A stretch of DNA of 64,000 nt from assembly GCF_006345805.1 (NCBI RefSeq), contig NC_043003.1, positions 106,454,001-106,518,000 on the forward strand. Direction: 5' to 3'. Below are positions 1 to 64,000 of the stretch, piece after piece. A program made the position numbers and the translations under genes. Origin of the DNA: Octopus sinensis (lineage: Eukaryota). Numbering within the stretch: the first letter of the stretch is position 1; each line of letters opens with the position of its first letter. The notes beneath the pieces were generated by a model. The model did not search any database. It saw only the letters and a program-made list of their open reading frames with translations, and had not been told where the DNA came from.

Positions 1-2300
1 GTCATGAGAATAGGAATGGCTTGCACTTACTTCAGCTGTGTTCTGAACCTAATTTAAACATTTGTAACACTTTTTAGACATTTGCAAAACCTCTGTAATC
101 TGCACGTTTAGCACAGCTTGGAATGTGACCATAAACTAATATGGATGAGTTCAGATTTGTAAGAAAATTCTCAGGAATAGGGCAAAACTGGTAATGAGAA
201 TTGTTGTGGATATATTGGAAATTGTACAAAACAAGCTCAATGATGTCGGTTTTAATGGAACTTGGAAGAATTTCAAGGATTTAGGCATCAGTATCTTGGG
301 AATCAAAAGAAAGATACACAGAGACTGGCTTGACAATGGTAATGAAATATGCCAGCTGCTGAAGTGGGGGGTGAAACTAATTTCCAAGACTTTATTGGAT
401 CTCAATACAACAAAGTCCATTGAAAACTCCGAGAAGTCATGAAGCAGTGAGAATTAATCTAAAATACTCGAAAGTCACAGATTTCATCAGATGTATTCAA
501 CACAAAGAATTCCAAGGCTTTATATGGTCTTCTTAGACAAGTATTTCGACCTCAGTCATTTTCTGAAGTCCATTTACAATCAAAAGACACTCTTTAAAGA
601 CCAGTTGACATAAAATTCAGGAAAGAACACTTCAAATCTGTTCTTCAGCCCTTCCATGGTTAACATGGAAATAATTACTGGATCTCCACAAAGGGACATG
701 TTCATACACATGAACAATACCTGAATATAGGGAGATTCTGTTAACAATAGCCTTGGTGGAACTCTTGAAAGAAGGGAACAAACTATGGTATTTGACATTA
801 CATAAGATGATGCTTGCTAGGAAGGAACATGGATTCCAGAAAATTACATTGATGGTGCAGGGTGTTCATTCATAAAAATAAAGGACCTAAATATGTGACC
901 ATTTCCATGGTATCACTGTTAGAATCTGTAAAGGGTAAAGTTCTCTTGAGAGTAATTTTAAAGCCTCTTATGCAAGACATTTGTCCTTTAATTTTACCAA
1001 AAACTCAATCTTGCTTCTGAGAGGGTAGATGGACAATGGACAAGGGTTTTCTTGGCCAGTCAACTTCAGGAGAAGCATATTGGACATAAATTATTATTCC
1101 TTCAATATTTAAGAGATGGATGGATGTTTATCATTCATCTTAGGGGCATTTTAATTGAGTTGTAGAGAAAGCTTTTCTTCTGCCTCATCAATTGAATTCC
1201 AAACTTTTTTGTGTTGAAGAGAGATTACTGAATATTTCATCTTTGTTTAGAGAAAGTCAGTTTGACAGAATCCGTCCCTTTCTAGGTTATGTCCTTACAT
1301 TGCAAACTAAGAGAGATTTTACTGATGCATGGCTGTGTGGTTAGGGAGCTTGCTTCCTAGCTACATGGTTTCGGGTTCAGTCCCACTGCGTGGCACTTTG
1401 GGTAGGTGTCTTCCACTATAGCCCTGAGCCGACCGAAGCTTTGTGATTGAATTCGGCAGGCGGAAGTTACTGCCGTGTGTGTATATGTGCGTGTAGGTGC
1501 TTGTGCCTCTCTGAAAGAGAGAGAGAGGATATGGAATACGAAGGGGAAACTGCAAGGGAACAAAAATGCTGCCAATTCCAGTGGGAAGAGGAAAAAAAAA
1601 AGAAGACTGTGGCTGAATTAAATCAACATAGTACCTGATGTCTTCATAAATTCTAATGCTGTCTTTGAGCCGTTGCCATTCTTCTAGATTTATTTAGTGG
1701 TCGAGTGAGTGCTATTAGCTGAATAATTGAATCAGAGGGAAATGAGAGTAACAGATCAGAAAACTTACACAAATTGGGAATCAAATGAGGAAATATTATT
1801 TAGTGACTAACTGAAAAAAAGCATCGTGGGATGAAGTTTCTGCTAGTTTAATTTAATGAATTCAAAACATCTAGACCCAATGTCATGTCTATGCAAATAT
1901 TAACCAATTATGTGCTAGAATGGTATTTCTGGTGATATATTTTATGGAGTATCAATCTCATACTCCCAGCCTCTCTCAAAGTGGGGGAACTTTACATCAC
2001 AATCGAAGAACTATTTTTCATATTTTGAAGAATGGCAGTGTAACCATGGATAACAAAGTTTTAGAATAATGGTGTTGGAAGAATTTTGAAGAAAGGATTT
2101 CTTCATAAAGGACATGTCACTGGAAAAAGTTTTTATTTAGGGTATTGTTTAAACTGGACTTGATATAGTTTCATTTGGAAGGGAAATTCAAAACATAGAA
2201 GCAAAAAGAAAAGTTTTATTAAGTAGGAAGGAAGATAAACTGATCCGAGTAACAAGGAAATGTCTATGATCTGTCTACAGACAAAGAATCAGTAGATACT
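1..2300 (+). mobile_element. Decayed RTE-clade LINE ORF (reverse transcriptase region)
   Basis: Remnant motifs in order: RKIHRDWLDNGNEI (RTE DWFDEN-like, ORF 194-442), ELLKEG (~760), KNKG (~880), GKVLLRVIL (~940), LPKTQSCF*EGR (~1000), QLQEKH (~1060). Many stops and frameshifts; interrupted by a SINE. Confidence 0.75.
1326..1500 (+). mobile_element. tRNA-derived SINE family A, 5' part
   Basis: Matches the head of the ~390-bp SINE repeated throughout the window (TGGCTGTGTGG ... GGTTCAGTCCC A/B boxes). Confidence 0.75.
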
Positions 2301-2403
2301 CGATGTGTGCTCAGAGGAAATAACAGACACACATGAGGAATGAGAAGCAGGCTAACAGAGAAGGTAAATTTTATATGCATTGGGGCAATAAGCACTAAAA
2401 GCA

Positions 2404-2675
2404 CTCATCATCATTGACTTCATTTAATGCCTACTTTCCATGTTGGCATGGGTTGGATGGTTTGAGTGAGGGCTGGCAAGCCAGAAGGCTGCACCAGGCT
2501 CTAATCTGATCTGGCAAAGTTTCTACAGCTGGGTATCCTTCCTAATGCCAACCAGTCTGAGAGTGTAGTGGGTGCTTTTTTTACGTACCACCGGCACGAG
2601 GGCCAGTCAGGTGGTACTGGCATCAGCCACTCTTGAATGGTGCTTTTTTTACATGCCACCAGCACAGGAGCCAGT
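2404..2675 (-). mobile_element. RTE-type LINE 3'-end repeat (family C)
   Basis: Starts with (CAT)n, i.e. a (GAT)n tail on the minus strand, then CCATGYTRGCATGGGTTGG ... TTTCTACAGCTGG shared with many other copies. Confidence 0.75.
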
Positions 2676-3086
2676 CAATATATCGATTCTCAAATGCCCA
2701 ACTCAAAATAACTGCTGGCTTTCATTCTCTAAGTGATCAAAGTAACAGTGAAAAGTGGAAGTTCTGAAAGTGTGATAAGAAGAATAAGAAAAAGCTGGTG
2801 AAAGTTCAGGGAACAATGACCTCCACTGGCAACCAAGGACTGATCCTTTTAAGTTGAGGGCACATTATATGATACCTGTGGGCAAAGCACACTGCTGTAT
2901 AACAGTGGGACATGGGCCTTAACTGCAGAGGTATCAAAGATGAGAAAGAAATAAGGCAAGTCTGCTTTGTTGGATGTACCATGCTAGTATAAATGAATAA
3001 CAAGGTATAAATGGAGAGAGGAATGAAGTAGAAAGGGGAAACGGATGTAGCATGCAAGGGAGGCAGCTGCAATGGTGTGGGCAGAT

Positions 3087-3255
3087 GGGGGTTAACAGCT
3101 GCACAAGCAGATGGACAGATGGGGGCTAACAGCTGCACAAGCAGATGGGCAGATGGAGGCTAACAGCTGCACAAGCAGATGGAGGCTAACAGCTGCACAA
3201 GCAGATGGGGGCTAACAGCTTCACAAACAGATGGGTGCTAACAGCTGCACAAGCA
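3087..3255. repeat. 26/34-bp minisatellite, 6 copies (GGRGGCTAACAGCTGCACAAGCAGAT)
   Basis: Units start at 3087, 3121, 3155, 3181, 3207 and 3233. Confidence 0.9.
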
Positions 3256-3454
3256 AGTGCTGTGCATTTAAAGTGAACAGTACAGGTGGGGGAGAGAGAG
3301 AGAGAGAGAGAGAGACTGAAGAAAAGTTGGGATCAAGTGGTGAAAAAGGATCTCAAGATGTTACAGTTGACAAAGGAGGTGACATGAGTGCTGTGTTGAC
3401 AGGTGACACTCAACACTGTAGAAGACCCAATGTATTATGAAAGTGACATATACA

Positions 3455-3830
3455 GGCATGGCAACATGGTAAGAAGTTTGCTTCCCAACCACATGGTTCC
3501 AGGTTCAGTCCCATTGCATGGCACCTTGGGCAAGTGTCTTCTATGATAGCCTTGGGCTGACCAAAGCCTTGTGTGTGTGGATTTAGTAGTTGGAAACTGA
3601 AAAAAGTGACATATATGTGTGTGTGTGTGTGCCCTCCCTTACCTCCATCACTTGACAACTGGTGTTGGTGTGTTTATGTCCCTGTAACTTAGCAGTTTGG
3701 CCGCAGAGACTGATAGAATAAGTACCAGGTTTCTAAAAAAAAAATTCTGGGATTGATTCATTTGATTAAAAATTCCTCGAGGCAGTGCCCCAGCATGGCC
3801 ACAGTCTAAAGACAGAAAGAAATGAAAGCA
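3455..3830 (+). mobile_element. SINE family A, older diverged copy
   Basis: Collinear with the younger copies at 30405 and 35055. Confidence 0.75.
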
Positions 3831-4004
3831 AGTGAGATGTGTAGCATCCACTTGTTGATGGGTAGGATGGAGATGCAAATTTATCTAACCTATTTCCAAA
3901 GAAGAAAAACAACTGATAAACCAAAAGTATTGGCATTGAGGAATTACTGGAAACAGTTCTTGGATTATGTCTATTACGAACCCCCACCCCACCTCCCTGC
4001 CACG

Positions 4005-4260
4005 CAGCTTTCAGTGTGTTAAACTGAAACTGAGGCTGACAGAAACTGTGACGAAGCTCGTTGGATGAACAAGTAAGTGAAATTCAGAGCTCTAGTCTGA
4101 TGACACATTGTGTGGAGCTGTTCTAGTCTTGGAATTAAGTTAAAGACATACACACATGTCTGTGGGATACTCAACCACTTACACAGTAATTTAACAAATA
4201 GTGTTCAGCAGAATGAACATCAGTTCATTGTTGAAACCAATCGAGGATCCATCATCATGT
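4005..4260 (+). repeat. Direct duplicate of 9606-9867
   Basis: ~256 bp, near-identical by eye apart from a few substitutions and small indels. Confidence 0.92.
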
Positions 4261-5011
4261 AAGTATCTAGCTACACACACACACAGAGGCATATATTGAG
4301 GATCCGGGCGTAGGAGTGGCTGTGTGGTAAGTGGCTTGCTTACGAACCACATGGTTCCAGGTTCAGTCCTACTGCATGGTACCTTGGGCAAGTGTCTTCT
4401 ACTATAGCCTCGGGCCGACCAAAGCCTTGTGAGTGGATTTGGTAGATAGAAACTGAAAGAAGCCCGTCGTATATATATATGTATATACATGTGAATATAT
4501 GTTTGTGTGTCTGTGTTTGTCTCTCCCACATCGCTTGACAACCAATGCTGGTGTTTTTACGTCCTTGTAACTTAGCGGTTCGGCAAATGTGCCCAATAGA
4601 ATAAGTACTGGGCTTACAAAGAATAAAGTCCTGGGATCGATTTGCTCGACTAAAGGCGGTGCTCCAGCATGGCCACAGTCAAATGACTGAAACACGTAAA
4701 AGAGAGTAAAGAGTATAGCACTGTCTCAATGTTTCTTCCCCTGTCTATACTCAGAGTATGCATACTCACATATCATGTCATTGGTGTATGCAATCCATCT
4801 TAAACTACAACCATACATGTATGTCCCCCCATATTGTCAATATGCTGATGCAATCCCACCTCACCTCTCCCTTTGGGTTTTTTTTTTATCGTTTTAGTTT
4901 TCTTCCTCACACTGCTCCCCCCTTCTCTCTCTCTCTCATTTATTCTGTCTTCAACCTGAGGATTCGTTCAATTCTTATTGGTCAACAATTTAATTTCTCA
5001 ACCAAAATTGT
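4257..5011 (-). repeat. Inverted duplicate of 11201-11567, split by a SINE
   Basis: 4257-4305 and 4719-5011 are reverse complements of 11510-11567 and 11201-11499. Confidence 0.9.
4306..4713 (+). mobile_element. SINE family A, full length
   Basis: GGCGTAGGAGTGGCTGTGTGG head through to the GTAAAAGAG-type tail. Confidence 0.88.
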
Positions 5012-5140
5012 TTATTACTAAAACTATTAGTTCTTCAATTTGATATCAGTATTTCTTACCGCTAGGTTTGTTTTCTGTAAACTTCTTATCCAAGATTACC
5101 CAGCTAATTCCTCTGTTTATGATGTCGATAATTCTTTTCT

Positions 5141-5369
5141 TTAACCCTTTAGTGTTCACATTATTCTGCCAAAATTAATGCTTCTTCATCCACATTGTTT
5201 TGAACTAATCATTCATCATCTTGTAGCCATGAGATTTTGATGAGGTAGCTGTTAATTTTTAAAACAATATTGTAGGGTTGGTGTGAGAGACCAGATCTGG
5301 CCAGTTTGAACATAAAACAGGCAGAATACTTCTGGCCGGATATGGCTGGTTTAAATGCTAAAGGGTTAA
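5141..5369. mobile_element. piggyBac-type MITE (family 1) with TTAA TSD
   Basis: TTAA-CCCTTTAG ... CTAAAGGG-TTAA. Confidence 0.82.
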
Positions 5370-5449
5370 TGCCTTTTCACATCAATTGTTGAAGAAAGAA
5401 TTTATTTATTTCTCTAAAACTTATTTTTTTAATATGTATGAAAAGAATG

Positions 5450-5482
<33 letters not shown>

Positions 5483-7135
5483 TATCAGGAAATTCTTTAA
5501 GACTATTCCTCTATTCTATAAAAGAACTACTGTTCTCTTGTAATATTGTCACTAAAATATTCCCAGAACTTCGAAAGGAATCAACAGATAATGATGGAGG
5601 CATCTCATTTTATTTATACATTTATTATTAGAAAAGATGTCAAGAAATTGTGAAATGGCCCTCAAATTGAACCAAAATGAAACGCTGACCAACTGAAATT
5701 ATCTTGAAAATCTTTTTCTGCCTTTTCTGCTAATTCTAAAAGCAATTATTATCGCAACAACCAAAGTTTCATTACCTCCTCATCCACCACCACAACCTCC
5801 TCTTTTTCATGCATACAAGCAACATCTAAAATACAATTTGTTGTTTTTCTTTCTTTTTATTATTGCGTTTAATTAACCACACCCCTACTTACTTTATACA
5901 GAAAAAAGTTTATATAATTAATTGGTGGAAAAAAATAAATTATACATAAAAACAACCTAAAAATACATGCAAATTTGTTTTGAAAGATCTAATATTCACA
6001 TGGAGTAAATAAAAGATTAGGGTTTTTATTTAAAACAAAAGTAAAATTTAATTGTGGCCATAGTCACTCAACAAAGCAGTCATTGTTGATTAAAAAAAAT
6101 TCAAATTTAAAAAAAAAAGGCAAAGTAATAATGATGATTATGATGATAATGATGATGATGATGATGAACACACTTCTGAATACTCGACAGGTTGGCAATA
6201 TTCTTCTGTCAATGATTTCACTAAAGGACTAAAATATCGATGGTGGAAATTTGATAGTCCTCTTTAGATAAAGGGCCGTGTTCAGACAATATGTCCATCA
6301 TATCCACAACAAGGGAGAATGGCTTAAATTTCAACTGTTAAAAAAAAATTAAATTAAAAAAAAAAAAAAAAATCATGCTTGTCCAAATCTTTTGGAAAAG
6401 ATTAGGTTAAATCTTTTAGCAAGAAGGATTAATAACAAATCAGATAAAACTGGTCAGTTGAATGCATTTCAAAGAGGGTTATCATATATTTTTTTTTTGT
6501 TTGTTTGTTTAGTTTTCTGAAATGAAAAATAAAAAAATAATAGACATATTTAGATATAAAAAGAATTTCTTTTAAAGACGTTTTATACAAGACAAGACAA
6601 GCGGATTAAATACACAAATTTTATAAAACCGAACCAGCAGAAGGCAGGGATGTGTTTGTTGTTCTTTCAAGTCAGTATTCAGCCTTTTTTTTTTTCCAAC
6701 TGCAGCTGTAACTGTTAAAAATGCTCAGAGACAGGAATAATAGACCAGGACCCAAGTGTTGATGGTTTCGGTATTCATATTTAACATTTTTCTTTTTTTT
6801 TCCTTTTTTTTTTTACCTTGTGTCGATTCTGCTTTTATATAATTAGAGGCAATGCTACCTGTATTTCACTATCACAACCCACCTATCCATTCAAAGGGAT
6901 TTGAATTAGTAAAATCTGCTTACTGCAGCTAACATTTAGCTGCACCATTATTTTAGTTTGTTTCTTTTTGGGGTTTTTTTTTTGTTTTTTTTTTCCTTTT
7001 GATCTTCTCAAGTTGACCCACCTTAGTGCAATCTTTTTCAAGAGAGTTCAGTAACATTCAGTTTTCCAGCATTAATTATAGACAAAACTCGTATAATTTC
7101 CAACCATCGACCCTATTGAGAATAAAAATAAATAC

Positions 7136-7170
<35 letters not shown>

Positions 7171-8403
7171 AAAATGGAAAGGAATTCTCTTTGAATAAAT
7201 TTTGTTAGCAGAAAAACTAGGTAAATCTTTAGAAGAGTATTAAATGCCTCCACCTGCGTAGCTAAAGATGATTGAACAGTAACTGATTAGCAAGCGTTAG
7301 TTCCTTTGTTTTTTCACTTGAAATCTTTGTAGCAAGCTTAGACAGCAATATGGTAAGTAAAAAAAAAACTTCATTAATAAAACTATTACATCACATAAAT
7401 GCAGAAACTGCAATTAGCAGTCATTAGAACAAAATATTAGTGAAATATTTAGGAAAGAGAAATTATCAATGTTTCTCATTTTACAGGATGCACATTTTTT
7501 TTATTTATTTATAGAATATATATATATATATACACATATATATATATTTTTTACTTTTCACCACCCACTTTATCAGTTTTGAACAGAGTCATTAAATCCT
7601 AAATAGTATTTAATCCAATGAAAAAAAAAAATGTATCAAGTGGACAAAATGTGCACATCAAAAATAGCAAATACAAACTTTACACCGATTATACACAAAG
7701 TTTGGTTTCGGAATTAGTCCATAAACTTCAAAAGGTTTTCTTTAGAAATAAATAAAGGAATAAATACTATAAAAACGTTTTCCAAGTAGAAAACAAATTG
7801 AATCAACAGTTGCTTTGGCAATTTTAGGATGGAATTAGATTTCTTTGTATAGCAATATCTGATTTGATAAATGAAGAAATATATTTTCATGGAGAAATGG
7901 AATTTTTATTCTAGCACAGATAAATTGTATGAAAATATATATGTTGTACCTACTTTGACTTCATAAGAGAAGAAAATAACAGATTTTATACTGAATAGAA
8001 ATATAGCATTCATAAATACATCAAAGTTCTGACATGGCCTGATAGAATAGTTTTATATTACACATAATATGACAAACATGTAGCATGTGTAAGTCTTCAT
8101 TTACATGGTTATGGAAATCTAGAACCAGAATCTCTAAGACAGTCTCTAAGACACTGAAGTTGAAATTTAAGAAAAAACAAATTGAAATGTAGAGAGAAGA
8201 GAACATGCTTTTAAAGTCTGTTAGGATAATTAACACACTAATCAACTTGGTTTCTTTAGTTGAATTATTAATTCACTATTCTTTGTAATTAGGAATTGGG
8301 TGGAATAATAAGAAAGACTCTCAAAAAGCCCAAAGCCAACTTGAGAAATCTCAACAAAGAAATAACTAGGTTAGTTTGGTTTACAGACATGGAATATTTG
8401 ATA

Positions 8404-8452
8404 GGGAATCCTTTGGAATTACCATATTGGGAATCCTTTGGAATTACCATAT
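8404..8452. repeat. 25-bp tandem duplication
   Basis: GGGAATCCTTTGGAATTACCATAT twice in tandem. Confidence 0.9.
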
Positions 8453-11400
8453 CTCTGTAGTTAGAGTGAAGTGCTACACTATCCATTGAAACTAAACTGT
8501 GAGCTTCTGACTCAGTTTTCACCTGAAGAGGATGAAGTGGTAATCCACGTTGCAAAGTACATTAAGCCTCTCTATACATTCATTGACAGCCATAAGGTTC
8601 TACAAGAGTATGGCATGAATGAAGAAAATTCAAGAATTCACTACTGTTGCTATATCTTTGAAGACCCTCAACCAAATGTCTTTCTTACCAAGTCTCTCTC
8701 TCTCTCTCTCTCTTTAGGTGTTAGAAACTGATGTAAACATCATAAAAGTTTAAGTCATCAATCTACCTTAAATTTTCAAAAATGCTTAAATCAAATTAAT
8801 TGGATAAAATAAGTGTTTTTCATGAAATAAATCATGAAATAAAGCTGAAGAGCTCAATAACATCAAAATATAGAAACAAAGTAGAAATCAGGTTTGTAGA
8901 GACAGCAGCTCATAAATCCGTTAACAGACGAAGTTAACTTCATAAAATTTCTTGCTTGTCAACAAAAGAAAACCTCTCGAAACAGGAAAAAAAAAATTAG
9001 CCATAAGGAAAAGAAAATCAGGTTTGTTTCTTGCTTTCTTAATAAAATAGCAACTCAATAATTATTTGTGAATAAATAAATTCATAAAGCAGATATTCTC
9101 TTCTATCAACACAACAATGACAAAATCGTAATACTAACTTGCAATATAATGCCAATTGTGAAGAGGAATTTAACTGTGATTCATCTAAAATATGTGAAGA
9201 GGATTGGCGAGTCAAGAATCAAGAAGGTTTTATTAATTTTTTTGTTGTTTGGATAAACTAGAAATATAAACACTGGACAAAAATTCAATAAATTCTTAAC
9301 CAACAACCAATAAAATTTACCTGAAAAGCTAAGTGAGACATATTAGTGTATGAAGGGAAGAGATATTTAACATTTTAGACAAAAAGGCAAAAAAAAAAAA
9401 AAAGGCCTTGTCCACAAAATTAGATATTTCTTCAAATAGGACGTTAACATAACTGACACTTTTTTCAGAATTTTTCCTTGTTGACACAAACACACCACCT
9501 GTAGTCTCCTTGAATTCCGACGATTCTGTCTAAAAAGTTATAGACTATAATTCAATAATATAGAGGAACACACACACACACACACACAAACATTTAAATA
9601 GCACTCAGCTTTCAGTGTGTCTGTGTGTTAAACTGAAACTGAGGCTGACAGAAACTGTGATGAAGCTCGTTGGATGAACAAGTAAGTGAAATTCAGAGCT
9701 CCAGCCTGATGACACATTGTGTGGAGCTGTTCTAGTCTTGGAATTAAGTTAAAGACATACACACGTCTGTGGAATACTCAACCACTTACACAGTAATTTA
9801 ACAAATAGTGTTCAGCAGAGTGAACATCAGTTCATTGTTGAAACCAATCGAGGATCCATCATCATGTTTACATAGAATGTCGAGTTTTGAGGTATCATGA
9901 GGCACTGTGTCTTTGTGCTTGTATGAGGTTCAGCTTTTTCAATTGTGTGTCCCCATGATTGGCCGGGACTGCAGCTATGATTAAAACCAGTCACAAGACT
10001 CACAGTAATGTAGCAAGCAGATAACAAAAGGACAAATCACATCCACAAGTGACGCTAATTTCTACCGATTCCAACCAATTATAAAAATAATTTTTGAAAG
10101 ACTACGACAAAAAGTAAACTCATTCTGCACCAGAATAATACAGCAAAATACTTAGAAATATCTTCAAACATCTACTATTGGTTTTAATTTTTAAACTTTC
10201 TTCAAGCAAAGAGATATTCTATCACCTCTCAGTGACATCATGATTTCTCTAGCTGCCAATGTTTAGACATCCATCATCATCATCATCATCATCTACTCCT
10301 AAAATGGCTGCAGTCAACACAAACCTTCTCAAGGAGTGAAATATTTAGAATGAAATATCCATGTAAAAACTTCCATTAGTGTCTGTTGTCTGCTGGGCAG
10401 AAATACACTCGGCCGAAAGCAGTTATCTGCCTGTTATTTGATATAATATCAATTGCACAATATATTTGCCATACGACAACTGTTGAAACAAAATGAATTG
10501 TGATTAAAAAAAAAATAGAAAAGAAAGAAGTCACAGGTCATAAGAAATGTCAGATGGATAAAATATTAAATTCTTTAAATTTTAATGACGATTCATTTAA
10601 GAGAAAACTCAAATCCAAGAAAGTAAAAAAAAAAATTACATTTTTTTTTACCTTTTTTCATTTTTAGTAGGTTCAAAATTGTTTTATTTAATGCTGTTAA
10701 GTCTTTTAATCAGAATTTCAAATAATTACAAGTTGTATAATGAGAGGAGATAAGTATTAAAATAAAAAATAAAATAAAATAAAAACAAATAAAAAATAAT
10801 CAGTGTGGAAGAGATAAGAGTCTTCAATGAAATGAAGAGAGCAGGAAAGCAACTTTCAGATCAAACACTTACAGCAGCAGAAATGAAGTAAAATGAAAAT
10901 TCTTCATTCACTGTTAAGCAGTTAAAGATTTCAGAAGGATTTATTCTGGTAGAATTGGATTTTTAAACATTACCAAAAAAAAAAAAAAGAAAAAAAAAAA
11001 AAAAAAAAAAAACAAAAAAAAAAAAAACAACTTGTGAGGGCTAAAGTTTAGATAAAAAATATAAATAAACAAAAAAAATGATAAAAGACATCCAGAGAGA
11101 AAAAAATATTAAAAAAAAATATCAACCTACAAAGGCCATATATGTAGGTGTGAAGTTTGTAGATAAATAATTTGAACCAACAATCACTGCCTTTGAAAAG
11201 ACAATTTTGGTTGAGAAATTAAATTGTTGACCAATAAGAATTGAACGAATCCTCAGGTTGAAGATAGAATAAATGAGAGAGAGAGAGAGAGGGGGGGAGG
11301 AGCAGTGTGAGGAAGAAAAGAACTAAAACGATAGAAAAAAACCCAAGGGGAGAGGTGAGGTGGGATTGCATCAGCATATTGACAACATGGGGGGACATAC

Positions 11401-12713
11401 ATGTATGGTTGTAGTTTAAGATGGATTGCATACACCAATGACATGATATGTGAGTATGCATACTCTGAGAATAGACAGGGGAAGAAACATTGAGACAATG
11501 ATATGTGTAGGATCCTCAACAATATATGCATGTGTGTATGTGTGTGTGTATGGCTAGATACTTACATATACATACACACACACACATACATACATACATA
11601 CATATATATACATAAACACACATGCATACATACACACATAAGATGGCTACAACCCAATTTCGAGTGATGCCATTGCCTGATGGTTCTCTTGAAGAACAGT
11701 AGCGTAAATGTGGCTTTTCAGTCTTGTTAGGAATCAGCACACTTTCGCACAAAAATGGCAACAATAGGCGCCGCCTGCAGCAAGAGTGTTCAGAGAGCTT
11801 ACCACCCACACTGACATCTACCTTCGTTCCATCATGGAATTCTTCATTGAGTGTCTGCCATTTTTTGGCTACAGTCAGCCAAAATATGCAGCAAATAAGA
11901 GAGATGTTAAAAACCAAGCGATGTCTGGACATGAAGCATTTTAAAGTCAGGAAAGGCCTTGCACAGGGCCAATCCCATTCTCTAAACAATGTATGCTTTC
12001 ACCCCTGCTTTGCAAAATCAACTAGTCTACATCATTGGATGCAAACACAGTTGCAGATGTTGCATTACACAAGGTATACATATACAAACATATACACAGT
12101 CACACACGCATACACAACATATACACATACATATACAAGCACATTCATAGGCAAATCTTTATATACACACACACAAACATACATATACATTTATGAATGT
12201 ACAAATATACAAAGTAATTATATATACACGTATACATAGAGACATATACACAAAGATACAAACATATATGCACATACATGACATGCATACAAACATATAT
12301 ACATGTATTAATGCATACAAATGTGTGGGTGTATGTATATATATATATACCATATTTTAACATGTATAAGGAAACCTATTTTTGTCAAAAATATGGGAGT
12401 TTCCTATACATGGATAGTACTGTAATCCCTTACAAAACCATTTTTTCAAATTTTAAGCCCCTAAAATTAGGTGGTTCTTTATAAATGGGGGTTCCTTATA
12501 CACATTAATATACAGTATATACATGCACATGCATTATATACATGTAAATATATATACTAAACAGTATGTATGTATCATCATCATCAACATCTGTTTCTCT
12601 ATGATGGCTTGGGCTTGACTATGTATATGCATACAAACATGTATATAATATATATCTATATATATACTTATGTATATATACATATGTATATATATGTATG
12701 TATGTATGTATAT

Positions 12714-12778
<65 letters not shown>

Positions 12779-13234
12779 GCAGATATGTGTCTGTGTATGT
12801 GTATGTATGAGTGTGTGTGCATATATCAAATCTATAATTATTAGTCAGACAAAATATATTTTGTTTCACCTATAGTTCATCGGGACATTTTGTTGGACTA
12901 ACATTATAGATTAAATGTTTATTCTTTCTCAGACATATCCTTCAGTTTTTTTTAATTCTAGATGGCCCAGCATACATACATGTTTGTGTGTGTATATCTG
13001 TATAAACACAAAAATATATGTACATACACCTATAGATTTATACATATATATATTTATATATACACACACACATACATATATATATGCAGACATACACACA
13101 TATACATACATGAATACATATATATACACATTTGTGTATATAATATATATATAGAGAGAAAGAGAGATAAGGACATATACACACACACACACACAGTCAT
13201 TTATATATACATACATATATATATATGTATACAC

Positions 13235-13383
13235 ATTAATATTTATATCAATATAAATATATCTATGTATATACATTGATATTTATATCAATATAAATAT
13301 ATCTATGTATATACATTGATATTTATATCAATATAAATATATCTATGTATATACATTGATATTTATATCAATATAAATATATC

Positions 13384-13394
<11 letters not shown>
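13235..13394. repeat. 40-bp tandem repeat, 4 copies, with internal palindrome
   Basis: Unit ATTGATATTTATATCAATATAAATATATCTATGTATATAC at period 40. Confidence 0.88.
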
Positions 13395-13425
<31 letters not shown>

Positions 13426-13519
13426 ACATATAGTTATTTTGTATATATATATTATATATATAATATATCTATGTATATATATATATATATATATATATAC
13501 AAACATATAGTTATGTTTG

Positions 13520-13551
<32 letters not shown>

Positions 13552-13602
13552 TATCTATGTATATATATATATAATATATATATACACATATAGTTATGTT
13601 TG

Positions 13603-13659
<57 letters not shown>

Positions 13660-13730
13660 TATATATATATATTTGTGTATATATAGATATATTTGTGTAT
13701 ATATATATATATAATATATATATATATATC

Positions 13731-13771
<41 letters not shown>

Positions 13772-13818
13772 GTATATATATATTGTATATATATAGATAT
13801 ATATATATATATATTATG

Positions 13819-13849
<31 letters not shown>

Positions 13850-13854
13850 ATATG

Positions 13855-13898
<44 letters not shown>

Positions 13899-14067
13899 GA
13901 TATATATATATATTGGTATATATATATATATGTATAATATATATATATATATATATAATATATATAGCTATATATATATATATATATATTGTGTATATAT
14001 ATATTTGTGTATATATATATATATATAGGTATATATATATATATATATAGATGTATATATATATATT

Positions 14068-14109
<42 letters not shown>

Positions 14110-14137
14110 TATATAGTTGTATATATATATATTGGGG

Positions 14138-14170
<33 letters not shown>

Positions 14171-14175
14171 TTGTG

Positions 14176-14217
<42 letters not shown>

Positions 14218-14775
14218 TATATATATATATTTGTGTATATATATATATATAGGTATATATATATATAGATATATATATAGATATATATATATATAGATAT
14301 ATATATATAGATAGATATATATATATATAGATATATATATATATATATTTTGTATAATATATATATATGTGTGTATATATATATTATATATTATATATAT
14401 ATATATATATATTTGTGTATATATATTGTGTATATATATATATATATGTATATAGATATATATAGATATATATATTGTATATATATATATTGTGTATATA
14501 TATAGATATATATATATATATATATATCTATATATATTTGTGTATATATATAATATATATGTATATATATAGATATATATGTATATATATATATATATTG
14601 TGTATATATATATATAGATATATATATAGATATATATATATGTCTATATATATATATATATATATATAGATATATATAGATATAGATATATATATATAGT
14701 ATATATATATATAATATCTATATATATAATTGTATATATATATATTTGTGTATTATATATATATATGTATATATA

Positions 14776-14816
<41 letters not shown>

Positions 14817-14901
14817 ATATATATATATTGGTATATATATATATTGTGTATATATATATATATAGATATATATATATATATAGATATATATATATATATA
14901 T

Positions 14902-14940
<39 letters not shown>

Positions 14941-15050
14941 ATATATATATATATATATATATTTGTGTATATTATATATATATATAGGTATATATATATA
15001 TAGATATATATTTTGTATAGATATATATATATATATGTGTATATATATAT

Positions 15051-15087
<37 letters not shown>

Positions 15088-15203
15088 TATATATATATAT
15101 ATTGTATGTATATATATATATATTGTGTATATATATATATATATTATTATATATATATATATTATATATATTTGTATATTATATATATATATATATAAAT
15201 ATC

Positions 15204-15234
<31 letters not shown>

Positions 15235-15291
15235 CTATATATATATATATTATGTATATATATATATATATTATATATAAATATATCTATG

Positions 15292-15323
<32 letters not shown>

Positions 15324-15331
15324 GTTATGTT

Positions 15332-15370
<39 letters not shown>

Positions 15371-15382
15371 TATATATATATC

Positions 15383-15414
<32 letters not shown>

Positions 15415-15771
15415 AATATATATATTTGTATGTATATATATATATATATATATCTATATATATATATATCTATGTATATATATATTTAATATATATATAT
15501 ATATATATATAATATATATTTGTGTATATTATATATTTGTGTATATATATATATATATATAATATATATATATTTGTGTATATATATATTTGTGTATATA
15601 TATATATATATAATGTATATATATATATATTGTGTGTATATATATATATTATGTATATATATATATATATATATATTGTGTATATATATATAATATTATA
15701 TATGTATATATATATATATATTTGTGTATATATTATATATTATATATATATATATAATATATATATTTGTG

Positions 15772-15806
<35 letters not shown>

Positions 15807-15954
15807 GATATATATATATATGTGTATATATATAATATAATATATATCTATATATATATAATATTTGTATATATATATATTTGGTGTATATATATATAGA
15901 TATATATATAGATAGATATATATATATTATTTGTGTATATATATATATATATGG

Positions 15955-15994
<40 letters not shown>

Positions 15995-16024
15995 TATATT
16001 TGTGTATATATATATATATATAGG

Positions 16025-16064
<40 letters not shown>

Positions 16065-16080
16065 TAGATAGATATATATA

Positions 16081-16131
<51 letters not shown>

Positions 16132-16309
16132 ATTTGTATATATATATATTTGTGTATATATATATAATATGTATATATATATATATAATATATATAGATA
16201 TATATATATATATATATTTGTATATATATATATTGTTATATATATATATTTGTGTATATATATATATATTATATATATATATATTATATATATATAGATA
16301 TATATATAT

Positions 16310-16352
<43 letters not shown>

Positions 16353-16371
16353 ATATATATATATAGATATT

Positions 16372-16406
<35 letters not shown>

Positions 16407-16450
16407 TATATATATATATTTGTATATATATATATATATATATATTTGTG

Positions 16451-16503
<53 letters not shown>

Positions 16504-16590
16504 ATATATATATATAGATTTGTATATATATATATATATATTATTATATATATATATATTATTATATATATATATATATAATATATTTGT

Positions 16591-16625
<35 letters not shown>

Positions 16626-16660
16626 TTGTATATATATATATTGTATATATATATATTTTG

Positions 16661-16729
<69 letters not shown>

Positions 16730-16833
16730 ATATATATATCTATATATTTGTATATATATATATATATATATTTGTATGTATATATATATATTCGTGTATA
16801 TATATATATATATTTGTATGTATATATATATTC

Positions 16834-16878
<45 letters not shown>

Positions 16879-16880
16879 AT

Positions 16881-16920
<40 letters not shown>
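13395..16920. repeat. Very long interrupted (TA)n microsatellite/satellite
   Basis: ~3.5 kb of TA repeats punctuated by TTTGTG, TAGA, TGTA and TGGT. The 'IYIY' ORFs in the track are artefacts of this repeat. Confidence 0.97.
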
Positions 16921-16922
<2 letters not shown>

Positions 16923-17107
16923 ATTATTTGTGTGTGCGTTTGTGTGTATATAAATAAATCTCTAGCCAAACTGTTAGTTGAGAAAATATTCAAAATCGTT
17001 GCCAATGCATTTTATGCATAAAAAAAGAAAATAATAATAATAATAATAAACTTCGACAAGGCAACAGGAGCCGCGTCATTTTTTTTTGGGTGTTTTTGTT
17101 TGCTTTG

Positions 17108-17113
17108 TTTATT
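17108..17113 (-). terminator. Possible proximal polyadenylation signal of the Mtl gene
   Basis: AATAAA on the minus strand ~170 nt after the stop codon. The motif is common in this AT-rich DNA, so support is weak. Confidence 0.25.
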
Positions 17114-17285
17114 TCATTTGTTCTATTTTTTTTGTTATTTTTTGTTAATTTTTCTGTTTCATTTTAAACAATGTCTGCTTTGCTGGTCTATTAAGTAGGG
17201 AACTGAGTAGATCCGATGATCCATCTTGTCACGGAATTCCAGAAAAAGATGAGTGAGTTTTGATGATGAAAACAAAAAATGAATA

Positions 17286-17363
17286 TTACAGAAGCTGACA
17301 TTTGGTTCTTGGTTTCCTAGGAGGTTGTGGTTGCAAAACTGCTCTGACTGCTTCTTCAAACAC
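17286..17363 (-). CDS. Mtl: Mig-2-like Rho GTPase, last coding exon (VFEEAVRAVLQPQPPRKPRTKCQLL*)
   Basis: Acceptor TTTTTGTAG, polybasic tail, CAAX box CQLL (geranylgeranylation type) and TAA stop at 17288-17286. Total protein is 195 aa. Confidence 0.95.
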   Translation of the reverse strand: MFEEAVRAVLQPQPPRKPRTKCQLL

Positions 17364-17480
17364 CTACAAAAAAACAAAAAAACAATGTTTGACACTGGTT
17401 TTAATAATTTCCCTTTGGGACACCACCCCAAGGCCACTAATTATGCTGGTGAGAAAACAGTCAATTATATTAATGGTGCT

Positions 17481-17862
17481 TGGTGCTGGTGCCAAATAAA
17501 AAGCACCCGGGGTACTCAGAAAGAATGATGGGGAGATAGAGAATGAAAGAGGGAGAGAACAAGAGAGAAAAGAAAGGAAGAGAAAAGAGAGTAAGAGGGA
17601 AAGAGAGAGAGAGAGAGCAAGGAGAGAGAAAAGAGGAGATAGAAAATGCAGAGACTAGCAAAAGGGAAATGTTTTTCTCTTTATTGAAAAGAGTCTCCAA
17701 AAGTGATTAACCTGCTTGAGTCCCCTCTGCGTAAAGTGGTTGACAATAGGAAGGGCATCCAGCTGTAGAAATCAAGCCAAAGTGACAATGGAACTTGGTG
17801 TAGCTCCTGTCAAACCATCCAACCCATGCCAGCATGGAAAACGGATGACAAATGATGATGAT
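17481..17862 (+). mobile_element. RTE-type 3'-end repeat (family C), interrupted by a copy of the Mtl exon-4/intron-4 junction
   Basis: Left piece TAAAAAGCACCC; right piece AAAGTGGTTG...AGGAAGGGCATCCAGCTGTAG to the (GAT)n tail. Insert at 17517-17734. Confidence 0.75.
17517..17734 (-). repeat. Local duplicate of 22115-22303 (last 23 nt of Mtl exon 4, its donor and proximal intron)
   Basis: CTGCTTGAGTCCCCTCTGCGTAA and the adjacent AG-rich intron match 22281-22303 and 22115-22280. Confidence 0.92.
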
Positions 17863-18551
17863 TAGGATTGTGATGATGGTCAGTACTTGAATGGTGTTTG
17901 TTTGAAGGATAAAAGGCCAAGTTGACTTCAGCCTCCAGTACCAGAACTAAATATTGCTCCCAATATAATCTTACGATTGCCACATCCACCCCAGCTCTAC
18001 TCACCTGGGACATCTCTTCTATCCATCGCTCCTATTAATCATTCTATCTCTTCCCTACAGAGAGTAACCATGCAGCTCTTCCACAAGAACCTGTTCTGCC
18101 CTATCCCTTTCTCTCATGCTTTAACCCCTCATCCCCTAACATAAAGCTAACCCCCAGCCCCCCACCAGGGTTTAGAGTCTTGGGAACTGCATGGTGACCT
18201 CAATAGTGTTGGTGGCATGAAAAACAAAAAGGAGACAGGTTTGCTACAGCTGGATGCCTTTCCCGTTGCCAATCTGCACCGTTTTGCAAGCAAGGTAATA
18301 TTTCATGAAAAATTGAAAATAAACAACCTCATTTGTATGATAATGATTCTCATTTACACCCACCATGTGATGTCTAGACATGGTACGCACACACACACAC
18401 ACACACAAATATGATGGGCTTCTTTCAGTTTCCATATGCCAAATCCACTCACAAAGCATTGGTTGGTTCAGGGCGATAGTAGAAGACACTTATCCAAGGC
18501 ACTACACAGTGGGACTGATCTCAAGACCACATGCTTGGGAAGCAAGCTTCT

Positions 18552-18751
18552 TATTTCTTTATTGCCCACAAGGGGCTAAACACAGAGGGGACAAATGGAT
18601 TAAGTCGATTACATTGACCTCCAGTGCGTAACTGGTACTTAATTTATCGACCCCGAAAGGATGAAAGACAAAGTCGATTCGGTGTAAAGACAGATGAAAT
18701 ACCACTGAGCATTTCGCCCGGCGTGCTAACGTTTCTGCCAGCTCACTGCCT
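18552..18751 (-). mobile_element. tRNA-derived SINE family B
   Basis: TATTTCTTTATTGCCCACAAGGGGCTAAAC ... GCCAGCTC, shared with copies at 34501, 53428 and 60016. Confidence 0.8.
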
Positions 18752-20131
18752 TTATTTCTCTTTTTACGTTTACAGCACTAGGTTTCCCAAGCAGTCACCC
18801 ATCTAAGTACTAGACTCGACGTTGCTTAACTTTGGTGATTGGACGAGAACCGGTGCTTTCAACATGATATGGCCTTAGGTAAGTCTCTTAATCACACAAT
18901 TACTTCTTCCCCTGAATAGAAATATTTAATTCTAAATGTCGTCTGCAGCATGTCAGATCAGTTGGAGAAAGATTGAGGTCTGTCCTAAAGAGAAATCTCT
19001 ACTACACAACGCTAGAACTAAGTACCGGCATTCATAGAAATTGCTGGAAACTAGAAGAAATTCATTGCTTATACTATAGTGTACTCTTCACTGCAGCCAT
19101 CTGACTTTGGTTTGGCCAGCTTCACATGACTGGTTTGCTTCACAGATCAAAGCGTTGGTTGATGGTTGATACCGACATATTTGTAACTTGAGTTTCAATA
19201 TGTTGCATACAATAAGCAGCATGCGAAAACAGCTGCAGAGGAGACAAATGTCAGGTCATTGTGTACCACAGACAAGATGACACAGGAATGAAAAGAATGG
19301 CAATATGCCGTGCTGCAAACCTGACCCAGCCCAAGCTAGAATAGCGAAGTGGAGGCTAAAAATAGACAAAGAAAAAAAAACAACAAAACTGTTTCAACTG
19401 ATAACAGTGGAAAGCAGAGTGAATATAGATAGAAACATTAACCGTTTCATGTAATTCAATTGATTTTAAAATAGTTACGAGTTTTGAACAACCAAAGTAA
19501 GCAATGTATGTCGTTGACAGCAAGACACCTGTACCTGCCCCTCTATCACATTTTAATTATCAACACCTGGCATAAAGTCACTTCCATCAATACTACTCCC
19601 CTTTTCAGTTGAGGGCCCTTGTCTCGCAGGTTACTTGGTGACCTCACTAGTGTTGGTGCTATATGAAAAGCACCTGGTATACTGTGTAAGGTGGTTGGTG
19701 TCAAGAAGGGCATACAGCTGTGGAAAGCCCAACCAAAGTAGACATTGGAACTTGGTGCAGCAGTCCTCTTGTTTACCAGCATGGAAAATAGTCATGAAAT
19801 GATGGAATTGAAAAAGTTTTTGGAACATTATTTTAAGTAGCTTTTAAGTTGTGATGGAAAACTTCAATTGATACATAACAGGGATTGACAAACAAACATC
19901 TCTTCAGTATTTAACCCAACAACCAGCCTCTTATATTCACCTCAAATCCAAAAACCATTTTTATTTTCCTCATTTGCAACAACAAATGCAACAGCTCAAA
20001 TGTCATAATTTTCAACTTGTTTCAATGTTTTGTCTAAAAATTTATAGGAAAATAAAAATAACATAACCGTGTGTCATTAAAGTTTTGTCCTTGCCCCATT
20101 GAATATTTTTTTTGTTCATCATCAAAACAGG

Positions 20132-20505
20132 TGTAGCAAGGCACAAGAAGCCAGCACCATTTTGAACAAGATCTCACTGGTAGCCATTGTCATGTGCGAG
20201 ACAAGAACAAGATCTCTCCTGCAACCATTTGCCATGAGCGAGATGACAATGAGACTCTCGCCAGCAATCAGTATTTAAGCAAGAGAACAATGACATTCTC
20301 TCTCTCTCTCTTCTCATACTCAACGCCAAGAAACATTGTGAAGCCAGCAGCTCATAGCGGACTCTTGCCCCACCCTGACTCCACACGCTGCTATAAAGAT
20401 GGTCACTGAAAGTAAACCACATGAACAAGAACTCTGTGAAATAAACAGCTACTGAATTGTACTCCGCTTGTGAACTTCTTCGAGTTCCAGATCCTTGAAA
20501 CTACA
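20132..20505 (+). mobile_element. Possible solo LTR
   Basis: TGTAG...CTACA inverted termini, TATAAA at ~20392 followed by AATAAA at 20440. No clear TSD. Confidence 0.4.
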
Positions 20506-20715
20506 AAAATAATTATAATGGGAGAAGGAGATACTCCACAGGTACCGTGAACCTTCCATTCCATTATACAGGTTTAAATGGAGGTTGAATTTAATTAACA
20601 TTAAATTTTTGTATCATAAAACCAGGCGTCGTCTCAGGTGAGCTGGTATTATAAAGGTTATGCATAGATCTCAGAACATGCAGGTATATGGAATTAAAAG
20701 GACAGAAAATTTCTA

Positions 20716-20900
20716 CCTGTGCCAGTGGCACGTAAAAAGCACCCACTACACTCACGGAGTGGTTGGTGTTAGGAAGGGCATCCAGCTGTAGAAACACTGC
20801 CAGATCAGACTGGAGCCTGGTGCAGCCTCCCGGCTTCCCAGACCCCAGTCGAACCGTCCAACCCGTGCTAGCGCGGAAAACGGACGATGATGATGATGAT
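20716..20900 (+). mobile_element. RTE-type 3'-end repeat (family C), young copy
   Basis: Ends in (GAT)n and retains CpGs. Confidence 0.8.
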
Positions 20901-21624
20901 TGGCTTAACTTTTACTTGACCCCTTAAGAAATTACACAACACTGACTTAGAAAGAAGACACATTAGATAACATAATCCAAGATAAACATTCATCGTTATC
21001 ATCATCATCATCATCATTGCTTTAATGTCCCCTTTTCCATGCTCACAAGGGCCAGATGTAATTAGGTGGGATGGATTTTCTATGGTTGGATGCCTTTCCT
21101 GTCACCAAACCTCACACGTTTCCAATTAAATAGTATTTTCCCCTGATCAGGCATGTTTTTTTATGGAAGACTGGAAATGAAGGACACCCTGTGCATAACG
21201 ATAGCATTTACTAACAATTATCACATGATAGGTGTTAGCAAGTGACACACACACACACAACGGGCTTCTTTCAGTTTCTGCCAACCAAATCTACTCAAGG
21301 TTTTGGTCAGCCTGGTGCTATGCAAAAAACACTTGGCAAAGGTACCATGCAGTGAGATCGAACCTGAAACCATATGACTGGGAATGAAACTTCTTACCAC
21401 ATGGCCACACCTATCTAAGAGAAAATCCAAGTCAAAAACTGGTTAAAACTGGAATGTTTTTGATCAGAGTTAAGCTGCCATTAAGCAAGTTTTCATGATA
21501 AACAACAGCAGATTGGATGGAGAAAGAGGAAAACTAAAAGAACACAAATGGTCAACATTTTTGTTTTCCTATAAATTTTTGGACAATTCCACCTAAAAAA
21601 CACCTTCTGAGCATGGTCGTTGCC

Positions 21625-21835
21625 AGAACTACCTGACTGGCCCTCGTACCGGTGGCACGTAAAAAGCACCCACTACACTCATGGAGTGGTTGGCATTAGG
21701 AAGAGCATCCAGCTGTAGAAACTTTGCCTGATCAGACTGGAGCCTGGTGAAGCCTTCTGGCTCACCAGTCGTCAGTAAAACCATCCAACCCATGCCAGCA
21801 AGGAAAGCAGATGATGATGTTGATGTTTAAAGTAT
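21625..21835 (+). mobile_element. RTE-type 3'-end repeat (family C)
   Basis: GGTGGCACGTAAAAAGCACCC ... CCATGCCAGCA ... (GAT)n. Confidence 0.75.
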
Positions 21836-22280
21836 TTTTGTTGCTGTTGTTGTTAATGGGGGAAAGTAAAAATGGTTTTGGCTTTGAGGATGGAATAAGG
21901 TGAGGACCGTTCAGTTGAAAACTTGATTTTTTTTTTGTTTCTTGAAATGCTATCAGCACAAATAAGTGGAAGTGGTTCACTATGTTTATGTTCTGGAAGA
22001 TGAGAGATGATGGAGAGGAAGAGAGAAAAGGGTTTACAAGGAGGAAGAGTAGGAGGATAGATAAGTGGAGAAAGTGAAAAAGAAAGTAGAAAAAAAAAAC
22101 TGGAAGGAGAGAAACAGAAAGAATGATGGGGAGATAGAAAATGAGAGAGGGAGAGAAGAGAGAAAAGAGAGCAAGGAGGAGAGAGATTAAGAGAGAGGAA
22201 AGAGGAAATAGAAAATGCAGAGACTAGCAAAAGGGAAATGTTTTTCTCTTTATTGAAAAGGGTCTCCAAAAGTGACTAAC

Positions 22281-22441
22281 CTGCTTGAGTCCCCTCTGCG
22301 TAAGTGCTGAACACTCCATGTATTTCACAGCCCGGACCTTGTTAGCCATCTTGATTCCCTGTTCCCTTTTAATCGGAGATAAACCCTGTGAAGCTAGAGT
22401 ACCTATTGCTTCTTTATTCTCCCGTAAATCTATTTTTGTAC
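22281..22441 (-). CDS. Mtl: Mig-2-like Rho GTPase, coding exon 4 (TKIDLRENKEAIGTLASQGLSPIKREQGIKMANKVRAVKYMECSALTQRGLKQ)
   Basis: Not in the ORF track; translated manually. Contains G4 TKID, the Rho insert and G5 ECSAL. Acceptor TTTTTGTAG, donor GTTAGT. 161 nt; phase 1 in, phase 0 out. Confidence 0.96.
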
Positions 22442-22619
22442 CTACAAAAAGAAATAAAAGGAATAAAATTTTAAACTCTACATTTTACCATTTCTTGCTC
22501 CAAAGACATTAAAAAAAAGCATCAATTACGACAAAGATTTCAAAGACAAGCGCAAAATAACAAATATTTGGGGAAAAGAAGAAGAGGAGTAACAGGAAGG
22601 ACAATTGACCAAAACATTA

Positions 22620-23048
22620 CTATTTCTTAACTACCCACAAGGGGCTAAACACAGGGGACAAACAGATTAACCCTTTCATTACTGTATTTATTTTGTGATG
22701 CTCTGTTTTTTTCAATTTCTTTAAATATAACAAAGAATTTAGTAAAATAACTTAGTTATCATTCAGCTAGTGTTAGGAACATAAATTGTGACTAAGGTTT
22801 CGTAGAAGATTTTAATTAAAAACTTATGAAAACAAGACATTTGTACTCAGAGCCAGGGCCGGTTTCAGCCGGGTTGGTAACGAAAGGGTTAAGTCGATTA
22901 TATCGACCCCTGTGCATAACTGGTACTTATTTAATCGACCCCAAAAGGATGAAAGGCAAAGTCGACCTTGGCGGAATTTGAACTCAGAATGTAGTGGCAG
23001 ATGAAATACCGCTAAGCATTTCGCCCAGCATGCTAACGTTTCTGCCAG
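22620..23048 (-). mobile_element. SINE family B with a nested piggyBac-type MITE
   Basis: The SINE continues after the MITE at its GGATTAAGTCGATT site. Confidence 0.8.
22667..22892 (+). mobile_element. piggyBac-type MITE (family 2) with TTAA TSD
   Basis: TTAA-CCCTTTCRTTAC ... GTAACGAAAGGG-TTAA. Confidence 0.85.
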
Positions 23049-25138
23049 GGTAAATCAACTTATTGAATTCTTCAAGGAAGTCTCTCACTCTCTGATGGAT
23101 TCATCTCTATTGCTAATCTATAGACCACAACCAGCTTCTTCAGATTCTCAATGTTTACACTTCTCTATCTACCACCTCTCTGCCTTTCCAACCCTGGCTA
23201 CAACAGCCTCAGCTCTTCTAGACCAACTACATACATACCTCCTTTGCCTGGCTCCACCCAACAACACTAGTCTTTCTTCTTTCTGTCCCTTCTTATTTCT
23301 TTATTGCCCACAAGGGGCTAAACACAGAGGGGACAAACAAGGACAGACAAACGGATTAAGTCGATGAGATCAACCCCAGTGCGTAACTGGTACTTATTTA
23401 ATCGACCCTGAAAGGATGAAAGGCAAAGTCGACCTCGGCAGAATTTGAATTATCTAATTTTAGTTCTGAACCAGAAATAGATGACAGATGGCCAGAGTTT
23501 GATATCAGGCGTCTTGCTCCAGTCTCTGCTCATTTCTATTTTTGATAGTTTAGCCTTTAGTTTTCAAAAAAATTGCTATTTTTAGAATTACAAAAAGCTC
23601 CATGAAGCCACGCTCAGCCATGCTTGCATAAAGCTGAGCACAATTCTGAGATGTTGGTACTTGGTTAAATTACCTCTGTTGTTAGTTTAGCCTCAGTTTA
23701 TATTGCTGTGTTAACCATTGGTGCAGGGCATGGTTGTGTAGTTAAGAAGGTTGATTAGCAACTGCATGATTTTGGATTCAGTATCACTGTGGAGTACTTT
23801 GAACAAATGGCTTCTACTATGGCCTTGGGACAATCAATGCCTTGTGAATGAATTGAGTACACAGAAATCACGAGGAAGCCTGTTGACAGCCAGTGTTGGT
23901 CTGTTTATGTCCTTGTAACTTAGGAATTTGACAAAAGAGAATGATACAATAAGAACCAGACTTAAAAATAATGGGGCTGATTTGTTTGACTTAAGCTCTT
24001 GAAAGCAGTGTCCCATCTTGGCCACAGTTCAATGACTCAAACAAGTAAAAGATTAAATCACCATTCTAGTTTTTTCTTATAATTGGATATCCATTTTTTT
24101 TTATATCAGAATTAAAATCGGTTAAAATTTTTCAAATAAAAGGGAAAAGAAACTAGTGGAGGTCCTTGGCAAAGTTTGAATTTATAAAAGCATCAAAGAA
24201 AGAACAATTGGGATTCTATTGGATTAACAGGTTTGGAAAATATTCAAAGACATCTAATCTAACCAAACAGACTTTCATTGGTTTGAATATATGGATAGCA
24301 AAGACTTGTGAGCAGCAGAGACTTATGGGTAATAAAGGCTATCAGAATCCCTACAGTTCTTTAATTTACAAACATTGACATTATTTCAACCAAAATTTAT
24401 TGACATAGAAGGAAGAACCAACCAGTTCTACAGAGGTAATTTTGAACCAGTGGCGGAGGTTGCTGCATAATTGTTGATTTACTAGAAATAGCAACCAATA
24501 TCCCCTCAAATCATACTCTGCCCATCTTAAGGACATTTAAGATAATGGTCCTGGGTATAAGGTATGAAATAAAGCCAGAATAATCCTGAATGAAATATCT
24601 TTGATCCTATGGCTGTATATTTAGATCTCACCAGGGGTTAAATAACAACAGAATCAATTTAACCAGAATATTGTGAGACAAATATTGCTCTCGCTCAATT
24701 CTTGTTACTAAACTATGTCACTGTTGAGTATTTGAAAGTGAACTGCAGTTACATAAAGAAAGTCTACCTTGGTTCCACAACCAGCTAAGAACATTAGGCT
24801 GAATGAGAAAACTGCAGATATTGAATTTTATAGCTAAGTCCAAGAGGGAAAATAACAAAGAAAATTAACATCTGAAAATAGAAAAATTAAATTTCATAGT
24901 GACAACAATTGTAAATGCTAAACAATTTCACAAGGAAAGAAAAAATTAATGATTTGAGTTTCAATGAAACATTTTAGAATATTTGGTTATCATTCCACCA
25001 ATATTTTTTTCTGTCTGTCATAAGAATCTCTTCAGAGACATTATGCTGAAGAAATAAGACAAGCTTCTATCTACAGTTATACTCATAAGCTATTCTGCAA
25101 ACAGTTTAGTTGAGTCATGTGACACAAAGTTTACTTAC

Positions 25139-25256
25139 CAACCAATATGATTGGTGCATCTGGACAATGGTGTTTAATCTCTGGGTGCCATTTAGTTAGA
25201 ACATTTTCATGTGAAGACGGGCTAACAACACTGAAGCATATCAAAAATACATCAGT
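25139..25256 (-). CDS. Mtl: Mig-2-like Rho GTPase, coding exon 3 ([40 protein letters not shown])
   Basis: [12 protein letters not shown] is characteristic of Mtl. Acceptor TTTTCCAG, donor GTAAGT. 118 nt; phase 0 in, phase 1 out. Confidence 0.97.
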
Positions 25257-26258
25257 CTGGAAAAAAATAAAGAGGATATTCATGCTTTTACTCTCATTGG
25301 GTGGAAATATCATTTTTAATTTTATTATATGAAAATATATACAAAATTACAAGTTGACAATTTAAATTGTTTGCTTGTATGCATACAGATGTTTTTAGAT
25401 ACAATAGTGAACTGGTATGTTTGGTTTTTGCATTTGGTTTGTGAGATTCTTGATGTGAACTTTTATCAAAATATATACAGTTGTATCTTGGGTGGGTCAT
25501 TCTACCAATAATAAACACACACACTGGTTCTATTTTACTACTTTATTTTTATGTCAATTGGTTAATTGTGTAACCAACCAACTAATCGATTGTTTACCTG
25601 ATCATTTCGTTGATCAATCAGTTATGTTTGTTGAAGTCCTTTCATTGCCATCCGCAACCTCTTCAATGAGGTCGTCTCTACTCCAGGCCAGCTTCAGGTC
25701 TGTATGTCTTCGTTTTGTTCTTAGATTATATATATATGGATGTGAGAGGGGGAAGGAGAAAGAGATAACGTGCATGTATATGTGCAACTGCACAATGCTA
25801 TGTGTGTGCTGATGTGCATAGGTGTGGTACACTTGATTCTGTAAGTGAGTATATTAGAAAGAATGTGTGTGTGTACGTACACACATTTGTGTATGTGTAT
25901 GGTATGGGATTTGTGAAAGGAGTTGATGATAAAACATTCATTTCTTCATATTTTTATTATTCACATGATGACCCTCCCAAGAACTGGTATAGATTTGTCT
26001 TCTAAAAACATTAAATAAAACTAGTCCAAGGTAACCTATATGCATTTAAAACATTTTCGAGACATTTCCTTTCTCTGATGAAGGGCTTTGCGCAAGTGGC
26101 AGAACTTTCAGCTTCCCATGGCATACAAACTTATCTAAATATTCTGAGTTTTTTTTTATAAACAATTTCTTTTACGATCAATAAAATTTTGAACAAGTCG
26201 CTATTCTCCAACTTGGTAAACTTGTGTCACTAAGCTAACTATTTTGTTGGTGACATCA

Positions 26259-26471
26259 TTAACTCTTTCGTTACCGTATTTATTTTGAGATGCTCTGTGT
26301 TTCTTTCAATTACTTTAAATATAACAAAGAATTTAGGAAAATAACTTATCAAGAAGCTAGTGTTAGGAACATAAATTGTGGAAGAGATTTTAATTCAAAA
26401 CTTATGAAAACAAAACATTTGTACTACAGAGCCAGAGGCAGTTTCAGCCGGGTTGGTAATGAAAGGGTTAA
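26259..26471 (+). mobile_element. piggyBac-type MITE (family 2)
   Basis: Same TIRs and interior as 22667, with TTAA on both sides. Confidence 0.85.
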
Positions 26472-27460
26472 AGTTTTTGCTTCCATGTTGAATGAGAAAA
26501 CACTATTTTCACCATAACCTTTATGTCTCTTCTTCAGATATGCAGTGCTTCTTTTTCTAATAACAATGAGATTACACTTTCCCATGGTACCTCCCTAGCC
26601 ACTCCAAGGTGGACTAACCCATTAAAATTTAAGTATCTTTAAAAAGGCTATAGTATCATGCTAAACCAGAGAGATAATCCAAGCTCATTAATGACCCATC
26701 AGTAAGTGGGTGGAACTGTTTCAATGTGAACAGTCACATCACATTCAGCTTTGTAAACAGAGGCAAACAGTCATTAAAAGTTACACGCATGCCTAGCCCC
26801 CACACACACACACACACATATACATGAGGTGCATTGTCTAGCTCACACACACACAAATTGAAAAGCGCATGTTTGTTTTATGTGTGTGTGTGTGTCTGCA
26901 TAATTACAATGCATTACAGGATTTTAACTTGTGACAAGTGAATTTCGAAGCCCATTCATTATAATTAAAGCAGTTTGATAGTTTTATGGCTGCAGCCACA
27001 CATTTCCATTGGCAGCAGACTCAATTACTTTAATTACAACAAACAATGCCTTTAGCTGAACATTATTCAACAAAGGGAGCTTTGTTCCATTGAATGAAGG
27101 ATACGAGGACAGGCACCACCGAGTGTAGATAAAAAGACACCGACCGAGAATCTAAATTGTTTGTTTTTGATAATATATGGTCGGGAGTTCAAGCCTTGGC
27201 TACAACCATTGTATTCAATGTTGATCTCCAAGCATCTGCTATTAGCCAAATTGGTTCAGTCTGTGTTAGTGAAGGATAAATAGGTGCCATTGTTATGTTG
27301 CTGGCCATTGCTATAATTGGCAGAAGGAAGAACAAGATGCGACAACCAGAAGAAATAGAATGGAAATGGTTAAAAGTCCTATTTAGGGTACCTTGAAGGA
27401 ATACACAAGAAAACCCCATTACCACAAATAGCATCACCAGCAGCAGCAGCAGACTCTTTT

Positions 27461-27955
27461 GCTCCCGTGCTGGTGGCACATAAAAAGCACCATTCAAAGT
27501 GTGGACATTGCTAGTGCTTCCTGACTGTCTCCTGTGCCAGTGGCACATAAAAAGCACCGTTCAAGTGTGGGTGATGCCAGGGCTGCCTGACTGTCCCCAT
27601 GCTGGTGGCACATAAAAAGCACCATTCATGCGTAGATCACTGCCAGTCCCGCCTGACTGGCTCCTGTGCCAGTGGCACATAAAAAGCACCTTTCAATTGT
27701 GGGTGATGCTAGTTCCGCTTGACTGGCTCCCATGCTGGTGGCACATAAAAAGCACCATTCAAGTGTGGGCGATGCAAGTGCCATTTGATTGGCTCCCATG
27801 CTGGTGGCACGGAGTGGTTGGAGTTAGGAAAGGCATCCATCTGTAGAAACCTTGTCAGATCAGATAGGAGCCTGGTGGAGCTTCCTGGCTTGCCAGTCCT
27901 CAGTCAAACTGTCCAACCCATGCCAGCATGGAAAGCGGGCGTTAAATGATGATGA
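27461..27955 (+). mobile_element. RTE-type 3'-end repeat with an internal ~66-bp tandem expansion (5 full copies plus a partial)
   Basis: TGGCAC(ATAAAAAGCACC) recurs at 27474, 27541, 27606, 27673, 27739 and 27805, followed by the family C tail. Confidence 0.82.
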
Positions 27956-29632
27956 CTTTTAAATAAGTTGTAATTACATTGGTCAAGAGGGGGAGAGGGA
28001 GTCACTTATTTAAATAATTCTAAAACATTTACCATTATTTATTAATAGAAATCTGGGGAAAGAAAACAGCTGGAATATATCAACCCCAAAATATTTCTGA
28101 TCCTCTTTTATTCTTCAGAAAGATTTAAATTCTCAGTGCAGCAAGATGCAAATCTAGGTTCTGCTAGCTCTCTGGTCAGTCACTCAGCTAATCCGGCCAG
28201 TTCCCTGCTCCTTCTCTTTTCTCACCTCCTACTACTAATTAGAATAATTAAGGTTTCAAATTTTGGCCAGTAATGTTGAATGGATGGGCAAGGAGATTAC
28301 ATTAGCCCCAGTACAAGACTGGTACTCATTTTATCAACCCTGAAACAATGAAAGTCAAAGCTGCCCTTAGCGGAATTTGAACTCAGAATGTCAAGAGCTG
28401 TTAGGAATGTTGCTAAGCATTTTGTCTGATTTGCTAATAATTATGGCAACCTATTGTTTCTCATTTAGCAACAAAGCCAGCAATTTGGAGGAGAGTGAAG
28501 TTAGTTAACACCATCTACCCTAGTATTTGACTGGTACCTTATTTTATTAACCCCTGAAACAATGGAGAGCAGATGTGGTCTCAGCAGGATTTGAACTCAC
28601 TAAGTAGAGAGTTGAAACAATTACAGCAAAGAATTTGGTCTGAAGCTGTATTGATTCTACCAGCAACAAAAAGAACAATTTCTTTTCGATTAAGAACAAA
28701 AGGCAAACATCTCAAGAAGAAAGCAACGAAAGAAGTAGCGTTAATCATTCTTTTCTCAAGTGCATTAAAAACATAACTGGATCAGCATTTCATCTTACAA
28801 CAGCAGCATCCTCATCATCATCATCAAATATCCTTGAGGTTAGCATTGACAGAATTGTTTATTGATGTTGCAGTTACACTTCAAGTCATTTACAGCTGAA
28901 ATCTAAATCTTGCAGCGGAACATACCATGTTGTAAAGAGAAAAAAAACCATAGCTGAGATTGCAGATATCACTCAGGGGCAGCATAAACGCACACACAAC
29001 ATGCAAAAAAAAAAAAAAAGCAGTTACAGTCATACAAAAATTATTTTACACACACAGTCTACATACAAACAGCATCATACACAGACACACTAACAAAATG
29101 CAAAACATTTTGCACATTTATACACAACACAAAAAACCCCACCAAATTATTAAAGTACTATACACACACACACACAGTGTGTACATACAAAATCTATTAC
29201 ACAGACAGTCAATACTCTAAGTATTACACTAACACACACTGTGTCATGATAGGAAACGTATTACATATTTTTTTAATTATTTTATCTAGTTTCAGCTCAC
29301 GAGCTGTGGCCAAGCTGGGGCACCGCCATTCACTACATATACATGTAGTGAACAATTAAAAAGGACCACACACACATACACCTCTACAGACTCCAAAGTA
29401 AAAATAGTTTTGTGATTGAAGACCCCCCCCCCCCGTCCATTCCACTCCGAGTGCCATGACACACTGTTCCACACCTTTTTACTTCTTCCAAACTGATTCA
29501 TACAACAGCTACAGACGGCCATCACCAGTCTACTAAACTCTGATGCCACCAATCCTTATTTACAATGAACTAAATATGCGTTAAACACACCTGCAGCATT
29601 GGAAGGAGCAGCAGGGAAAGGTGTGGCAACAA

Positions 29633-29664
<32 letters not shown>

Positions 29665-29882
29665 GTAGGTAGGTAGGTGAGAGACACTGATGTACCAAGG
29701 AAGGAGTGTTTATTGGCAGAGAAATACAGGAACTGGCAGCCTTTTTAGAGCCATGGATTATATTATAATACAGTGAAGGATGTGTGTGTGTGTGTGTGTC
29801 TGCATGCACGTGTCTGTGTGTCTTTAACAAACTACAGAACTGGGCTAATGATAATGCATCTGAATCATCTCACCATCAATAA

Positions 29883-29917
<35 letters not shown>

Positions 29918-30404
29918 ATAAATACTGAGCTATTTGTTGTGGATAAGTCCTGTATTATTGGTTATTGATTACTTCATTTTTTTTTTTCATACTGGTTTAT
30001 GATGACACTGACAACAACAACCCGTCAGTATTTTCCTTGCCATTCCCTACGTAATTCAGATAAGAGACCCCTAAATACTCTACAGTAAAATACATGCCTG
30101 AATGTCCTGATATTGGTCCAAATGAGCTGGTATAAAGAAGAAGATAAAAAGCCATATATTGTGCAGAACTGTTTTAAATTAACAAACTTAGTACCAAGTA
30201 ACTACCAAGTCTTGATTGGTGGCAATCGAATCAGCTGAGTCACCTATTTTACACCACCAGATATCTTAATAGTGTGTGTGTGTGTGTGTGTGTACATTTA
30301 GACATATGGTCACATACAATTATATATTAATGACAATTATAGTTTTCCTTTTTGATAAAACATTGCAAACTGCTGTATATTTTAAATTTATATATATATA
30401 TATA

Positions 30405-30797
30405 GGCGCAGGAGTGGCTGTGTGGTAAGTAGCTTGCTAACCAACCACATGGTTCCGGGTTCAGTCCCACTGCGTGGCATCTTGGGCAAGTGTCTTCTGC
30501 TATAGCCCCGGGCCGACCAATGCCTTGTGAGTGGATTTGGTAGACGGAAACTGAAAGAAGCCTGTCGTATATATGTATATATATGTATGTGTTTGTGTGT
30601 CTGTGTTTGTCCCCCTAGCATTGCTTGACAACCGATGCTGGTGTGTTTACGTCCCCGTCACTTAGCGGTTCGGCAAAAGAGACCGATAGAATAAGTACTG
30701 GGCTTACAAAGAATAAGTCCCGGGGTCGATTTGCTCGACTAAAGGTGGTGCTCCAGCATGGCCACAGTCAAAATGACTGAAGCAAGTAAAGAGAGAG
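30405..30797 (+). mobile_element. SINE family A, full length, young
   Basis: GGCGCAGGAGTGGCTGTGTGGTAAG head, internal TA/TG microsatellite, GTAAAGAG tail. Confidence 0.9.
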
Positions 30798-31689
30798 TAT
30801 ATATTATAATAAAGGGTAAAAATCATTAATGATTTCACTAGGGGGTCAGCAAGGAAATAAAAACCTTACAGGTAAATTTTACAAATATTTTAATAATTAT
30901 ATACATAATTATAACAAGGGATTGGCTGTAAGCCTCCCCATGCACTAGAAAAAAGTAGATGCCAAAAGACCCTATTACCACCTTAAAATCTCTGAAACAA
31001 CCCATGTTTTATTTTTTGGAGTTTTTTAAGGTGGTAATAGTGTCTTTTGGCATCTATTTTTTTCTAGCACACGGAGAGGTTTATATTATAATTATGTATA
31101 TAATTATTAAGATATATATATACATACATACATACATATGCATGCGCAGACACACACACACACACACATACATACATACAGAAGAATGGCTCTAATATGT
31201 AAAGTAGCACTTAAAAAATTTTCATAATAAAAGAATTTACAATATTTGTGATGGATGTATTTTCTTGAAGTTTTATCTATGTTAGTGACACTATAAACAT
31301 AGCCCATAGCTGAATGTTCCAGAACATATGTTCTTTTTTTTTTATATATTTTATAGGAGTATGTGTATGATCATAGTGTGTGTGTATGAGTGTGAGAGGG
31401 AAAGATACACACACAAATATATGTATACACACATATATACACACACACATGTATATACATATATATATATACACACATTTATATACATATATATATATAC
31501 ACACACATTTATATACATATATATATACACACACATTTATATACATATATATACACACATTTATATATACATATACACACACACACATATATATACATGC
31601 ATATACACACATATATACATACATGCATATACACACATATATACATACATCTATAAACATACATACACACACACACACACACATATACA

Positions 31690-32390
31690 TCATCATCATC
31701 ATCATCATTAACATCCGCTTTCCATGCTGGCATGGGTTGGACGGTTTGACTGAAAACTGGCAAGCCGGGGGTCTGCACCAGGTTCCGATCTGATTTAGCA
31801 AAGTTTCTACAGTTGGATGACCTTCCTAATGCCAACCACTCCAAGAACTTAGTGGGTGTTTTTTATGTGCCACTGGCACAGGGGCCAATCACCTGACACT
31901 AGCATTGGCCATGACTACAGTCTCACTTGGCTTGACAGGTTTACACAAGCATAGTATATTGCCAAAGGTCTTGGTCACCTGTCGCTGCCTCCATGAGGCC
32001 CAATGCTTGAACGGTGTTTTTACATGCCAGTCAGATGGCACTGGCATTGGCCACAACTAAGATTCCATTTGGTTTGACAGGTCTCCAGAAGCACAGCATA
32101 TTGCCCAGAGATTGAAGGGTGCCTTTAAAGGATCAGTTATGCGACACTGGCATCAACCACAACTACAATCTCACTTGGCTTGATAGCTCTTTTCAAGCAT
32201 GGCATATCTCCAAAAGTCTCGGTCACTTGTCCTTGCCTCTGTGAGGCCCAACATTTAAAGACCATGCCTCATCAGCTCATCCCATGTTTTCCTAAGTCTG
32301 CCTCTTCCACAGGTTCCTTCCACTGTTAGAATGCAACACTTCTTCACACAGCTGTCCTCATCCATATGCATCACGTGACCATACCAGTGC
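31690..32390 (-). mobile_element. 5'-truncated RTE-type LINE (C-terminal ORF remnant plus 3' UTR)
   Basis: The minus strand of ~32280-32385 reads like WYGHVMHMDEDSCVKKC...EGTCGRGR; the tail is (GAT)n. This links family C to RTE LINEs. Confidence 0.75.
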
Positions 32391-32801
32391 GGTCATCTCT
32401 CTTGCACACCACATCTGATGCTTCTTATGTTCAACTTTCCTCTCAAGACGCTTACACTTTGTTGTGCATGCACACTGACATTACACAACCAGCGGAGCAT
32501 AAAGACGTTGTTAGAATGAAAGGATTTATGATTAACAGGAAGCTCAACAGAGGAACAATGCACCTGGGAAGAGAAGTGGGTAACACATTTGAAGGTCTTG
32601 AGAGGGGTCTCTAGAGCAGAAAGTTCATCAGAGCAATGACCATAGAAATGCCTATAGAAAAGGCACAACGGTGAGACATTTCAACAATGAGTGAAAGAAT
32701 CCAACCTTGTAGAAAGAAGAGGACCCACCATGCAAACAACTGAATTCTGAATTCATTTGAGCATGTTCACACTTGATTAGTAGCTATGATATAGGTTACA
32801 G

Positions 32802-33299
32802 CAGCGTTTCTCAACCAGGGTTCCGCAAAAGGTTCCTAAGGGTTCCGTAAGAAAGAGTGAGATATGCTAATGCTAATTTCATGAGGGTAATATTACTATC
32901 CATGCACAACATGTTATTGGTTGTTGTAATATAGGCATCATCCTATCTAATCTATTATGTTATCAAAAAATATAACAACCATATATATCATCATTATTGT
33001 TTGACATCCGCTTTCCATGCTAGCATGGGTTGGACGTATGACTGAGGGCTGGCAAACCAGATGGCTGCACCAGGCTTCAATCTTGATCTGGCAGGGTTTC
33101 TACAGCTGGATGCTCTTCCTAACGCCAACCACTCCGAGAGTGTAATGGGTGCTTTTACGTGCCATCGGCACGAGGCCGGTCAGGCAGCACTGGCAACGAC
33201 CTCACTCGAATCTTTTACACATGCCACCGGCACAGGTGCCAGTAAGGCGATGCTGGCAACAATCACGCTCAAATGGTGTCTTATGTGCCACCGGCATGG

Positions 33300-33347
<48 letters not shown>

Positions 33348-33670
33348 TACCACAAGAGTCGGCCAGGTCATGTGATGCATGTGGACGAGGACAGCTGTAT
33401 GAAGAAGTGTTGCGTTCTAACGCTGGAGGGAACCTGTGGAAGAGGTAGACCCAGGAAGACATGGGACAAAGTGATGAAGCATGATCTTTGAATGTTGGGC
33501 CTAACAGAAACATTGACAAGTGACCGAGATAAATATATTTACCATCTGAACTACGATGAAAAAATATGAGAAAGATATGGTATATAATTTTTTTTTTTTA
33601 TGCAGGGGTTCCTTGAGGCATATAATTTATTTTAAGGGTTACACAAGGGTAGAAAGGATGAGAAACACTG
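32802..33670. mobile_element. hAT-type MITE with nested RTE fragments
   Basis: TIRs CAGCGTTTCTCAACC / GGATGAGAAACACTG; 8-bp TSD GGTTACAG vs GGTTAAAG. Interior has a family C copy (minus, ~32990-33297) and an RTE C-terminal remnant GHVMHVDEDSCMKK...GRGRPRKTW (plus, ~33346-33530). Confidence 0.75.
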
Positions 33671-34500
33671 GGTTAAAGCATATATCTTTTTCTTCCAGTG
33701 TAACATCCCTTGTCAACCCATCTTTGCTCGTACTCCATCACTACATTTTTTTATCATCTTTTACTTGTTTTACAGTCATTGGACCATGAAGGGGACTGTC
33801 TCAAATGATTTAGTTGAATAAGTTGAGCCCAGTACTTATTTTTTAAAGTTTGCAACTTAGCATTTCGGCAAAATAGACTGACAGAATAAGTAAAAGGGAC
33901 ATAAACAAACTAACACCAGATATAAAGTGTGTGTGTGTGTGTGTGTGGAGGGTAACAACACACATTACTCCCTCCACTTCCTGCTTCTTTCTCCAAGGAA
34001 CCTGCCATCCCTGATTCTCAAACTCCCTACACTATTCTCAAAGATCATCTCCTTGCAATGCCTTTAGATGTCTCCCTCCTCTTTACCACACTCCATCTTA
34101 TCACCTCATTATACCTGCTATCATTCTCAACACCCCCACCTCATATTCACACCATTATACCCACCCACTACACACACCCTTATGTACCCACATATCTCCC
34201 TCACTGCTGCTCCTACACCTTACACATTCCCCACCCCCTATCTTATGATCTATCTCTCCTCCTTCCTAAGCCGGTGCTATCTCTCTCCTCTTATCCACTC
34301 TCCACAGATATTTCCCCACCAACTGCACCACCCTTTCTCATCATTCAAAACATCTACCCTTGCTCCCATCTGTCATTCTCCCTCATATGCTTATGGAACT
34401 GCTCCCCCTCCCCCCTAATTCAATGACCTTATCCTCTCTTATATTCTTCTGCCTTGAAACTTTGCACTGACACCACATCTTCACCTTCCCAGTTAATACT

Positions 34501-34732
34501 TATTTCTTTATTGCCCACAAGGGGCTAAACACAGAGGGGACAAATAAGGACAGACAAACGGATTAAGTCAATTACATCGACTCCAGTGCGTAACTGGTAC
34601 TTATTTAATTGACCCCGAAAGGATGAAAGGCAAAGTCGACCTCGGCGGAATTTGAACTCAGAACGTAGCAGGGAAGGAAATACCGCTTAGCATTTCGCCC
34701 GACGTGCTAACGATTCTGCCAGCTCGCCGCCT
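34501..34732 (-). mobile_element. SINE family B, full length
   Basis: Minus-strand head GGCGGCGAGCTGGCAGAA with B box GAGTTCAAATTCC. Confidence 0.88.
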
Positions 34733-35054
34733 TTATCCACCCTTGTGATTAAGTGTCTCTTCTATAGCAAGACACTACTTCTTGTCCCTCCATCGTACTT
34801 TACCCTCTCAGCACCTGGTATAAGGTCACCCCCCCACTTTTTCTTGTTCTTTGCTGTCTTGTAACTTACTTGGCAACCCTATTAGTGTTGGTGGCACATA
34901 AAAAGCACCCAGTACACTGTAGAATGGTTGGTGTCAGGAAGAGCGTCCAGCTGTAGAACCAAACCAGAACTGACAGTGAAGTTTGGTGCAGCCTTGTGGC
35001 TGGCCGGGTCTTGTCAAACTGCCCAATCCATGCCTGCATGGAAAATGGACATTA

Positions 35055-35447
35055 GGCGCAGGAGTGGCTGTGTGGTAAGTAGCTTGCTAACCAACCACAT
35101 GGTTCCGGGTTCAGTCCCACTGCGTGGCACCTTGGGCAAGTGTCTTCTACTATAGCCCTGGGCCGACCAATACCTTGTGAGTGGATTTGGTAGACGGAAA
35201 CTGAAAGAAGCCCGTCGTATATATGTATATATATATATGTATGTGTTTGTGTGTCTATTTTTGTCCCCCTAGCATTGCTTGACAACCGATGCTGGCGTGT
35301 TTACATCCCCGTCACTTAGCGGTTCGGCAAAAGAGACCGATAGAATAAGTACTGGGCTTACAAAGAATAAGTCCCGGGGTCGATTTGCTCGACTAAAGGC
35401 GGTGCTCCAGCATGGCTGCAGTCAAATGACTGAAACAAGTAAAAGAG
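35055..35447 (+). mobile_element. SINE family A, full length, young
   Basis: Near-identical to 30405. Directly follows a family C 3' end (34885-35052). Confidence 0.9.
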
Positions 35448-35471
35448 TATTAAATGATAATGATGATGTGC

Positions 35472-35502
<31 letters not shown>

Positions 35503-36688
35503 TATGAACTTCAGGTTAGTAAAAATATGTTTGTGATATATTTCAACATCTAAACTCACATCAGTTACCATGGAGAATTTTTTTTTCCCATTGTAATTGC
35601 AGTGAATTTTGCCATTAGAAGTTGAAATATATCACAAACATTTTAACTAACCTAAAGTTCATACACACACATGCAACACACACACACACACCACACACAC
35701 ACACACAAGAGGCTCCAACACAGATTTCATCTACCAACTTCACTTACAAAGAATTGGTCTTATAATAAGAGCTTTAGGGAGTTGGAAGAGGCACTGAACA
35801 AAACCATGAAATTGCAAAGTAAACTTCTTAACCACACACCCGTGTGTGTGTGTGTGTGTGTGGTGTGTGTGTGTGTGTTCATAGCCTGTTATTTGTTGAT
35901 GCTGATGTATTTGTAGCCATCCTGTTATTAATTACGGTCTCAATTCTTTGAATACCCTTCAGGCATTGTAACTCAGAAGCATGTTCGGATTCTTGGATGT
36001 TCTTCATTTTTACTCTTCAGGTTTTCTAATGCGAACTAGGTCAATGTATCTGAGAGAGAAGGCAGGAGGGAGGGAGAGCTCCGAAGGTTGAAAAAGATGG
36101 TAGTGGACAAACTGTCAGGTTTGATTAAGAATTAAGATGATTATCAACTTTCTGAACTGTCCAATGCCACAGCAGAGGAAGAAGAATTATATGGGTGCAA
36201 ACTCTTTTCTTGTCTTCTGGGGTTAAAAAAAAAAAAAAAAAAAAAGGCTGATATTTTTTGTTGGGTGGAACCAAGTATAAGTATTTGTCAGTCTGAGAAG
36301 CACTGAATTAGGTTATTGGCAGGTGAAACTTCTTAAATTTATGCAGAGATGAATTCTTATATTAATGCTCTACTGGGTTAAATTGAAGGGAAAAAAATAG
36401 CTGACAGCAGCTTATCTCAGTTTTCTAAGCAGATGGATGCCTATCTATCACATGTTATCAGGAATTTCTGGCAGAGCCAAAAAAGCCTGCAAGTTTGAGC
36501 CAGAAAACTTATTTTAGATATTTAATCATTCAATACCCCACCCTGATAGGATTTGAACCGCAGATGCATAATTACCAAAACTTGTAGCAAACAGGCCTCA
36601 GTTTTGTTGTTCTTACCTTTCTTTAAAGAAACTTTGTTGAAAAGGTTTATTGGTATCCATATTTTTACAAAGTTTCCCAACACACACA

Positions 36689-37087
36689 CTCTCTTACTCT
36701 TTACTCTTTTACTTGTTTCAGTCATTTGACTGCAGCCATGCTGGAGCACCGCCTTTAATTGAGCAACTCGACCCCGGGACTTATTCTTTTGTAAGCCCAG
36801 TACTTATTCTATCGGTCTCTTTTGCCGAACCGCTAAGTAACGGGGACATAAATACACCAGCATCGGTTGTTAAGCAATGCTAGGGGGACAAACACAGACA
36901 CACACATACATACATATATATATATACATATATACTTTCAGTTTCCGTCTACCAAATCCACTCACAAGGCTTTGGTCGGCCTGAGACTATAGTAGAAGAC
37001 ACTTGCCCAAGGTGCCACGCAGTGGGACTGAACCCGGAACCATGTGGTTGGTAAACAAGCTACTTACCACACAGCCACTCCTGCGCC
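36689..37087 (-). mobile_element. SINE family A, full length
   Basis: Reverse complement of the 35055 copy. Confidence 0.88.
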
Positions 37088-37641
37088 TACATATGTAAGG
37101 AGACAAATGGCTAGGTGGTTAAGGTGTGGCACTTATTATTATGGTTGCTAGGTTGTAGGTTTCATTCCTGGACTGAGCAGCATCTTGTGGTCTTGAGCAA
37201 GACACTTCATTTCCCATTGCTCCAGTTCACTCAGCTATGATGGACCAGCCTTTTGATCAGGGGCAATGTTGGCCTGTTCACCAAAGCAGGGTGGCAGATT
37301 TCAAAAGCGAAAAGCAATGCAAAGTGCACAGTGACTAGTGATGTATAACAAAATCTGTCTGATAGGCTCAGCAATCACGTGATCGCATGATATTTTACTG
37401 AAGCTGAAAAGACTTCACAGATTTTATACCCAGAGTTTCTCATAACTGATCATCAGGCATTTGTGATACAACATTTTGATGATCGGTGACTGACAGTTTG
37501 TGAAGTCTTCCCAGCCTCAATATAATAGTCTTACTCATTTCTTAGCTTTTCAAGTGCTGTTTTCTCCACCAAGTTTTTTACCAATATAAGATTGTACAGC
37601 AGAGTTATAGAACAAATACACAACTCTCCTTTTCCTTTTAT

Positions 37642-38016
37642 TCTTTTACTTGTTTCAGTCATTTGACTGTGGCCATGCAGGAGCACCACCTTTAGTCAAA
37701 CAAATTGACCCCAGGACTTATTCTTTGTTAGCCTAGTACTTATTCTATCGGTCTCTTTTGCCGAACTGCTAAGTTACGGGGATGTAAACTCAACAGCATT
37801 GGTTGTAAAGTGCTGTTGGGGGAACAAACACACACACAAACAACAAATATATATATACACAACGGGATTCTTTCAGTTTCCATCTACCAAATCCACTCAC
37901 AAGGCTTTGGTCAGTCCGAGGCTATAGTAAAATACACTTGCCCAAGGTGCCACACAGTGGGACTGAACCTGGAACCATGTGGTTGGTAAGCAAGCTACTT
38001 ACCACACAGCCACTCT
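37642..38016 (-). mobile_element. SINE family A
   Basis: Collinear with other family A copies. Confidence 0.85.
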
Positions 38017-38131
38017 ATCCAAATATAATAATTTATTGATTTACTTAGAATATGTAATATCAATAAAATATCTCTGGTTTTTTTTCTTTCTTATCATCAA
38101 AAAAGTCCATATAATTCTTTTGTGTCTAGAA

Positions 38132-38406
38132 CAGTAGTTCTCAACCAGGGTATAAATGGCCCTTGGTTGGGGAGGTCCTTATAAGATTTTGTTGTTAAAA
38201 TTTATCTGCAATAAGTTGATCATACTTCTGCAAAACACCAAATATTTAATTTTTTTTTTATGCAATTCCAAATAATGTTTAATTATGAAAATATAATGGA
38301 ATGTTTAAAACATCAAATGGCTACAAGGGTCCAGGTGACCAGAATAGAAATCACAGGGGTCCATAAGCAAAAAGAAAAAAAGAAAAAAAATGGTTGAGAA
38401 TCACTA
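38132..38406. mobile_element. hAT-type MITE
   Basis: CAGTAGTTCTCAACC ... GGTTGAGAATCACTA termini; degenerate 8-bp TSD GTCTAGAA/ATTTAGAA. Confidence 0.65.
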
Positions 38407-38535
38407 ATTTAGAACCTGGCTTTAATTAGACCCTTATGTTAATTAACATGACATATGTTGATTAAATTTTCATAAATTCAAGGTAATCTCTCATTATAAG
38501 ATATGTAAGTGTATAAGGAATTACATTGATATTAT

Positions 38536-38727
38536 GGCCCCTGTGCCAGTGGCACATAAAAAGCACCCACTACACTCTTGGAGTGGTTGGCATTAGGAAG
38601 AGCATCCAGCTGAAAGAAACTCTGCCAGATCAGATTGGGGCCTGGTGGGGCCTCCTGGCTTCCCACACCCCAGTTGAACCGTCCAGCCCATGCCAGCATG
38701 GAAAACGGATGTTAAACGATGATGATG
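38536..38727 (+). mobile_element. RTE-type 3'-end repeat (family C)
   Basis: Ends in (GAT)n; faces an opposite-orientation copy at 38914-39130. Confidence 0.78.
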
Positions 38728-38913
38728 ATCTTTTCTTTTTTGTGCATTTCTCTGTGGACAGAAAAAGAGAAAGAATGATCCAATTCCAGTTTTATTCTTA
38801 TGCGAAACCATCCTCAGAGGTTATGGCTTTATAAGTCCACTGTAGATGATAGCATGAGTGATGTATAAGTTGCAGGAAAGCATTTAGGGTTAGAGAATGA
38901 ACAAGTTCCTGGC

Positions 38914-39130
38914 ATCATCATCATCGTTTAATGTCCATTGTCCATGCTGGCATGAGCTGGATGGTTTGACTGAAGTTTGGCAAGCCAGGAGGCTGCACCA
39001 GGCTCCAATCTGATCTGACAGGGTTTCTACTGCTGGATGTTCTTCCTAACACCAACCACTCTGAGAGTGTAGAGGGTGCTTTTTACATGTCACCAGAATG
39101 GGGGGGGGGGCAGTCAGGTGGAACTGGCAT
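38914..39130 (-). mobile_element. RTE-type 3'-end repeat (family C)
   Basis: (CAT)n followed by the family C body. Confidence 0.75.
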
Positions 39131-39862
39131 TGACTGGATGACAATTCAACAGAATAAAATTATTATGAAATCATAGCTCCCTTTGATGAAATTCTACATT
39201 ATGTATGGGGGCAACAATGAAGATGAAAAAGACTTGAGATCTGGAGAAAACTAGAATTCAGGTAACCTTAGAAAATGGATGTAAAACCAGTGATAGGCCC
39301 TGCTGTAGGGTCAGGAAGTTTGCTTCCTAAGCAGGTGGTTTTAAGTTCAGTGCCACTGGGTGAGGAAGATGGAGGCTGACTGAAGGAGGATGAGAGACAT
39401 TGATGAACTTATGCGGGATGTGTTTGTTGGCAGAGAAAGAAAGGAACTGGTAGCTTTTTAGAGCCATGGATTACATTACATGGTAAAAAGATGTGGGTGC
39501 GTTTATGCACGTGTGTGTGTGTGTGTTTACATCTGCAGTCATTTGTTTGAAAGGGTAACTGGCTGTGTTGTTGCTAATTTCTCTTAGCAACAGGTCGTTT
39601 GAGTGCTTTGTGTTTTCAAAACCATGTGGAACAAGTAATTCCTTACTTAAAAAATAGGTAAAGGTTAGCAACAGGAAAAGTACCTTGGTTGCATAACAAG
39701 GCCTCAAAGAATATAATTGTCCAACCTATACAAGCATGGGAAGATGGACATGAAACAAACGTGTATGTGCGTGTGTGTGTGTGTCTCTGTGTGTGTGTAT
39801 GTGTGCAAGTACATTGTGAGGAAAAGCTGCCTAAAATAAAGCAAAAATCGTTTTAGCCTTAC

Positions 39863-39977
39863 CTGTGGATAGGAAAGGGGTCGTAGGCGGTCGTAGTCCT
39901 CTTGACCTGCTGTATCCCAGAGGCCCAGGCTTACTGGTATCAGATCAACCATCATGTTGGCTGTGTAATTATCAAAT
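39863..39977 (-). CDS. Mtl: Mig-2-like Rho GTPase, coding exon 2 ([38 protein letters not shown])
   Basis: Contains [18 protein letters not shown] (G3/switch II). Acceptor TTTCAG, donor GTAAGG. 115 nt; phase 2 in, phase 0 out, matching the flanking exons. Confidence 0.97.
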
Positions 39978-40432
39978 CTGAAATTGTAATTAAAAATTAA
40001 AATTACTAATGACTCATTTTCCAAACAACACATTCAAGAATTCTCAACTGGTTTTACAAAGCACTGGATTTAGGGTTAATGGTTTAAGGACCTTGAGTTT
40101 TAATCTCATTGAAGTGTTTGATGGTTTAATTGGTTACAACAATTAATTATTAGCCTCAGTTTACTAGGTTTTAAAACTATACATTGCATCTGCTGGGAAA
40201 GTAGCACAAAATTCATTAGTCACCTGTCCAGATCCAACTCCTTGCCTCCAATCCCAGCAGACCACCAGTGCCTGTCCTGCAGCAGAGCCTTCCAAGCATG
40301 CATTGGGCGGATTGGCCACAACCAGACACATTGTGCCTGTCTTCTCCATGCAATGATGGACAAACTAAGATAAAATACTTCATATTTTAAAAGCAGGACA
40401 AAGAATTGGCTCCTTATGACTAACCTTGAATA

Positions 40433-40823
40433 TTTTACTCTTTTACTTGTTTCAGTCATTTAACTGCAGCCATGCTGGAGCACACCACCTTTAGTCAAAC
40501 AAATTGACCCCAGGACTTATTCTTTGTTAGCCTAGTACTTATTCTATCGGTCCCTTTTGCTGAACCACTAAGGTACGGGGACGTAAACACACCACCATCG
40601 GTTGTCAAGTGATGTTGGGGGGACAAACACAGACACACACATATATACATATATATATATACACACGATGGGCTTCTTTCAGTTTCTGTCTACCAAATCC
40701 ACTCACAAGGCTTTGGTTGGCCCGAGGCTATAGTAGAAGACACTTGCCCAAGGTGCCACGCAGTGGGACTGAACCCGGCACCATGTGGTTGGTAAGCAAG
40801 CTACTTACCACACAACCACTCCT
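40433..40823 (-). mobile_element. SINE family A, full length
   Basis: Collinear with other family A copies. Confidence 0.87.
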
Positions 40824-41323
40824 GGTGACATTTTACATTTTACTTTTCGTTAAATCAAATTAGTTTTATAAAAGTTAATTAATATACAAATATGCAGAAC
40901 CAGAATACTTTCTTTTCTAAAAGAAACAAGTAAAAAAATAATTCGCATGAAAGCAGCAGCTCACAATCAAAGAATTGGATTAGTAATTTCTAGAAAGCAA
41001 CTCTTGTTGAATGAAACCCAAATGTTGCCACTGAACTTTACTTCTACATTTTCATATAAGGTATAAAAAAAGAAAAAAAAAATTCTGTTCAATATCAACA
41101 ATATTGTCCGTCTCATTTCATAAACATTGTATGTGTTCTCCCAATCCTAGCTTTGAAAATAAAACCAGAGCCTGCGGAAAGTAGTGAAGGCTTGCATCAG
41201 TAAAACAACTCATTTTGTAAGGTCCACAAATTTAAGTTTTATCTGTTGTTGGCAGACAAAAGAACTCTGCCAAACCGATTCCCTCTGATGCTCTCCCTCT
41301 CTGCCAGTCTTTGAAGTCACTGT

Positions 41324-41356
<33 letters not shown>

Positions 41357-41357
<1 letters not shown>

Positions 41358-41582
41358 ACAATGATAAATATCAGAGTGAGTTATATACAGTAGCGGTAAC
41401 ACATCGTGACGTATATTTGCCATTTCAATATGGCTACCCCTAAGGGTGGATGCTACTGTAGTTTTTAGCCCCAGGAGGACACACTCCTCCAGCTGGCCAT
41501 AGACACACTGTCTGTGTCCTGTCAGTATTTGCAAAGGGAAGTCATCCTTCCCGTCTTCAACTTATGATACACACGGACTCGA
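41357..41582 (-). repeat. Inverted partial copy (226 bp) of the 352-bp retrozyme unit
   Basis: Reverse complement of the unit from TCGAGTCCGTGTG through the unit junction to TTATCATTGTT. Bordered by (TA)n on the left; overlaps the first unit by CGA. Confidence 0.92.
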
Positions 41583-41723
41583 TGTGTTACCGCTACTGTA
41601 TATAACTCACTCTGATATTTATCATTGTTTGATTTCACTTTTTCAATATCAGCGACAGTGGACGCTGGAAAAAGTATAAGTATTTGTGAAGGAAATCTAA
41701 TTCTCGCCGACAACTGTGATTGT

Positions 41724-41768
41724 CACACGCTGATGAGAGGTCAATACCTCGAAACTCGAGTCTGTGTG
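41724..41768 (+). ncRNA. Type I hammerhead ribozyme, copy 1 (predicted cleavage after 41762)
   Basis: CACACG CTGATGA GAGG-TCAATA-CCTC GAAA C-TCGA-G TC TGTGTG: stem I 6 bp with one G.U pair, stem II 4 bp, minimal stem III with palindromic loop, GUC triplet. Confidence 0.88.
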
Positions 41769-42075
41769 TATCATAAGTTGAAGACGGGAAGGATGACTTC
41801 CCTTTGCAAATACTGACAGGACACAGACAGTGTGTCTATGGCCAGCTGGAGGAGTGTGTCCTCCTGGGGCTAAAAACTACAGTAGCATCCACCCTTAGGG
41901 GTAGCCATATTGAAATGGCAAATATACGTCACGATGTGTTACCGCTACTGTATATAACTCACTCTGATATTTATCATTGTTTGATTTCACTTTTTCAATA
42001 TCAGCGACAGTGGACGCTGGAAAAAGTATAAGTATTTGTGAAGGAAATCTAATTCTCGCCGACAACTGTGATTGT

Positions 42076-42120
42076 CATACGCTGATGAGAGGTCAATACC
42101 TCGAAACTCGAGTCCGTGTG
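42076..42120 (+). ncRNA. Type I hammerhead ribozyme, copy 2 (predicted cleavage after 42114)
   Basis: CATACG CTGATGA GAGG-TCAATA-CCTC GAAA CTCGAG TC CGTGTG; catalytic core intact. Confidence 0.88.
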
Positions 42121-42427
42121 TATCATAAGTTGAAGACGGGAAGGATGACTTCCCTTTGCAAATACTGACAGGACACAGACAGTGTGTCTATGGCCAGCTG
42201 GAGGAGTGTGTCCTCCTGGGGCTAAAAACTACAGTAGCATCCACTCTTAGGGGTAGCCATATTGAAATGGCAAATATACGTCACGATGTGTTACCGCTAC
42301 TGTATATAACTCACTCTGATATTTATCATTGTTTGATTTCACTTTTTCAATATCAGCGACAGTGGACGCTGGAAAAAGTATAAGTATTTGTGAAGGAAAT
42401 CTAATTCTCGCCGACAACTGTGATTGT

Positions 42428-42472
42428 CACACGCTGACGAGAGGTCAATACCTCGAAACTCAAGTCCGTGTG
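42428..42472 (+). ncRNA. Type I hammerhead ribozyme, copy 3 (predicted cleavage after 42466)
   Basis: CACACG CTGACGA GAGG-TCAATA-CCTC GAAA CTCAAG TC CGTGTG. Only the variable N7 position and loop 3 differ. Confidence 0.85.
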
Positions 42473-42632
42473 TATCATAAGTTGAAGACGGGAAGGATGA
42501 CTTCCCTTTGCAAATACTGACAGGACACAGACAGTGTGTCTATGGCCAGCTGGAGGAGTGTGTCCTCCTGGGGCTAAAAACTACAGTAGCATCCACCCTT
42601 AGGGGTAGCCATATTGAAATGGCAAATATACG

Positions 42633-42685
<53 letters not shown>

Positions 42686-42714
42686 TATATATATTATATA
42701 TATATATTATATAG

Positions 42715-42930
42715 CTAAGTTAATCCAAACATGAAAGCACAAAAAAACACAACAACGCGAGGACGTGGAACAAATATAGCATTATTGGATGCTCAGGAAA
42801 GAAGGAAAGAAGGAGGGTTTAACGTTTTGAGCGGAGCTCTTCGTCGGAAACATAGGAGAAGGAAAGATCCAGAGAAGGGAAGACAGAGGAAAAAAAAAAA
42901 TCGCCAACGGTACACACACGGTCACATTTT
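42715..42930 (-). mobile_element. Penelope-type terminal fragment with a degenerate hammerhead motif (42817-42851)
   Basis: Minus strand GTTT CCGACGA A GAGC-TCC-GCTC AAAA CG TT AAAC, attached to a (TA)n tract. Fits the small Penelope-associated hammerhead layout with two core changes. Confidence 0.6.
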
Positions 42931-45900
42931 GAAACTATTATATAGCTATATATATGATAGACTTCCATGTGGTTTCCATCTACCAAATTCATTCACAAAG
43001 CATTGGTCAGTCCAGTGCTATAGTAAATGTCACTTGCCACACAGTGGGATTGAACCCCAGAACCATGCAGTTGCAAAGTGAGCTTCAAACCCACACAGCC
43101 ATTCTGCCTGTACATGATATCTGTGGACCAAAGAAAGGGTTTTCCAAAACTTAGAATATTTCTTTAACAAATTCAACATCATTATAAAAAGTTGGCATGT
43201 GTAGATCAACAAAAGAATCCAAGAACTGCGACCTTTATTCAAAGTTCCTAGTTGGCTTGATATTTTGGCCAGATTGGTACAAACCAGACTCAAAGAAAAA
43301 AAATCTCGCGTGGTCAAGATCCAACACTTTTAATGCCATATCCAAATATATATATATATAACCCTTGAATTTTCTTTTTACCATTTCTTTTTGAAGAAAC
43401 AAATTTTATCTATTTATTCATTTTTATTTATTTATTGACATTTGAAAATATCTGAACTATTTTCATGTTTAAAGACTTCCAATACTATCATGCTCTTCTC
43501 CCAGATTAGGTTGTCGTTATCTTTGCCTTCCATCTCTGACCGTGACTGACTCTACCTGCTTTCACCCACAATTATTCACTGCTCTGAAAGTCTCAAAAGA
43601 AGATGTGAAAATATCTCATGCATTAGTGAAGTAGGTTAACAACTTTGGTGGTGGTGGTGGGGGAGACTTAATGACTTGAAATTTTAGTGACATGTTGAAA
43701 GAGCAGTATTACACACAGCTCAGCTACTTAGGAGAGGGCCCCTGTTATCTGATTTACTTCACTCACACATCTATCCATCTATATGTCTACCTACCTATCT
43801 ATCTATATAATTACACACACACACATACACCACTCAATCTCATGAACCTGTCTTTCTAGTTCTTCAACTATTCCTTATGTCTGATATCTAAAAACAAGCA
43901 AGCATCATTTCTATGCTCCCTCTCTCAACACATACACACACAGAGTCTCTGATGCTAAGTAAATAAACAAAGTTGAAGTGTAAAGTCTGTGTCTACCAGT
44001 AAGCTACCAACCATCATCTTTTGCTCTTTATCAATGCAATTAGGAATAGGAAACACAGATTATCTATAAGGAGATTACAGTTTATCATCTGTTCATACCC
44101 ACACCCACACAATCATCCACACTTCACCACCAAGCCCTATTTATTATTATGAAAAGTAAGCATGGAATAAGATTTCTCAAAAGAAAAAACACGGATTTTT
44201 TTTTTGAAGAATTATAGGTTTAAACTAAAGATATGTGCGTGTTGATGGTGGTGAGGGTATGAAAAGAAAGGGGTTTTACAGTTGAAGTGTTGCTTGAAGA
44301 TAAACTTAACAGATAAAGTCGGGGAACCCAATAGTGACAGTTGATGTTGAGGAGAGAAAGAGAGAGAGAAAGAGAGATTTTGATGGAGTTTTACAGATGC
44401 TCTTCTTATTTGGAATTATCATTTTAATGTCCCCTTTTCCATGCTTACATGGGTTCAACAGAGTTTACTGAGGCAGGTTTTCTACAGCCAGAATACCCTT
44501 CCTCTCACCAATCCTTATCTGCTTCCAAGCAAGCTAATATTTCCCACGGCCAGACATATTTTCATTTACAACAATTGTGTGATGTCAAAACAAGGACACA
44601 AACACACATAATGAGCTTCAGCACAGTTTCTGCCTACCAAATCCACTCACAAGGCTTTGGGTCAGCCCAAAGTTATAGAAGACACTTGCCCAAGGTGCCA
44701 TGCAGTAGGATTGAACCTAGAACCACGTGGTTGGGAAGCAAGCTTCTTACCACACAACCACATTTACACCTAAATTAATATAAGGTTAAGATAAAATGAA
44801 ATTATAATTTTCTTAGAATTTTTACAGAAAGTAACTACATTAAAATGAAGTGTGAGAGAGAGGGAGAAAGAGAGAGGGAGAGAGAGGAGAGATGAAATGT
44901 ATAGTGAAAATATCAAGAATGAATATTGATTGAAAGAAATAGCTGTAAACATGTTTTAGATCTCAATTGATTTAGTATTTTACAGATTAATTAGCATTTA
45001 CAAATTTACAAACAAACATTTAATTGTGAAAATGAACTTGATAACACTTTCACTCTCATGGAACCAACAAATTTTCTATTGGATTGCAGTCAAAAGAGGA
45101 GAGAAAAAGAACTTTGACTTCAAATGCGAAAAAAAACTGTTCTCTAAAAGAACTTGATCAGAGAAAGATAAAAGGCTTGAAATAATGAATGAGACCTCTA
45201 CCTTGATGCTTAACTTGCTAGAAATAGTAGTGAAATCTCTCAAATGATGTATTACAAGCTCTTAAATAGAAGGAAATGTGCAAACAATAAACACCATTTG
45301 CTTTTGTAATGGTTTCACTCACTGGGTTTAAAACCATGTGACGCATTTTTTCACCCATAAACCCCTCTGATTCCTATCTTACCCTACAGGACCCTCATAA
45401 CCATTCCATGTTTAAAAAATCCTGTTATATTTTTATGATTAAATATTATGAGAAACTGTATTAAAAAGTTGTGAAAATGCTCTGTGTATCGTGGAAGTAT
45501 AACCAATTTATTGCAGATAAATTTTAATAAAATCTTACATGGATTCCCAGTAGAAACCAAGCTAAAACAGATTGGAGCCAGTGCAGTTCTTCAGCTTACC
45601 ATTTTCAAACCGTCTAACCCATACCAGAATGGAAAATGGATGTTAAATGATGATGATGATCTCTGTACAAGTATGCACACGTATATACATGCCATTCTGG
45701 TCATATAAGCCATTGGGTGAAACTTTAAGTCTAAGCTGAACTAATTTTATAATAATTTGACTACTTTTTGACCAGAACATCAAATGCTTTGTTATTCCTT
45801 AAAACTCCTTTAAAATAGCAACTCAAAAATTAACAGTGTGTGTGTGAGTGAGAGAGAGAGAGAGGTCTTTCTCAGAGCTACTGGTAACATGTAACCCAGT

Positions 45901-46703
45901 ACAACTTGTTTTATTGTTGGGCTGCCAGAAAGTAAACTAGCAACACCAAAAAGCCTGCTTGGTACGTAGGGTGGCTTTTGGATACCCTGCAGGGTAGAAA
46001 ACATGACCTGGCAAAGGGTCAATGAATTCAAATAAGCCACTGGTCAACCAGTTATGTGATATATATATGCCCAAGGTCTTAGAAGTTTCCTGTTTGGTAC
46101 CCATGGGTACATTCAGCCTAAGCCGTGGTGATGTCAAGTGACCCAACTGATAGAGAGCAAATTGAAAAGCCTGAAGTATGTTATTCATTGTGTTTTTGGT
46201 AAGTATTTGCATCAACTTTCTGCTTATCAATATTCCCAAAAACTGTAGCTTGTCCTACACAAGCATCTGTCACAGAAAACAAGTCATCTGTGTGGATAGT
46301 TTAACAGCTGTAAAATTGATTGTTAGAACTTCATACTTCAAAGCGAACAGGAGAATCCACTATATACATATTTTGAGTCTGCTTATAATTTGACTTTAAA
46401 TTTCATAGAACTCATTCTTAATACTTCATTAGGATAGACACACTCTCTAGGATGTCTGGAAAACATATATGTGATTTAGCTGATGAATACTGGACATTTG
46501 TATTTGCTGCAATACTTGCAGCTTTAAATAAAATTGTTCTTGGTATGAAACAATTGTACTAAACTACTAATCCATTCTTGTTGCTTTTTTCTTGGTCATA
46601 ATCACCCCACATTTTTTATGGTTAATACCATAAACAATTCTGGTGCATCTAAGTTAAGTACCATATTCATTTGAATTCACTTGAATCTTAATTGTTTTTG
46701 CTG

Positions 46704-46738
<35 letters not shown>

Positions 46739-46739
46739 G

Positions 46740-47093
46740 CTAGCAGAGACACCTGGCGTTGCTCGGGATTAAAATGGCATAGTTTGTATAGAATATATTA
46801 CAGTTATGTTGAAACAGGTGATATGAGGAAGTGCAGCACTGACAACAAAACATTTGTGGAGTAAATGATTTGCTAATTCACTCTTTTGCAACAGTCAGCA
46901 CTGTGTCTAACACGACCCATCATCTGAAATGTTGACACCTCCTTTGGGTTTGTTGTCCTACATCACTCATAAAGTAAATTTGGAGGAACTGTGGTTGTTC
47001 ATTGTGGGTAACAGGGAACCAATGAGGTAATAGACTTGCCCTTGAACTTTGACGTCGTAAACAGACAGACAGAACAGATTTTATATATTAAGA
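46740..47093 (-). mobile_element. Non-autonomous Helitron/Helentron-type (DINE-1-like) element
   Basis: Minus strand starts TCTTAATATATAAAATCTGTTCTGTCTGTCTG and ends CCCGAGCAACGCCAGG...GCTAG (subterminal hairpin plus CTAG). Confidence 0.65.
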
Positions 47094-48455
47094 TATAGCC
47101 GAAATAAATATTTCAATGTTGTATTTCGAAATTATGAAATAGTCAAAGCTATCCCTCCCTCTCTTTATATGTATATATATCCACACAAACACACACAGTC
47201 ATAAGATCAAGCCTTTCTGTTATATAGTTTGTGTTATGCCTCTGAGTATGGTCTAGTTCTATTTGCCTGACAAAAAAAAAAAAAACACACACACGCATGA
47301 AAAATTTTGTAAACATTCATTTCCTTTAGTTAAAAATCTGTGATTTCTTTTGCTTAAAATAATATCTTCTTTGTTGTTCTACAGTCTATGGAGGTTAGAC
47401 CCAAGGAACTACTAATCTAGGCCCTATCTCTGGGGACATGTCCCTGATTAAAACTGATAAACGTCCGCAAGGGCTGATTGCTTTAAATAGTGCTAGGTTT
47501 TCTACATTGAAAATAACAATAGTTGTGGTAGTGATGGGGGGTTTCTAACAGACGCAAGGCCACAAACTTAAGGGACAAAATGATCCCTAGTCCTTGAATT
47601 TTATATCATCAACCCTGGAAAGAAAAAAGGTAAAAAACTGATCTGAATAGGACTTGAACCCAGATCACAAAGAAACAGAACAAATGTAACAAGGTATTTT
47701 GTCTGATGTCCTATGAATTCTGTTGATCCATGTCCCTAATAATGATGTCTTAGAATAGGCACAAGGCTGGTTTTTAAGAAACTTGCATCATAGAATCAGG
47801 GGCAGTCTCAGGTGAGTTGGTATTAAAAGGGTCAAAATAGTGTGGAGACATCAATAAGCCCCAGACTATTCAGCAACAGAAGGGCAGCATCTGGGAAGAT
47901 ACAAGATGAATGTAACCACGGTTACTGAGAATTACCATGAGGAATGCTAAAGAAAGAGCAAGATGATTGCACCCATGGTTATTGAGAATTACCATGAGAA
48001 AGCATGACACTGTCAAGATGGAAATGGAGAAAATTTAAGTTGCATAATTTGCTCTAATTGAAGGAAATTTATCTCCATCCGCTCCATTTTCTTTCTTTAC
48101 ATAAATAATTAAAAGATGGAGAAGTTATTAGATTTTTTTTTAACTCCCCAACTGACATTTGGGATAATAAGTTTGGTTATGTATTAAGAAACACCAGTCT
48201 TGACTTGCGTGTAGATCAAAGAATTTTCTTAGACTTTTTGGGTCATGCACTATAAAGTAATACTTAAGTAGATTACTTGTAAAAGATCAATAACTGATAA
48301 TTGATATCTTCATACATATTCTACCTGATACACACCTCAGTTGTATAGCAAAGTCTCATTTCCTATTTTGCTAACTGAGATTATGAAACTTTGATCTTAG
48401 TTCATGTAAAATATAGCAACCAAGACTTGCAAAAAAATCGAGGAGTATCACAAAC

Positions 48456-48683
48456 TTAACCCTTTCGTTACTGTATTTCTGTTCAGATGCTCTGTATTTC
48501 TTTCAATTACTTTAAATATAAGAAAAAATTTCACAAAATAACTTAGTTATCATTCAGCTGGAGTTTGGAGCATAAATTGTGACTAAGGTTTGGTGTAAGA
48601 TTTTAATTCAAAACTTATGAAAACAAGACATTTGTACTCAGAGCCAGAAGTGGTTTCAAGCAGGTTGATGTCAAAAGGGTTAA
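48456..48683 (+). mobile_element. piggyBac-type MITE (family 2)
   Basis: TTAA-CCCTTTCGTTAC ... AAAGGG-TTAA. Confidence 0.82.
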
Positions 48684-48706
48684 GAATTGTTTCTCTATTA
48701 TATATT

Positions 48707-48935
48707 TTAACCCTTTTGTTACTGTATTTTTGTTAAGATGCTCTCTGCTTCTTTCAATTAATTTTAAATATAACAAAGAATTTAGTAAAATAACTTAGTT
48801 AGCATTAAGCTAGTGTTAGGAACATAAATTGTGATTAAGATTTGATGGAAGATTTTAATTCAAAACTTATGAAAACAAAACAGTTGCACTCAGAGCCAGA
48901 GCTGGTTTCAGTCGGGTTGGTAATGAAAGGGTTAA
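48707..48935 (+). mobile_element. piggyBac-type MITE (family 2), adjacent second copy
   Basis: TTAA-CCCTTTTGTTAC ... GTAATGAAAGGG-TTAA, 23 bp from the previous copy. Confidence 0.82.
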
Positions 48936-49591
48936 AAGTAACAGGTTCAAATTTACCCTTTTGCAATATAATCAGTCTTCCAAAGTATTTAAGCATTCAA
49001 CTTAATTCTAAAATGATGAAAGGACAGACATCTCTCAGCAAGGTCACATACAGTTGACTAGTATCATGTCCCAGTAGGAGAAGGGAATTCTCACCGATAA
49101 GCTAAATATCAAGAAATTGAAGCTAAACATTTCTCCATAGCCATCAAGCAGTTATCTTTATCCCCTATCTTTATTTCAGTTGTTAGACTGTGGCCATGCT
49201 GGGGCAACACCTTGAAGAATTTTAGTCAAACAAATTGATCCCAGTACTTATTTTATTTTAGGGATGTAACAGAAAAAGGCCATCTCAACTAAGTAGGTGT
49301 GTAGCGGGGAGTGAGCATTTGAGAGGGGAAGGTGGCTTTTATGCCAGGGCAGTGGTTCCTAACCTGTGGTCTGTAAAGGTAATATTGGTGGGGTCTGTGA
49401 ACATGTTAAGCTGACAGACCTTTCAATATCCTGGGGTCTGTGGCAAAACTTATTTAAATAAAATGGGTCTTTGGTAGTGAAAAGGTTGAGAACTCCTGGG
49501 TATAATAGTGAGGCAAGCACAGCTGTCTTTCCATAGAGGAGGAGATATATGGCAATCTTTGCTATAATTAAAAGAAAAAAAAAAAAAACGA

Positions 49592-49978
49592 GGCGCAGGA
49601 GTGGCTGTGTGGTAAGTAGCTTGTTTACTAACCACATGGTTCCGGGTTCAGTCCCACTGCGTGGCATCTTGGGCAAGTGTCTTCTGCTATAGCCCCGGGC
49701 CGACCAATGCCTTGTGAGTGGATTTGGTAGACGGAAACTGAAAGAAGCCTGTTGTATATATGTATATGTTTGTATGTTTGTGTGTCTGTGTTTGTCCCCC
49801 TAGCATTGCTTGACAACTGATGCTGGTGTGTTTACGTCCCCGTCACTTAGTGGTTTGGCAAAACAGACCGATAGAATAAGTACTGGGCTTACAAAAAATA
49901 AGTCTCGGGGTCGATTTGCTCGACTAAAGGCGGTGCTCCAGCATGGCCGCAGTCAACTGACTGAAACAAGTAAAAGAG
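49592..49978 (+). mobile_element. SINE family A, full length
   Basis: GGCGCAGGAGTGGC head to GTAAAAGAG tail. Confidence 0.88.
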
Positions 49979-50643
49979 TAATATTGGAAATAATTTATGC
50001 TTCTGTATTTATTTCTTTGTTTTATTTCTTCCATTTCCTTTAATTTCTCAGTTATTTCTATTTTATAAACCAAATCTACACATCCAATCAGTTAATAATC
50101 ACAGAAGATGAGAGGCAGCTGTAGAGAAATTCAGAGTCGACGTTTTTTTTTTTTTTTGTATTCATCCGTAAGGCTTCCGTAAAATTTGTTTGTCTTCACT
50201 TTCTGATTTGTAATTACATTTCTGAGACAACTTGAGAAGCGGACAACATTTATTAGTCCTTCACTGTCACTGTTTGCTTTCCAGTGACATTTTAGCAAAG
50301 ATATCAATGGGCAATGATACACATAGCCATAAATTTAATTACAGCTTATTAGAATAAGTCTTCAGTTTGATATCACATGTAATTCACCAGTACTTCTGAT
50401 TAGCAACAGTGTGTGTATTTGTGTTTGATAGAAAAGATGCAATGAACATAAAATTTTCTTAATTATTTATTAATATTTTAGGTCACAATTTATGGACAAT
50501 AAACATTGTTGATTACAGGGGTTTAATCAGTATCCCATTGGTTTACTGCATTTCTGAAGGTGAGAGTAGTAAAGGAGAGTTTGTAACTCAATGCAGAGCA
50601 AATATAGCAAAGGATTTTGTCTGAAGTAAACCTGTTTTTTGTT

Positions 50644-50693
<50 letters not shown>

Positions 50694-51470
50694 TCTTATC
50701 AAGTAGACATCTGGGTGATGCAGACGAACAGATTCTTAAGACATATAATTAACAAGAGCTCATGTAATTAACAGTTCTGTAAATTGTCTACCTTGACTTA
50801 ATACCTTGTTTTTTGACAAGTGAACAACATATGGAACAGACTCTGGAGAACAATGGTAGATATTTAATTCTGCTGACTGACCAGAAAGCAGTAATGTGAA
50901 GGAATTCAGTTGCTAAACAACAAAGTATGAAAGCAATTCTAAAAATACCATCACTTCCACTTTGTGTCTCTCCAATTAAAAGAGTCAAATTACTGAAACT
51001 AGTTAAAGAATAAAGGATTGCAGCTTTTGAGTAAAATTTTAGTTTAACTGAGGTCATGCTGGAGCACTGAATTTTAGATGTAATCATTGATTTGAACAGT
51101 ATGTCATTATTTAACCCTGACCAGTATTTCTTTAGGCTTTTTACATTCCAAGTTCAAATACTGCTGAAGTTGGCTCTGACTTCCATCCTTTCAGGGTCGA
51201 CAAAATAAAGAACCTGTTAAACACTGTGGTCAAAGTAACTGGCTTGCCCCCCCTCCCTCCCTTCAAAATTCTGGTTCTGTGCCAAAATTAGAAAGAATTA
51301 TTTAGTTCCGGGCCAGCTTGAAGCAGATCTATGATCAAAAACTTTCCATGATCATGTTTTTTTCTTCAGACATTACGAAGTATTAAGATAATCAGAAGGG
51401 ATCTGGGGGAAGATCTGGCTGCTATTTCTTGCAAGTCTGTTAACTATGTAGAGACTTTTCCATTGACTCA

Positions 51471-51700
51471 TCATCATCATCATGATTCAACGTCCATTTT
51501 CCATGCTGGCATGGGTTGGACAGTTTGACAGGAGGTAGTAAGGCCAGGAGCCAGACCAGGCTCCATTGTCTGTTCTGCTCAGGGTTTCTATGGCTGGCTG
51601 CCCTTTCTGATGCAAACCCCTCAATAGAGTGTACTGGGTGCTTTAAAAGTAACACCAGCACATGAGCTTTTTACATGGCACCAGCACTGGTATCAATTTT
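51471..51700 (-). mobile_element. RTE-type 3'-end repeat (family C), older
   Basis: (CAT)n followed by AACGTCCATTTTCCATGCTGGCATGGG. Confidence 0.65.
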
Positions 51701-52500
51701 GTTGTGGTGGCCATGTCATCGTGAGTACAGCAAGGTGCCAGATATCAGTCCTTTGCCATCACTTTGGTAAGGATCAGTGTCTTGAGATCGGCCTTTAATA
51801 CTTCGTTCCATGTCTTCCTGGGTTTTCCCTCTCCCACAATTAATTGGTACTTATTTTGTCAACTTCAGAAAAATAAACAGCAAAGTGAACCCGAATGAGA
51901 TTTGAACACAATATAAAGAGATGGAACCCCATCTTACAAAGCATTTTGCCTGATGCTCCACCAATTCTGACATCCATCTGACAAATGCTTTGGTTGTGCA
52001 ATATCCACTCAGTCAGCTCCATTACACTTTACAAGAAGTATGAGAAAGCGATTGGCCATTCAAAAGTCTTCACCTGTTTATCATCATCATTTAACATCCA
52101 TCTTCCATGCTGGCATGAGTTGGAGGGTCTGACAGGATCCGACAGGTCAAAGACTGTATTGTGCTCTAGTGTCTGCCTTGGCATGGGTTTTATGGTTGGA
52201 TGCCTTCTTCAATGCCAACCTCTTTACAACATGTTCTGGGTGGTTTTTTTTTTTTTAGTTTGAGTGACCAATACAAGTGAGGCTGCCATGCAGTTTGCAA
52301 GATTATGAACCTCAGGGGCAAAAATGAGTAAAAGTGTGAGGAAAGGGGTCAGAGCAGAACAGGTTTGTTGCTGAGGAGGAGCAACAATGACTGCTCATAT
52401 TTTAGGATGAGAGGGTGTGAGTGATTGAGTGGAACTCAGAAGAATATTGGAAGACTGTGTATACCCATGCTAGCATGGAAGGCAGATGTCAAATGATGAT

Positions 52501-52895
52501 GTGGCTGTATGGTAAGTAGCTTGCTTACCAACCACAAGGTTCCAGGTTCATTCCTACTGCGTGGCACCTTGGGTAAGTGTCTTCTACTATAGCCTCGGGC
52601 TGACCAAAGCCTTGTGAGTGGATTTGGTAGATGGAAACTGAAAGAAGCCCGTTGTATATATGCATATATATATATATATATATATAATATATGTATGCAT
52701 GTGTCTGCGTTTGTCCTCCACACATCGCTTGACAACTAATGCTGGTGTGTTTATGTCCCCTGTAACTTAGCAGTTGGGCAAGAGAGACCAGTAGAATAAG
52801 TACTAGGCTTACAAAGAATAAGCCCTGGGGTCGATTTGCCCCACTAAAGGCGGTGCTCCAGCATGACCGCAGTCAAACGACTGAAACAAAAGAAT
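52501..52895 (+). mobile_element. SINE family A
   Basis: Near full-length copy ending ~75 bp from the exon-1 donor. Confidence 0.85.
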
Positions 52896-52971
52896 AAATG
52901 AATGTATATACACATATTTTTTTTATCAAATGAAGTTTTTAATCAATGCAGGTAACGAATTAATTACTTAC

Positions 52972-53087
52972 ACAGTAGGTACATATTCACCAGGAAAGCT
53001 GTCTGTGGTATATGATATCAGCATACATGTCTTGCCTACAGTTCCGTCGCCAACAACGACACACTTGATTGGGCGACCCTGTGCCAT
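52972..53087 (-). CDS. Mtl: Mig-2-like Rho GTPase, coding exon 1 ([39 protein letters not shown])
   Basis: Manual minus-strand translation gives the P-loop GDGTVGKT and switch I YVPTV. ATG at 53087, phase-2 donor GTAAGT at 52971, polypyrimidine acceptor TTCTTCAG ending at 53111. T in the P-loop, CMLISY and GRPIKC are typical of the Mtl/MIG-2/RhoG group rather than Rac1/Cdc42. Confidence 0.95.
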
Positions 53088-53427
53088 TTTGTTGTTTTAC
53101 CTATACTAACCTGAAGAAAGAAAAAGAAACAGTGTGTTAAGTAAGGCGGGCTTATGAAGTACAGTTTAAAAGAAATTACAAATGGATTCTAATATTTGAC
53201 TATGAAACTAGTAAATACATCATGAAAGGCAAGATTAACTGTGGTTCTTGTCCAAAGATAATAACCCTTACAGAGGCATTGTGTTTAAAAACGACACACA
53301 GACACACACACTTATTTGAAACCGAAGTCTCAAAATGTTGTTAAGCTTATGTTTCTTATTCATTTCCATTGAAAGAGGAAATCCAGAATGGTTAGAGAGT
53401 AAATGCCCAGTTTTGAATAAATGTATA

Positions 53428-53662
53428 TATTTCTTTTATTGCCCACAAGGGGCTAAACATAGAGGGGACAAACAAGGACGGACAAAGAGATTAAGTCGAT
53501 TACATCGACCCCAGTGCATAACTGGTATTTTATTTATCAACCCCGAAAGGATGAAAGGCAAAGTCGACCTGGGCGGAATTTGAACTCAGAACGTAACGGC
53601 AAACGAAATATCGCGAAGCATTTCGCCCAGCGCGTTAACGTTTCTGCCAGCTCGCCGCCGCC
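53428..53662 (-). mobile_element. SINE family B with 16-bp TSD
   Basis: TTTGAATAAATGTATA at 53412-53427 and 53663-53678. Confidence 0.92.
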
Positions 53663-53695
53663 TTTGAATAAATGTATAAACTACTCAGTATATGT

Positions 53696-53926
53696 ACTCT
53701 TTACTCTCTTTTCTCTTTTACTCGTTTCAGCCATTTGACTGCGGCCATGCTGGAGCACCGCCTTTAGTCGAGCAAATCGACCCCGGGACTTATTCTTTGT
53801 AAGCCCAGTACTTATTCTATCGGTCTCTTTTGCCGAACCGCTAAGTGACGGGGACGTAAACACACCAGCATCAATTGTCAAGCAATGCTAGGGGGACAAA
53901 CAGACACACAAACATATACACACACA

Positions 53927-53980
<54 letters not shown>

Positions 53981-54128
53981 ATATATATATTATATACGAC
54001 AGGCTTCTTTCAGTTTCCGTCTACCAAATCCACTCACAAGGCATTGGTCGGCCCGGGGCTATAGCAGAAGACACTTGCCCAAGATGCCACGCAGTGGGAC
54101 TGAACCCGGAACCATGTAGTTGGTTAGC
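53696..54128 (-). mobile_element. SINE family A, young
   Basis: Reverse-orientation copy with an expanded internal (TA)n. Confidence 0.88.
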
Positions 54129-54504
54129 CATTTTGTTTGTAAATTTAAATCCATATATAACATACATATATATATACTAGATGTAGACAATACTCAATGA
54201 TGTTGCTTCTTAGTTCTGATGGTTTACTCACGAATTTCCTGGTAGTTAGTTATTTACTTAGATATTTACTCCAAGATGAAAGAATAAGTCAACCAAACAA
54301 CAAATGAAATCTAATACTTTGACTCTATTGCACATTAAAACATTATCTGAATAAAATCAAAGGTCTTTGATCTTTCAGAACTACAAACCAATTAGTCTCT
54401 GTAGTTAGACAAGATGTTTGACCCATGTTAGGTAGGTTTGTTGGCTGTGCGATATTAAATTTTGCAAGTCTCTTAGACTCTGCCAGGGAACTGAGAAAAT
54501 GGTG

Positions 54505-54549
<45 letters not shown>

Positions 54550-55126
54550 TGTGTGTGTGTGTGAGTGAGTGTGTGTGTGTGTGAGAGTGTGTGTTGGAAA
54601 TGCAGTTGTGCTTGTGGCTCAGGGAGTTGTATTGCACAGATAAGATAACATAGTTAAGAAGACAGGTTAACCTGTTCAAACCATCAAAGAGAAAAGAAGA
54701 AAAAAAAAATCATAATCATTCATAATAAAAAAAAAAGGGGGAGGTAACAGAGAGTAAGAGAAAAATGAATGAAAGATGTAAAAATAGGAAGGAAAGGGAG
54801 AAGAAAGAGAGAGAAAAGGAGGAATGACAGAATGACAAAGGCAGAAAGAAAAACAACAAAAAGCCAAGAAAGAAGAAGAAGAAGGAAGAGGAAAAACAGA
54901 AAATGATGGAACTGAAGATGGTAATAAAATAATTGTCAGTTAATTCTTGTTCAAAAGTTTGGACAGGTTTCCATTTGAAAAAAGTCAGAACTACCTTAGA
55001 TATTCCATCACATCCAAACCATCCATCCATGTGCGAGTCTCCAGTTGTTTGACCAACTGAATGATCAATTTCTTGAATTAGCATGTAACATGGCTGAATA
55101 TTCCACAGATACATGTCCCTGATTCT

Positions 55127-55354
55127 TTAACCTTTTTGTTACTAACCTGGCCAAAACCGCCTCTGGCTCTGTGGTAAAATGTCTTGTTTTCATAAGTTTT
55201 GAATTAAAATATTCCACTGAGCCTAAGTCACAATTTATATTCCTAACACTAGGTTAACGATAACTAAGTTATTTTACTAAATTCTTTGTTATATTTAAAA
55301 TACTTGAAAGAAACACAGAGCATATCAAAATAAATACAGTAACGAAAGGGTTAA
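55127..55354 (-). mobile_element. piggyBac-type MITE (family 2), reverse orientation
   Basis: TTAA-CCTTTTTGTTAC ... GTAACGAAAGGG-TTAA; interior is the reverse complement of 26259. Confidence 0.82.
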
Positions 55355-56136
55355 ATCTTCACCACTTTTAGTTTCATTCAGTAGAATGTTGTTTTGCTAC
55401 CTCATCAAAACTACACAAAACAGTTTTTTTCTATCGGGTGTCAAACAATTGGCAAGATTCTTCCTGTTACCACGAAAGAAACTAGTAGAAGATGATTGTT
55501 GTTGATGTTGTTGCTGTGGTAGTGGTCATGGGGATAGAGTGATGGTGAGAGTAGGAGTAGTGGTCAGTGGTGGCGATAGTAGCAATGGATGGTGATAACA
55601 ATGGTAGTAGCAGTTCCAGTAATTATTAGAGATGGTGGTGGTAACAACAGTAGTAGTAGTAGTAGTAGTAGTAGTAACAGAAGCAGTGAAAGTAGTATTT
55701 AATGTGAATCAATTAGAGTTGCTCACTTAATTCCAATAGAGAAGGCCCAATATGTAAATACAAGATAATAAACAGCAGCTGGAGTTGGAATTGTATTCAC
55801 CAAAGATTCTTGCACAACTGCAATCATTGACTAATCAATGCCAAAAGTTGGTCGTGGACTGATCTGAGATAGTTAATATCTTCGATATTGTCAATGGTTT
55901 GAGGTAGAATTTCAACCAATAATGGAATTACCATGTCTTAAAGAATCTTTTTTTTTGATAAGAGGAAGCTATTTGAAGGAGACAATGCATCTCTCTCTCT
56001 CTCTCTCTTTTTCTCTCTCTCACACTTTGTGCATAGAAAAAGAAAAACTAATAAAACTAAAGAAAAAGAGAAATAAAAAATGAAAAAAAAAAGAAATTCC
56101 TGTGAATTCACTCCAAAAGAAATACCGTCTAACAAA

Positions 56137-56500
56137 GGCATAGGAGTGGCTGTGTGGTAAGAAGCTTGCTTCCCAACAACATGGTTCCGAGTTCAGTCCC
56201 ACTGCATGGCACCTTGGGCAAGTGCTTTCTACTATAGCTTCAGGCTGACCAAAGCCTTGTGAGTGGATTTGGTAGACGGAAACTGAAAGAAGCCTTTCAT
56301 ATGCATGTGTGTTTGTCCCCCACCACCACTTGATAACTGGTGTTGGTGTGTTTACATCCCTGTAAACTAGCGATTCAGCAAAAGAGATTGATAGATTAGG
56401 GACCAGGCTTAAAAAATAAGTGCTGGAGTCGATTCATTTGACTCGAAATTCAAGGCTGTGCCCCAGCATGGCCACACTCTAATGACTGAAACAAGTAAAA
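56137..56500 (+). mobile_element. SINE family A, older
   Basis: Collinear with family A. Confidence 0.8.
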
Positions 56501-56519
56501 AATAAAAAGATATATATAT

Positions 56520-56691
56520 ACTCATTTTACTATTTTACTTTAGTCGAACAAATCAACCCCAGGACCTATTCTTTGTAAGCCTAGTACTTATTCTATCAGT
56601 CTCTTTTGCCGAACCATCAAGTTACAGGGATGTAAACACACCAACATTGGTTGTCAAGCAATGGTGGGAGGACAAAAACAGACACATGCAT

Positions 56692-56736
<45 letters not shown>

Positions 56737-56990
56737 CATATATACAACGGGCTTCTTTCAGTTTCCATCTACCAAATCCACTCACAAAGCTTTGGTCAGC
56801 CCAAGGCTATAGTAACACAGACACACAAATAAATACATATATACATACAGTGGGCTTCTTTAAGTTTCTGTCTACCAAATCCACTCACAAGGTTTTGGTC
56901 GGCCCAAGGCTATAGTAGAAGACACTTGCCCAAGGTGCTATACAGTGGGGCTGAACCCAGAACCATGTGATTTGGAAGCAAGCTTTTTGA
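56520..56990 (-). mobile_element. SINE family A, rearranged (internal ~90-bp duplication)
   Basis: The GGGCTTCTTT...CAAGGCTATAGTA segment occurs twice (~56745 and ~56850). Confidence 0.75.
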
Positions 56991-57428
56991 CCATGGATTC
57001 AAAGTTTCGGCCTGCTGGTAGCCTGGCCTTTGAAGTCACTGTCATCTATTCTTTTTATAAAAAAGTAAAATATATATATATATCTTATGTAAAAAAAAAA
57101 AATCCCCCAAAACAGAAAACAATGCAACAGGGATAAGTTATGATAAATGCTGTATTTGTTTAATATTTAAAAAGAAGGGAAAGAGTGTTGATGTTTCGGA
57201 TGTTAGTCATTCATCATATAAAAAAAATAAAAGAATGAGAAAAGGTGGAGGGAAAAATATAAAGAATGAGGTTGAGTATTAGGGGGAGAGGGGCTATAAG
57301 AGAAAAGGAAAGGATGAGGAAAGGAGAAGAAGAAAGGGTGAGATGTTAGTAAAAGATTAGGGGCAGTGTAGGGAGCAGCAAAAAATAGAGAAGAGGTCGA
57401 GTAAACATTAAAAATACACACACACATG

Positions 57429-57484
<56 letters not shown>

Positions 57485-57602
57485 ATAATATAAATATATA
57501 ATATAATAATAAGAGTAAATAAATTCTATAATGCTTTTTAAAAAAAAACAACAATTATTTACTGGTAGAATTCGGTATGTAAATATAGCCGTTAATCGGC
57601 TA

Positions 57603-57645
<43 letters not shown>

Positions 57646-57760
57646 TTATTTATTTATTTATTATTTCATCTAGTTTCAGCTCATGAGCTGTGGCCATGCT
57701 GGGGCACCACCATTCTGCTGGGGCATATATAATATATATATATATTTTTTATTTCTTGAC

Positions 57761-57820
<60 letters not shown>

Positions 57821-58298
57821 GTTTTACATAAAGGAGAGGAAAAATAGGTAAATACATATTGTAGAGTATATGTGTGTACATAGACAAATGCATAGACTTT
57901 TGTAGAAAGATTGTTAGTCAATGGGATTGCAACTCAGAGTTTGTTGGCTAAAACTACCATTCATTCAACAACTGATGCTGACACATAAGGTATGATGTGA
58001 CGAGGGAATCTGAACAGCAGCCGACAGGAAATCACCGTACAACTTGTACTCTTTCTCTTGCTTGTTAAACCAAATATAGAGCATGCATGTGTGTGTGTGT
58101 GTGCGTGTGTGTGTGTGTACGTACACATATGCACAGATTATACAAAAAGGTAATTGTGAAGAGGGCAACATATAAACATGGAGCAGCATGCACCCTTTGG
58201 AAATGAATCACAATGTAAAAGGAGAAGCAAAAAGGAAAAAAAAAAATGTAAAACAAGAGGGACTAAATACAGATTAGCATATTATATCATTTTACATG

Positions 58299-58339
<41 letters not shown>

Positions 58340-58787
58340 ATATATATATGCATATATATATATATGTATATATATAAATATGTATGTGTGTATATATATA
58401 ATGTATATATATATATATAAATATGATGGAGTGCTGCAGATAAGATTAGCAACAGCAAAATCATATTATATTGTAGAACTTTACAAAAATAAAAAGAAAG
58501 ATACAAAAGAAGTATACAAATAAAGTAAAGATGAGCAGAGAGAGAGAGAGAGAGAGAGAGCCTGAACGGAAATGAAAGATATCAAGATGACAAATTTATC
58601 TTTATATATATTTATCTATATAGCTAACTAAACAAACCATATACCAGATTTTTCTTTTGCTGTTTTTTTTTAACTTGGTGACTCCCCCCCACCTTCAACA
58701 CAGTAGGTTTTAGACATAATGGGGTGGCAAGCAGTCATTGCTAAAATTTATAGGAATAACATCCCCACTCACACAAATACTCCTTTT

Positions 58788-59000
58788 TTACTCTTTTACT
58801 GGTTTCAGTCATTTAACTGCGGCCATGCTGGAGCACTGCCTTTAGTCGAGCAAATCGACCCCGGGACTTATTCTTTGTAAGCCCAGTACTTATTCTATTG
58901 GTCTCTTTTGCCGAACTGCTAAGTGACAGGGACGTAAACACACCAGCATCGGTTGTCAAGCAATGCTAGGGGGACAAACGCAGACACACAAACACACACA

Positions 59001-59039
<39 letters not shown>

Positions 59040-59202
59040 GACAGGCTTCTGTCAGTTTCAGTCTACTAAATCCACTCACAAGGCATTGGTCGGCCCGGGG
59101 CCATAGAAGAAAACACTTGCCCAAGATGCCACGCAGTGGGACTGAAACCTGCAACCATGTGGTTGGTTAGCAAGCTACTTACCACACAGCCACTCCTGCG
59201 CC
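58788..59202 (-). mobile_element. SINE family A, full length, young
   Basis: Minus-strand head GGCGCAGGAGTGGC at 59202. Confidence 0.88.
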
Positions 59203-59238
59203 TATATATATATATATTATATATATATATATATATAT

Positions 59239-59534
59239 CACGTGACCGACCAGACCATCAGATGTTGTTACACATCGCTGGTCACAATGCGTTCGCATTG
59301 TTTTAGCCTTCGAATGACACCACCCCGATGGCTAAGCGAGCAGGCCAACAGAAGAAAGAGTGGGAGAAAGAGTGGTGAAAGGGTACAGCAGGGATCACCA
59401 CCCCCTGCTGGAGCGTCCTGGAGCTTTTAGGTGTTTTCGCTCAATAAACACACACAACGCCCGGTCTGGGAATCGAAACCATGATCCTGCGACCGCGAGT
59501 CCACTGCCCTAACTACTGGGCCATTGTGCCTCCA
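59239..59534 (-). mobile_element. tRNA-derived SINE, family D
   Basis: Minus-strand head TGGAGGCACAATGGCCCAGTAGTTAGGGC with B box GGTTTCGATTCCC; ends at a (TA)n tract. Confidence 0.72.
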
Positions 59535-60015
59535 CATATATATATATACACACACACACATACAGGCACACACTTACACATGCATATCTATGTGTGTGTG
59601 TGTGTGTAAATACATACATATATACAATCATATATACATATCGTGTGTGTGTGGGGGGGGGGAGGTGCATGCATGTGTTGATAAAGAACAAACTTCATAA
59701 CTACAAAGCAATGTTTTTTGCCTGTATATAAAGTGGACACTTGGATGTTTACACAATGGATTGGTTCGGTGACTCATTGTTCAAATCCAAACTGTGTAAA
59801 CCAAGAAGGTACATTTTTAATATTTTCAATAAAAACCTAAATTATTTATTAGTGTGTGTGTGTGTGTGTGTGTGTGTATACATACGTGCAAGCAGGTATG
59901 TTTGCTGATGCCCATATACACAGTTACACTTATCAAAGAAACTTTATTGCTATTCATTTTGTGTCACTAAACTCCACAAATCAATGGTTTTGACCAAGAG
60001 AAAACAATAAATACC

Positions 60016-60245
60016 TATTTCTTTACTACCCACAAGGGGCTAAACAGAGGGGACAAACAAGGACAGAAAATGGATTAAGTCGATTATATCGACCCCAGTG
60101 CGTTACTGGTACTTAATTTATTGACCCCGAAAGGATGAAAGGCAAAGTCGACCTCGGCAGAATTTGAACTCAGAAAGTAGAGGCATACGAAATGCCGCTA
60201 AGCATTTCGCCCGGTCTGCTAATGTTTCTGCCAGCTTGCCGCCTT
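60016..60245 (-). mobile_element. SINE family B with 10-bp TSD
   Basis: AATAAATACC on both sides. Confidence 0.88.
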
Positions 60246-61295
60246 AATAAATACCAGATTGAGATTGGCGTTGAGGTTGATATAATTGACTAAAATATTT
60301 CTAAGGAATTGAGGTGTAAATCATGCAGCTATCTTTATACATTGCTTTTGTATACAGTGTTTATCACATTGTTGATCGTTTGAAGATATTTGAAAATAGA
60401 TCTCTTCTCTTTTATTCCATTGGTTGATATTTATCGGTACCATCACTACCGTTTTTTTATCATTTTGTTGTTCTATGTTTGATGTAGCTAGCCATGTTAT
60501 GGCACCTGTAATCAGTGTAAAGATTTGTGTCAAGCCAATTAACAGGATGCCTGGGGATTGACCAAACGTGAGAAGGTTGGACAATATCCAGAGGCTCAGA
60601 TGGCCATGCTTTAGAAATCCAGCAGGAAAGTGTGATAATGGCTGCTTCTGATAGAAACCCTATGGACGAGGGACTTGAGGACTTTACCCCCAACAACTTT
60701 CCCCAGGTGGAGAAAGTGGATAGATGGATATAAAAATTCTTTTTTGGGACTTTCTTTCAGAATAGATCAGTTTCATTAGCATTATTTATTTTAAAGAAAA
60801 AGAATTCCTTCAATTATTTTAACTAATTCCATTTTCACACATTCTTCAGAAATTTTATTATCAATTGATTTCAGTTTTGCCATACAATTTGATATTAAGC
60901 AGAAAGCTGTGATATCTAAAATACACAAGGAAACTCTCATTCTGTGTGTGTGTGTGTGTGTGTGTGAAATAAAAATCTGCTCATCCTTTCTTTGATGGCA
61001 CTATATAGGCATTTTTGTATATTTGGGGTTTTTTAAGCTGCTAGTGCCTATTTCTCTCCAGGACTCTCATCAGCCAATGCTTTCCGAAGAGGAAAGGAGA
61101 GAAAAGGAAGAGAGAGAGACAGAGAAGGAAGAGAAAGAAAAACTGAATGTTAAAAAAATATTAAAAAAAAAAAAATCTATGAACCTTGATGAGATTTGAA
61201 CTCAGAAAGCAGAAAACTAAAACTGAAAGTCATCCAAACAAATAATGTAACAACTCTGTCAATTGGCTGCTTTATATGAATATTTTATAGATATA

Positions 61296-61333
<38 letters not shown>

Positions 61334-61427
61334 CTGAGGTTTCTGTTATCAGATGACTTCATATTTATTCACACCTATCTACCTAGCTTATAGCCAAACA
61401 CCCAATATCTTGTGGCTTACCTTGGCA

Positions 61428-61479
<52 letters not shown>

Positions 61480-61517
61480 CAATAATAATAATAACAACAA
61501 CAATAATAATAATAAAT
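61428..61517. repeat. (AAT)n microsatellite
   Basis: Seen directly; explains the poly-Ile ORF 61353-61592. Confidence 0.95.
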
Positions 61518-61910
61518 ACAGAAACAAACACACAGAAAGCTAATATTTCTTTAGATCTTTTCCTGCTGACTGAAGAAACGACGTGCTGTTAATGAAAATA
61601 TTTTCTGATTAATTTGTTAAAGGGGAAAATTTCTAAGTGTTTGCAAGTCAGAGCTTTGGTATCTTCATGGTTGGATGAACTGACTGGCTGGCTGGCCGTC
61701 TCAATTACTGCAAAGTCCTTACATCATCTGTATTGCTCATGCTTTGTGATGGCCCTGTTTCCAACAAATGCTTTTATTTATATGTAACTTTGATATGAAG
61801 AAAACTGAGAGGGACAGCGAAGTTTTGGCCTGCTAACCTTCATCGGACAGTCTGATGAAGGCTATAGCTGGTTACAGCTTCAAAGTTACAGTCATCTGTT
61901 TTCTTGCAAA

Positions 61911-62281
61911 TCTCTCTATATATAAACGGCAGTTTGTCTGTGTGTGTTTCTGTGTGTCTGTCAGGTTGTACCCTCACCCTGACCACGGCTTTCAACCGAT
62001 TCTGATGAAACTTGACACACACATAGCCCAATGTCATAATTCAAAACTAACGCAGCGAAAATTTTGAAAAGTTCCCCCAGTTCTGAAAAAAATCGATAAA
62101 TTCGACATGGGGTCGAGAATCAGAAACACAAACCACAGACTGTCTACGGGACGCAACTCGACCTTTTTAACTAAAAAAAATTTACCATAATTTTTTTTTC
62201 CATTTTTTGGCTATAACTCTCTAAAAATGCTTTATAGTTATTTCCCTTACAAACCCGAGCAACGCCGGGCGATACTGCTAG
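61911..62281 (+). mobile_element. Non-autonomous Helitron-type element
   Basis: Inserted in an A|T target, 5'-TC start, 3' hairpin CCCGAGCAACGCCGGG and CTAG end. Confidence 0.8.
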
Positions 62282-63287
62282 TGCTTAATAAATACGTAGT
62301 TTACAAAAAATATTGAGTAATTCTTCAGCTTAATGATTGATTGTTTTTATTATAACTCAACAAAAAAAATGTTTATACACACACATACATACATATATAC
62401 ACACACACACACATACATACATACATACACACACAAACACACATACGTACGTACGTACAGTGCATGTGTGATGAAGAGCAGAGAACAAACAAAAACCCAA
62501 CATGATTGGATAAATTCACAATCAAACTTATTAGTTTCACACTCAGCCAATGTCTGGAACGTGACAGCAATTAATTCTTTCCATGTCTTCGAAATAAAGC
62601 GTAGAATGGAAAAAAGAAAAAACAAAAAGATGCAAAAAATAAAATGAAAGGAGCAATCCAGGTGAAAATACCTATGTTGAGCAGGTCTACACAAACATAT
62701 ATACAGGTTTGTTCTCTTCTGTTTTTAATTGTTTGGACTTTTTCCTCTGAGGAAGGAGCTGGTTTCTAACAAAGCTCCATCATTGGAATGCAGAAAAATT
62801 CCTATGTTGAACTCGAAAAAAGTCTTGCATATTTTAACTGTTCCACTTAGTGATTGTATTTGTATTGAGTGAATTGGTTGGTTTCTTTTTCTGAAAACCC
62901 AAGATCGTCCTCATTGACTCACAAAGCCAAAGGCACCATTTTTTTATTAGTAAAAATGTGAATTTATATTCTGGATAAAGAAGCTGGAGGTTTCAAAGGA
63001 GTTGTCCATAGTTGTCCCTTTGATTTTTGAAGAGATATTCATATCAGCAGGAAAGCTGCTCTCTGTGACAGGACATGTTCTTTCTTGGCTATCCCAAACA
63101 ACGATGATGACATTTTGTCTGTCTTTATGTTTTGAGTTCAAATTCTGCCATAGTCAACTATACCACTTATCTTCCTGGGGTTGATTTGACCAACCCCAGA
63201 AAGGTAAAGTACTACTTGAGCACTGGGGATGGTGTAATCAACTGCTTGCCTCTCCTGAAATTGCTGACCTTGTGCGAAAATTTGAAA

Positions 63288-63840
63288 TTATTATTATTAT
63301 TATTGAGTGAGAGAGCAGTGCATGCCATCAAAGTGACACTGAGGTAAAATATACGAAGCCAGTATACCCATCATGATTACCTGTATGATAAGGGTAACCA
63401 AGCATATGCATCACAACCATATGTGCGTGACACGGTGAACTCATATCAAGATAAACAGCACATGACCTTGCAGGTGGGGGCCCAATTAGAATTTTCTTCA
63501 GGTCGAGTAGTCCATCCTGCTCAAATGGTCTTTGAATAAGATTTGTTTAAAGATGCTGAATGAAACTCATGTTTCAAGAGGTGAATTATTCAAACCCCAA
63601 GGAATTCCTCTCAACACATAGCTATGATGCTCCCCTACTACTTCTGCTCATGATCAGAGATGCACATATCGCCAGCCACTAAGGGACATGTTCAATTGGT
63701 TAAGGTCAAACAACTGACAAGCAAATCTGTGGTATTGAGCAGAATATTTGCTGTAGCCCATCTTTTATACCAAGACAAAACAATGTACATGATAACACTT
63801 CCAAACAGCTAAGATCGGAAGCCATGAGAGCCACTGCCTG
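63288..63840 (-). mobile_element. Probable LINE 3' end with (TAA)n tail
   Basis: Higher-complexity block starting at an (ATT)n tract; clade not determined. Confidence 0.4.
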
Positions 63841-64000
63841 TTTTAGTAATATTATTATTATTATTATAGTATACCAGCCTACCAGAAATGAAATATTCCG
63901 GCATTAAACTCAACACTAGAAAACTATAAAAGATTTGCTAATTTTACGGTGCTCTAACTACTTATAGACCGATGTCTTCTGGATTTCTTGTGGATCATTG

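What the first reader, a model, noticed from the sequence alone, without database searches (positions are those of the whole stretch)
17712..17762. Potential new in-frame 51-nt cassette exon built from a repeat acceptor plus a duplicated donor
Seen on the minus strand: the antisense RTE 3'-end repeat supplies ...GGCTTGATTTCTACAG| and the duplicated exon-4 end supplies |GTTAAT. The 51 nt between them read CTG GAT GCC CTT CCT ATT GTC AAC CAC TTT ACG CAG AGG GGA CTC AAG CAG = LDALPIVNHFTQRGLKQ, phase 0/0 with no stop, ~350 nt before the last exon. Inclusion would give ...ECSALTQRGLKQ-LDALPIVNHF-TQRGLKQ-VFEEAV..., restoring the start of the C-terminal helix after a 17-aa insertion next to the G5 motif. 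This is conceptually like the Rac1b insert and like Alu exonisation. Whether it is spliced is inference; the donor is weaker than the original GTTAGT.
Basis: partly seen in the sequence, partly recalled or inferred. Interest (0 to 1): 0.7.

Follow-up and report, generated by a model that had tools for sequence, protein, structure and literature searches.

The report
Octopus Rac-gene intron pseudo-exon from pasted duplication
In the last intron of an octopus Rac/Mtl-type GTPase gene, a 214-base copy of the previous exon-intron boundary was pasted into an old antisense repeat, which produces a 51-base in-frame stretch that looks like an exon but has no evidence of being spliced.

Summary
On the minus strand, 17762-17712 is 51 nt, stop-free and phase 0/0. 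It is preceded by tttctacag and followed by gttaat.

The window is Octopus sinensis. The gene is a 195-aa, five-exon Rac/Mtl-like GTPase.

The donor side belongs to a ~214-nt copy of the exon-4 end (19-23 nt) plus the start of intron 4. That copy sits inside an older, antisense SINE-like retroposon 4.6 kb downstream of its source. O. vulgaris carries the same insertion. O. bimaculoides has the same repeat copy uninterrupted, so it preserves the empty site. The junctions show 4 nt of microhomology (TTAC), a 2-nt loss, no target-site duplication and no tail, which points to a templated insertion made during break repair.

Nothing shows that the stretch is spliced:
- No protein with the insert exists in a 15-billion-sequence collection.
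- The donor lost its +5 G.
- 23 pseudo-exons in the same intron have crude splice signals at least as good.
- O. sinensis and O. vulgaris are too close for conservation to be informative.

Most likely this is a silent, or at most noisily used, pseudo-exon that could be raw material for a new exon. RNA-seq junction reads would decide.

The parts
17712..17762 (-). Candidate 51-nt in-frame pseudo-exon (LDALPIVNHFTQRGLKQ). The first 28-32 nt come from the repeat and the last 19-23 nt are copied from exon 4.
17763..17790 (-). Acceptor-like region from the antisense repeat (cattgtcactttggcttgatttctacag|). Pyrimidine fraction is 0.72. A possible branch A lies at -21 (tgtcAct, judged by eye).
17706..17711 (-). 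Donor-like GTTAAT, a copy of the exon-4 donor GTTAGT with G>A at +5. The change is shared by O. sinensis and O. vulgaris.
17517..17734 (-). Inserted duplicate of the exon-4 3' end plus the start of intron 4. It is 214 nt, or 218 nt counting the TTAC shared with the target. It contains a CT-rich microsatellite of variable length.
22115..22303 (-). Source segment: the last 23 nt of exon 4, the authentic donor CAG|GTTAGT, and about 165 nt of intron 4.
17735..17875 (+). 3' part of the interrupted SINE-like retroposon copy. The element's sense strand is the window + strand, and the part ends in an (ATG)n-type tail. It is antisense to the gene.
17475..17516 (+). 5' part of the same retroposon copy on the other side of the insertion (...GGTGCCAAATAAAAAGCACCCGGGGTACT). 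In O. bimaculoides it is contiguous with the 3' part.
22281..22441 (-). Exon 4 of the Rac/Mtl-like GTPase gene (…TKIDLRENKE…ECSALTQRGLKQ).
17286..17363 (-). Exon 5, the last coding exon (VFEEAVRAVLQPQPPRKPRTKCQLL plus stop).

Best explanation
This is a lineage-specific structural mutation, not a demonstrated exon.

An old SINE-like retroposon copy already lay antisense in intron 4 of the Rac/Mtl-like GTPase gene. In the common ancestor of Octopus sinensis and O. vulgaris, after the split from O. bimaculoides, a DNA break arose inside that copy. The break was repaired by copying about 200 nt from the exon-4/intron-4 boundary 4.6 kb upstream on the same strand. The copying was primed on the 4-nt microhomology TTAC and then re-joined with loss of 2 nt. 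This is a templated insertion of the microhomology-mediated end-joining or template-switching type.

By accident, the copied donor now sits 51 nt downstream of the AG that every antisense copy of this repeat family carries, which gives an in-frame pseudo-exon.

Shown: the insertion, its direction (an insertion, not a deletion), its junctions and its distribution among species.

Inferred: the repair mechanism, and that the pseudo-exon is skipped or included only at noise level. The reasons for the second inference are that its donor lost the +5 G, its acceptor is weaker than three of the gene's four real acceptors (exon 2's scores lower), and no product containing it is on record.
For: Identity of the locus:
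- The window is 100% identical to the O. sinensis locus L002.
- The gene has five coding exons and encodes exactly the 195-aa protein P0006.

The insertion:
- The copy (17734-17622) matches the source (22303-22191) at 96%, and the match continues through a CT-rich tract to 17517 / 22115.
- O. vulgaris L001 has the same insertion, with an identical 51 nt and identical splice-site contexts.
- O. bimaculoides L003 aligns to both flanks at about 91%, with only 2 nt where the 214 nt sit (...AACCACTTTACA|AAGTATTC...). That uninterrupted sequence is collinear with other members of the repeat family, so the event is an insertion and not a deletion.
- The junctions show TTAC shared by target and source, no target-site duplication and no A-rich or repeat tail.
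- Two independent assemblies from two species carry it, which excludes misassembly.

Splice signals:
- Predicted pairing with the U1 snRNA 5' end is -6.9 kcal/mol for the copied donor and -9.5 for the original.
- The acceptor pyrimidine fraction is 0.72, against 0.67-0.94 for the real acceptors.
- 23 pseudo-exons in intron 4, and 80 across all four introns, have both crude signals at least as good.

No product on record:
- No protein with the insert appears among the hits.
- The exact 212-aa isoform is absent from the collection, while the 195-aa form is present from three Octopus species' annotations.
Against: - The negative expression evidence is weak. The protein collection shows the 195-aa protein only on four NCBI genome contigs, so it may hold few or no octopus transcript assemblies. 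I could not search any RNA-seq data.
- The crude donor measure does not separate real from false sites well: the real exon-1 donor scores -7.0, the same as the candidate.
- Unlike ordinary pseudo-exons, this one carries 23 nt of genuine exon end and about 190 nt of the genuine downstream intron. Any splicing enhancers there were copied too.
- A plausible branch site (tgtcAct at -21) exists upstream of the acceptor.
- Only one junction shows microhomology, and 214 nt is long for a polymerase-theta type templated insertion. The exact repair pathway is therefore open, including whether the template was DNA or nascent pre-mRNA.
Confidence: 0.72

Rival explanations
1. It is a real, alternatively spliced cassette exon specific to the O. 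vulgaris/O. sinensis lineage. It would give a 212-aa Rac/Mtl isoform with a 17-residue loop between the G5 motif (SAL) and helix alpha-5.
For: - Reading frame and phase are preserved.
- The donor is a near-copy of a working donor together with its exon end and its downstream intron context.
- The acceptor has YAG, 72% pyrimidines and a possible branch site.
- The candidate donor's predicted U1 pairing equals that of the gene's real exon-1 donor.
- An AlphaFold2 model of the 212-aa product keeps the GTPase fold. It loops out residues 163-180 (pLDDT below 50) and builds helix 182-197 from the second TQRGLKQ copy.
Against: - No protein with the insert is found in any search. Only the 195-aa product is listed for the three Octopus species' annotations.
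- The donor lost the +5 G while already having T at +3.
- Equally good pseudo-exons are common in these introns.
- The two species that share it differ by only about 0.4% here, so the identical sequence says nothing about selection.
- The structure model is poor (mean pLDDT 64).
- The antisense-repeat consensus peptide matches no predicted protein, so there is no sign that this family is commonly exonised in this frame.
Confidence: 0.12
2. The insert matters not as an exon but as a splicing regulator of the last intron. The duplicated donor and CT-rich tract could act as a decoy 5' splice site, or as an extra binding platform for polypyrimidine-tract binding proteins. Either could change the efficiency or timing of exon 4-exon 5 splicing.
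For: - The copy carries a U1-complementary site and a long CT-rich tract only 150-350 nt upstream of the exon-5 acceptor.
- It has been kept in two species.
Against: - This is pure inference.
- Retention in two species that are about 0.4% diverged is expected under neutrality.
- The CT tract changes length freely between the copies and between the species.
- O. bimaculoides and the octopod of L004 splice the same exons without the insert and make the identical protein.
Confidence: 0.08
3. The duplication is an assembly artefact, or the fragment was carried in by retrotransposition (template switching of the repeat's reverse transcriptase, or LINE-mediated insertion of a pre-mRNA fragment).
For: - The insert lies inside a retroposon.
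- It has the same orientation as the gene transcript.
- It contains unspliced sequence, as nascent RNA would.
Against: - The artefact is excluded by its presence in two independent assemblies of two species.
- Template switching during the repeat's own insertion is excluded, because O. bimaculoides has the same repeat copy at the same site, complete and uninterrupted.
- LINE-mediated insertion is not supported, because there is no target-site duplication and no tail.
- Capture of an RNA-templated fragment at a break cannot be excluded. It is a sub-variant of the best explanation.
Confidence: 0.05

Closest known systems
Exonisation of antisense SINEs (the Alu exon model in primates)
   Same: An antisense SINE-like element in an intron provides a pyrimidine stretch plus AG that could serve as a 3' splice site. 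The feature is lineage-specific.
   Different: In Alu exons both splice sites usually arise within the element, and inclusion in mRNA has been shown. Here the donor comes from a pasted copy of the upstream exon's own donor, and inclusion has not been shown.
Rac1b (in-frame 57-nt exon 3b of human RAC1)
   Same: A small in-frame cassette in a Rac-type GTPase that would add a surface loop without breaking the fold.
   Different: From general knowledge, the Rac1b insert lies directly after switch II (after residue 75), is conserved and is expressed. This candidate lies between G5 and helix alpha-5 (after residue 170 of 195), is found in two sister species only, and is unproven.
Templated insertions at repaired double-strand breaks (microhomology-mediated end joining, template switching / MMBIR, human 'templated sequence insertion polymorphisms')
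   Same: A short stretch copied from elsewhere on the same chromosome is inserted at a break. There is microhomology at a junction, a small deletion at the target, no target-site duplication and no tail.
   Different: At 214 nt it is longer than typical polymerase-theta insertions. Only one junction shows microhomology. The pathway is inferred from the scars alone.
Intronic pseudo-exons
   Same: An AG...GT pair of moderate strength deep in an intron, one of many (23 in this intron by crude score).
   Different: Part of it is a true exon end with its native downstream intron, so it starts closer to a functional exon than a random pseudo-exon does.
Tandem exon duplication giving alternative or mutually exclusive exons
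   Same: Exon sequence is duplicated within the same gene, in the same orientation and frame.
   Different: Only the last 19-23 nt of the 161-nt exon were copied, without its acceptor. The copy is dispersed (4.6 kb away, inside a repeat), not tandem.

Membership tests
Transposable-element exonisation (Alu-type) | A splice site is provided by the element's own sequence | tested here: met
   TTTCTACAG|CTGGATGC is the reverse complement of GCATCCAGCTGTAGAAA, which is kept in 10 of 12 family copies. The element is antisense to the gene, with its (ATG)n tail on the + strand.
Transposable-element exonisation (Alu-type) | The element-derived segment is included in mature mRNA | not testable with these tools
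   No RNA-seq or transcript database was available. Indirectly, no protein with the insert was found.
Rac1b-type splice insert | The insert lies immediately after switch II of the GTPase | tested here: not met
   The insert would lie between ...ECSALTQRGLKQ and VFEEAV..., at the exon 4/5 junction after residue 170 of 195.
Templated insertion by break repair | An empty site in a related genome, with the inserted sequence matching a template elsewhere | tested here: met
   O. bimaculoides L003 28833|28836 is uninterrupted. The template lies 4.6 kb upstream on the same strand.
Templated insertion by break repair | Microhomology at the junctions, with no target-site duplication or tail | tested here: inconclusive
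   TTAC (4 nt) is shared at the upstream junction. There is none at the downstream junction, where 2 nt of the target are lost. There is no target-site duplication and no tail.
LINE-mediated retroposition of an RNA fragment | Target-site duplication and a 3' tail (poly-A or microsatellite) | tested here: not met
   Neither is present at the junctions.
Tandem exon duplication | The whole exon is duplicated with both of its splice sites | tested here: not met
   Only 23 of the 161 exon nucleotides are duplicated.
   The window has no reading frame of 175 aa or longer and no LINE. Only the short-tandem-repeat tail and the ~170-250-nt unit were seen. Octopus genomes are reported to be 11.6% SINE (PMC13282606).
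Rac subfamily of Rho GTPases (host gene) | Full-length similarity to Rac/Mtl proteins and the Ras-family domain | tested here: met
   The protein is 195 aa. Identity is 73-83% to molluscan, annelid and arthropod Rac proteins when computed against the 212-aa query, which includes the 17-aa insert, and 78-91% in the alignment. The hits include one named 'rac family small GTPase Mtl'. Pfam PF00071 is recorded on the hits.

The most novel reading that the evidence does not exclude
A new protein-coding exon caught at birth. A break-repair insertion pasted a working donor (with its exon end and intron context) behind the latent acceptor of an antisense SINE. The result would be a 17-residue loop insertion next to the nucleotide-base-binding G5 motif of a Rac/Mtl GTPase, present only in the O. 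vulgaris/O. sinensis lineage and used in some tissue such as the nervous system.
Probability: 0.1. Interest if true: 0.6.

Novelty: new member of a known kind. Interest (0 to 1): 0.25.

Why it matters
If the stretch is silent, it is an ordinary neutral structural variant, and its value is mainly as a clean, datable example. It has an empty site in a sister species and shows how break repair can move a functional splice donor next to a repeat-borne acceptor.

If it is spliced, it would document a hybrid route to a new exon (partial exon duplication plus SINE acceptor). It would also create a lineage-specific isoform of a conserved Rho-family GTPase with a loop beside the guanine-binding G5 motif, which could alter nucleotide handling.

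Either way, the finding changes nothing established about Rac biology until transcript evidence exists.

Tried and rejected
1. Search for the isoform as a protein. I tried the full-length 212-aa query, an exact look-up and a 61-aa junction query. None returned a sequence with the insert. The two short hits with extra residues at this position (P0122, P0124) are read-through gene calls across the homologous intron in unrelated animals, not this insert.

2. Search for exonised copies of the repeat family, using a 42-aa antisense-consensus peptide. No candidates were found.

3. The idea that the fragment was picked up by template switching during retroposition of the repeat. I rejected this because the repeat copy is intact at the same site in O. 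bimaculoides.

4. The idea that O. bimaculoides lost the segment by deletion. I rejected this because its uninterrupted sequence is collinear with other family members.

5. Verifying the 'RTE' label. The window has no LINE reading frame, so the label is left unverified.

6. Crude splice-site ranking, by predicted U1 pairing energy and pyrimidine fraction. It does not discriminate well: a real donor scores the same as the candidate. I use it only to show that the candidate is not exceptional.

7. AlphaFold2 model of the 212-aa product. Confidence is low (mean pLDDT 64, from 40 sequences), so I use it only as a weak plausibility check.

8. The +5 G>A as a sign of selection against the donor. It is one of two shared copy-specific changes in about 106 clean nucleotides. 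That is roughly a 1-in-6 chance of hitting the 9-nt donor, which is not significant.

Full report
**What is in the sequence**

Read on the minus strand, 17762-17712 is CTGGATGCCCTTCCTATTGTCAACCACTTTACGCAGAGGGGACTCAAGCAG. It is 51 nt and translates without a stop to LDALPIVNHFTQRGLKQ. It is preceded by ...ggcttgatttctacag and followed by gttaat. The true exon-4 end at 22281 reads ...ACGCAGAGGGGACTCAAGCAG|gttagt. Exon 5 begins at 17363 behind a long T-rich tract.

**The gene**

A tblastn search with human RAC1 (typed from general knowledge), followed by reading the exon borders, gives five coding exons on the minus strand:

| Exon | Window coordinates (minus strand) |
|---|---|
| 1 | 53087-52972 |
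| 2 | 39977-39863 |
| 3 | 25256-25139 |
| 4 | 22441-22281 |
| 5 | 17363-17286 |

Spliced, they encode a 195-aa protein. That protein is, residue for residue, P0006, named 'ras-related C3 botulinum toxin substrate 2-like', which is a Rac-family GTPase annotated in three Octopus species. Related hits include proteins named Mtl. The exon 4/5 junction is phase 0 and lies between ...SALTQRGLKQ and VFEEAV..., that is, between the G5 motif and the C-terminal helix.

**Source organism and related loci**

The protein is encoded on four public genome contigs.
- The window is 100% identical to the O. sinensis locus L002.
- L001 is O. vulgaris.
- L003 is O. bimaculoides.
- L004 is a further octopod assembly that I could not name.

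**What the duplicated piece really is**

The similarity between the copy and the source starts at TTACGCAG... It runs through the donor and about 190 nt of intron, including a CT-rich microsatellite that differs in length between copies. It ends at ...CCCATCATTCTTTCTG (17517 in the copy, 22115 in the source).

Beyond that point the copy continues with AGTACCCCGGGTGCTTTTTATTTGGCACC. This is the continuation of the same repeat element that supplies the acceptor. The duplicated piece is therefore an insertion inside a repeat copy, and not a piece that merely abuts one.

The comparison across species settles this.
- O. vulgaris has the same insertion, 15 nt shorter in the CT tract, with an identical 51 nt and identical splice-site contexts.
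- O. bimaculoides aligns at about 91% to both flanks and has only two bases where the 214 nt sit...CCAACCACTTTACA|AAGTATTCTGGGTGC....
- That uninterrupted sequence is collinear with other members of the family, so the ancestral state is 'empty'.

The insertion arose on the O. vulgaris/O. sinensis lineage after its split from O. bimaculoides. That split is dated to 13.3-33.5 million years ago in PMC13282606, citing Huang et al. 2022. Two independent assemblies of two species carry the insert, so it is not an assembly error.

**The repeat**

About 13 copies lie in the 64-kb window, in both orientations, and are roughly 70% alike. Each has a unit of about 170-250 nt ending in an (ATG)n-type tail. 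For the copy in question the element's sense strand is the window + strand, so it is antisense to the gene.

The motif GCATCCAGCTGTAGAAA, whose reverse complement is the acceptor TTTCTACAG|CTGGATGC, is kept in 10 of 12 aligned copies. Every antisense copy therefore brings the same latent acceptor. By the orientation of the hits, eight such copies lie in this gene's introns.

I could not confirm that the family is an RTE 3' end, because the window holds no LINE reading frame. 'SINE-like retroposon' is the safer label. SINEs are reported to make up 11.6% of the O. vulgaris genome (PMC13282606).

**How the insertion arose (inferred)**

- The target reads ...CACTTTAC|AA|AGTA... and the source reads ...GCACTTAC|GCAG... 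TTAC is common to both at the upstream junction.
- At the downstream junction there is no shared sequence, and two target bases are missing.
- There is no target-site duplication and no tail.
- The template lies 4.6 kb away on the same strand.

This is the scar pattern of a templated insertion made while repairing a break: a broken end primes on a microhomology, copies a stretch, and is then re-joined. Whether the template was DNA or the nascent unspliced transcript cannot be told from the sequence. Retroposition-linked mechanisms are excluded or unsupported, because the repeat pre-existed intact and there is no target-site duplication or tail.

**Is the 51-nt stretch an exon?**

Points in favour:
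- Frame and phase are preserved.
- The donor comes with 23 nt of true exon end and its native downstream intron.
- The acceptor is YAG with 72% pyrimidines, and a possible branch site (tgtcAct) lies at -21.
- The candidate donor's predicted pairing with the U1 snRNA 5' end (-6.9 kcal/mol) equals that of the real exon-1 donor (-7.0).

Points against:
- The copied donor has G>A at +5 on top of the unusual T at +3. Predicted U1 pairing drops from -9.5 to -6.9 kcal/mol.
- By these crude measures, 27 of 307 GT sites and 19 of 272 AG sites in intron 4 are at least as good. They combine into 23 equally good pseudo-exons in intron 4 and 80 across the four introns. Three of those in intron 4 are in frame and stop-free.
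- No protein carrying the insert exists among 7,933 scored relatives, in a junction-focused search (the top hits were checked), or as an exact sequence among about 15 billion proteins. The 195-aa form is there, with accessions from the Octopus annotations.
- An antisense-repeat consensus peptide finds nothing, so there is no sign that this family is commonly exonised in this frame.

Conservation cannot help. O. sinensis and O. vulgaris differ by two substitutions and one indel in about 500 nt here.

The +5 change is one of only two substitutions shared by both species' copies in about 106 cleanly aligned bases. That is suggestive of, but not significant for, selection against the donor.

The negative protein evidence is weak, because the collection shows this gene only on genome contigs and no read-level RNA data could be searched.

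**Consequence if included**

The product would read ...ECSALTQRGLKQ-LDALPIVNHF-TQRGLKQ-VFEEAV... An AlphaFold2 model of the 212-aa product gave these results:
- It was built on a 40-sequence alignment and has mean pLDDT 64, so it is weak.
- It keeps the GTPase fold.
- It leaves residues 163-180 as a low-confidence loop.

This shows only that the idea is not structurally absurd.

**Comparison with known things**

The stretch resembles Alu-type exonisation in that an antisense SINE provides the acceptor. It differs in that the donor is imported and inclusion is unproven. It is not like Rac1b in position, because (from general knowledge) the Rac1b insert follows switch II. It is not a tandem exon duplication, because only 23 of 161 exon bases were copied. 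The insertion itself fits the class of templated insertions at repaired breaks.

**Verdict**

The best reading is a neutral, lineage-specific templated insertion that created a pseudo-exon (confidence about 0.7). A real minor isoform remains possible (about 0.1). It is a new example of known kinds of events and of modest interest until junction reads are examined.

Noticed in passing
window 22275-22280 (-); L001, L003, L004 orthologous sites: The authentic exon-4 donor is atypical, with a pyrimidine at +3. It reads CAG|GTTAGT in O. sinensis, O. vulgaris and O. bimaculoides, and CAG|GTCAGA in the unnamed octopod of L004.
   Followed up: partly
window 22115-22260 and 17517-17690 (-); L001 33990-34230: The CT-rich microsatellite just downstream of the exon-4 donor changes length freely. 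The source is about 185 nt in O. sinensis and clearly longer in O. vulgaris (244 nt of L001 align to the copy). The copies are 214 and 199 nt, and the O. bimaculoides assembly has an N gap there.
   Followed up: partly
L004 15140-15250: The short intron 4 (575 nt) of the fourth octopod also contains an antisense copy of the same repeat family, with ttctatag|ctggatgg. It could be the orthologue of the target element, which would make that copy very old.
   Followed up: no
P0122, P0124: Metagenome gene calls from unrelated animals read straight through a short intron at the same GLKQ|VFDEA position. The phase-0 intron position therefore appears widely conserved in Rac/Mtl genes, and such read-throughs mimic inserts.
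   Followed up: no
window 17427-17654 (-) and 19326-19355 (-): Two other in-frame, stop-free AG...GT pseudo-exons in intron 4 have crude signals at least as good as the candidate. One of them lies inside the duplicated CT-rich tract.
   Followed up: no
window 16500-16980: There is a long (TA)n-rich, low-complexity array just downstream of the gene's 3' end. It generates a spurious 169-aa ORF at 16373-16882.
   Followed up: no
window 20719-20901 and 21646-21828: Two antisense copies of the same repeat family lie 927 nt apart in intron 4 and are 84% alike. That is closer to each other than the family average of about 70%.
   Followed up: no
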